Source of the DNA: Bigelowiella natans CCMP2755
Lineage: Eukaryota > Protista > Cercozoa
DNA length: 64,000 nt
Assembly: GCA_000320545.1 (NCBI GenBank)
Contig: ADNK01001072.1
Span: 33,638-97,637, forward strand
Direction: 5' to 3'
Shown here: piece by piece, positions 1-64,000 of the stretch
Numbering within the stretch: position 1 is the stretch's first letter
Layout: each line of letters begins with the position of its first letter
Translations under genes and position numbers: made by a program
Notes under the pieces: generated by a model
What the model saw: the letters and a program-made list of their open reading frames with translations, nothing else
Database searches by the model: none
Told to the model about the DNA's origin: nothing

Positions 1-202
1 CCACACACACACAGGCACACACGCACACACGCACGCAAACATACGACGCAATAGCACCAGCACATTCGAATAACATGTGTATAACATAGATACAGAAGTC
101 ATACTTCTTCTCCTTCCTCCCCCCTTGCTCTCTTGCTCTTATGATGATGATCGTCGTCATCATCATCATCATTACTATCGCTATCGCTGTATATGCGGTT
201 AG

Positions 203-2016
203 ATTTGAATACTACCAAGTCGACGTCACGACGGTGAGCGCAGTAGCAGTAGTAGTGATAGTGGTAGTAGTACTAGTAGTAGCAGTAGTAGTAGTAGTAG
301 TAACACCAACAGATATGCACGCCTAAGGAGAGATGAAGAGTCCCTTCCCCCCCTCCCTCCCCTGCATAGATATGATCAGCATTACACTCGCAGCATATCA
401 TCGCCTCTATCATCATTACCGGCAATGATGCGTTGAGGAGAGTCGGGCGTTGATTCGTTGGCCCTTCGGTATCTTACACCACGAACAACCTTAAAAAAAA
501 GGTATTCGCATATCCGGACATTTCGTCGGAGGATGGCAAAGCCTTAACGAGCAACTGCGATTTTGTGAGTGACTAGGATGACGACTACACCTTGATGATC
601 CATGTTGGGAGATGATGATTCATCATTGGCCTTCATGTCATTCGGAGCAACTCCTCCTCATCACATTGAATTGTTGTTGATCATCAGCGGGCGAAGCTGA
701 AGAAGGGTGATGCTGTGCGAGTGTTTCGCTCCTCTCGCCAAGAATGGCTCCCGTGCGTCGTGGATTCGGTGTGTGGATAAATACATAGAATAGCCCTTCC
801 CTGGGACGAATGACAATGACAATGATGGTGATGATGATGATGATGATACCTTCTTCAAGTTGAATAATATCCTTACGTCATCATATCATAATCACCATCG
901 TGATTACTCTGTGCATTCAGCATTTTCCCTCCCTCTTTCCCCCCCGTCAATATATCGTTCATTTCATCAAGGTCACGGAGAAGTGCATAGTAGTTAAATT
1001 TGAGGATAACAGTACGAAGCAGCTGGCGCGCTTTGGACCCGAATTGGAGAAGAAGGTGCGTGTGGTGTAGTTGGTAGCTGGGAAGATGTTTTTGGTGGTA
1101 GCGGTGTTTAGGGGGAGGGGGGGGGGGCAGGTTAACGATGGGCGCCAGTCTATAGGTCTCTAATAATAACCCGATGTACGAATACAATTTTAAGACATAT
1201 ATGTACACTTTTACCACTATCCAAAACTCAAACCTTCAATGTTGTTTTGCAATTCATGACATTCTACGGGTTCTTAGTGTCAACAACACGTGTCGCTCCC
1301 CCCCGTCCCCCCCCCCTCTCTCTTTTTGCCACCATCCACCAATCCACCATCCATCCATGATTAGGACCATGACGTGCTACCAGAGGTGAGATACGAAGTG
1401 GAGGTGGAGCTTCTTCCTGATATTCTTACTGAGGAGGAATCGAGGAAAAGGGTGAGAAGGCTACTGATACTACACTACTAATACTACCGCTATTGCTACT
1501 AATGCTGCTCCCATTGCTAATGGCAACCACCACCTCCTTAAGACCTACTGAAAGACGCATTCACTCACTCCAAGACCACACCCACTTTCTTCGCAGATTC
1601 TCTGGAAATGGCTTCAGTGCATCCTGCTACTCCGGAGCCATGCAATGGTTGATTTGGAGCAATGATGATGATGACGATGATCGTGATAGTCCCCCCCCCC
1701 ATCGGCATATTGCATAAAGCCCTCGTACCCATGTGCAGCACACACCACACTCCACACAGATATTCTACGACAAATCAGAATATTTTGCGCGCGGTTACTA
1801 TCATCATCTCCTTCTTTTTTTTAAATTTGGCCGTTTGCTGAACTAACATCCGCCTCCTTGCTTGTGTCTCTATCGTTACCTCAGAGACCTTCATATACAC
1901 CCCAGCAGGTCGCAGCTCTCCAAGGCCGGCCAAGGACAGGAGAAAAACGTAGCAGATCTCACCACTCAACGACGACATCGTCAAATAAGCGTGGTAAAGG
2001 GGAGGGTGAGAGTTAA
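203..2016 (+). CDS. 3' part of a spliced gene: putative CYTH/Cet1-type RNA 5'-triphosphatase-like protein with an inserted Tudor/SH3-like module (5' end lies upstream of the window)
   Basis: In-phase GT-AG exons read by eye: 203-233 (FEYYQVDVTT), 502-564 (VFAYPDISSEDG...), 688-768 (RAKLKKGDAVRVFRSSRQEWLPCVVDS), 972-1055 (VTEKCIVVKFEDNSTKQL...), 1365-1451 (...VRYEVEVELLPD...), 1597-1647 (ILWKWLQCILLL), 1885-2016 (ends TAA). QVDVTTV and YEVEVEL resemble the xIDLTxV and YEVELE strands of triphosphate-tunnel enzymes. Confidence 0.5.
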
Positions 2017-2448
2017 TAGTTAAGTGAATGAAAGCATGATGATGGTATAGGAAAGTGCGCTGGATAACTTTATCTGCGCTATTTGATGTACATTAAAATA
2101 TATATAATGGGTTAGAAGATTTGCTGCTTTTGATGCGAACAAAGCAACCAAAGCTATAGAAAGCAACAAGGTTAGCATACATACCTAGCACGTGCGTGAG
2201 ATGGAGCTGTCGCACTTGTGGGCGCCCGCCATAAGTCATGCCCCAGCCAAGCTCTAATAAACACTTGGCCTCGCACCCATAGCTAGATAGTGATGCATAG
2301 TGGATACATCTCCATTGCAAGGCCTTCTGACACCGTAGGCACATGCACGCGCTGTGCTGCGCTAGCTTCGCAGCTAGTCTAGCTAGTGTTACAGCAGCAC
2401 ATTCGTTGGAACAATTTCACATGAGCGCACATGTCATGGGAACATGAG

Positions 2449-2800
2449 CGCACATGTCATGGGAATGCAGCAGCAAGCAAATCATCCTAGTCAATTGTTG
2501 TGACGGATGTTGCCGCAACCGGCCCGTTACGTTCCATTGGGAGCAGTTACCAAGTCGCAGTTTCGGTTGTTTGGACACGAAACGGAGGCAGTTTAGTGCA
2601 GACGACTTGGCGCGACTTCGGCCATTGGAACGGACCGACGACATGATTCAACAGCCCGTCTCATCAGGAAGCTAGGCAGCACTGCGCGACGGGCAGCTGA
2701 GCGCAGTTCATGCTGAATGTTTGAGCAAGTAGCTCATTGTTTGTTGTGCATGTGACAGGTTTTCACTTGACAACACATTGCATCGTTGATGAATCCAACG
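2449..2800 (+). repeat. ~350-bp dispersed repeat, copy A1 (direct-orientation partner at 9167-9515)
   Basis: Nearly identical to 9167-9515 (gtcatgggaatgcagcagcaagcaaatcatcc...gatgaatccaacg). Overlaps a 23-bp tandem duplication (acatgagcgcacatgtcatggga) at 2419-2465. Confidence 0.95.
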
Positions 2801-4725
2801 GATCAAGAGTCCATCACTTGCCGGTGTGCGGAGAAGCTCTCAGCTGTCAGCTGGATTGATGCAAGCTCTCCGTGAAAGTGAAGAGAATTGATGAATTCGA
2901 TGGCAAGAAGGAGGAGGCCGTGTTTTTCCTGAAGTCCACACAATCAGAAGTGCTCAGCGCAGGTCGAACGCATTGGCGAGTTCTGTTAGGCAGAGGTGTC
3001 TTCTCTGGTGTGAAGTGTGACCTGGAGTGCGACGCCACTGAAGAGGATTTCGATGCATCTTCTGATGATGGATTGGACGGTGAGTCAAGAAGGAAAAAGA
3101 ACATGCCCAAACTTGAAAAGGGATCTGACGATGAAGCTGCAAGCGACCCGCAAGAAAAGGCCAACCGGAAGAAAGCCCACAAAACTCAGCGTGCTTGCAA
3201 CAAATGCTCACAAAAGATTTGCAATGTCATCTTCTCGCGTCTCACCTCAAAGGTGTCACCTTCAATTGACCAGTGTGACATGGAGACGGGAGATGGGCCA
3301 GGGCTGCATCGGGCCCTTCAGGATGTCCATGTGGCAGGAACGGAAAATGGATTTGCAAGCATTTTCAAATTCGTCAACGTGAAGCAAGAAGGACCTTTGG
3401 CTGAACTCGAAGATTGCACCTTCAAGTTCAATCAACTGTGTCGACTGTTGGAGGAGAGGAGCAGCATCATCTCTCCGGACATTCGAAATGTGACACATTT
3501 GAATGGCTTGAGCAAAGATTTTGATTTGATCAGAGATCGCATTCGCGATGAAGGAACCTTGAACGAGTCAAGAATCGAAGACATCTTGAGACGAGTCAGG
3601 GGTGCTGCAGAAAGAAACGGAGAAAGAAAGAAGGACAAATGTGTGAAATCCATCTCCAAAAGCAACGGCCCACGGATGCTCTTGGCTCCAGATGGCAAAG
3701 ACAAGTTCAATCGGAAGCTCAAGTGTTTCAACTGCAAAAAGCATCATCCTGGCGGAGAACGCAGCTGCACAGAACCTTGTCGAATTTGCAAACAGCCTGG
3801 GCATGCCAGATGCAATTGCAAACTCAGGAACAAACAGTCGCCCCACACCCCAACGAGGGGAAATGATGCTCACTTGGCAGTTTCTCATTCGGGCAAAATG
3901 CCGAATTGGAAAGTCGGAATTTCATCTGGAGATGAAGGTCTGATTGCAGCTGATGAAGCTCTGTTCAGCAACGAGATTCACACCACATGCGTCGACAGCG
4001 GCGCTGCGAAACATTGTGTGAGCTCAGAGTTCATTGAATCACGAGCTTCAGAGGTGACGGATCACGTCACCGAGCAAGGCAGTGTTGGCACTGCTGGTGA
4101 TCAAAGGCTGGAGATTGCGGGTTCTGCCAACGTGGCAGGATTGAAAGGTGTCAAGATTGTCAAGGGTCTCAAAGCAAGTTTGGCAAGCGTTTCTGAAATG
4201 TGCAAAGAGGACAATTGCTGTCTCGCATGCAGTGCCGACAAGGTTTGGAAAACATCGAAAGACAGTCTGACCCTGCCGGACAACGCCATCTGCATCGGCA
4301 CTCGTTCGAGAGGATTGTGTGTTTGCAATTTCAGCACCTTTGAAGAGGATGCATCGGATGAAGCACATCTCACTGACAGCGCTCCTGCGAATGTGCTCTT
4401 CAAATGGCACCAGATCTTGGCACATCTGGCTCCAACAAGTTTGCACAGAGCGGTGAAAAATGGCACAATTGACATTCCAGAAATTGACCGTTTGTCTCCT
4501 GCAGAGCTGGAGAAGGCATTCAAGGAGTTTCCTGAATGCAAGACTTGTGGTGAAGCTTTTGGTGTCAAACGCAATCGTCGCACCGCGTTTCAGCGTGTGC
4601 TCGATTCAGGCAAAACTCAGGGTTGTCAAGCCGATCAGGATCTCATGTGGCCTTGGACACCGTGCTCGAAGGAGGGACATCGCGGTGCGTCATCATTTGG
4701 CTGGATTTGGGGAAATGTGGGATGA
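2801..4725 (+). mobile_element. Truncated, TpA-hypermutated Ty1/copia retrotransposon fragment (gag, protease, integrase N-terminus)
   Basis: ORF 2872-4725 has a gag zinc knuckle CRICKQPGHARCNC (CX2CX4HX4C), a copia protease motif VDSGAAKH, SLASVSEM (cf. NLLSVSQL), GLCVC (cf. GLYxL), and a pre-integrase WHQILAHL...CKTC (HHCC). It breaks off before the integrase core; no RT or RNaseH. Intronless, with no Tyr in 617 aa. Confidence 0.88.
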
Positions 4726-5192
4726 TCATTTGCATGGCAAATGACAGAGCAATCCTGACTGTGTGACCATGGACACAGCACATGTCACATGTGCATCATG
4801 TGTGTCATGTGCACGCATGTCCATTGTTGTTGAATGAACACGCACAAATGAGAACTTGAGTTCATGCATGTGTGTAGCCGATGCACGATGATGAATGGAT
4901 TGAGCTTTGAAAAAGACACAACTCAAGACAATGCAGAATGTCCGTCAAATTAGCGGATACTCATTGTAGACACGTAATGTCATACATGTATCACATATGC
5001 TATTACTATGTCTATTATGTAGCTGCTGCTTTGCATAGCTACATTAGGATGACTATTTTAAAGATTTAATCACTCCATTACATCCGTCTCATATCCATTT
5101 ACATGTAATCTTCAACATTTTACATTAAAAAATCATCTAATCATTACGGCTCAATTACGTTTATACATCAATATTTTCACGCAGCTGCAATG

Positions 5193-7509
5193 TTATATCT
5201 GCGAAATCAGCTCTGGGTTGTTTTCCAAAGAAAATGTCCACTCAAGAGCTAGAGCTACGGTAGATCCATGATTCACAACACCGTGAGCCCAAAGGTTGGG
5301 AATGAATATAAGATCGCCTTCCTCTTGCTCACATTCAATTTTACTCCTGGGATGATACTCAGCAGCGTGCTGCTGCTGTGGCCTCATTGTCCAATCTTTC
5401 ATTTTCATTTTACTGTAGACCCTCTCACTTGGAGGTAGGAGCGTCCAGCTCTTTTTGCCATACACAACAATATTAAAGGCATACATATGGTGATGCATAG
5501 GCGACCCACTTCCATCAGGACCGAGGAAGAGCTGTGTCGTAACTTTGTGCGATTTGCTTTGTAGATGCTTTGCAAATGAAGGGAAACCAAAATGCACTTT
5601 CCCATCACGAGACGAGGCTATTTCCGCCCTTCGTGCGCCCTCCTCCTCTCCTACAGGGCCTTCCTCAACGATTACTAAGTATGGGGCGGTTTCTTTCGAA
5701 TTGCTGCTGCTATTACAAGTGGACTGCCGCTGGGTGTGGTTGGAACTACCGTATTCACAAGGGATGTATCGTTTCAAATATTTTCGTACCGTCGTTCGGC
5801 GGGTGCGCAGACCATGTTTATGAGCGTATGGAATCTTACTAACCTCCACCCTTTTCCTCCCGAGGCGCGAAAGTAACCCTTTCCTACTCATTGTCGCTCT
5901 TAGTTCGTCCCACCTCTCGTGCTCCAATGCTCCCGTAACGAGCACGGGCTGAGAGCGGTACAAGAATTCCACAAGAAACCTCTCTACTGTCATATTTGCT
6001 GCTGGAATGACGGAAAAGTCGCAGCGAGCTCTTTCTTGTTTTCGATACCTATTGTCTTCCTCATCGGAGCAGCTTCCCCCTTCGCCATTTCCGATTTCCG
6101 TTCTACAGACATTTTCACGAACATCAGCATCACCCATATTCAAACTGCCGCTGTTTGGATATTTTCCATGAACTTCTTGGACAGAAGGGTCGAAGTGATC
6201 CCTAGACTCGTAACCTCTACCGAAGGAATCAAGTCTTTGCCCATTGTTTACAATTGTGAAAAGTTCATAATCATGCAAAGCTGAGTGGAGGCTTGGATAA
6301 TCCATCGGACGGTATGTTGGTAATATTGAAGGGGATGGTGATGCTAAAGAAGATCTTTCTTTTCCCTTGAGATTAGCACCATGCGAAAGGAATAACCGCA
6401 CTACCCAATGGAACCCTTCGATTGTCTAGCGTAACATATACAATCAACAAACAGACAACAACACCTTGATGAGCTATTCCCAAAGTTTTGGTTTGTGTGA
6501 AAATGTTTCATTGCGACCAAAAAGTATGAATAGTGTTAGAAAGAATAGTTTTATGTATACTGCGAATCGCAATGGGGTGAATCCTAGCGAGTCCTGGGCG
6601 TGAAGGAGAGAAGGTTCCGTTTTCAAAACAGCACTGAAGACCTAGAGAGTACAGAATCGCAGATAATGAAAATGCAAAGACCTCAAGCATTGGAAAAAGG
6701 AATCTAGTTGCCAATGACCTTCGAAAATCGAAATTTCAAAGAGCACACAATTGCTTTTCGAGAGACGGTATCCGGGCTGTGCATACCGCACGCTACAAGC
6801 TCACGTAGCGAAACATCTTTAGTGTCCTTCAATGCGTTTTCTAAAGTTGCGCCTACCTTTATTTTTTGAAACGTTAGCATTCCGTGCAAGCGTATATTGC
6901 AATTAGAACTTCTTGGTAATAGATTGATTGTGCCCCACCTTTGCTTTCAGCAAGTGCAATGAGCTGAAAGTAGCTTTGATTGACATGACGGACACCAAGA
7001 AATGTAGCACATTCCTGTTTGAAGGGGTGTCCAATAATTCAGTTCGTTTGTATAAATGCCCGCTTTCATCTAGCTGAGAATTGTATTATTATACCCAATT
7101 CCTTGCCGATGTCTGCTTTCAGTATCGTACAAGGAGAAAGCCCGGTCGTTCCCTATGCATTCTCGTAGGAAGCTTGGTTTGGCGTCGTTGCCTGAATTTG
7201 TACTTGCATTCATAACTCAATCGACTTCAACTGGTAATCCTCTTTCAATTTTCAGTCTATTACCAAGATGCTTGAGCACTTCTCTCTCTGTATGGTTGCC
7301 CTCGAGCAACATAACCAGCTCTGATCCACACCTCCAAGTTTCACGGAGGACGTGCGACTCAGACACCGTGTTCCTGAAAGATATCATTCATGGTCTGTTT
7401 GCCTGGTACACGATACAGAATCAGCCCACCTATGCGCACCACTGAGGAGAATTGGAGCCCATGCCAGCGCTGCGAGCAGCCACAAAGACCCGGAAGGGAC
7501 GCCGGTCAT
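5193..7509 (-). CDS. Signal peptide + ankyrin repeat + JmjC (cupin) protein, JMJD8-like
   Basis: ATG at 7509 begins MTGVPSGSLWLLAALAWAPILLSGAH. Ankyrin segments LHAQDSLGFTPLRFA and GFHWVVRLFLSHGANL. The large last exon encodes QPVLVTG...LFLGPDGSGSPMHHHMYAFNIVVYGKKSWTLLP...CEQEEGDLIFIPNLWAHGVVN. TAA at 5193. Confidence 0.85.
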
Positions 7510-7859
7510 CCGGCCGCGCTTACGAGTAGATAATCTCCCCTCCTCCTTTTTCTCCTTCGAGAGCGGGGATTCGGCTCGAAGCCCCGGCGGAAGAACTCCT
7601 GCAATCTTCGATCACATCCCACTCGAGACATCACCCACATGCCCCTTTCGAAATTATCACGAAACAGGTCCTATTTTCATGTCGCGTCAACATTCTTTCA
7701 CGACTAAAACAAACACTTTCAAATCGCCAAACGTCGAAAGGATCTTGCGAGCTCAGAATTGCCCTCCCCAGGCTGCTCGGAAGGAGGTTGGTGACCGCTG
7801 AGACACGTTGCTAAAATGCCACTGGGGGTAGCTTTCACTGCAAGTCTCCGGGGAAGGAA

Positions 7860-9138
7860 GAATCCAGGCCAGCAGCAAAGTTGGATGAAGGAAGGAAGGG
7901 CAGGAGGACAGCTGTTGCGCGTAAGGTGTTCACAGGCCGAGGCGCTACGTGCACAAGTAGGCAGGGGGGGGGAAGGCACGTTTGCTTCCTTTTGAAGAGT
8001 TATGTTCATTTTTGTCAAAGATTATATTTTTATTAAATCGTGCACTGCGTAATCATTCGCGAAGCTTTCGCGAATGCCGCCGCACGTGGGGCAGCACACT
8101 TCCGGTGTGCTGCCATGAGTCCCGCCGGAACCCACGTGCCTATACTGTATTAATATCTACGTTATCTATATTCTATATCCGCGACAACCCCTTTGTTGTC
8201 GCACGTGACTTGTGCTCGCGTAGTAGTACGCGCTACACAGCTGCGTGTGCACAAGCGGCTGCCTCGATTCTCTGATGATGTTTTGACCTTTTTCACATGC
8301 ATGCACCAAGTCAACTGTCATCAGGCGAAATCACCTGAAACTGCATGCATGACATCGTGCTGCAGAAGGAATGGCCGTTGTTTTTGTCTGCTCTGGCTCT
8401 GGCACGCTTGCCAGGACAGTTTTCAACGATGCGCTTGGTCACCTTTTCTGTCCTGGAGCACGCGGTGACAACACATCGCCCGTGTGTTGCACTTCGCAAT
8501 TTGCTGCACAGCAAATTGAAGGAAAGGGCAGCGTGTTGGAGTGCTTTGCACTCAATGCGCGAAGTGCATGCTTGTGGCAGCAGTGGCAACGCCGGCGGGC
8601 GTTTGCAGGCTGCGACAAGCAGTGCAGAACGGGCTGCCAATGCAGGCAGGTTCTGTGCCTGCGACAAGGCAGGACAGTGCTGCATCAGCCATGTGCCAGC
8701 AAAGGAAGTGGGCGCGTCTTCCTCAAATCTGATGCCCGTGACAAGCACCCACGGCTGGGGTGCAAGGTGCGCGGAGGGAGAGGGGGGGGGGAGGGGAACG
8801 AAGATGGTCACGTGGGGAGGGCATGCATCCACAGGTGACGTGAACATCCACAGGATGTGCAAAAACAAAGTTGCAGAAGCAAACGTTGGAGTGCTTTGCA
8901 CTCGAGAGCAGGAAGTGCGTGCTCGTGGTTGCAGCAGCAGCGACAAAGCAATGTTGCGGCGTTCTCCAGCTGCGACAAGCAACCAGCAGCACAAGTTGGT
9001 TTCAGGTGATTTTGCCTGATCATTGAGTCGTGCATGAAAAGCCACGTTGTGCGTCAACAAGAGAATCGAGGCAGCCGCTTGTGCAGCTGTCCTCCTGCCC
9101 TTCCTTCCTTCATCCAACTTTGCTGCCAGCCTGCATTC
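7860..9138. mobile_element. Non-autonomous foldback-like element with long imperfect inverted arms, largely TpA-free
   Basis: 7860-7914 plus ~8247-8342 match the reverse complement of ~8998-9138. Internal imperfect direct repeat ~8530-8620 vs ~8883-8980 (gttggagtgctttgcactc...gctgcgacaagc). No TA in 8236-9306. Confidence 0.65.
7915..8243. mobile_element. MITE-like ~330-bp insertion that retains TA
   Basis: Interrupts the left arm of the foldback element. Flanked by ACAGCTG at 7908-7914 and 8237-8243. Imperfect terminal and subterminal inverted matches (tgcgcgta/tacgcgct; gcacaagt/acttgtgc). Central hairpin cattcgcgaa-gct-ttcgcgaatg at 8054-8076. Confidence 0.5.
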
Positions 9139-9166
9139 TGCAGCGCGCCGCCCTCTGCTTCCAACA

Positions 9167-9515
9167 CGCACGTGTCATGGGAATGCAGCAGCAAGCAAAT
9201 CATCCTGGTCAATTGTTGTGACGGATGTTGCCGCAATCGGCCCGTTCCATTGGGAGCAGTCACCAAGTCGCAGTTTCGGTTGTTTGGACACGAAACGGAG
9301 GCAGTTTAGTGCAGACGACTTGGCGCGACTTCGGCCATTGGAACGGACCGACGACATGATTCAACAGCCCGTCTCATCAGGAAGCTAGGCAGCACTGCGC
9401 GACGGGCAGCTGAGCGCAGTTCATGCTGAATGTTTGAGCAAGTAGCTCATTGTTTGTTGTGCATGTGACAGGTTTTTGCTTGACAATGCATTGCACATCG
9501 TTGATGAATCCAACG
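9167..9515 (+). repeat. ~350-bp dispersed repeat, copy A2
   Basis: Direct repeat of 2449-2800. Most substitutions between the copies are TA/TG, TA/CA or CA/TG pairs. Confidence 0.95.
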
Positions 9516-9920
9516 ACATTTCAACCAGATGTTTTCGTGCGCACGTAGTCATCAGCTGCAACAACAAACAGCACACATGTCACGTGCCAGCGGCATGTAC
9601 GAAATGCTTGGTGACCAAAATGATTGCGGGGCGATCTTTTCTGATGCATTGTTGCTTGTGCATGCATGATTTCTCATCACTCCAGCAAAATGCAGCTGGC
9701 TAGCTGGCTAGCTGGGTCGGTGTGCACCTTCGTGTCCCGCAGAATTGCATACATGTGCACTGTGCGCAGTCCCAAAAAACGCAAGCCAGACGACGCCGCA
9801 AAATTATGAGTCCTACTACTTGGTATCCAGCAAGTACGTCTGTATCGCTGTACGAAGCTACGCTAATAAGCTACGTTCAAAGAGAGAGATGATGCATCTG
9901 CGGCCGACTATTTGTGCCGC

Positions 9921-10231
9921 CTACAACTCATCGTGTGTTTTCTCTGACTGCTGTTCTTCAGCGCCACCACTCCCTCCTGATCTCCCTTCACCTTCGTCCT
10001 CACTATCGTCGCCGTCAGGTGTAAGTACAAAGAGGGGTTCATAGCTAACCATGTATGGCTTCGGAGCGTCCAATTTCCTTTCGTGCCACCCAACACGCGT
10101 GACCGTTCTCCAGCCCTATAACGATAACCAAGTATTTCACTCACAGTCGAATGCAGCATATGCGTATGGTTTCTTAGTCGGTTATACAGAGTTATGAATG
10201 TTGATGACAGTGATAAGATAGGAGTAATGCT

Positions 10232-10263
<32 letters not shown>

Positions 10264-10819
10264 TAGTAGTAGTGTGACGAAGTAATAGCAGCTATATTGT
10301 TATCAATATCATTTGACATCTTCGGGTGTACACATCTACCAAGTGATTGAAGGAGCGTTGCTACTTCATTCGCGCGCGCAAACACAAACACAAACACACA
10401 CACCCACAAATAACGTGTATACATTATATATATTGTAATATGTGCGTATGATTTACATATATGTGCGTGTGCGTGCGCGCGCGCGTGTGTGTGTGTATTG
10501 TATTCACATAGATTCGGTGAGAAAAACTATTAAAATAGCACCTGTAGCATCAATGGGAGTCGGATTCTGCCGTACCTTTGTCATTAAAAAAATAACATCC
10601 AATGAAGAATATAAGTATGGCCAAACACATTGAATTGAAGCATGCGCGATGATGCTGCAAAGGTTGCGCTGCTCTGCCCTGTCACATAGCTTAGACCCCT
10701 TGCTCAACCAAATATCGAGACTTTCTTTTGATATTCAAAAATTCCTTTTGTAAACACACACACACACACATGCACATGCACGCACGCACACGAACACGTA
10801 TGCACATACATGAACAGAG

Positions 10820-10862
<43 letters not shown>

Positions 10863-10875
10863 TATTGAATTTCTG

Positions 10876-10910
<35 letters not shown>

Positions 10911-12044
10911 GTACACACACAATACGCATGTATGCATCTATCTTAACAGTTTTATTGCAAAACTACCTGCGATGAAGATTCCACGCCAAAACATCGGGTC
11001 CTTAAAAGAAGAACATATTTTATTTAGTGGGAGGAAGAATCTAAACACGTCATCATTGCCTTTACGACGATGATATACCCTCTCTCTCTCTCTCTCCCTC
11101 TCTCTCTGCCACTCTCTCAGATATATAGTATAACATTTGTGCGTGTGTTTATACAAGTGCTACATGGATCATCATGAGTTGTTTCATCATCGTCAATATG
11201 TATGTGCGACACACCAATAGGAACTGAGAAATAAAACTTTCCGTGAGGCCTTAAGACTCCTGCAGGGCAGGGGAAACATATGAAACCTTAGTGCTTATCA
11301 TCATCATCATCACCACCATCATTTAATAGCGTATATGTTGTAACAAGCGCCTCTTTGCAATCTCATAGCAGCTGTGATTCTGCATCAAAACAATGTTCAA
11401 GCGGTAATATCAGACCTCCTTCTCACCCCCCCTCACCCCCCTCCCCCTCCCAGGTCGCATTGCAGGACAAAAACCATCAAGGTTTTATCGCTCGTAACAG
11501 CTGTCTAGTTGTCCAGCAACAGTGAGTAGATTAGTAAAATTTGAGTTATTGTGAGTTGGTTCTCTCTCTTATTCTTCCCTCTTTGTTGGGTGATACTGCG
11601 GGAGGAAAGCACCTTTAACCATTTCCATAGCTTCCACATCGCCATTGGGGTTGATAGGGTCCCCATACCGACCAAGCCCGTCATGATCGAAGCTGTCAAC
11701 ATAAGATGATGTAGGAGGGGGTAAATACAGTATGCACCCTTTATGGGGGGACACCAGGTGCGGTCAATGCATGCAAAATGTGCAATATGCAGGTTACCTC
11801 GATATGGAGAATGCAGCATCGAATTTGAGAGTATGCTTCTTCTGATGAAACTCCTGCGATGATAGTGTATTGTCAGATAGTAACATTGCACAACCACGCG
11901 AATAGGAATTCCATCTAGAGCATAACCATCCACATTACGTTGCTTATGCAAGCAATGCATATTCTACCTCCACCGTGAGGGTTTTGAGCTGTGGGTGCTC
12001 GAAAGTTAGCTTATTGTACTCCACAGTCGTCACAGTCTGGGAGG

Positions 12045-12085
<41 letters not shown>

Positions 12086-13351
12086 CATGCTGCAACGCTT
12101 CGTCTATGATGTACATTTGGGCAATAGCAAAAGGCCTTTGATCCATGTCACCATTTGGGAAGGGGTTCCATTATTTGTCTAGCAGCATCTTTCACCTTTG
12201 CTCCGTGTGCGAGGCAGATACACTCGAAGTAGGGCTCCATCGATCCGAAAACTACCACCTCAAGTCCCTCGATGGGGTATTTGAGGAGAGCTTGGTAGAT
12301 CCAGCTGGGCTTGTTCTGCAGTCCGATACCCAACGAAATCAACCTGATATTGATGTATAAGTGTACGCTCTGCATCACGAGGGGAGTGATGGTCTCAACA
12401 AACCTTTGCATGTTGGCCTTTTGTTGCTGCACGTTCAGCAGCATAGCATCGATGTCCAAACGAGGAAATTGATAGTGAGTTCCTGAAGACGTTGTAATAA
12501 ATATACGTGAAGGGGGGGGGGGAATAAGGCAGAGCCGTACGTAAGAATACCTTCGCCACCGTTAGAATCATCGACATAGTACGATTCAACTGGAATTTTG
12601 CCCTGCATCGTGAAATCATCACGGAGGTCCACGGGGATTTCGCGGGGAGGCTAATCAATTTCGACTTCAGTAAGTAAGTCGTTTAAAACACCACGGCGCG
12701 ATGATTGTGAAGTACACCCACCACTGTTCACCGCTTCTAACAAATCAATTCGTGGTCTAGTTGCTTTAAAAATTCGCTTAGCAAGGAGTGCAGTCCCAAT
12801 GCTCCCGTAGTATTACCTCTCCTCCTGTGATTGAAGAGGCTGCCGCAGCTACCACAACGAAGATCCACAGGGATGAGCTTCCTCGCCCAGGAGCACCCAT
12901 TATTCTCCCGAAATTCCAACCCGACAACACGAAAACTGCTAAATCCTTCGGGTTTTTCTCTGTGCGACAATATCAATCTTCGGGTAATTTTGTTGTCGCA
13001 GGAGTAAAATGCATGCCGTTTTCACTTCCGCCGCGTGGGTTGGATCGAAGGAAGTGTCGTGTCGCCTCGATGCCCTCCTCCTCCTCCTCCTCCTCCTCCT
13101 CCTCCTCCTCGAGGGCAGCAACCCGACACACGTGCTAGCCCATACATCGCAACACACAGACGATACCATCTCACCTTAGAATTGCTACGTATCTGCAAGA
13201 ATGGAAGAGCTGGACAATGTAGTTGAGGCAGAAATTTCGTCGCACACCCCGCTGATGCTGTATTTTTTGCAACATTGTCAAGGATGAAACGGCGGAGGTC
13301 TTGGATCAGTTCCTCAGCCTCGACTCGGACGATGTGAGGCGCTGACAACAT
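9921..13351 (-). CDS. DUF268-family (SAM-methyltransferase-like) protein with C-terminal HDEL; start uncertain
   Basis: Spliced motifs VVVFGSMEPYFECICLAHGA, SFDHDGLGRYGDPINPNGDVEAM, VLRPHGKFYFSVPIG, PDVLAWNLHR|RYGRIRLPLMLQ|GW. Last exon ends SEKTHDEL-TAG (9921). Confidence 0.85.
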
Positions 13352-13793
13352 TTTCTTTGATCTAAATTATTATGATTTAGGCGTGAAAAGTTGTTTTATG
13401 TGATCAGTTGCAAAGATTAGCTCAGCAAATGCAGCTCCAGTTCGACGTAATCTTTGCCATCATATTTCCGATTCGTGCCTCTTTTTGTTTCGGCGCAACA
13501 CGAACAGAGCCCATAGAAATGCACTTATAATATTAAGATCTAATTTGCATCCGGTGGCGACTGCTGACTAGCTTGAATTTCTCGATCAGAACCAGCTCTT
13601 CGAGCATAAGTTGCAGGATGATCACGGCTTAGGCATCATCGATTCAAATGTACGTACACACTCATAAAACCTGTCTGTTGTGAAGAAAAATCGTCAAGTG
13701 GTAGGTCCGTTTCATGAGCGAGAAGTCAATGTATAACTGAATTATCCGTGTCTGTGCACGATCGACTGCCTGTTACAGACCAATGAAGGCGAG

Positions 13794-16972
<3,179 letters not shown>

Positions 16973-17771
16973 ACATTCTATCATCACAACACGAATACAG
17001 AACTGCATAGCTCAATATGAATTATCGTCAAATTAGGGAATGCACAGGGCTGTCGAAATGGCGCCTAAGGAGGGCAGCAGTATTCACCAAACCACCAATA
17101 GCAATAGTAGGAAAAATACTGCCCCCATCACTAGCCAATCGAAGAGAGGGAACTTAGATAGTAAAAATAGATTAGGAAACAATGGTAGCAATGCTAACAG
17201 CCTTGTTAACAGGAAGCGTTCCAGAATTAGCATGTCATAAATTAGGAAGACGCTAAGCTAGTAATGTTAGGCACTTCCTGTTCCTGTCTTCTGTTTGCTC
17301 GATCTTCATCATTGTTGTATTAAACACAATAGAACAGGCTATGTCATAAAATAGGACAGGCTGCTAAGATGTTTGTTGTGGCTTGCCGTCTGACAACATG
17401 TATGCACATGCCATGACCTTTGTTCATATACATCGTTTTGTATCATGCGTTTAGCGTGCGTACACACATTGCGAATATAAAATGCAGCTGCAGGCGCTGC
17501 ATGGGAGTAGTGCACCGCTCCTACCACTAGTAGACATCACATGTAAAACGGAGTACGGCTGTTATGGCCAACTCACGATGAGACAGGATACATAGCGCTA
17601 TAATCTAGTGATGTCATCCAGCGAATATCAACGTGTCCAATCCGCGTTGACAGAACACAGCAAGCCCACAGAACGCGTAGTAGCATACAAACAATGAATT
17701 AGTATATAGTTTAAATGCATGTTGATCGAATAGAGTTTCCTAACGTTTATCCCACGGACATCATAAATGAG

Positions 17772-18575
17772 CTATTTCGAAGTGAAGCCTCCGTCAACTG
17801 GCAACGAGATCCCGGTAATGAAGTCGTTCTGCGGGTCGGCAAGGAACAGAACTGCGCTTGCAACATCTTTTACTTTTCCCGGCCTCTTGATTATGTGCAC
17901 CGCTTTTGCAAACTGCTGTGCGCCTTCAGCTCCACCGGTCATGTCCGTTTCGATGACCCCTGGTGCTACTGCATTGATGCGGATGTTATGATTCGCGGCC
18001 TCGGCTGCAACATACTTAACGATGCCTGTGACGGCAAACTTGGAGGAAGTATACCCGCTGTTGTTCTGCAGGTTCTCTTGGGAAACTAGACCTACCGCCG
18101 AACTGTTAATGACTACAGAGCCACCTTTGTTTTGAGCTACCAGCTGCTTCAACGCGTACTTGAGGCCAAGCTGCACTCCAAACACGTTGACATGGTAGTT
18201 CTTCTGCCAGGTTTTGCTGTCTGCCTCCCAGATTGGCTTGTTATCAGAAGAGAATACCCCTGCGTTCAGGAACACCGCATTGATCGAGCCGAACGCTTTG
18301 ACAGCTTCCTCGATGAGGGTTTTGTTGTCTGCTTCAATGCTAATATCCGCCTTGACTGCGATGGCTTTGGAGTCGAGCTCCTTTATCTCATCAACCAGAC
18401 TTTTCAGTCGATCATCACGTCTCGCAGCAACCACAACGTTGGCACCCTCCTTGGCAAAGGCTAGAGCTGTGTTGCGCCCGATGCCAGACGATGCACCGGT
18501 GACAACCACGGTCTGGTCTTTAAACCGGCGACTTTGAGGCTGAGCGGAGGTCTGGCTTGTGTTCACGGTAGACAT
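17772..18575 (-). CDS. Classical short-chain dehydrogenase/reductase (SDR), copy 1, intronless
   Basis: TGASSGIG, LNAG, catalytic YTSSK and IRINAVAPGVIETDM motifs, ending ITGISLPVDGG; 267 aa. Confidence 0.97.
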   Translation of the reverse strand: MSTVNTSQTSAQPQSRRFKDQTVVVTGASSGIGRNTALAFAKEGANVVVAARRDDRLKSLVDEIKELDSKAIAVKADISIEADNKTLIEEAVKAFGSINAVFLNAGVFSSDNKPIWEADSKTWQKNYHVNVFGVQLGLKYALKQLVAQNKGGSVVINSSAVGLVSQENLQNNSGYTSSKFAVTGIVKYVAAEAANHNIRINAVAPGVIETDMTGGAEGAQQFAKAVHIIKRPGKVKDVASAVLFLADPQNDFITGISLPVDGGFTSK

Positions 18576-18660
18576 AGTATGGTATTGTGTTTAGTAGCGA
18601 GGGTTTGGGTGCTTGGATTATGCGAGGATGTGATTCCACTGACGGAGGCATCCTCGGCGA

Positions 18661-19046
18661 TCGATCAAGAGAAGGAAGCGGCTCTTCTTCTTCCTGCATT
18701 GACTTCAGTTCCGAAAAACCCTTCGACAAGAGATTTCAAAACGTCGCCTCGTTCAATTCACAAGCATTTCTTGCACTTGCATCATAGATCTAATCGGCAT
18801 GCAGAAAGGAAGCCAACAGCAACCTCTCTTTATTTCGGAGTGAGCAATCTCTGGCTGCTGCGTAATCGGCATGTGCCGGTAACAAGAAGAAGTCTTTCTG
18901 GGTTCCTTCTTGAGCGCTGCGACAATGAATAGTCACTGTTCATACGATGTTTTCCGTTGTTTTTTTGTTGCGTGTAGAACATGTAAGGTACTCGCAGCAT
19001 GGAAGTCTTGCGTCATGAACGAAGTCTGTCGCATCATGCAAAAAGG
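18661..19046 (-). promoter_or_regulatory. Conserved upstream blocks shared by the two SDR copies (18661-18693 and 18893-19046)
   Basis: Reverse-complement matches to 36175-36207 and 36016-36167. The sequence between these blocks and the ATG has diverged. Confidence 0.6.
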
Positions 19047-19348
19047 ATATCACCTTGTTTTTTTGTGACATAAAGTACTTTTTCGCGGGAGAGTGTTCCC
19101 GATTTTTATGAAATATTTTTAGCGACAATCCATAACATTTGTCGCGAATTCCGATTGTTCGTGGGTTTCGCAACCGATGAAGAGTGACAGTGCACTCCTG
19201 GGACAAAGAATTTACACAACTTTTAACGGTTTGATAGTATCTGCTAATCTCTTTTTGCGACATCATCTTTCGATTGTCGTAGATTATAATATCCACACAT
19301 CTCCACAGATTTCGCCTTCCGTCCTCTTGCCCACCTCCTTCCAGAAGG

Positions 19349-19723
19349 ATGCGGTTAGAGGATGTTGTCCTTTACCAAAAATATATGGTGGATGGGAAGA
19401 AAATGGGGGTTGTTATGTTCAAGGGGAAAACACGCTTCGGCAAAGGTGAATGGGTGGGGCTTTCACTTGAGCGCCAAGGGGCTGGTTACCACAATGGAAC
19501 TTATCAGGACATAGAATACTTCAGGTAATAGTTGTAGTATTCTGAGTTCGCACCGGTTAATGATTAAGAATTTGTACAGATGTAATCCTGGACACGGGAT
19601 TTTTGTTCGACCTTCAGCACTTGCATCGTGCCCCACTGGTACCTTTGAAAAGGTAGACACCGAAGAATTGAAGGTACACGACACGTCTCCCATCGCCTGT
19701 AGTCCACCAGCGAATATAATAGG

Positions 19724-19773
<50 letters not shown>

Positions 19774-22700
19774 CTTTAACTTGCAATAAAAACTCATTTT
19801 CTAATTGAAAGGATCAGAATCGGTCGGGACACAACGTTCGGACCCATTCGATGGAGCAAAGAGCAGAGATGGTCTTTCTTCAAATTCAAAACGTGTTAAC
19901 ACTTTCAAAATTATTGTTGTATTAATTGTTGTGTTGGCATTGTTTATGCTTCTCTAGCTTGCAGAGCTCAAAGTAAATGATGGAGAGAACCTCCCCGACG
20001 TCTCAAACTCTGCTATTCTTCGCGCAATAGCGGAAAGCCGCAGCAATCTCTTCGCGGATAAAGACAACACAACTGGAGGTGGAGAGTTTGGGGATGAAGA
20101 TGGGAAATTTGAAACAATTCAAGAAACTAAAATTCCCTTCAATAGCCCTGAAAAGGAGAAGGTAAACTCGAGTGTAAAGAGTCCTGTACGGAGTTCGACC
20201 TCGAATAAATCAAAGAAAAGGCAACAAAGAGTGGCAAGTGGAGTTTGGGTATGGGGAGAAAATAGACATGGTGAGCTAGGTATTGGCGAGCCAATACGGG
20301 GAAATTCAAAGTGCCAGCATCGCCCAGCTCAGGTGAAAACGGCAGAGGGAAGTGCCAAAGTTGCCCAGATTGTGCTGGGACAGCAGCACTCAGTTGTGCT
20401 CAGCGCCGATAGTAGCGTGTACACCTGTGGTTCTTGGACAAATGGTCTTCTCGGAATTCCAAAAATCAGTAATGACATCTACAGGTGAGATCACTCAAGG
20501 ACTGTCACCTCTTCCCCCCTCCTCTAAATTGTACTACTACATATGAATTTTGATGACTAAACTGTACGGCACTGCGAGATGTTCCTAGACCAAAACAACA
20601 GTCTTTCCTCCAGCAGTGATCTTTTTGAAATAGCCTCCCCTACTGTACATATTTTAACTAGCTTCTTATCTACGTGGGTAGGTACCGAAGGGTGAAGTCC
20701 TTAGGCTCCAAAAGTGTCCATATAGCTTGTGGTAATCACCATACGGTGGCTATCAAGGAAGACGGCCGGTTATGGGCTTGGGGGGGTACGCTGCACGGCA
20801 AACTTGGACACCTAGAAGCGCATGGCGGACTATGCCAAGTTTCTGGGCTTTATGATCAGAAAGTTGTCGATGTTGACTGTGGGAAAACGCATACGATCCT
20901 CTGCACGGACGACGGCGTGGTGTACGTTTTCGGCATCCTCCCCGGAGTAGACGGCTTGAGTAAGACCACCGGTTCTTCGCCAACGAGGAGGAGGCAGACT
21001 ATAGGAGCTGCAAGGTACGTTGCTCCTCGTGCAGTCAAGGGCGCTCTTGGGTTGTGCAGGGTGGTGAGCGTTGCAGCAGGGACACAGCACAATCTCGTCT
21101 GCAGTGAAGATGGAGAGCTGTACTCCTGGGGCCTCAACGACTATGGCCAGCTGGGCTATGGTACAACCCAGAGCAGCCGGACTCCCAAGCTGGTGAAAAT
21201 GGAAGAGAAGACGATATCGATTTCGTGCGGCGACAAACACAGTCTTGTGGTTGACTGCTCCGGGAAGCTCTTCTCGTTTGGCTGCGGCATTCACGGCCAA
21301 CTAGGCCACGGAGTTTCACGCAATGAGCGAAGGCCAAGGAGAGTCGATGCCTTTCAAGGGAGGGTTCTTCAAGCGGAAGCAGGTAGCAACCACTCCGTCG
21401 TTCTTACATGTGATGGAGAGGTGTACACATGGGGTCTGGGAAATCGAGGGCAACTGGGCCATGGAACCTTGTCGGACTCCTCAAAACCGACGCTTGTTAC
21501 CGGTTTGCCGAAGGGGATTATCAAGCAAGTTGCAGCTGGAGGCTCACACACCCTGGCATCAGAGATCCCATTCTTGCCAGTCAAGGAAATGCTCGCACGT
21601 CTCGATTCAAAGTCTCCTGCTGCTGTTCAAGAGAGGAGGAGAGAGATGGCACAACTGTCGTCCTCGTCGTCGTCGTCTTTATTGAGATCTCCTACAACTA
21701 TTGGCCACCACTCTGTACAGCATACTCAAGGAGGAGGAAGAAAGGAACTATTGCGCATTGAAGATGATGATCCTCTAAAGCCTCCTCCCGATGATGCTGC
21801 TGCCCCTGTGTCGAAGAACGTTAACACAGGCACGAATAACAGTGATATATTACTGCCATGCACTTCTCCGCCTGAAAGCAACCACTCGTCGTTCTGCCGA
21901 ATCAACACCACACCACCCACCGCCACAAAACTGCCCTCGCCCCCTGAGCTTCCGCCCCCCTCATTTGAAGAATCCGCAATTATGAGGGCCACAGCGAGAA
22001 AGATCTACTTTGAGGATGATGACAGTTGTATTACCAAGCAGATGGTGGAGGAGCAGTTAGGAGAGGGAGGAAGGGGGGCCAAGAGTACTTCCACCAGCAT
22101 CATCGCACGCTCAGCCGGTAATGTGGTGACGGTGACTTCGATCAATGACTTATCGAGCGCTGCGACTCTACAGACATTCAAGATCGAGGAGGAGGAGGAT
22201 GATGAGGTGGATGACCACGAATTGAAGCAGCAATGCGATGCTAATGATGGTGGTGGTGGAGTCGGTGCTTTGTCACCAACATCACCACCTCTCCGCTGCG
22301 CTACGGGTACAAATGAGAGTACGACCGCTGGCAAGGGAGGCGAGCATCCTCCTCCTCCTTCTTCTGTGCTCACACCAAAAGGAACACCAGTTTTCTCCAA
22401 AGGTTGTCTATGTCTCACTACCCTTTCATCTTCACCATGCGTTGTCTTGTCCTTTCTCTTCCACTTTGATCTCTCTTCGCTGTGAACGAATCTCGTGGTG
22501 GTAGTAGTAGCCTTAACTTATGATGTTTCAACAAAGGAAATCTGCTGCCGCTGCCCCCTCCTCAACCCACACCGTCTCCATCAATGGGCACAGCAGCAGC
22601 TGACCACAGCACGAGGATGGATGCAACAATAATTGCAAAAAGCGATTTGAAAGGTGGAAGACGACGCGAAGATGATCATGATCATAGCAGAAGCAGTATT

Positions 22701-23056
22701 AGGGGGAGAATAGGCAGTCCCGTCGTGAATATGTCTCCGTCTCCAATAAAGGGTACTTACTTAGTCGCATCGCCTTGATTTTCCCAATCGAATTGCAAAT
22801 GATTGAAAGAGAGAAGGGCGGGATACATCCGGTGCCTTTATGCCTATTCTAAGCAGAGTAGTCTGTGTTATTCAGAAGACTATATTATCGTAGCAGTAGT
22901 AGTAGTAGTAGTAGTAGTAGTATCGATGGTTGTGGTAGTTGAAACGAAGCCCCGCTTGTCTTAGAGCTAAAAGGGTAAAGTACTACCGACATCAAACGGA
23001 TTAGTTCCCTCCCTTTTAACTTCTCTTATGACGCCCTCATCGTCGTCGTCACTAAC

Positions 23057-23095
<39 letters not shown>

Positions 23096-23527
23096 TCCCC
23101 CTTTTCTCTTTCTACCACCCCCCCCCGTTCCTCCTTCTCTTCTTCTTTCTATAGTTGCGTCAAGAGGTTCGAGAGGTGTTGCAGCAGCAGCAGGGTTTAT
23201 GATGACCACATCATCACCACCGGCGACATCTCCGCACTCATCAAGATTCCTGCTCCATCATAGCAACCGGGGCTCGGCAGCCTCCTTTCATTCGACGCGA
23301 GGAGGAGGAGGAGGAGGAGGACAAAATTATTCCAGCACTACAAGACAGCAGCAATGGCTTGATGCGTCTCACACGAGCTCAGGAGTGAATAGCCCAGAAT
23401 CCTTGGCAAAGTCAGTTTAATTTGTCCCACCCAAGACTACTATCACTACTAATACTACTAATACTACTAATACTACCACTATTAACCACCATCTCCAGCA
23501 GGTATGCTGACCCTCCCCCTCCTCCTC

Positions 23528-23558
<31 letters not shown>

Positions 23559-26069
23559 TCCTCCCCCTCCTCCTTTCTCTGTGCCCCCCCTCTCTCTCTT
23601 TCTCCCTCTCTCCTCTTTCATAGATATCTAGGCGGAGGTGATTCGCGAGTGTCGTCTCGTGCAAATCTCTTCGAGAGCGCCGACAGTCTACCCGACGTTT
23701 TCTGTCGATCGCGACTAGAAGAAGAAGAAGACGAAGAGGGGGGTGAAGCTGAAGGAATAGAAGAGGGAAAAGATGATAATGATGAAAAAGGAGGAGGAGG
23801 AGGAGGAGGAGGGCACAAAGCAGTGCTATCATCATCATCATCATCATCACCAATTGCTGGTCTTAACAAGCTCTTATCATCTCCGAGGTCTCCTCCTCCG
23901 GTGATTCCTGAAGTTGTAGAGGGATTTGGCTCCACCATTAAACCTAAACCTGCTGCTGCTGAGGGGGGGGATAATGCCACAGATTCTGCTGCTGCTGCCG
24001 ATGTTACTTCGACCCTTCCCCCAATTTCATCATTGCCATCCCCGTCTTCAAAGACAATGGAGATTAGTGAAGAGCAGCCTGGTGGTGGTGTTGGGGTTGT
24101 TTTTAAGGGGAGAGAAAGGAAGAGAAGCAGCTTGGCAGCGGTGGCGTCTTCCTCCCCTGAGTCATCAGAGACCAAGACAGACGAACAAAGACAAGTAATG
24201 ATGATGCTCCAGAAAAGCACTAGTGATAATAATGGTCATGAGGATGATGATGATGATGATCGCACAATGCGTGTCAGTAGTAGCCAACTTAGCTTCAGCA
24301 CCAGCAACAACAACAACAACAACTACGGCATCAGAAAGAAAGCCGCTGCTCAAAACAACAATAGCCGCCATGGGGACGAGGAGAAAGAAGAGGAGAGGGA
24401 GGAAAGCAAGAAGGCGAATGGGAAAAATATCGAAGAAGCACGTGATGATGATGGTAATTACCATCATCCCGAAAGCAGCAAGCTTTTACCCAACAACATA
24501 CCTCACAACACTCATAATACTTTGATAGTAGCTGCGGCGAAGGACAGAGGGTTAATGAATAGCGTGCCTTCTTCTGCTACTACTACTACTACCACAAACG
24601 CTGTGGCTACATTGATGGAGATAGGTCATGATGATGATGGAGCAGCAGCAGCAGGAGGAGGAGGAGGAGGAGCAGCAGCAGCAGCAGAAAAATTTAATCC
24701 GCAGCAACAAGAGGAGAAGCAGAAGGAGGGGGAGGGGCTAGAGTCAATCCACAGCGATAATCATGTGAAACACATCGATGATGATGATGATGGTGATGGT
24801 GATGGTGAAAGGAACATACATACCGATCAGCTCCCAACGCTCAACGGAGGACGAGGTGGGGGGGGAAGCAGAAACGAGAGTAATGGGCATAATGCCGAAT
24901 GCAATCAAGACAAATACAATGCGACTGAGAGCAAGAAGGACTCCATTATGATGACTACTCCCACTGGGTTGCTGCTGCGGGGAAAAATAAACAATAATAA
25001 TGTAGATAAAAATAGTAGCAGAGACTTTCAGGAAAGTGACTCTGCCGTCAGTAGCATCAAGGGAGATATCTCCGCTGCTTTCCAGCTTTTCAACCAGGTA
25101 TTTGTTGGCTATGATGCGCTTCGTAGTTGTAGGAGAATGGCTACATTTCAACCAATATCCTCCCTCCCAGTATTCGCACTGTCGATGTGATTATGTCTCC
25201 CCCCCCCCCCCCCCTTTTTTATTAGGATTCTTTAAATGATTCTCTGGGAATGAGCCGACTTGGTAGTAATTCAATTGAAAACAGCTACATGGCAATACTA
25301 TTTATTACTAATGGACGCGGTATATGAAGATGACAACAATGTTTTTCCATCAAAAAACGGTACCTCTTTTGTCATCCAATATATTGCTGACTCTTCAATT
25401 GTTACCGTTATTTTGCTCCAGACGAGGTCAACATCACGCATGATGAGCAGTCCCTTGGTGGTGGTGGTGGGGGGGGGATCAGTTTTCTTGACGATGATGC
25501 GTCGTTGCAGTACAGCAACATTGGAGGAAAAAGAAGAATGAGACGGATAGGAGGAGAAGAGGCACTAACGCCAGCATATTCGGCCAAGAAGAAGCAAAGT
25601 CAGCGGCAACCCAGCTCTTTAAGAAAAGTCGCTATTGGCTCCAACCTCAATACTTTCCCTTCTTCTTCTTCTTCTTCTTCTACTGCTACTACATCTTCCG
25701 AGAATGAGAAGAAGAAACCATCGTCGTCGTCGTCATCGTCGTCGTCATCATCTGGGATGTTCGCTGTCCCTGAGGTTCCTGCCCACCATCGTCACAAAAG
25801 CAGTAGTAACCATCTCGACAAAGGGAGAGGAGGCACGCCATCGTCAACACCAGCACGAGCAGCTGCATCAGGGCCTTCTCGAAGACGACGCCATTTAGAA
25901 TTCACTCCTACATTGCGGGAGAGGCAACGAGGAGGAGGAGGGAACGCTACCTTGGATGAGTCGAAGGTAGTAAATGGCAAAGAAGGTGGAGGACGATAAT
26001 ATTGTTCGGGGGGGGGGGGGGGGGATTTTAATCATGCTATAATCATTAGTATAATCATTGCATCTTCGA

Positions 26070-26112
<43 letters not shown>

Positions 26113-26249
26113 GGTCGGAAGAAGATATAGTGGCACTGCCATTGCCAATGCAAGCGATGCCTCCTTACTTGCTTTTGAGGACCACGAAGGAAGAGAAGGA
26201 GGAAGAACACGCGTCTCTGCTGCGGAAATGCTACAAACAGAAGACAATC

Positions 26250-26286
<37 letters not shown>

Positions 26287-27610
26287 GTGTGTTGTGATAC
26301 TAATCGTTGTGCGTTTGAGAAGTGATGAATGACGACTATCATGGCGTCGGTGGTGGTGGTGTTGGTTTTGCCCTTTTTCTCATCTTTCATTTGCAGAACG
26401 TCCCTCCCCATGTGATTCGGTTTGCGCACCGTTTCCTGACCGTCCTGACCCACCACACGTGGCCAGAGCTGCGTGTCCGTCTTCAAAACTTCGTACGAGA
26501 CGTGGAGAAGAACGACACCGGCCTCATTGATGCTCATGTACGTTTGGAGAGAGGGGGGGGGGGGGGCGATATAGCTTATATTATCAGCAAATTCGCAATG
26601 TGGATGATGAGGGTGAATGTTGTTTCTCAGGTTACTGTGAGTGAGGTGGAGCGCGACTCCATTTGCCATCCTGTTGGCCACGATTCGGTATGAATGCTTT
26701 CATAATCCCTTCCTCCCTTCTTTCCTTCCCCTTTAGACCTGACCCACTCATACAATATAACATACATTCACGGTTACTACTACTAGTAGTGCTATGACAG
26801 CTATGTCGCAATTTCATCCTCCTCTTTCCCCCCCACCCTCCTCCTTGTGCTTTCCCCCTTGGCTACTCAGTTTATAGCGGGCATAACCACGCCTTTCAAG
26901 CAGAAAAAGGCACAGCAGAGACTTCGGCGCATACCTGACACGCCGATATCATCTCTTCTCTCATCATCGAAGATGGGGCTGGTTGGTGGAGGAGGAGGAG
27001 CAGGTGGTGGTAGTTGCAAGAAGAAGAGAATGTGAATCAATGAAAGAATGGGTGTGCGATGTCGCTGTCACTGAGATGATGGTTCAATGATCCCTCTTCG
27101 TCTCTTTTCCTTCTGTCCTCTTTCTGTTCGCTGCTCTTGGTCGTTTAGATGAGAATTCGCAGCGGGCAAATGCTGTAGGAGGAGAAGGGATGATAAATTT
27201 GCTTCAAGCGACAGGTTTTGTGTGATTAGTAGTAATAGTTGTTGCACGTGGTACCCTTATTTTTTTTTCTTTGGTATATTCTTCTTCCTCCCCATTGTCC
27301 TCACTATTGTCGCCATCGCGCTTGTCCCTGCCCATTTGCTCCGCAGTGATGATAATATCTGCTGGTGGAGCTCATGCAGACAACAAGAACAAGGAACTCT
27401 TCAATATGCACGTAATTACCATCCCGCCGTCATCGTTATTGCGAGTATACGATGTGTTGTGTGAGCGTGGCTGATGATTGGTCGATGGGCTATTATTTCA
27501 CTTCTTTTTACCCATTGTCGCTCCAACAAACAGCTGGGTCCTATATCGTATGAGGACGAATCACCGTCTTGCCGTTCTCTGGCTCCGAGGAAGAATGAGA
27601 AGGTTCATGT

Positions 27611-27647
<37 letters not shown>

Positions 27648-27864
27648 TTGGTCGGCTCTCCTCTGATCGATTACAACGAACGACAACATGATGCTGTGTG
27701 TTTGTGTGTGTGTTTATGTGTGTGTGTGTGTGCAGATGAGGAGAGAGTTTGGCCTCTTGAATAACGAAATCATTGGGAGAGGACAGGGGCTGTTAGAAGG
27801 AGGAGGAGGAGAGGAAAGTCGCCGCCAACGCATTCTCGCTCTCCACTCCCCACCATCGAAGTGA
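19349..27864 (+). CDS. CAP-Gly domain + RCC1-repeat beta-propeller protein with a long low-complexity region; 3' extent uncertain
   Basis: MRLEDVVLYQKYMVDGKKMGVVMFKGKTRFGKGEWVGLSLERQGAGYHNGTYQDIEYFR|CNPGHGIFVR (CAP-Gly). About seven RCC1 repeats at 20240-21560 (VWVWGENRHGELG, LYSWGLNDYGQLG, VYTWGLGNRGQLGHG). S/G/D/E-rich exon ~23623-25097. Further + strand exons run to TGA 27864. Confidence 0.8.
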
Positions 27865-28695
27865 TAATTTCGTGCGTATGGCATTTCACGATGAAAGGAT
27901 TCGATGTTAATTAATTAACAAGCAGTGAGCGCATAATCACAACCTGTGCATGCACACATACTGCATAATGGCTGCGATGGTTCATCAGCCAGAAGCACAT
28001 CTAGAGACTTTGGCTATTCTCTTGCTCCAGTCATCAGTTTTATCTAGTTTTATCTAGACCGTATTGTAATGTGTGTTATGAATGAGTTGTGATGCATATA
28101 TGTCGCACTCAACCACTAGCACATAGCGGACACTGCTGGACTACCTAATAGCTGTACTTTTGTCAGTAAATATGCATACAGCAGGCATATCGAGATATAT
28201 TATAGCTAGATAGCTTCGATCGTAGCAACGTAACGACACAACATGTAGCATGCTAGCATGGCACATGCACACATAGATATGTGTACATCCAAAAGATGAG
28301 GAGATGTGCGAACGTCTTGCACAGCTATGCATGACGATGACTATTCGATCTAGCTAGCTAGCTAGCAGTGTAATGTTATATTACTCCTAGACTTACACAC
28401 ACAAATGCGACGCGTATGTATAGGCATGCATTCAGGGCCGCATGTGTAGAATTGCCAACCGTGTCGCAACAACATGCTCTAGTGCTTGCTAGCTTGTCGT
28501 TCTAGCGTTGCTGTCCGTACACTGCATCGATATCCTGCCGCACACCTCTAGACCTATCTAGCTATATATACTTAGCTTGTCTTGCATGCACAGCATTATC
28601 GTCTCATCACGTGCTAGCGTGTCGTATAATATCGTGGCAGACGTTGGACGTAGCTTTTCCAATAGTACCACAATTTTATGTTGCATTATGTAGCA

Positions 28696-29571
28696 TCATA
28701 AATGAAACTGAGGCTTCAATTGCGGCGACGACATCATGAGATCCTGGCTCGCAGGACTTGTAATCATATTATCTTCTAAAATTCTCGACTCGGCCTCCCG
28801 AGCCTAGTCCATTAAATACAAGTCATGCGTGTAGTGGCAATGAATAAAAGGTATATTCTAACGCGTGCAAGCGGTGTGCATTATAATTGACAAAATACCT
28901 CAGAGCATCATCATCATCATCATCATCATCATCAGCTATAACATCATCATCATCATCATCATCATCATCGTCGTCGTCGTCGTCGTCATCATTCCTTTCT
29001 TACCTTGTTGACACTGGTGACAATTGTACGATTGGACTGCCCGAACTTAAACTCGAGAAATCGCTCCTCGCCTATCGGCGTAGACGCCTGGCAATCAATC
29101 CACAAACATAAAACGACGTGATTCCTCAGGAAAGGCTGTTAAATGGTCGCGGCACTATTCCTCAACATCAGCACTCACCGTGGCCCCCTCAACAAAATCG
29201 TAAAGCTCCTTCAAACTTCGTATCCGTGTGTTACCGACGTACTAATGCCCCGCCAATAGTAGAAGGAAGCAGAGAAAAAAGGACAGAGAGCTTGTGCGTT
29301 AGTGACAAGTGAATAGAAGCGAACGAGGAATAATCGGTGAAAGACTATGAAATCACGAACAACGAAGGCAACAACCAATCGGGTAATTTCTCTCTGCCGT
29401 TTCTATGCCAGAGCTGTGATCATCGCCATCACTTGGTTTTCCGAACTATTTGGCTCACTATTCTAACCTTAAGAAGCTGGTGATGACACTCGAAATTTGT
29501 CGTCAGCTCCGAAGTGAGGACATGGGATAAAACTACGGCCTTTTATTTTTATTTGCGAGAGGAGCGAGTGG

Positions 29572-29614
<43 letters not shown>

Positions 29615-29833
29615 TAAGAAGCGGCGAGGATGAAGTCAGCGGATGTTTGTTGTGATAATTTATTCCTCCTCCTCCTCCTCCTCCTCCTCCTCCTCCCCCC
29701 TTCCTCTTCCTCTCCCGTCTCTACCTCCATAACAATCAAACAAGTACCTACCTGCTCACCGTCAAACTCGGGTGTGCCTAATCCACATAGATCATGCCCG
29801 ACAACGTGAGAATAATCATGTGTTATCAGCACC

Positions 29834-29864
<31 letters not shown>

Positions 29865-30594
29865 TGCGCGCGCGCGCGCGCGCACGCAACACACATGTCT
29901 GCATGCAGGTGTAAGAGTGTTTGCCTTTGAATCATGACTACTCATATTCTAGCTGCAAGACCACCGTCACCACTTACCCAATAAGGCCACATTCAAGATG
30001 TCTAACGGCGTGTAGGGGTTATCCTACCATCACATCATCATCAGATCTTAACACGCTTTTCGTTCAAATACTGCTGCTGCTGCTGATGTTCCAGAGATGA
30101 ATGAAGAGGCGTGATAGCGTGCATACGTGCGTGGGCATGGATGAGCAAAGAGCCTACCTCCCAGTGCGATCCAAAGCAAGTGGCCAAATAAGGATGCGAC
30201 AACACCGTAAACACCTAGTGGGCGTAACGTGATATTTAATTAGAAACAATCGTTTGAGGACAACGAAAATTGGATGATGATCCAGCATCCTTGCCACATC
30301 ATCACATACACAGCATATTCACATCATCGTCATCATCATCATCATCATCATCATCATCACTATCAACGCTGTCATCATTACTGAAAGGCAAAACTCTCGA
30401 TGATGCTAATTTCCGTCCTTCCGCTTCTGCATCATTTTTGGTGCGCGACTACTATTACCAGTCCTGAGTGAATGTAGTAGCTCGGCCTAGCATTCTCAGG
30501 CACGAGGTATCTGTGGAAGAAAAAGTAGCTTGTATGCATAACAGCAGCACGTGATAGTATCATATCCTTGTGGTTCTTTCCCCCTCTGGCTATC

Positions 30595-30630
<36 letters not shown>

Positions 30631-30972
30631 ACTACTGCCAGTACCGGGGAATAAGAGACTTTCGTGATTCCAAAGAAAACTCCAGATTCCCGATCTATGT
30701 ACGGCAAATGAGCAACCGTCAACACCATTGCTACTACACGGTGATAGAGGCCAAGGTCGTATAAGCAATGCGTGTGTGTATGCGGTTTTTAACATTCACG
30801 CAATACCTTTCTCCCTTTCCTCATCACCGTAACCATCGCCTTATCTCCAACGAACTTTCGCAGCTGAGAAAGCGGAAGGGAGGGGGGGGGGGGGAATTCC
30901 ACACGTATGATTAGTCGATGCCAACATCTCCCTGCGGGGCTCTTCTAAGCGTATCGTGTGTGAGTACAATAT

Positions 30973-31013
<41 letters not shown>

Positions 31014-31138
31014 CATGTTTTTGCATTTATGCGAGCTTTACATAAGCTCCCTGATATTATCAATCCAGGAAATGCTGAAAGATATTAGTAATACTGCAGC
31101 AGCGAGGACCTGCCTTTCTACCCGTCCTCACCATGAAA

Positions 31139-31171
<33 letters not shown>

Positions 31172-31738
31172 CAGTACTCGTACGATATCTACTTAATACA
31201 ACAACAACAACAACTACTACTACTACTCTCAGTGATAGTACCAGCAAATATGCGAAGGACAATCGCTCCCGACCTCGGAAGGCAACTGTGCCGTCAGGGC
31301 CGATCGGATTCCCATCAAACTCGATTAACACATCACCAGCCTGCACATAGGTGAGGTAGGTAGGCAAAGGAGGGAGGGGGGATGTGTTTGTTGCGAATAG
31401 TTCTACAGATCCTAGAATATGCAATCGACTCCGTCATCATCTTCATCATTATCATCATTATCATTAGCAGCTGCCATACGAAATCGTGCTACCTTTATCA
31501 CCCTCGCGGTGTCGTACATCCCTTCGACCTAAGACGCGGCGGAGAGGTGGGGAGGTGGGGAGAGATGAGAGAGAACATAAGAACATGCGAAAACAATGAA
31601 ATCCACGGCAGCCTTCTCCCCCCCCTCTCCTCCCACCACGAAGAAATCGTGATAGTACGTTTTTGGAAGGGTAACAAACAGCCGCACCTTTCGTATGTAT
31701 ACACCCCCAATCGGCTTTGAATAGCTGCTGCTCCAGTC

Positions 31739-31771
<33 letters not shown>

Positions 31772-32957
31772 TGTGCCATCTCTTCCTCCTGCCCTTTGTC
31801 TCTCAACGAGGCCAAGTCTGAGCGCGAAAGAGAAGGAAGTTATATGCAGCATCATAGTAATAATGAGAAGAAGGGGGGTTTTTAGACGGGTTGCTGACGG
31901 GCACATCAAGAGACCGGGAACACGCAGCCTTAAGTTGATCATACATGCAAGATGATGGTGATTATTATTACTGTTCTTGTAGAATCGGATTCTCCGTATT
32001 TTGCCACCCAATCCCGAGTGATACAAATCCTGAGCAGGACAGGGTAATAAGGGGCTATTCCATCCATTCACATGTGCATTCTCCTCTATTCATTACTTCC
32101 ACCATGTAAGCAATGTGTATTGTTTCTACCAGTGTTGCCGGCATTTCTCTCCACATCGATCAAAAGCCTGGAGGGATGATGGAAGAGGACCGTTATCAAA
32201 GTTTGGGAGGGGGGGGAGAGGGAGACGAACAAATGATATAGGTAGAGGATTATTGACCCGGGACCAGCAAGCTCAAACTACTACTTCTCACGCACCTCCG
32301 AATTAGCAGTGTGGGCACCAAATAACCGATGTTTTCTGCATCGACCATTGCCTATTTTCGAATAGCATACAGATCATCAATTTCTTCACTTTTTTCCATG
32401 TGTGGTTTACTGATGTTGCCGTTGGTTGTCTTCAAGTGCACTACAACTACTCCTCTTACTACTACCTGAAAGGCCACTCCAACCACCTTGTTGTCTATCA
32501 GTGCAGGACCGCCGCTGTTTCCCGAGTTTATTGCTGCATCGATCTGCGAGGCATCAGCATCACCATCACCATCAGCATCAGCATCAGCATCATCAAACGC
32601 ACAATTCGAATCGAAGCCCTCATCCCCGACCCGACTGTAACACCAGTACACATATAGATCATTCACATCGTCGTCATCATCATCATCATCATCTTAAGTC
32701 TTACGGTGATCAAAGGCGAGAATACATGCTCAAACTGCTGCTGCTGCGGCTGCTATGATGATGATGACGACGACGATAAGAGCACCTGAATCACTAGCAA
32801 TGCCACGTCGGAATGAGCGTACCGTGCCATGTCCACACGAGATATAATGCCCTCTGTTTATGCACCAAGAAAAGAGATGACGACGTGAAATCGGATTGAG
32901 GAAATCAACAGTTTGTGTTTAATTGATTTGTGGAATACCCAAACGCGCGCGTGCGCG

Positions 32958-32998
<41 letters not shown>

Positions 32999-33130
32999 AT
33001 GTTGATATTCGCATGTCGTTTACTACCTGTGATGCTCAATTTATCGCCCCCCGTTGGGTAACCCAGCACTGTGACCTGATGACGTCGATGATGGTGGTGA
33101 GTGGTTGTAGTTTTGATGATGATGACGATA

Positions 33131-33164
<34 letters not shown>

Positions 33165-33305
33165 GATAATGATTATGATGATGATAACGATTTCATATAA
33201 GAACCTTCTCTTGCAGGTTTGGGACCTTATCAAGGTCAAAAGGGACAACATCCACCCTGATGACCACACAACGCACACACACACACGCACACACACACGC
33301 ACACA

Positions 33306-33340
<35 letters not shown>

Positions 33341-33591
33341 CCGCAAAAAGATGTCAGGAGCTGTACACTTGCTTGCACTGAAGTATGCTTCTACGAACGG
33401 TTTATGGTAAAAAGATGCATGTATTTCTATGGACCACTCTTTTGATGCTGCCTCTCCCCCCCCTCCTGTGCTTCCTTTCTTTAGAGTAAAATGACCAGAA
33501 TTCGGGGTCCTCGACAGTTAGCAGTGCCAAATCGGACTCATGAACAATGTGCAAAACCTAAATTAAATCTCAATAAATACAGTATTATAAT

Positions 33592-33670
<79 letters not shown>

Positions 33671-33993
33671 TGATGCACAAAAGACCAACCACTTATATCA
33701 TGCACGCTGCCGTTGTTAAGACAAATCATCGAGTAAAAATCATCGGGAAGGAGAGGTCAGGTCAGTAGTAATCGCTTGCCTTGGCTATGTACTTGCGGGA
33801 GTCGCCATGCTTCCGAACCTGCGAGAAGATTCCTTATTAAACAATATGATGCTCCGTGCATATAAACCATCTGTTGGACGATAACATCGACACCGTTGCT
33901 ACCTGCACTATCTTATGATACGCCACGCCGTGGGCATTTGTGATGATGCGCTGGTTACGAATGGCGAACGCTGAGGAAGTGCTGCGGCGCAAA

Positions 33994-34027
<34 letters not shown>

Positions 34028-34415
34028 GAGGAGGAGGGGGAGGAGAATGGATTGAATGTAGCAGAGAACGATGATTACTTCATGTGTTGGTATTTTGTGA
34101 TGACATCGGCGAAATGCAAACAGATACTAAGATGGCACCACCTTTGGTAAGGTCGGCGCATTTGCCACGGAGATGAGAATGACGGCTCCATGTGCGTGCA
34201 GAACACCTTGAGGTAGGTAATGTACAGGGAAAAAAGAAGGAAAATGGTGACGAAGAACAACCTAACAATATCTCCTGACGAAACGTAATTTTACTTGAAG
34301 CACAACAGGCGGTGATCCAACTACTTCTAAATGTTCAGTCAACCATCATCTTTTCAGGTAAAAATATCTTCCCGCTCACTTTGAGGTAAGTGACGATTCA
34401 ATTCTATCTTGTGTA

Positions 34416-34451
<36 letters not shown>

Positions 34452-35576
34452 CGTGGGTTTATGCACCTTCAGGATCCCTCTGAGGCGGCTGTCTGCAACT
34501 GCGGCAGATTGTCTGTTGTTATGTGCATTATTGACAAATGTATAAATGGGTTGCGTGTTAGGGATGTTTAGCTTTTTAAAACGGAAAGACCGCTGCTACA
34601 AGGGATTCAAAGAAGTCATTCTTTGCATGTTCGTGGTCTAGATTGCTGACTGATTAACGTAATCACCGGCTCTCTCCAGAGCTGGACTCAAGCAGCAAGT
34701 CGCCGTTCCCTTCAGATTCATATGTGTTGTGTGGATGCAAAATTACTAACGCACAAACATACATTGTATCTGTGGATATGAGGGTGTGTGTGTGCGCATG
34801 ATTGTGTGTCCATATGTACACACGGATGATACCAGGAGAACCAGAGCCTTGGCCAAAAGCAGGAAGCGTGTTCTTGTTGCTACTTCCCCAGAAGAGACTA
34901 AGCGGACTATTTATTTGCGGTTTCATGGGCATGGTAACGTCAGTGCCCCCCCCAATCATCAATTCTGCTGTGCCTGCTCCAATCTGCTGCTGCTGTAATG
35001 TATTAGCACTAGCCATTCGTGCGTAGCCTAAAAACTGCCATATTCCCCCAGCTGATTAAAACAATATAATATTTGAGGGGAGGGGCCAATAGGATATGGA
35101 GAGTCAGAGGCTCAGCGTGCGCACATTATAGTGCTACTTTAGCTTGTGGTTTTGTCAGCTCTCTATCTACTCACATGTCATAAAGCAGTGCCTTAATGAT
35201 TTCATTTACCAATTGCAGTAGCTTTGGCAATGACCGGTGCAGAAGCAGCTACGAACGCTGAGAACCCTCTTCTCTCGCCGACGTCGCCATTGTGATTCAG
35301 TCTGACGTGACCTCCGCCTTCCAGAGCCTCATTGTCATCATCGTTGTTGTTGTTGTTGTTGTTATGCCATAAAAAGGGGCGGGAACGAATACGAAACGCT
35401 GCACTTGGATCCACAGGTCCCTCCTCGGAGGCACCTCCGAACTCATCGTACCCGCTGGGCAGCCAAGGGGGGGGCTGGCTAGATCTGTCGCTAGATGCTG
35501 CAAAATATGGATTGGTGCGCGCAAGACGAGAGCCTACGTGTCGTGCGAAGCTGTATAGCGGGAATACAGGATCCAT
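28696..35576 (-). CDS. Deg/HtrA trypsin-like serine protease with PDZ domains (plant Deg2/9/10-like); may start further upstream (~35945)
   Basis: Exons KVFCTHMEPSFSSPWQ, IITNAHGV (His), VRKHGDSRKYIAK|VLHIVHESDLALLTV (Asp), GYPTGGD, GIISRVD, IDAAINSGNSGGPAL (Ser), ENIGYLVP, DVLIEFDGNPIGPDGTVAFRGRER. Ends ...QFHL-TGA (28696). Confidence 0.92.
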
Positions 35577-36015
35577 TTAACAACAGAGCCTCAAAATATC
35601 ACGGACAAATATGCACGCACCTGGTGCCGCCGCCGCCGCCGCTGCTGCCGCCGAAATCAAAATGTGCCTGCACAACGTGCGAGGAAGGAAAGAAGCAGCT
35701 TAAGGTGAGTAGGAGGGGAAATATCATTCTCTCTTCGATTCGAAGATGACTATGCCAGCCCTCTGCTCAGGAACTCATCATCGGATAGCGTCAGCTCGGA
35801 GGAGGAGGTGGAGGAGGAGGTGTTAGCCGACGACGAAGCAGTTCGGGTTCGTTCTAGGAAAATAATCTAGGATATATTACGGTAAAATGCTAATTATTAT
35901 CATTATGTGAAGTAGAAGGCAATTGTGCAAAATCGCCGACATAGGCATTCTGCATGCGCCATCGCTAAAATATCTAGATCGTTTTGGCCTAGATCTTCTG
36001 CTTCGATGGGGATCC

Positions 36016-36207
36016 CCTTTTTGCATGATGCGACAGACTTCGTTCATGACGCAAGACTTCCATGCCGCGAGTATTACATGTTCCACCCGCAACAAGAAAA
36101 CAACGGAAAACATCGTATGAACAGTGATTATTCATTGTCGCAGCGCTCAAGAAGGAACCCAGAAAGAAGAAGAAGAAGAAGAAGAGCCGCTTCCTTCTCT
36201 TGATCGA
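36016..36207 (+). promoter_or_regulatory. Conserved upstream block of SDR copy 2
   Basis: Inverted match to 18893-19046 and 18661-18693; here the two blocks are joined by a (GAA)n run. Confidence 0.6.
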
Positions 36208-36388
36208 CTTCTTCTTGTTGCCGATGATGCTTTGTTTCTTCTTGCCGAGGATGCTTCTTCTTGAGTTCCGTACCGTCATTTAGCTCCTCAAATCACCACT
36301 CCCGCTCAGCCCCATAACCCAAACTCACCACCCTTCGCTAATTAGGAAGAAGAGCACAATACGCTTTCCCAAAACGCAATACCATACT

Positions 36389-37192
36389 ATGTCTACCGTG
36401 AACACAAGCCAGACCTCCGCTCAGCCTCAAAGTCGCCGGTTTAAAGATCAGACCGTGGTTGTCACCGGTGCATCGTCTGGCATCGGGCGCAACACAGCTC
36501 TAGCCTTTGCCAAGGAGGGTGCCAACGTTGTGGTTGCTGCGAGACGTGATGATCGACTGAAAAGTCTGGTTGATGAGATAAAGGAGCTCGGCTCCAAAGC
36601 CATCGCAGTCAAGGCGGATATTAGCATTGAAGCAGACAACAAAACCCTCATCGAGGAAGCTGTCAAAGCGTTCGGCTCGATCAATGCAGTGTTCCTGAAC
36701 GCAGGGGTATTCTCTTCTGATAACAAGCCAATCTGGGAGGCAGACAGCAAAACCTGGCAGAAGAACTACCATGTCAACGTGTTTGGAGTGCAGCTTGGCC
36801 TCAAGTACGCGTTGAAGCAGCTGGTAGCTCAAAACAAAGGTGGCTCTGTAGTCATTAACAGTTCGGCGGTAGGTCTAGTTTCCCAAGAGAACCTGCAGAA
36901 CAACAGCGGGTATACTTCCTCCAAGTTTGCCGTCACAGGCATCGTTAAGTATGTTGCAGCCGAGGCCGCGAATCATAACATCCGCATCAATGCAGTAGCA
37001 CCAGGGGTCATCGAAACGGACATGACCGGTGGAGCTGAAGGCGCACAGCAGTTTGCAAAAGCGGTGCACATAATCAAGAGGCCGGGAAAAGTAAAAGATG
37101 TTGCAAGCGCAGTTCTGTTCCTTGCCGACCCGCAGAACGACTTCATTACCGGGATCTCGTTGCCAGTTGACGGAGGCTTCACTTCGAAATAG
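36389..37192 (+). CDS. Classical SDR, copy 2, intronless
   Basis: Protein identical to copy 1 except ELGSK vs ELDSK. I spotted only about three nucleotide differences in 804 nt. Confidence 0.97.
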   Translation: MSTVNTSQTSAQPQSRRFKDQTVVVTGASSGIGRNTALAFAKEGANVVVAARRDDRLKSLVDEIKELGSKAIAVKADISIEADNKTLIEEAVKAFGSINAVFLNAGVFSSDNKPIWEADSKTWQKNYHVNVFGVQLGLKYALKQLVAQNKGGSVVINSSAVGLVSQENLQNNSGYTSSKFAVTGIVKYVAAEAANHNIRINAVAPGVIETDMTGGAEGAQQFAKAVHIIKRPGKVKDVASAVLFLADPQNDFITGISLPVDGGFTSK

Positions 37193-37666
37193 CTCATTTA
37201 TGATGTCCGTGGGATAAACGTTAGTAAACTCTACTCAACACGTAAATAAATACTATTATCCGAAGCTGGTGATGGGTGTCGTCGCGGAGCACGTAGCATT
37301 ATGATCATGAGTTGTCGCGGCATGACCTGCCTAGCTGGTATTAGGCCCATTGCTGCTGGACTGCGCTTAGCTTGCTAGCATTTATCTTGCTTCTATGGCA
37401 TGTTAGAATTCATGGCATGTATCAATGCATCGCTCATCCAATCTTGCAAGATAACATGCACATATTTATGTGTACATCGCAACAAGAACTGAAATGTTGT
37501 TGCGATGCGCTTGCCTAGGCGCCAGTTAACGCACATGTTAGCTGTGCACATTCTTGATACCACAATGACTATTCATCACTTACGTGCTCATGTGTTCGTG
37601 CTGTAACTAGATCGATGCGCTTAGCTTTGTAACAGAGGTAGCTTTCGCATCCACTAACATATGCAC

Positions 37667-37701
<35 letters not shown>

Positions 37702-37785
37702 CACATAAAACATTCATAGAAACATAGCTTTGCACATGATATATTCTAGGTAGTATACATATAAGGTGCTCGTCGTAATTATGAG

Positions 37786-38359
37786 TTAATCTGCATGATC
37801 TTCTTCGGTGGGGCCTGGGCAGTTGGTGTTCATGTCGTCCTGGCCTTTAAATGTGATCGAGCAATAGTAGCAGTAGCAGTACTTCGATCGCAGATATGTG
37901 AGCAGCTGTAAAAAGAAGCAATACCACGATTCACGACCGAAGAACAATTTCAGATTCAGAATGAAAATACAGGCATGCTATCACTTTTGATCAGGAAGAT
38001 AGCAGATTAGCAGGGATAATTCTAACCACTCCCCTGATGTGTACCTACCTCCGTGATGAGCTCTCTGGTCTCTTCCATCGGCCTTGAAGCCGCGCCAGTG
38101 CCTCCCGCTATATCATCTGCGACGACATGCCGATAATACGATGTGGCAATGACGAGGAAGGGGAGAGGAAGAAAGAAGAAGAAGAAAATGGGGGAGGATG
38201 TTGAGATATCATCCAGCTGCAGTAAATTCCTATGGGACCGTGTCGCAGCAGCGGTAATTGTAATATGTGCATTTTCATGGATGGAGATAAAACTCTCTTC
38301 TACGTTTCCCTTCATTTCGTCTTCCCCCCCCCCTTTTCTCCTTTTTTGATATCTTTTGA

Positions 38360-38405
<46 letters not shown>

Positions 38406-38741
38406 AGCTTAGGCAATACATCTCATCTCACTATCTTACTGATGAGGTTTCTTGCGGCTTGGATATCCATTCTCGACCTCGCTTCCAAGACCTGCTCGTA
38501 TCATCGATGCATTTCACAAATTATTAGATGTTTTCCCCAGGCTAGTGGCTAGCGAGCGATATCCTGAAGATTTGGTCCCCTGATACGGGTGAGTTGCTGA
38601 ATCTTAGCACAGCTCTAGTTGTATCGTCGGCCCCTCATCAACTCGCAAGATCCACCTCATCATCCCCTAGCTCGCAGCTCGCAATGCACAGATGTTTCAT
38701 GTATATCGTAAAGGGCTATGAAGGAGGAGGATGACGGTACA

Positions 38742-38786
<45 letters not shown>

Positions 38787-40079
38787 GAAACCCATTGACC
38801 AATTTCAGTCTCTGTCCTCTATGGCCAGGAGGGACATAAGTGCCAATGATCGACGCCTTAACGTATGTCTGCTCGTAGATTCGTTCGTGCGTATCGGCCT
38901 ATAGAGCAAGCAGTGCGTATTATGTTTTGATGCAGCAGCAGCATCATCACCATAAGCGCATTTATTAAAGGAAAAAAAGGAGCTGCTACTGATACTGCTG
39001 CTGCTACCGTTGCTCTGTCTATGTACTACTACTACTACTACTACTACTACTACCTTTTGAAGGAGGGAGCGAGCAGCGTTATCGTTGATATCTATCTCTT
39101 CGCGTACACCGATTAGGCGGGTACTACTCCTACTACTACTACCACCACCTCCACCAACGCCACTGCTGCTGCTACCGGCTACACTGTTCCCCCCCCTTCC
39201 ACTGCTATCCGCATGGTAGTCGCCTCCTCCTCTGCTGTTATTCCCACTACTACCCAACGACATAGATCCATGACCTCCTGTCATACCTTCACGGCTGCCC
39301 TCCCCCACCCCACGCAGAAGGGGGTTTTTATGTCCACCAGAGCCCTCCGGAACCTGTTGATGACATATTTTACAAAATCAAGTAAGTAAGTAAATGAATA
39401 TACTGGTGCAAAAAACGAGGGGTTAGAGGCTCCCCTGACACTGGTAACATCGATCATGATTTTAGTCGCCAAAAAGCCCATCGCGGAAGGTAAATCGTTG
39501 TCGTTCGGTGGGTGTTTCGTGGTTCATAATCCGGAATCTTAACTGTGATATTTCTTTGCATGTGACGTGATAGGCGTGCGTGCGTGCGTGTGTGCGTGTA
39601 TGTCTGCTGACATGTTTGTTCTTCATGATCTCTGGGGCCTCGAAATCCTGGAAGGAGGAAAAGAGCACGCGACACATTCCAACGTGATGATAATGACAAC
39701 GATGAAGAAAGAAACAGATATTGAGAGCTGCATGATCAAGGAGGACTAAGAAACTAGTCTTTCCTCATTTTGCAAGAAAGTAGATATTCTTTCAAACACG
39801 ATAATATTTGAGTAATTTAGTAACAACGCCACGGTTCAATCACCTGTAGAGTCGGGCAAGGTTCCTTGTCATCGTCGGATTCGTATCCACGACTGCTACT
39901 TCCTAAGAGAATTGTTTGTAATAAATGTCCCATGATGATGATGATGATGATGATAAGAGTACCAGTAGAAACATGGGTTTCTTTCGTACGAACAACGTGT
40001 GGTAGCATGCCAACTTCACAAACCGGCATCATTATAATCATCATCATCATTATGATCACGTTAGTCAACATCACCAATG

Positions 40080-40136
<57 letters not shown>

Positions 40137-40341
40137 CATGAAAACAGTGTCCGACGACCATGCGCCTCCTCGCTCGCCCCCCAGAGCTCATTGACTTCAA
40201 CGTCGTTTTTGCGGTCAAAATCCTGAAAGAAATCAACATCACCGAAGTACAATCTCTCCACAGAATATAATATAAACATTTATATTTATAAATGCATAAC
40301 AGCGTTGTACTCACTCTTAATGCTTTCTCTCAAACTACTAT

Positions 40342-40375
<34 letters not shown>

Positions 40376-40559
40376 GCGGCAGGAACCTCGCATATTCTCC
40401 TCAACGCTCCAAGGTCCTTCTCAGCCTTTCGCATCATAGCTCTTGAAGCATGGCAAAGAGAAAGAGGAGGGGGGGGGGCAGTATGAGCACGAAGACAAGA
40501 AGAACGAGCAATAAGGTCAGGACATCACGCAGTTTATTATTATCATTATCGATTGTAAC

Positions 40560-40595
<36 letters not shown>

Positions 40596-40645
40596 ATGAA
40601 ATACTACCAAGCTGCATGTATTTAAGCACGTAATCTTGTAGTATT

Positions 40646-40681
<36 letters not shown>

Positions 40682-41175
40682 ATGCCATCACAACACCTTG
40701 TACAGCAGCAAATGGAACTATTAATATCATTACTATGATTATTATTATCATTATAATTGCCACTGATGTGTTCGTTTCTTTCCTCTTCTGTTTCGATCTC
40801 TCCCCCCCCTCCTCGTCCTCAGCTATATATTTGATCTCAACGGAATAAAAACTATCATCATACCTGCTTCTTGCGGTATGCATAAAGCTTCCTGCCCTCC
40901 TTGCTTCCACAGTCCTTTGCATCCTTTTAGGCGAGAAATTATAACTTTCAGAAAGAAAATTGTAGCAAAATGTTAAGCAGCAGTAGCAGATCGATATTAA
41001 GCACTGAATTCATTCCTCTTGTTGTAAGTGTTTGGTTACTTCCGTCGCATCGCTCGCATCGCCTTTACTTCGCTTTCACGACCAAGTCCTACGCGGTTTT
41101 CGTGTAAGGTAACCTGTGCAGCATCATCAACAATGACGACAAAGACGAGGAAGAAAAGGAGGAAATATAGCTCAT

Positions 41176-41242
<67 letters not shown>

Positions 41243-41484
41243 TACACATCCACACACATCCACACTTGATCAGCAGCTGCAGACAACACTTCGCCAGCAG
41301 CCAAAAATGATAGAAACAATTGTTTGCGATGTCATGATTCACCTCTACATTACATCTGTATCACTCGTGATGACAATACCTGAACAGGAGCCTGCAAGCC
41401 GCGCCCATTTCGACCCAACTTCATCCCTTCCTTGAATCTGAATTGTCATCAAAATGAGGAAGGAACACACACCACACACATCCT

Positions 41485-41526
<42 letters not shown>

Positions 41527-41712
41527 ATTTACTTATTATTTGCGTACTAATTAAGATTTTTATGTGTTTGTGTTTGTATAATCTGGCACCCCATCTTTGC
41601 TAGCATTCTATGGCCAATGTTAGTCTTGGGAATAGATCTCTCCAGCCTTTCGGAAGTTACATAACGGATTGGGGGGAGGGGGGAGGAAGTAAGTAGAAGT
41701 AGCAGAGTAGTA

Positions 41713-41743
<31 letters not shown>

Positions 41744-41917
41744 CGATGGTGGTGGTGATGGTGGTAAAATAGCAGCCTCGATATTTAGTTTATAGATCTT
41801 GTGAATACAAGTTTTTTATGTGTTATTCCTAGAGATATCATGAGAAAGTACTCGTTATCTTATGTACACGCCAAGCACTGAGGAGGAGGAGGAGGAGGAG
41901 GAGAAGGTACGTACACA

Positions 41918-41967
<50 letters not shown>

Positions 41968-42146
41968 AATTCAACCCGTCATTGAGTTGGCGCTTCATCA
42001 TGTCTTTCAATTTTTCTCCTGGTTAAGACAGTAAAGGGACAAAGAAACAAAGAGTGGGGGGCAACGAGGTGACACTATCATAATCTATCTCAATGACGAT
42101 GGCAATGGTGATGATCATCAATTATTGAAAGAGATGATGCGGGTTT

Positions 42147-42179
<33 letters not shown>

Positions 42180-42333
42180 GTGATGATAGTGATAGGATAC
42201 GGAATGGGTCGACGTGGTAGGGTAGTTAAGCAGCAACCTTGATATTGCACAGGTGCGGACGATGACGTTAAGTTGCTGCTGTTTTTACTACTTCTAGACC
42301 CATTTCCCAAACCACCTAACACCACACCAGTCG

Positions 42334-42370
<37 letters not shown>

Positions 42371-43725
42371 TGATGATGATTATGATGATGATCATGATCA
42401 TGATGGTAATGACATGGATGACAAGGACGATAATGATCACCGAGACTACGATGAAATCTATATTTGTCCGTACACACTTAAATTAATAGCCTACTTTTGG
42501 CAGCGAATCTTCTGAGTTTGCTGGCTCTTTGCTCACCATCAGCAGCCCAAGTCCATCCCTCCCCCTTCCTCTCTGAGAAAAGGGTTATCAAGATTAGAAT
42601 CCGATATCGTTCATGTCAGTTGGAGGGAGTGAGTGAGAAGCTGTTGCCATGCCGTATAATGATTTGAAAGATTGATGATGGCCGTAGCAGCCTGGGCTAT
42701 CTTACAAGAATTGCAGGACTTATGACAACATTGGCTTCTACTAGCCGTAGATTGTTCTCTGGTTTCGAATGATCTTTCTCTCTAAAGGGTGTCATCACTG
42801 ATGAAATGAATGTTCGATACGTTGCGTTGAAGCCACAGCGGACTCCTTTTCCGCTCTTTGTTCCAGGTTGTGCAGGAACGCCTCCGACATATAATCATCT
42901 ACTTCTTTCGTGCCTTTTAGCTCTTCTCCGCGCATTCGCTTATTGGATGTTCGTTTTATCGGGAGGACATCCAAGGCGTAGATGTGCAGCCCACCCCCCT
43001 TCTTCCATCTGCCCAAGGTGATGTTAACAGGAGGAGGGAGGGGAGTGTTTTGAAGTAAGCGCGCATAAGCATGAAATCTGCAGAAAATGGTTTGTTCTCA
43101 CTGTCTGTCATCTGGATCGTGGTAGAACCATTCTCCCCGAGGCACCTAAGGTGTAGTGTGTGAGTGCGGAGGAGGAGTGATAGAGAAGAGGAAGAGGGAG
43201 GAGAGGAGGAGGGGGAGGAGGAGATACAGTAGCAGTAGCAACGTGCGATGGATTTCAGACGGTACCATTTATGTTTCATGTGCAGTCTAATTACATCAGT
43301 TGGTGAAATTGCTGTTCCAGCTGCTTCATCGTCTACGGGGGCGTAAATCCAGCCTTCTCCTGTAGCATGAGGCAATGTATGTAGGGTTCATTGTTCTCCT
43401 GCTAAAACTGAGAGGAGGGCGGAAAAGTGCTAGATTTTGTATGTGTTTGTGCACCACCTGTATTTGGTTGCTTTCCGATAATCCACTGGCGCTTGGGCTG
43501 GAAGAAGTACACGAGGAAGGAACCCGAGCCTTCGAGTTCCCAGAGATTCTGACGCGAGGAGGAATAATTAGATAGGACCTTATTCATTTCATTTCTGGGG
43601 ACATTCATAGTCTCAAAAGTATAGCCCACCTCCTTTCCCTTCCACACATAGTCTCCGAGGAACGGGGCCCCTTCAAATATTTGTGGGTCTCCAGAAAGCC
43701 GCAGCTTCCGAGGGAGGTTCTCCAT
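37786..43725 (-). CDS. GPATCH11: G-patch domain protein 11-like (G-patch + DUF4187) with N-terminal extension
   Basis: DDYMSEAFL motif (~42890). G-patch SIPKTNIGHRMLAKMG|FKEGMKLGRNGRGLQAPVQ|VTLHENRVGLG. Last exon LLTYLRSKYCYCYYCSITFKGQDDMNTNCPGPTEEDHAD-TAA (37786). Upstream exons appear to begin at ATG 43725. Confidence 0.85.
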
Positions 43726-44614
43726 TGCAAGTGGCGTCTGCTCGGCACCCAGCGCTACCAGGCGTGGTTGGGTCCCGAGCTCGATGATCAAGTGCTAGTC
43801 AAACCCATCAACAGATTTAATGCTACGGTAGCATCCGAGTGCTCCATTTAGCCCAGAAATGGCAGCAATTCATGCCAATTTTTTACGGCGGATACCCGGA
43901 TAAACCGGGATTTCCGACACACTTGCCGCAGAAGAGTGAGAAAGGAAGTCAGGAACTTGCAAGCTCTTCCTTCTTCCAGATTTGTGTGCGATACATTTCT
44001 CTTGATAACATTTGTAAAGGGCCTTCAATTATGGTCGTGTGGGGCATCCGCTGCTCATTTTTAGGAAAGAATTCACCGTTGGCTGATGCAAGAATTCCTA
44101 CCAACCTCAAACTCGATGTTCGTGCACATAATTTGGGCGTCGGAAGATCGCTCTTATACCATTGCTCGAAGAAGATTATGTCGCAGAATCATATTGGGGG
44201 CATTTTTGAACATAATTTTAGGAAATTCCTAATTTTGTAATACTGTTTTCGTTGGTCTTAATATTTGGGAATGAATGCACGTCCCCATCCGACACGTCCT
44301 TTACCGTTGATCTAGGAAGAGGGTTTTAACGCCTTTTCTGCGGGATTTTACCTAGCCCATCAGGTAGAGGTTTAAGCTTGAACACCTACAAATTATGCCA
44401 TGTTTCACTTGTGGAGTCCATCTGTGAAATACTAAATCTCCGAACACTTTTTTCTGGCACGTATTCCTTCTTTCTTCCAACGAGGCAGGACGGATCGGAC
44501 GGAGGATAGCGATACTGCGCCCCATCCATTGATATTTCGAATCGGAGGAGATATATCTGCAAAATATTCGAGTAAACAATGGGGCTGTGTTGGTGCTCAC
44601 AGGTCGACGACGGC

Positions 44615-45011
44615 ATGAACACGAACAAACGTGGAGGTGTCGTAATGCCGACCAAAGATATACACGTCAATCTGGAGATTAAGGGCTGCTCCACCGCGGA
44701 GGACGTCATGCGCTATGTTTATGATGGTAGAAAAAATATATATCACAAAAGTATTCTGACGTTCCGCGATCATTAAAATTCCGGCCCGGGGCTGATGACA
44801 ACTTAGATATCGAAATGCCAAAGCCTGGCAAGTCTCACATGCGCGTCAACGGAGTGTGCACAAGCCTTTTGGTAATGACTTACATAGATTACACTTTTCA
44901 CGATCCATCTCTGAGTCGCACCTCTAATGTCCATCAATGGAATTCATGCCTGTACTCCGAACAAAATCATTATTATCATCAATCATCGTCATCAATTATC
45001 ATCACCATCAC

Positions 45012-45042
<31 letters not shown>

Positions 45043-45786
45043 GTCGTCATCGTCACCATCGTCACCATCACCATCATCATCATCCAGTACGGAGAGATCC
45101 TTCCGGAAGGGATCATGAAGGCTATGGACCTCCTAGGAGCTGCGCATGCGACGACCCTTTTAGATGTCGGCTCTGGACGGGGTACGCTTGCTTTCTTCGC
45201 CTTCCTTTGCTACCCAAACATCACGCATACAATGGGAGTCGAGATCTCGGATGCAAGATTTAATCTATGTGCGAAAGCGATGAAGCGCATCCCCTGTGCG
45301 CGAGTTACGAAGAACAACGTATCAATAGACCTCACTCCAGAGCCGGGCAAACACCGGCGTCTGAGCTTCTACAAGCAGAACGTCATGAAAATGCTAGATC
45401 ACGTCCGGAAGCTCAGTCCGGACATTGTAATTTTTGATGTAGAAATAAACTTTGGGGACCGCACACTGGTAGTACCGACGCTCCTTCACTAAACCACTAC
45501 CATTATCAATGATCGAACTTGCCCGCCCATTTCATATCGCTGACACCATGTAAACGGTAGTGCTCGTACTGAAATATGTTTGTTTGGTGCTCAGATTGGA
45601 TTTCTGAAGGCGCTGAAACCAGGTTGTTGTGTGTTAAGCTATGAAGACCTAAGTGCCTGGTGGGCGAAATCTCAATCTGTAGATGAAAGTATTGGTGGCT
45701 TCCCATTCACCCAGTTTGGGTTGGGAATCACGTATCAAACGTCTTGGGCTCCGAATGCAGGATATAAATTCATGGTAGTACGATAT

Positions 45787-45824
<38 letters not shown>

Positions 45825-46143
45825 GTACGTGTGCTGATTAAAGATAACTTTTATTTCCATACATATATAGCGCACATTTCTATATTCATCGTGTGTGTAT
45901 GCGTATGCGTATGCGTATGTGTATGTACGTTGTGTCGCAAGCTATTTCCCTTGTCACGAGAGTCGTATGGGTATGGAATGAAGCAGAAAGAAGCTAATAT
46001 GTGTATGTGTGTATTTACGCATGTGTGTAGGGAAGATGATGTGTTCATTCCATGGACAGTCTTCTAACAAATATCCATGGACAGTCTTCTAACAAATTTA
46101 CCAATTCGTTGCACCATTATAGGCTTGGAGAAAGAAGCGCTAA
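44615..46143 (+). CDS. Small class I SAM-dependent methyltransferase, DOT1-like; start uncertain
   Basis: YGEILPEG, LLDVGSGRG (motif I), GVEISDAR and LKPGCCVLSY motifs, then YQTSWAPNAGYKFM|AWRKKR-TAA (46143). Confidence 0.75.
46049..46097. repeat. 25-bp tandem duplication in an intron
   Basis: tccatggacagtcttctaacaaat occurs twice in tandem. Confidence 0.9.
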
Positions 46144-46859
46144 ATTTATTTAAGAAGAAAGAACTTTATCATATCAATTTGGTACTAATCTCCTTTAATG
46201 GTGGATCTTATGCAAACTCCGCTCGTTAGTTGAGATAGTCAGGATGGAGTATGCAGCAGGAATCATAATGTATTTAAAAATTATAATTAAAATTAGTTGT
46301 ATAGTTCTACGCTGCCTTCAAGGCTCACGTGAAAGCTTCTCGCATAGGAGTGTTAATCATTTGTACATACTTACTTTAGCCGCTTTAGCAGCGCTAGCAC
46401 CTGCAAGCGCCTGCCACAACGAGAAATTTACAAGAGGCAACGCACAGCTAATATAATGACTTCTTACTTGTTCAATTACATTTAGATGACATATATGGAG
46501 AACACTGGATCATTTCGCGGCGCAGCTAATGTTAATGAGCCGATTTGAACATCGCTCTTCTAGTCTTGCTGTTAACTAGAAGCGTGCCAGAAATACTAGA
46601 ATGCCATTCAGACGCACTAGCGCATGTTTAGGCATCCTGGCTTGAAAATGTGTATGTTGTGCATCGGTTTATGATCACATGTGCATTCTACGATGAGTAC
46701 GTACACAGGTGCACATCATTAATGTGCAACATAGACTGTACATTCACTTCGACTACCAATATTTACATTTCACATAATTACATTACATTGTCTATAATTC
46801 ACACAGTGCACCAGACACCCTGCTTTTTTCAGTGTGATCGACTAACACGCTAACATATT

Positions 46860-47254
46860 TTACAACTGGGTTTTACACATGGGGCAACTCACAGGTCTAC
46901 TATAATCTGCCGACTCGTATATCCATTTGTCAACACATGATATGTGAAAGAGATGTTTGCACTTGGGCAATACCCTGAGAAGGTCCCCAGTTTCGTACTC
47001 CTCAAAGCAAATTACGCATGTCTCTCCTGAACTTCCTGATTCCTACGTGTGCGAAAACACACGACATCCAATAATTAGGACATAGCATCATCTGCATAGG
47101 TATACTGCAGTACTAATTGCATCAGTCTTGCAACCTTCAACTTATTGATAAGCTCTGACTTCTCCAAACACTTGCTGTGGTCTATACCCCTGCGATCCAG
47201 TTTTCTCCTTATCGTCTTCACATCTTTTTTGTGCTTGAAATTCGAACAAATTTA

Positions 47255-47318
<64 letters not shown>

Positions 47319-47854
47319 ATCATTGTACATCATTCATGGACTATTAGAAAAGTTGGTACCAATTCGCTGGGCTGAGTATACTCCTCTATTGGCAGATTCT
47401 TAATGGCTTTGATAGCTGCCTCGAATCTCTATCATGTAGAGGCAGCTTAGGATATTTAGCAGTTACTATGCATGCTAAAGCAGAAATGACCTGACTGTAA
47501 GGTCGTGCATTCCCCCCTCCAGTGCCAGCTGCATTATCCCCGTTTCCAAGCCCGTCCCCAAGCCCCAGGGCATTCAACCCCCTTCTAACCCAGTTCCACA
47601 GCTCCCGAACTCTCTCATTCTGATTTACCTAGGTCATTGTAAAGCGATATTATTTCGTACTTATGCGGTTGAAAGAAGGTTGGGGTGGTTAGGGGGACCT
47701 GTGGGATGTATTTGAAGGCTATGTATCCTGCAACCAATATTGCCACAGCAGTTTTGACTATTAGACCCTCCCTGCCGGGAGCTAGGTATGCAATGGCCGA
47801 AATAGCGAGGGATATCCACGTCAAGGGTCCATTTCCTCCAATAAAAATAAACAT
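46860..47854 (-). CDS. Membrane-anchored RING-H2 E3 ubiquitin ligase with a SAP-like helical module
   Basis: Two N-terminal hydrophobic segments, then DVKTIRRKLDRRGIDHSKCLEKSELI, then CVICFEEYETGDLLRVLPKCKHLFHISCVDKW...CPMCK. TAA at 46860. Confidence 0.88.
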
Positions 47855-48060
47855 CAAACTATTCCAGGTTCTCCCGGTCTATGGCAACACGTGGGATTCC
47901 GAAGTTGTTGGAGGGAGAAACCTCTTGAACCAATCGTTTCAGGTAGATAAACAATAGTGTGTATAAATAGTCTTCGAGATCGCCAGCGGTTGTGTTTTCC
48001 TGCCTTACAACGACTTCTTTTCGATGGACTCGTAAGCTGTGAAGGGGGGAGCTAACATCC

Positions 48061-49130
48061 TTCCATCTCTTTTTTTTTGCTTTTTTCAGCAGTTCCGCTT
48101 GATGGAGAATTGCCTTGTCGCACCATGAAAATCAAAGCATTTTCGTCCCATTTTGCACACTTTCCCGTTCTCTCTCTTTCTTCCCGATGCCAAATTGTTT
48201 GCTCACTGAAACCAGTTCGAGGCACTGCATTTTGCACGCTGCAAGTGTCTTGCAACACTTTGGAAATGTAGTTTTTCATCATTGTTTCATTGTTTTCATT
48301 GTTTCATTGAAACCAGTTCGAGGCACTGCATTTTGCACGCTGCAAGTGTCTTGCAACACTTTGGAAATGTGGTTTTTCATCATTGTTTCATTGTTTCATT
48401 GTTTCATTGATCACGCGCACTTTGCCGTCGTGCAACATGCTTGACACACATGACACACACTTTGGAAATGTAGTCGATCGTCGAAGTTTGTTTCTTTCTT
48501 TCCGGAAGGTTTGTTGCAACATGTGTGTCATTCATCCATGACAATTTGTGCGATGAACAAGAAACCCGCACGTGTTCGAAGTTCGTGTGCAGAACACGAC
48601 AGCACGAAAATTGACATCATGGCTGACAGCGTGGTGTGCGGTGGTGGCCAACGACATGCACGTCGCGTTGTGTGTTGCTGTGCGCTAGTGCGCACAGTTG
48701 GACAGCACATTGCTAGATTTATATGGACATCATGTGATTGAGCAGCCGCGTGCCGAGAATTTGTGCCAAAATGACGTGTTCACGGACACACACATGCTGG
48801 CATGCATCAACCACACACTTGCTAGCTTGCTGGCATTGTGCACGCAACAAGTGCATGGCATGCATGCACTACTAGCAATTTTGAGTCGCACAAAATACAC
48901 CAGCACAGCGCTCATTTTGCAAGCAACTGTGAGGCGAGCGACACATTGATCGAGGCCAATGACTGCAACAATGACATGCACACACAGCGTGTGCTGCAAC
49001 ATCGTTGCCCGCCTGCATGAGATGCGCGCAATGACACTGCTAGACTGACTGACAAAATCAATGTGAAAGAAATGAAAATGTACACATGTAGTGATGTGTT
49101 GCTGTCACAAACACCATCATTGCGATTAAA
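48061..49130. other. TpA-depleted intergenic tract 3
   Basis: Very few TAs over ~1.07 kb, mostly TAG/CTAG (e.g. 48269, 48471, ~48686, ~48714, ~48823, ~49041). Saturated with TGCA, CATG and CACA. Confidence 0.9.
48207..48409. repeat. 101-bp tandem duplication
   Basis: Units start at 48207 and 48308. They differ at aatgTAgttt (48269) vs aatgTGgttt (48370). A partial third copy lies at ~48458-48473. Confidence 0.95.
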
Positions 49131-49137
49131 TGCTGCA

Positions 49138-49321
49138 TCATTCAGATTTCTGCAGTATGCCGGCATCTAGAAGATGACTTCGCACGTACCGGTCCTTCAC
49201 AATCCATTGATTTGTCAGCACTATTTCTATGATGTTTTGAGCCAACACATTCTGCACCAGGAAGGAGATAAAATAAACATATAGTGAGTGAGAACGAGAA
49301 TGCGCACAGAAAATACAAACG

Positions 49322-49355
<34 letters not shown>

Positions 49356-49364
49356 AATGTATAA

Positions 49365-49400
<36 letters not shown>

Positions 49401-50204
49401 TTCATTCGGCTTACGTCGGCGTGGTCGAGAAAAGCTTGCATTTTTTCTGGACGGTTGTGATTCTCTGGAAAGGACCCTAAAATCATCTCCACTACCGCAT
49501 TGAAACAAGCCACGCCGGCTGCATCCTTTTTAACACACGTGATAGGGAAAGCAACCGAAGATATGAAGAACAATACATATCTTCAACATCGAGCATGGCA
49601 CATCCCAAAGCATGAAAGTCGCTGATGAATCATCGGTGCATATTCTTCATTTGGCATTAACTACAGCCTCACTTTCACACCATTCATCGTCATCATCATC
49701 ATTATCAAGCGACATGTTCCTCAAACACCATCACCACCACCACTACCTTCCAAAAGTCCATGAGATGTGTGCCAAGCTCGATGTAATGGGCGATATTGCG
49801 GTTTTCCCGGGGCAGCGCATGCTCTGGGCAGAGAAGACGATCTTGCCGTTGATGATATCTCTCATTCTCGCTGTTGCCGCGAGGCTCTTCCTCCAGCCTT
49901 CTTCCTCCTCTCCAATTCGCGTACTTGGTTTGGCGATCGAATAACTCGAGGTTCACCCATAAAAACCCACTGTTCCTGTCGTAGGACACGCAGACATCAT
50001 CCTCCGCCCCCCCCTCAACATCTCCATTTATCGGGACCATATCTTTGCTCAGTGTCAGCCGATCCATCTACCACGCATTGGAATGGAAAGGGGGGGTGGG
50101 TGGGATTTGTATAGAGAACTATGGGTTCAATATGAGATCATCATATGATTATACTAATATATATTGGTTGAGTAAATATGTTAGGTAATGTTAATACATA
50201 TATG

Positions 50205-50263
<59 letters not shown>

Positions 50264-50490
50264 ACATACATTTTATATTTATATCATAAAGCGAATCCGC
50301 CCAATGGTTTATTCCCCCCGCCCCCACACTTAATCTCTCTCGATCGGTTTCTACGACCTGATGGCTAGTGAGTGGCTCTTCCTGAAACCTATATGAAGCC
50401 AATCTCCACCGCACGCTAGGGTCCTTTGGAATAGTGCGTTGAAGGACATCAAGATCATCATAAGAATGAGTCGTCGCCCAGGATGAGGAG

Positions 50491-50522
<32 letters not shown>

Positions 50523-51446
50523 GTATCAACACACCTTTATTTTACTTGCTCCCTGCATCGTTCCAGAATGTAGTGCTCCATGAACAACTGAGCCATTGGA
50601 CACCCATTGCTCATCGATCCATACCAGATTCGTCCCAAGCACCAGGAGAGTCTCAACCTGCCCCCCCCCCTCTTGCCGGAAGTGATGCCGCAATGTGGCA
50701 CCGCCCACTCCAAAGTGGGGGGGAGAAGACAGGCCACCGGAGATCGGATGGAGGAGGGGAGTCGGATGGGAATCAAGAAAGACCTCTCTTTGCAGGGATA
50801 TTGGCTGATTGACTATTGCTGTTGTTATCGTAGAGGAGGGAGGAGGAAGGTGGTAAAACGAAGGATCATGCCTCGCGATCTTGTCATACTTGGCAATGGG
50901 AGGACCGCGGTAGGAGGGTTGATGAGATGTGAAGATAGTAATACGGTGATCAAGGAAAAGAAGAAGAAGAAGAAATAGTAGTAGTAGTAGTAGTAGTAGT
51001 AGGAGGAGGAGGAGGAGGAGGAGGAGGAGGAGGAAGAGGAAGAGGAAAAGTAGGAGGATGGGGAGAGCAAAAGAGAACATGGTAAGTGGAAGAGATCAGT
51101 TGGAGATTCTATAGATTTGTCTATATATCACCACCGAGACGTTTCGCTTTTCTACCTCTTTTCTCCATCGTTAATACCATAATGACCACAATCATTGCCC
51201 CTTTCACTAAATCTTCCATCACCACCAGCACCACCAGCATCAGTCATCATCATCACCATTTATCATCATCGTTTATCATCATCACCATCGTCTTCATCAC
51301 CACTACTCAATACGCACACTCAAACCACCCACCTGGTTCAGAAGAGCTGAGATCGCATCAAACGATGATTGGATTGTACCGATCACATAGTCACAGCTTC
51401 TCAGGGCCCACAAGTCCTCCAAAGTTGCCTTGAAATCATGGTCATT

Positions 51447-51481
<35 letters not shown>

Positions 51482-52244
51482 AACAATTATGTAGACACAT
51501 ATTCAAAAAAACACAAATTTCAAGACGATTAGTTACTTCCACCACCACCACCACCACTGCTACTACTACTACTACTACTCACTCGAGTGAGATCCCTTGC
51601 TTCGCTTGTCACTGCCTAAGCCGTACCGACGATGATTCAAACAAGGAAACCGTGGTGGGCGGGAGAGAAGTGAGGAGGACAACGACGTGAGAGAAATTCT
51701 AGAGGAGCTGCACACGTGCGACGTATTCTCTTGACGATAACAATGTACAGAGTAAGAGAGCATTGACATCGTAAACATCCTCCTCATGGAGCTCATCAAG
51801 GGCTAATATCTGTCCCCTTTCATCTCCCCCCTTCTGTAGAGCACACACCATCAAATGCTCTGGCTGGTACACATTTGTGCCCTTGTATGGCGAGTGCAGC
51901 CGCGCCGATTTCTCCCTATAAACACCCAGAATCCGTAGAAAATATGGGTTGGACGTGATCGGTGAGCTTGGGCTCCCATACGACTTGTTCGTACGATTTG
52001 TTATTGTTATTGTTGTAACACATCCTCATTTCACCACTACTATATCATCATCGCTCGCAGCAGCAGCATCAACGTCGTCACTGTCGTAGCATATCACGTC
52101 TATCACCGTCCGATTGCGAGATGAATGCGGCCATCAGGTCCCAAAGCGAGGGGAGGCTCCGAATCTCCTTTATGATGACGATGCCGATGATGATGCTCAT
52201 GACGGCTCTCACCTTCTTCCTCAATTCCATCCTCATCCTCATTC

Positions 52245-52276
<32 letters not shown>

Positions 52277-52604
52277 GGTTTCTGTTGAAGTTGTCCTTGT
52301 CGCCTTCAAGGTCCAGGGATTCAGATGTTGTTGTTGGGAATAGTACAGCTTCGTTGCGGGAACGATGTGAACAAATGGAGCCAAGCTCTCCGTCTGCGTG
52401 CGCCACGCATTTATCTTCAGGATGATAATGATGATGATGATGATGATGATGGGGATGATGATGATGGCGATGATGATGATGATGATAATGGGGAGAAACG
52501 ACGATGATAGAGGAGGATGGAATCGGTGATATCGAAAAGAAAGGCTTCCTCCATGATACTCAACATTCCCGTAGAGAGTAAGCATAAAGCATTTTTATAT
52601 GCAT

Positions 52605-52655
<51 letters not shown>

Positions 52656-52803
52656 TACACACATACACACACACCACATCACATCACAGAAAGCATACAC
52701 TCACGGCACGCACATCATCTGTCGCCCAAAAGACGATGCAGGAATCGTTAGGAAGTGCTGCCAGATAGTCCTTTGAGGAGATTATTGATGTTAGCAATCG
52801 GCC

Positions 52804-52838
<35 letters not shown>

Positions 52839-52906
52839 CGGATTCATTCTTCAGTTAAATAAAAATCATCGCGAAATGATAATGATGGAGCGGACATCAA
52901 TCCCCT

Positions 52907-52942
<36 letters not shown>

Positions 52943-53109
52943 CACTGCTACCTGAAATGCAAATACTTTACGCTCTGGAAACCGCGCCGACCCCTTCTCT
53001 GTCTTCATCAACAGATCACCTCTGATAGATAGGGAAACCAACAAATTACACATTTATGTATATTAGAGAGGTGGGTTGACAGAGAAAACAAGAAAGAGCG
53101 TATCAAGAT

Positions 53110-53176
<67 letters not shown>

Positions 53177-53614
53177 CATCCACAGGTCTCACCGTCTGAC
53201 ATGCACACCCGTTGTCTTGATGATCCATCCAGCCTGACATCTACTCACGCCTCCTCCTTCTTCCTGGGTGCCACTATGCTGTGTGGTAGAGAGCCGGAAG
53301 GCGGAACGTGCAAAATAGTGCATTTTGGAGCTGAAGTCACGTAGCTGCTCGGCGATACGGCTCAGTGGTCGCGATACGTAGTTCGTTATGACGCTTGCCC
53401 ATGCTACGCGCATTGTCTCATCCATTATGAGGAAATCACGCCACCTGAAGGTAGTAAAGAAGAAGAAGAAGAAGAAGAAGGAGAAGAAGCAGAAGAAGAG
53501 GAGGAGGAGGAGGAGGATGGAGGTGCAGAGGAGGAAAGCAGGATTCAGTTATCAAAACGAACTAATATGGCGATGTTCGATGTCTTCTTTCCCTGTCTCC
53601 TGATCTCTCGGTGC

Positions 53615-53645
<31 letters not shown>

Positions 53646-55109
53646 TTATCTTCTCATCTTCACGTCCAGCTTCCATGTGGGCTTCTTCGGAAGATATGTT
53701 ATTGCTGCTGTAGTACGTTGTAGTAGTGGTTGTTGTAGTTGTTGTTGTAGTAGTACCGTGGATGAGGAGCGAAGAGAGAAATCCCAGCTCTCCTCATATC
53801 CGCCAGTTTTACACGTGATGAGTCCAAGCTAACAACGATGACGATGATGATGTTGATAACGACAATGGCGGTCAGTAATACTTCTGGAAGATGATCATAA
53901 AAGCCTGCAGACGCATGTGAGGTAGATGGTGGAAATTTTGATGAAGCTCTTCAATCGCAATGAACTATAAATGATTCAATGATCTGTTTTTGCCTGACAA
54001 TAGAATTCTCTAGATAGAAGCATGCCCCGCAGCATTATCATTATCATTGCATAGGATACTACATCAGCACCTTGCTTCGCCAGAAACGAGCCGTATGCGC
54101 TCATCAGTGGACACGTGCTCCTCATACCCACACCGTGAAATTTCTTCAAAGATGCAGGCGAAAGAGAACCCGCGACTTTTCTCCAGTCCTCGTTGACATC
54201 GTCCTGCTTAGTTTTAACATGTTCAGGCCTCCTCCTTTCTCTCCAACCCCTCGCCCGCCACATTTTTGCATGGAATCATAAATTGAAATCGTGAACCTAG
54301 AGTCTACGATGATCGCTGTCTTCGGTATTGGATATCATAATCTTGTATGTTTGATATGGTAATAATTTCTTCACGACCATGCGTCGCAGGATGCCCGACA
54401 CCGGCAACATGTGGCCAACCCTGATATAAGATTCTATTCGAGCTGAGTATCAAGGTCCTTCCACCATGAATGGCTTCGGCCAAAGCCCCAGCTATCGACA
54501 CCTATGAGCAACCCATGGCCAATCACCACCGCCGCCAATACGAACGACGACGACAACAACAACAACAACCACAATAATAATTTAAGAGTGAATACATAAA
54601 AGTTCCTTCAGTTTCGTTTCCATGTTAGAAAGTAGGAGAAGGGTAAAAGGTAAATCGATTTACCAACAGGGAGCCCATTCCCTCATTGTCTTTCAAGGAA
54701 GCGATGAGTAGTCGCGCCTTGCCACAGTCGGGAGGGTTCTGCCGGATCATCGGTTTCAATGATAGCAAGCAAACCCACGCGCACGTGCGCACGCACGCAC
54801 GCACACACACACACACACACACGTACAAATACCCATATATGTTAAGTAAGTAAAGCTGTAGATGCTAACGACATCATAGCTCTATGCCTCTTCTTCTTCC
54901 TCCTTTCCCATTCGAAACAGGACTGATGCACAACCGGTGTTGCTGCTGCTACTGCTGCCGCACAGGGGACGCACAAGTGCCCAAACCTGAAGCTGGCGTA
55001 TCTCCTGCTCCAGAGCGAATGAGAACTTCACAAGCTGGTCATCAGCCACAGTTTTGCTCACTAGCAGACCAATGGCCACCAACAGCATCGCATAGAATGC
55101 ACCCATCAT
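49138..55109 (-). CDS. GT23/FUT8-like alpha-1,6-fucosyltransferase with a long C-terminal extension
   Basis: Signal/anchor MMGAFYAMLLVAIGLLVSKTVA, then LQ|NPPDCGKARLL...EGMGS, GVHVRR|GD, VFWATDD and DLWALRSCDYVIGTIQSSF. Further exons run to ...LQKSE-TGA (49138). Confidence 0.82.
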
Positions 55110-55445
55110 TGAGCCTCTCTTGCAACCCTGTGGCGTGCCGCCATTATCTGCACAATCATCGTCGTCGACGAGGACGGGGAGGGGCACACGATCGATTGAT
55201 CCGTGAGTACGAGCAGACTTTTAGAGAATCTTTGGTAGGTGACGTGCTCTAATCCATGACGCATCAACTAAATGCCTTGCATTTTAGCTCGCGGGAAAGA
55301 GTATGGTGTTTCTCAGGGGTACTCGTGCATGAATGGATATGGTTTCCCTCCTGCGACATGAAAGGAGGATTGTCGCCAAGAAAATCCCGAGAACAAACAA
55401 GCCTGCGACAACCCTGCCCGCCACACCCGCCAACACCGCTCGACG

Positions 55446-56848
55446 ATGGAGGGGGTGCTATCGTTTGATGGAAACTATTCTGTCGATGGTTTGAGGTTGC
55501 TCGAGGTCACCGAAGACATCCTACAGAAACTTGTAGAACCTACAGGAAAAGGTCGTGTTTTTAGCTCGAGGAACACAGATTTTTTTTGAAAGTGAGGTTT
55601 CTCATTCCGTTCCTCCTCAAAAGTAGCCTTTATCGTGCTGCACACCTCTCTACATATCAGAAATTTGCCCATTCTATGAGAAAAAGAGAGTTATTAATAT
55701 GAGCTGATTACACGCATGTAGAGAAATCATCGCACGAACACTTTTAAACGTTCACTTCTGACACTGTACCTCTGATTGATGATAATCTAATAGTCGAGAT
55801 TCGCGGGTCTTTCACCGACGAAGCTGTTCTTGTAACCAACAACAAGACATATAGAATTGGATCTGTCGAGTCATCCAACACGCAGCTGCTGATTCGGACG
55901 CTATCAAAGAAAGAAGGTGAGGAAGATGCCAAAGCTTCATGCCCTAAAAAGCGTAGAATCATGAAAGATTCAACGAACATAACCAACATTGCCAGCAATT
56001 CTAAGAGACAGGAAAGGCAACAGATTGCCATTGAGGGCTCCGTCACAAGTCATCTTGCACTCTATGAAATCAACCCCTCGCTTTACAAACTCCAAGATAT
56101 GCTGCTCAAGTATGTGCTCACTGACGATGAATCGGATGCTATGATGTCGGGCCAACCACTCGACACGAAGGGATTGCCTACCTTTGATGACATGGCGGTT
56201 CACATACAAGCAAGCGATCTACAGGTTCGGCAGTTGCTAAAAACGCTTAACGCAGTGAGAATAAACGGATTCTGGAGGTTGGTGGAAGAGCGATTTGACG
56301 ACGAGCTAATCGAATTCACACTAGCAACGATTGAGATGAATGGGTGGCCCATTGAAGGCATTCCCGTCCAGAAGTGTGTGGAAGAAATGAAAGCAGATTT
56401 CCCTGAAGCGTTGGTACGTCATGCTCTAAATAGACTCTCGAGGCAGCCACCAAAGAATGGGTCGCAGCCTCTCGACCCCGAGCGGATATGCGTGTTCAAA
56501 CTGGAGTTGCTGTTCCACAAGCAAAAAACAATACCCGAACGCGCATTAATGGACGTTTGGGAAAAGGCTCTACCGTACGGATTAAAACCGGAGAAGAAGA
56601 TGCTGTCCGGCTATGCAGCTCTTCGTAAGGTGAACGGAAGCATGGAGTGGATCCATATGAACCACTGGCATCTACCGCAGACCCCGTCAGATAGACTGCG
56701 CATCCTATTCGACATCCAACCACGCTGGAAACTTGAAGAACTTGAACCATACATGAAGTATTTGAAGCTCCCAGGGGACACGCTTGAGGCTCTGGTGCTT
56801 CGGTACGCTAGAGAGGTGAATGGCTACATTTGTCCGATCGCTCAGTGA
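55446..56848 (+). CDS. DCC1: Sister chromatid cohesion protein DCC1 (Ctf18-RFC subunit); exons 55446-55551 and 55794-56848
   Basis: LRLLEV...EIRGSFTDEAVLVTNNKTYRIGSVESSNTQLL, IQASD and LPQTPSDRLRILFDIQPRWKLEELEPY...LRYAR motifs. The phase-1 GT-AG intron joins in frame. Confidence 0.93.
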
Positions 56849-57544
56849 GTGTTGATATGTGTTTATGATGACCATGCGATTTATGTTGACAAATCCCTCT
56901 AATATAAGCATGTAAATGAACAAATTGCTTTATTTGGCATTGTGTGACTTATTCATCGCTGTATTCTAGTGTTGCTAGTAGCAAACATGTGCTAGTATTA
57001 GAGAGTAACAACAAACACACAAAATGAATCCTCGTGATGATATATAGCTCGAACATGCATGCATGCAGCTACATGCATGATGTGCCATGACTTCATCACC
57101 GCGCACTCATGTACACATGCAGTCTTTGCACATGTAGCTAGATAGCCACGACTAGCGACGTATGTACAACTATTACAAATGGCGAATCGTCTGATTGATC
57201 AAACAGCTGCTTGCGCGGCATCTACCTACGGCTATTATTATTGCTATGGATAGTGCTTATTAGGCTATACTACGCTTCAAATTTAAAACTCAATGTCATC
57301 GTGGCACACACACACACACACACACACACACAGCACACAGCACATATGTATAAAAATGCGTAAGTATACATACACACACTGAGCTTTGTGTTGTTCAGGT
57401 GATGTATATTATACATTGACTATGTTAAATTAACTTACATATGTGAAAAGATGAAATGATTATGACGTAGTCAGATTTGGCCCATAAACATTTTTTTTGA
57501 GAAATCGGCCCTGAGGTAGCAATTCTTGTAGAAATAAATCTCAA

Positions 57545-58947
57545 CTAAATAATTTTGCTTGCTTCTTCCCCCATCATTGAAATCAACTTCATTTTTTTAT
57601 TATGGTTAGTCTTGCCAAGGGCTGTCGGGGCAGTTTTTGCTGTAGGAATTATAGGCTTAAGCTCGTTTTTGAGATTATTTCCCGCGCTGTATGCACTACT
57701 ACGGGGACTTCGAATGCTTTCTGCCTGCAATCTACGAGGACTTTTTGTATCTGCTAACGTTCGGGATCCTGAACCTGGGGTATCACTACCCTTCAATTCT
57801 ATTTCCTGGCCAAACAATTTAGAAGCTTTTCTGGAAGGAGGAGTGGGGTGGTTCTGTGAGACCTCTTCCACTTTCGAGCTGTAATTCAAGGGAGAAAGTT
57901 CAGGAAACGACTTCAACACCTTCCTGGATTTTGCCAACTCCCGCTTGGATTCGCCGATCGAGGAGACACTGCTGATCTTGGTTCCAATGATGACTGCCGA
58001 GAAGAGCAATGCTAGCACCGTCACTGGCTGGACACCTTGAGAGCTATACATCAGGCAATAAGCTTGGATTGCTGAGATAGGAAGAGCAAGAAGCATCAAC
58101 CCCGCCAAGTTGATCCAAAGTATCGAGTACTTCTTCAGGTTCTTATAATAATCTAAGACCGCGCCAACGCCATCGGGAGAGTTAATTAGGGCCATGCTTC
58201 GCCGCTTTGCCAATTTAGCTCTCTTACCATTCGTTTCATAAAATTTCCGACAAACTACATGGGCAAAATGCCGGCGGTTTTGTATCTTTTTCAAAGAGGT
58301 TATGAGGAGCCGCGTTGAGTTGTAGGCAATTGCAAGAGAGGCAGTCCAGCTCGCAAACAGGAAAAACCATGCTATAGGTTTTACATCCACCAGAGCGTTA
58401 TCCACAAGGACCAAGTTCACAAAACTTAGCGTGTACGATATGAGACTGGAATACATGAGGAACGTATTGCATAGGATGCAGACGGGCTCACTAAAGATTG
58501 ATCTCAGCAGATTTGCCATATCAATTTTCTTTGTCATCGATGCGTAAAAAAGAGAACCCATGATGAGTATGAGTAGTCCTCCTATAATCCCAGCAAGTAT
58601 GAAAGCTCCTAAGCTTGTTTGATGTTTTTTGCCTTGTACATTTCTCCTTACGCCCATAGCAACATCGTACTTGACTTTGCACATTCCCCCATCGCATGCA
58701 GTTGTATAGTTTGCAACCGATGTGTCAGGAGTGAAGAAGCGAAAGTGAGCTATAATTGTGTATTTCTCATCATTCAGTCTCACCTTTGATTCGACAGTGG
58801 TATATCTAATTTATAATCACACAAACACACACACACACACACACACACAAAAACACAAACACACAACATCAATCTTTAAATTTGTAATGTTCTATTTCTC
58901 TCGAGTACTGTTCGAGAGAGCATTGATTGTGGAATATATTAATTATG

Positions 58948-58984
<37 letters not shown>

Positions 58985-59564
58985 CATATTTTCTTTCACA
59001 TTACGAATTTATTGTTTTCCTTTCTGCAAACAACACGACACTACCCATTTGATTGCAGGTTCGTCTGCTGAGCTGCTGTATGGGTCGCCAGTCCAGGACT
59101 ATTTGCCACGAACGGTGTACATGCTCCGCGTGAATTGATACAGGAGTGAATGTTCACATGGGCAATATCATAGCTGCCAGATGGTGTTGTGGAAGGGATA
59201 ATGTTGTAAATGCTCTGATTCACATATAATCTATACTGGAGTTGGTAACTTTCGCCCGCGTAAAGGTTCTCAGGGACTGGTGTAACCCATTTTGTCTCAA
59301 TGGATGATGGACATGTACCCAGGGTCGTTGTACCAGACACCGTCTTCCAACACACAGCGCAATTCTCTCCGGAATCCCCAGTGAGGTAGCATTGGCCTAA
59401 GAAGGTGAAAGAAACAGGCAGCTTTTACGGTATAATCTTCATCGTATCTGTCCACGATACTTTTCTCAATTATCTCCCCCTTCCCTTCTCCCTCCCTTGG
59501 ATTCGTAACCTGAAGCAAAGTGTATTCGTAGGAGGAAGACAACCAGATGCAGCCACAAGTTCAT
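57545..59564 (-). CDS. Signal peptide + extracellular beta-rich domain + ~5 TM segments (receptor-like membrane protein)
   Basis: MNLWLHLVVFLLRIHFAS, then IAHVNIHSCINSRGACTPFVANSPGLATHT and YTIIAHFRFF...KYDVAMG. Five hydrophobic segments and an S/P/K-rich tail in ORF 57545-58783. Confidence 0.75.
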
Positions 59565-59789
59565 TTGTGCACCTCCACAGTCCACAGTGCAATACACATG
59601 CGTCTTCATGTTTCTCAAGTCGCAGGTAACAATTGCTACCCTATTTTTTTTGTCATTCCACGGAACAACGTAACGGAAAACGCCGAGCGCGCTCAGAGGG
59701 GACACAAATGCAAAAATATCTTTGTCGCTAATTGCTATTCGCATGTAATTCACCGAGAAATGATCGGAAGTGCGCAAAATATGCATGTA

Positions 59790-61080
59790 CCCCAACATGG
59801 AACTGTCAAATCTCGAGAATTCGCCGAAATTTTGTTTTTCGCTCCAATTCTCGTCGGATTCGCCTGGCAATTCGTGCACGAAGTCTCCCGGACATCGACT
59901 TTCGAACCCGACTTGCCGCATTCGAATCTGATGCGCGGAAGCTGAGATCCAGACATCGCCCCCCCCCCTTGCCCCTGTTTGGATTTTGCGTGTTCACTTT
60001 TGGTTTTTCCGACGTTTCAACACCTCCAGCACGTGGAGGAGGTCGCTTCGCTTCGTTTGAGCCCTTGCTCAACTTCGTCCAAAACTTGAGTTTGCATCTG
60101 CATTTTCAACGTGATGGAAAGTCACATGTCGAAAATTGCAGATGCAAACTCGAAGCGCAGCGATCTCCTCTGCGTGCTGGATGAATTGTTGACATGTCGA
60201 GAAAACAAAAATCAAAACGTGAACATTGAATTGTGGAAGGGTTGGCATTGGGGGGGGCATCCCCCCTCCCAATGTCACTTCTTTTCATTTGGTGTGGATG
60301 GCTCGGCACACCCGACGATCCTTTCACAGAATCCCTCTTGGGATCACTTCGTTCATTCACTCTTTCTTTGTTTCTTTCTTGAGAGCGCGATCGACAACCA
60401 GAATGCTCTGCGATGCGGATTTGCCTTCTACCATGTGCTGCCACAGCCTGCGCAACACGACCATCTTTCTTTCTTTCGGGTGTTCTTCACACGCAAACGT
60501 GCAGAGTGTCGCTCACTCGATGTAATAGACACAGTAATATGACATATATAATATATATCGTATTACAATCGATCATTGCTCGCACATGCATGCATTGTGC
60601 ACCACATGCATTGCACGTCGCACGAAGCTAGCAGGAAGCTGTGCTGAGACAGCACACGCAGTTTCTGCAGGTTGTTGATGCAGCTGTCAGCACTCTACTG
60701 TCTTGCTGTGCCATGACGTGCTGCCACGACATCTAGAGATGTGTGCATGCTGCTCATCTACTAGCGCTGTGCATGCAAGACGGATGCTGTTGATCAATTG
60801 AATTTGTTCAATGCATGTGTGTGTGCACCACCTTCTCATTTGCATCTGCTGAGCTTTAGAGCCCATGCTAGCATGGGTGCAACAAATGAGTTGTCTAGTT
60901 GTGAGCCATGATTGGCGCAGCTATGTACCACATTCGAATTCCACAACATGAACATAGGCAATGTTCAGACGCACACTACAGTGCTTGTGTCTTGTGCTCG
61001 AAATTGGTTGGTGCCATGCACACAGCATCCCACGCTCTGACAAATACCATCATGTATGATTCTTGAGAAACATTCAACAA
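59790..61080. other. TpA-depleted intergenic tract 4, with a short TA-rich island at ~60523-60565
   Basis: One TA (ctac, 60429) in 59790-60522. In 60570-61080 the surviving TAs are mostly CTAG/CTA/TAG. Confidence 0.9.
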
Positions 61081-61083
61081 ACT

Positions 61084-63402
61084 TCATCCAACCCTACGAC
61101 GGCGGAGGACCAACGCCCAAATTGCTGCAGCGGCCAGACCGAAAGTACCAGCGGCCACCGCCACTGTTTTTACCACGCCACAAACCACTGAGGTTGGAGA
61201 ATCACAACAACCTTCTTTTCGACTAACAATTCTGTTTGTTCCATGCAGTGCCTCGGCCTTTGAATGTGGGTAGTAGCCGGTGACCTGAACGTAACCCAAA
61301 ATTGCGACAATTTTTTTAATTAAATACTTCCGCACACGTTTAGATATACACACGAATAGAGACTGTACACGCACGGAAGTCATGCACACGTGCTGTCTTT
61401 TTGTTGGTTTAAAATTAGCAGGGAAAGAACAGCTCGATTCGTGTTCATTCGTCCCTGCTGCTTGCATTACATCCTCACCGACCTTGCTCAAGTTGTCGAG
61501 TGCATTCACAGCCTAGACACATCATACACGAAGACAGTAATCAGGTCATTTGCGTGCTAGTGTTTGCGATGGAGCAGGCTAGTATGTGCGTGTTTTATAG
61601 AAGTAAGCATGGTGGGAGATTTATCATTTGCGAGGAGGAGGAAGTGCACCTTATCATCTATGTAGAAGTCAGCGTAAGGTTTACCCAGCCATATCTCATG
61701 GTATGCTATACCATTTGCCTACAATATCAACTATTCAATTGCCTTGTCGTCATCATCGTCATCATCATCATCATCATCATCCCATCATATATTTTTTTGC
61801 TCTGTAACAGACTCGCGTGTATCATCAAAATAGTACCCTCAACTGACGCAATGATGTCTCCGCGTGCAGACCTGTTTGGTTGTTGTTTCAGGTAACACCA
61901 TATGACAGAATATAGCAACCAGAGAAGAGAAGGAATGTAAGTTTATAAGAGCAACACAAGGCAAACGAAAAGACAGGATCGGTCAGATAATATTAGGGGA
62001 AGAAGCTTGTTGTTGCGAGACAACTACCACTTAGATTAGTGCCGTCGTATTCCAGATACGCGATAACAACATTGTGCTAGGCGCGCGCGCGTGTGTGCGT
62101 GAAGGGGGGGAGGGGGGGGAGGGGGATATGTATGTGACTGACGATTGGCGAGGTAGGAGTTCCCTTTTGCTTCCTTCACCTTAATGATGATGATGATAAC
62201 AACACATGCATGCATCCTTAATTATTCTTACAATTATGAGAACACACATAACTTCTTCGGAAAAGAACAAGGAAAATGCTGGTTGATGCTGCAGCTATAC
62301 GCAGGCTAAAAACGGAGGAGCATATCGAAGATAGTGGAGATGGGTAAACATGGTTACTCACCCCCCTATCAGACATGATGATGATGTAGTGTCCTTCCGC
62401 ATACCTGAAGTGTATGTAGCCGTGTTAACAACTAGCACTAACAACAACAGTCATCCAGTAGCAGCAGTAGCAGCAGCAGCGATAGTATGCTGTACGCAGT
62501 GGCTAACATAATCATTTATCATCATCGTCGTCGTAGGCATCGAACGCCTCCTCCTCCTCCCCTTCCACCATTTTACTGCTCGCTTCTACCTCGATTTGAT
62601 AAATTCCACGACTCGAGAAACAGGTTCGCACTGATCGTAGCAGCATCCCTTGCTCGTCGTCGTCGTCGTCATCACGCCCTCTTCTTCTTCGTCCTAATAG
62701 TTGACACAACAGCAGCAGCAGCAGCAACAACAACAACAATAATTCGTACAGACAGGGAAGAAGATAAACGTCATCAACGATAAGATTCTCCCGCTGGCGA
62801 TTTCATTTCTGGGCAATAAAACGAACATAGTAGCTACAATGCGGCGTTGATTGGCGCTCAATCCACCCACCACTTTGATATAACACCCCAATTCTCAGTA
62901 TCCCCAAGGAAAAGAATCACAGCATCCTTGCTTAGCAGCCAGGTCAATTTTGAACATTATTTAAGGCTTGAAAGGACGGGTTATGGAAGAGTATGCGAAT
63001 ACCCCGCAGCAACTACCTCGATCCCTGCTCGGCGCTGTCGTTGTGGAGACGTGAACATTGAGTCCAAGTCCACGCAAAACCTCCTGGGTGTGATTTCGCC
63101 TACAATGTCGTATTGTGATTGGATGCATGGGGATAATGCGAAGATGGTGTGATGATTCAGATGCCTATAAGCTGGCATGTTCTTAGTAGTACTTTTCTCG
63201 ATGCGGTTATCGCAAAAGTCGCGCACTTGTTGCGGTGTTCCTTTTTATCATATTTGAGAGGGGGGAGGGGGGCGACAGCAAGCAAATGTGTTATTCTTCT
63301 GGTGAATGAGAGACGGTCATTGCTTTCTTCCATCTTCCAGTACCACATCAAAAGGCTATCAGCATCATTATATAGTCACACATCATCATCATCATCATCA
63401 TC

Positions 63403-63452
<50 letters not shown>

Positions 63453-64000
63453 CATATCATGATCATCCCTAATACGCTGCATGCAACAAATACCCAAACT
63501 TGATTGATTGACATGTGTAATAATATGTACGATAACAACCTAAAACAGCGAAATCTGTCTTCTCCACCAAGATAGCCTTGAATGGTACCTTTCCTTGCAG
63601 CATCGATTTTATGACTCCAGACGTGTAAAACTCACCTGAAAACAACCCATTGAAGTAAGTTGTTCAGGAGGTGAAAAGTAGTACTCATTCCCCTCATTCC
63701 CCCCCCCCCCCCCCCCCTTAAGGGCTAAGACAATTGTTAGGCATGCTTAGCTACTTCACTACCAATGCATCTAACCTTACTGTTATGGCCAATCACCTCG
63801 GTTTCCCTAGAACTTTTGCTGTTATGCCCCCACCATATCTACTTGTGATCGTGCACCCACGGACAGAGAACGCCTTCAAGATGACGACCTTAGTTTGCCT
63901 CTCCTCAGAAATCCATTTCGCGGAATTCACATATTGAGCGAAATAAACACGATGGGATGTCGATACTGCTGCAGCGTCTGGGTACTAAGATGAGTATGAA
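61084..64000 (-). CDS. 3' part of a multi-exon hypothetical protein with a C-terminal tail anchor (5' end beyond the window)
   Basis: Last exon ...VAVAAGTFGLAAAAIWALVLRRRRVG-TGA. Coding-like exons QYDIVGEITPRRFCVDLD (~63080), RGDIIASVEGTILMIH (~61840) and QRRIVATMFVLLP (~62830), separated by SSR introns. Confidence 0.55.

Follow-up and report, generated by a model that had tools for sequence, protein, structure and literature searches.

The window, the whole 64,000-nucleotide stretch of Bigelowiella natans DNA that was analyzed, contains a TA-free core flanked by dispersed repeats, an expressed host gene on the minus strand, and further TA-poor tracts. The features are as follows.

2398 to 2938, plus strand: multi-copy 5′ repeat (leader or putative LTR-like), with genomic copies; TA depletion starts here
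2872 to 4725, plus strand: 617-aa open frame, probable gag-protease-integrase N-terminus (motifs, BLASTP to the C2101 ORF, alignment to foreign copia proteins)
2988 to 4874, no strand: TA-free core (dinucleotide counts, two DNA runs); interior single-copy at the DNA level
4686 to 4827, plus strand: repeat containing the end of the ORF and low-complexity CATG/TGTG/CACA sequence (83% identity to C1606, 72% to C1497)
4827 to 5020, plus strand: dispersed repeat, partly mutated margin (nine paralogues, 74-91% identical)
5078 to 7938, minus strand: expressed, spliced JmjC/cupin host gene with normal TA (Pfam Cupin_8, E=1e-16, and JmjC; RNA contigs)
8234 to 9515, no strand: second TA-poor tract, multi-copy repeats (8235-9306 TA-less, rho(CA+TG) 1.72; copy of the 5′ repeat at its end, 9162-9515)
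48053 to 49041, no strand: third TA-poor tract (10 TA, rho TA 0.14, rho(CA+TG) 1.87)

In the core at 2988-4874 (1887 bp), bounded by TAs at 2987 and 4875, no TA was present, compared with 120 predicted from base composition. The original prediction had placed this void at 2989-4874, with ~118 TAs expected, and was reproduced almost to the base. Given the TA rate of the window itself, the chance of a TA-less core of this length was ~8e-47. TG and CA were each elevated ~1.6-fold (186 vs 115 and 184 vs 117 expected, respectively), and their joint surplus of 138 was approximately equal to the TA deficit. CpG occurred 79 times, with an observed/expected ratio of 0.70 compared with 0.81 window-wide. 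The values of rho TA and rho(CA+TG) were 0.00 and 1.59 in the core, 0.12 and 1.58 in the domain at 2398-5020, and 0.75 and 1.26 in the window, and the GC content was 0.49 in the tract vs 0.38-0.46 in the flanks. The core and the whole domain both show TpA depletion with CpA and TpG enrichment, the footprint by which Mettrop et al. 2026 recognize hypermutated DNA.

The drop in TA begins at ~2400, with 1-3 TAs per 100 bp there and 0-3 per 100 bp over the 5′ repeat, and the DNA from 4875 to ~5020 is again only partly depleted; TA-rich DNA is found from ~4950, with 11-15 TAs per 100 bp at 5001-5200. The affected domain begins with repeat-derived DNA, fades over ~150 bp, and ends ~200 bp from the 3′ end of the expressed JmjC/cupin gene, which is spanned by RNA contigs at 5078-7938 and contains six CT..AC introns (GT..AG on the minus strand). 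A TA-rich 3′ UTR of the element had been proposed from ~4950; the TA richness was confirmed, but the DNA consists of the remainder of a repeat and the 3′ end of this minus-strand gene rather than a 3′ UTR of the element.

The tract was recovered in two independent DNA runs, X1 (2025) and X5 (2021), each of which covers 2848-4725 in a single 1878-bp contig without any difference. The depth on the tract was 119 (X1) and 54 (X5), and that on the neighboring gene was 112 and 59-69, which indicates single-copy depth. The exact agreement of such contigs from different years refutes an assembly or sequencing artefact as the origin of the tract, and we regard its probability as negligible. No new mutations were detected at the locus in the single-copy part of the two runs, as judged from assembled contigs in which almost no TA targets are left. 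Variants at 2431-2595 and 5024-5075 were read as paralogues because these stretches are multi-copy and had raised depth. On the tract, RNA contigs of the locus were absent and raw reads of RNA nearly so, while the neighboring gene was covered; the data behind this silence are the assembled RNA contigs and 6% of a single run of raw RNA reads.

The 617-aa ORF contains a gag zinc knuckle, an aspartic-protease DSGA motif, and an integrase N-terminal HHCC zinc finger, as assigned from motifs and alignment, and ends before the integrase core and RT. As had been claimed, it is Tyr-less and rich in Cys and His (Tyr, 0 of 617 aa; Cys, 29, 4.7%; His, 19, 3.1%); a neighboring host exon has 4.0% Tyr and 1.5% Cys. 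Pfam gave no match to this ORF, even at E<=10, and a match in the ORF of paralogue L017 was discarded as chance-level only. BLASTP against the ORF of C2101 gave E=6e-21, and the latter ORF runs on into one carrying an RVT_2 domain (E=3.7e-28); the copia label of the window ORF derives from homology to this RVT_2-bearing paralogue. In alignment with foreign copia proteins, five of five conserved Cys and four of five conserved His were matched. Judged by these alignments, the ORF is probably a truncated Ty1/copia-like fragment. The full gag-protease-integrase-RT (RVT_2) order was found only in the C2101 paralogue, the window copy stopping after the HHCC finger. No LTR pair was found, the left (2398-2938) and right (4827-5020) repeats being unrelated to each other, and no primer-binding site was recognized at the window copy. 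A mobile origin of the target is supported by the homology to the RVT_2 paralogue, with Ty1/copia polyproteins as best foreign matches, and by the dispersed repeats at both ends.

Among the three conserved-Tyr columns between the window ORF and the N-termini of foreign copia proteins, one was informative: the conserved Tyr is Cys in the window ORF (the first Cys of GLCVC) and His in paralogue L017, in agreement with the proposed derivation of GLCVC from a Tyr-containing motif. The Tyr test was therefore carried by the RT-bearing paralogue. This related element lies in TA-poor DNA that extends over at least 16 kb and holds five TAs, and its ORFs contain zero or one Tyr, compared with 2-3.9% Tyr in foreign copia homologues. 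At 14 columns with conserved Tyr in foreign copia proteins, it has His (seven), Cys (four), Phe (two), or Ile (one), with conserved Trp, Pro, Gly, and Asp largely retained. The RT box of copia elements is usually YVDD; that of C2101 is HADD, and its gag-PR-IN and IN-RT regions lie in different frames. Intact or active copies equally free of TA and Tyr would refute hypermutation; the C2101 element lacks TA and nearly all Tyr but is broken (HADD, split frames), so it does not count as such a copy.

The direction of substitution was read from the repeated ends of the tract. The 5′ repeat at 2398-2938 extends over the first 22 ORF codons and has copies in C1679 (93% over 549 bp), at 9162-9515 of the window (96%), and in C417 (89%). 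In the alignment of these copies (A2), 36 of 60 mismatches were TA-type and eight were transversions; in alignment A1, TA-type changes accounted for 96 of 177 mismatches. The excess of TA to TG or CA changes expected among copies was thus observed at the repeated ends. Variable TA-family columns, holding TA, TG, or CA at one dinucleotide, numbered 42 (20 in A1 and 22 in A2). For example, L011 retains ATATATAT in A1, and mutated copies have CATGTGTGCATG instead. Where low-complexity sequence of the CATG/TGTG/CACA type occurs, the unmutated copy of a paralogous repeat shows TA-rich ATATAT runs. In the margin repeat, the inferred TA sites before 4875 are all converted, and beyond 4875 converted and retained sites are mixed; 7 of 20 are retained in the window copy, 10 of 18 in L011, and none in L006, L009, L012, and L015. 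These sequence comparisons, all of them descriptive, show through the paralogues that the change runs from TA to TG or CA. No second copy of the interior at 2939-4685 was found in a DNA search of the genome, so ancestral TA there would follow from the composition, the Tyr-free frame, and the 23%-identical paralogue.

TG/CA alternation by itself is also compatible with CpG decay; only the existence of paralogues that bear TA, together with the complete absence of TA from the tract, separates the two.

The two strands were affected independently, at similar frequency and with the hits randomly ordered. In the core, the order of TG and CA was random (z +0.83 in the runs test; p 0.77 for heterogeneity among bins), and runs tests on the three tracts gave z +0.8, +0.6, and +2.1, compared with z -13 in ordinary window DNA. 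Such random interleaving fits action on both DNA strands. Because no TA remains, every TpA context is a substrate. The ORF contains 0 in-frame TGA codons, whereas TGA occurs 18 and 29 times in the two alternative frames. TGA can be obtained solely from TAA and T to C changes never give a stop, so the process cannot make in-frame stops. From the genetic code, mutated genes should have Tyr replaced by Cys or His and lose further TA-containing codons while keeping a long open "ghost" frame.

De novo TpA to TpG/CpA hypermutation in B. natans was reported by Mettrop et al. (bioRxiv 10.64898/2026.01.13.699255, April 2026) from mutation accumulation (MA). In two viral inserts, 230 of 231 de novo mutations were A to G or T to C and were assigned to TpA by the authors, and the mutation rate in the inserts was ~1000-fold over background. 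The preprint also includes a genome scan for TpA-depleted clusters, and its TpA-depleted CDS were enriched in RT and DDE domains. By hand count, Table S2 of the preprint contains 91 A to G and 119 T to C changes; hand runs tests on lines 19, 3, and 1 gave z of about -1.2, -1.2, and +0.3, with no significant strand coordination. The base 3′ of the mutated A was T in 67, A in 67, C in 52, and G in 20 cases, as raw counts without background frequencies. The process is already known, and credit for its discovery belongs to this preprint, so the novelty of the defence system implied by the original prediction, which had itself left that point to a literature search, does not stand. The two cases share the organism, TpA to TpG/CpA change on both strands, TpA depletion with CpA and TpG enrichment, and, by implication, the target class. 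They differ in that the preprint follows ongoing mutation in giant-virus and virophage inserts that are still TA-rich or half-depleted, whereas the locus described here is a saturated 2.6-kb LTR-retrotransposon fragment. In its text, the preprint says nothing of copia, LTRs, tyrosine, or stop codons, and its cluster rule (three consecutive 1-kb windows passing both cut-offs) may overlook a tract as short as 2.6 kb. Our additions are the saturated LTR-retrotransposon case, the edge ~200 bp off an expressed gene, the random TG/CA mix, the deduction that no stops arise, and at least five TadA-like loci.

These results make it very probable that 2398 to ~5020 is dead, quiet transposon DNA saturated by host TpA-specific hypermutation (TpA to TpG/CpA). 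A dead element composed of the multi-copy 5′ repeat, the truncated Ty1/copia-like frame, and part of another dispersed repeat would lie between host genes, and hypermutation of the kind known in situ on integrated foreign DNA would have run to saturation on it. The proposal that, in silenced transposon DNA, a process running counter to RIP changes TpA to TpG/CpA on either strand is supported by the paralogues, the His and Cys replacements in C2101, and the mutation-accumulation data. TadA/ADAT tRNA adenosine-34 deaminases naturally act on U33-A34, a U-A step. The candidate enzyme would deaminate adenine in DNA and have the TadA/ADAT fold, and targeting may occur via chromatin state or small RNA rather than copy number. 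A search for such deaminases, as the original prediction had suggested, revealed at least five TadA-like loci in the genome (C980, C3623, C3286, C1679, and C3588), together with an ADAT1-like locus (C2414). The U-A substrate step of TadA/ADAT2-ADAT3 is alike, and the B. natans enzymes are only candidates for such activity on DNA. Amphioxus ADAT2 has been reported to edit DNA (cited in bioRxiv 10.64898/2026.01.13.699255).

TpA is self-complementary, so the attacked base, A or T, is not readable from the footprint. The same pattern would arise if the thymine of TpA were attacked, for instance through oxidation to 5-hydroxymethyluracil or by another modification that leads to its being copied as C, with no adenine deamination. 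T to C on one strand is A to G on the other, as in the near-equal TG (186) and CA (184) counts here and the 91 A to G and 119 T to C changes in the preprint. In dinoflagellate DNA, 5hmU is enriched at TpA and TpC, which also counts for thymine attack. On the other hand, no Tet_JBP domain was found in a six-frame genome search (run without a positive control, on intron-rich genes), and the natural action of TadA/ADAT enzymes on a U-A step, with several TadA-like loci in the genome, favors adenine. We consider thymine attack unlikely.

Hypermutation of DNA in place also has to be weighed against explanations in which the chromosome was not the substrate or TA was never lost. RNA-level A-to-I editing of the element transcript by an ADAR- or ADAT-like enzyme, fixed via reverse transcription and reinsertion, would suit a retrotransposon, and RNA adenosine deaminases favor U 5′ of the edited A (noted in bioRxiv 10.64898/2026.01.13.699255). 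However, it predicts TG on the sense strand only, whereas TG and CA are equal and randomly mixed; the footprint extends to the non-coding flanks, to short dispersed repeats, and to tandem units; no RNA was detected on the tract; and in the preprint, integrated DNA-virus sequence that is single-copy mutates in situ. Editing of RNA is accordingly very improbable. TA avoidance by selection or ancestry, such as dodging a TA-cutting nuclease or a TA-targeting transposase, would explain why all relatives found in the genome are TA-poor as well and why some TA-poor short repeats are 97-100% identical over many contigs. It is contradicted for the tract ends and the C2101 relative, where lightly mutated paralogues hold TA exactly at the TG/CA positions of others and conserved Tyr has become His or Cys, with an HADD RT box and 2-3.9% Tyr in foreign homologues; moreover, de novo TpA events have been observed (preprint). 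We therefore hold TA avoidance to be just as improbable as RNA editing.

The footprint recurs elsewhere in the window. The repeats of tract 2 had 687 candidates genome-wide on first look, and 8204-9166 of the window is 99.3% identical to contig C105 (4360 bp), which is TA-poor over its entire length (rho TA 0.08) and corresponds to scaffold 226 of the preprint, where it forms the whole cluster; the 963-bp TA-free block is thus 99.3% identical between the window and scaffold 226. In tract 3, 48203-48410 comprises two tandem copies of a dispersed ~104-bp unit that has at most one TA and is 97-100% identical across at least 20 contigs. A fourth tract (59789-60428) was rejected as an instance of the same footprint; it is TA-less but shows no surplus of CA+TG (rho 1.19), and it is foldback-like. 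An insert at 7913-8248, which adjoins TA-free tract 2, is very high copy, TA-rich, transcribed, and untouched. The window yielded no RNA genes in Rfam or tRNA scans, and Rfam miRNA matches at 7800-8350 were at chance level only.

The process resembles fungal RIP in introducing dinucleotide-specific transitions at the DNA level into repeated or foreign DNA, leaving a skewed footprint, and leaking into the flanks. RIP changes C to T mainly at CpA, makes TpA and stops, lowers GC, and needs duplication and a sexual cycle, whereas here A:T is changed to G:C at TpA, no stop is possible, GC rises, and single-copy DNA is hit. In further contrast to RIP, the very high-copy TA-rich insert at 7913-8248 is unaffected, and the MA lines of the preprint were clonal cultures. 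RIP was rejected for the tract because of the reverse direction, the absence of TA, the GC content (0.49 vs 0.38-0.46 in the flanks), and the absence of in-frame stops. Targeting would not follow copy number or transcription as such, given that the untouched insert is both high-copy and transcribed. ADAR hyper-editing and APOBEC3 likewise produce deaminase-type clustered transitions against selfish nucleic acids, and ADAR favors U before the edited A, but they act on RNA or single-stranded cDNA in strand-biased runs, whereas here chromosomal DNA is changed in random strand order. Editing of the ADAR/APOBEC type was rejected because strand-biased runs were not observed (TG 186 vs CA 184; z +0.8, +0.6, and +2.1).

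The locus is a clean example of the end state, in which LTR-retrotransposon DNA is hit to completion and the domain stops near an expressed host gene. As a genome defence, TpA-directed A:T to G:C hypermutation works in the reverse direction of RIP, and if a DNA adenine deaminase is responsible, it would be a natural counterpart to engineered adenine base editors. We tentatively raise the possibility, doubtful at present, that saturation is an escape state, as TpA-less DNA is no longer a substrate and a stop-free process leaves "ghost" frames; the ~104-bp unit in at least 20 contigs and the 963-bp block at 99.3% identity hint that TA-poor DNA is still multiplying. If so, TA-free non-autonomous elements may gain a selective advantage under the defence, and many of the 324 TpA-depleted "genes" without annotation in the gene set may have originated from it. 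For annotation of the B. natans genome, long TA-free, Tyr-free ORFs should be taken as relics, not genes.

The original prediction had pointed to a long stretch lacking TA where ~118 were expected. This was confirmed by the dinucleotide count of the window: a TA at 2987 is followed by the next at 4875, and no TA occurs in the 1887 bases between them, with ~120 expected by composition. A gap this long has a probability of ~8e-47 at the TA rate of the window. TG and CA were both elevated in this tract (186 vs 115 expected and 184 vs 117 expected, respectively), and their combined surplus of 138 is about equal to the number of TA missing. CpG observed/expected was 0.70 in the tract vs 0.81 in the window. 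TA depletion sets in at ~2400 (2398) and is again partial from 4875 to ~5020. The tract was also compared with sequencing runs, and the DNA runs of 2021 and 2025 each gave a 1878-bp contig over 2848-4725 with no differences from the window, at the depth of the adjoining single-copy gene. This exact match in two independent runs at single-copy depth contradicts an artefact.

Features at the TA-free tract (coordinates; strand; description)
2398-2938; +; dispersed repeat, matching three other places including window 9162-9515
2872-4725; +; ORF of 617 aa with a CX2CX4HX4C knuckle, DSGA, and an H..H..C..C integrase finger
4686-4827; +; dispersed repeat, unrelated to the other end repeats
4827-5020; +; dispersed repeat, unrelated to the other end repeats

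The ORF lacks Tyr altogether, and its Cys and His contents are 4.7% and 3.1%, in agreement with the earlier reading of a Tyr-free frame with many Cys and His. A Pfam search of this ORF gave no match. It aligns with an ORF on another B. natans contig, C2101 (E=6e-21), which runs on, in a different frame, as an 866-aa ORF carrying RVT_2 (E=3.7e-28) whose closest foreign relatives are Ty1/copia polyproteins. A DNA search across the genome for a second copy of the interior (2939-4685) found none, and no matching LTR pair flanks the locus. Based on the C2101/RVT_2 homology, the end repeats, and the single-copy interior, the locus is read from its sequence as a copia-like fragment that is truncated and lies nested within a group of other repeats.

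The C2101 element lies inside a stretch in which only 5 TA occur over at least 16 kb (G000:C2101:36000-51900; loci L020 and L021), and its ORFs contain 0-1 Tyr. This interval comprises a copia-like gag-PR-IN region, then IN-RT in another frame, and additional long open frames on both strands with no Tyr and no Pfam match. Foreign copia proteins contain 2-3.9% Tyr. At the 14 columns in which at least 60% of the full-length foreign copia proteins have Tyr, the C2101 element has His (7), Cys (4), Phe (2), or Ile (1), and most of the conserved Trp, Pro, Gly, and Asp residues are retained. The copia RT catalytic box is Y-V-D-D; that of the C2101 element is L-H-A-D-D. In the gag-PR-IN region, one conserved-Tyr column is Cys in the window ORF (the first Cys of the GLCVC motif noted earlier) and His in its paralogue L017.

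We also compared copies of the end repeats. In their alignments, 42 dinucleotide columns vary among TA, TG, CA, and occasionally CG, and TA-type changes account for 36 of the 60 mismatches in the first alignment and 96 of the 177 in the second. The L011 copy is lightly altered, with TA kept at 10 of 18 sites, and in copies L006, L009, L012, and L015 all sites are converted. The window copy keeps TA at 7 of 20 sites, every one at or past 4875. ATATAT runs of L011 stand where the converted copies have CATG or TGTG, which explains why 4760-4830 is of low complexity and rich in CATG. CpG decay was rejected because it could yield TG/CA alternation but neither TA-bearing copies nor complete TA loss.

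Other TA-poor tracts in the window (coordinates; description)
8235-9306; tract 2, rho TA 0, rho(CA+TG) 1.72
48054-49040; tract 3, rho TA 0.14, rho(CA+TG) 1.87

Most genome loci similar to the ends of the first tract or to tracts 2 and 3 carry TA-poor islands of 1 kb to >3 kb. The segment 59789-60428 was set aside as a further tract, being TA-free but without CA+TG excess (rho 1.19). This 640-bp segment has a CpG observed/expected of 1.10, frequent TCGA, and a foldback-like layout whose arms carry C-runs and G-runs; a relative on contig C1458 (L045) has no TA over 3.1 kb. It does not clearly reflect the same process, and one idea is double conversion of TA to CG. At the edge of tract 2, a 336-bp, TA-rich, hairpin-rich insert (7913-8248) is intact. 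Its summed DNA-run depth is ~5e5 vs ~110 for single-copy DNA and is enormous in RNA runs too, some DNA contigs connect 7912 straight to 8248, and no Rfam family matched. The insert probably represents a MITE-like element that is transcribed, very abundant, and untouched by hypermutation. A ~104-bp unit with at most 1 TA occurs as two tandem copies at 48203-48410 and singly in at least 20 contigs (L049-L068); the copies are 97-100% identical, and their flanks are unrelated. The unit is either a short, TA-poor element that has spread recently or a functional element that has been conserved. Just outside tract 3, at 49324-49397, two microsatellites, (CA)15 and (TA)14.5, are 15 bp apart.

TpA hypermutation is already known from the same species and genome. 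In a B. natans mutation-accumulation experiment (Mettrop et al., bioRxiv 10.64898/2026.01.13.699255, 14 April 2026), two viral inserts, one from a giant virus (186 kb) and one from a virophage (25 kb), received 231 of the 302 new point mutations in the nucleus, at a rate ~1000-fold over background and confined to some lines. All but one of these (230/231) were transitions, A->G or T->C, that the authors assign to TpA; four T->C rows of their Table S2 have an ATG or ATT context. The same preprint reports 324 predicted CDS that are depleted in TpA and in which RT and DDE domains are overrepresented, as well as 124 clusters depleted in TpA and enriched in CpA+TpG, one being the whole of "scaffold 226 (4360 bp)," and proposes an ADAT2-like adenine deaminase. 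Contig C105 is exactly 4360 bp long, has a rho TA of 0.08, and is 99.3% identical to window 8204-9166. Our literature search found the process described only by Mettrop et al., and nothing is said in their text about copia, LTR, tyrosine, or stop codons. The original prediction of a TpA->TpG/CpA process on transposon DNA is supported by TA-bearing paralogues, by the Tyr->His/Cys columns, and by mutation accumulation in B. natans.

It is very probable that this known hypermutation, at work on the resident DNA of a dead transposon, left the tract as its footprint. Along the three tracts, TG and CA follow each other in random order (runs z +0.8, +0.6, and +2.1, vs -13 for ordinary window DNA; bin heterogeneity p 0.77 and 0.50), which argues against retro-transcript editing and processive single-strand deamination; many rounds could have blurred strand-coordinated runs. 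Within single lines of Table S2 (19, 3, and 1), hand counts of the new mutations, spaced at roughly 4 kb, agreed with this, at z of ~-1.2, -1.2, and +0.3. Among context classes in the giant-virus insert, TAT (34/33), TAA (32/35), and TAC (22/30) were balanced and TAG/CTA was lopsided (3 A->G in TAG vs 17 T->C in CTA), these being small hand tallies without background frequencies. Editing at the RNA level and a native avoidance of TA are both highly improbable, and an artefact still more so, as strand symmetry, TA-bearing paralogues, and the reads contradict them.

For the hypermutation of resident DNA, the leading chemistry would be adenine deamination by a TadA/ADAT-fold enzyme. Six CDA-fold loci were found in the genome, five of them TadA-like exon fragments scoring below the family cut-off and one resembling dCMP deaminase; there is one ADAT1-like locus. 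Attack on the thymine of TpA instead is unlikely, and would leave an identical sequence since TpA is self-complementary; a Tet_JBP search of the genome, run without a positive control, gave no match.

The onset of depletion coincides with the beginning of repeat-derived DNA (2398), and depletion fades within the right repeat, ending roughly 200 bp before 5078, the 3' end of an expressed, spliced JmjC/cupin gene. This Cupin_8 gene (5078-7938, minus strand) has six short introns of 56-135 bp, as judged from RNA-contig joints. RNA contigs and raw RNA reads cover the gene and leave the tract uncovered, a silence judged from limited data. Copy number is probably not the trigger of hypermutation, because the single-copy interior is converted and the high-depth, TA-rich insert at 7913-8248 is unconverted beside tract 2.

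The locus adds an LTR retrotransposon in which the process has reached its end state of saturation; none of the ~120 expected TA remain, which indicates that every TpA context is a substrate. TpA conversion should destroy TATA-like and AATAAA-like signals. By the genetic code, neither A->G after T nor T->C before A can turn a sense codon into TAA, TAG, or TGA, and these changes can open stops (TAA or TAG to CAA, CAG, or TGG). As expected, the ORF at 2872-4725 has no in-frame TGA, with 18 and 29 in the remaining two frames. A long open frame that is free of TA is thus no evidence of function in this genome, and stop-free conversion may account for many of the TpA-depleted "CDS" that lack annotation.
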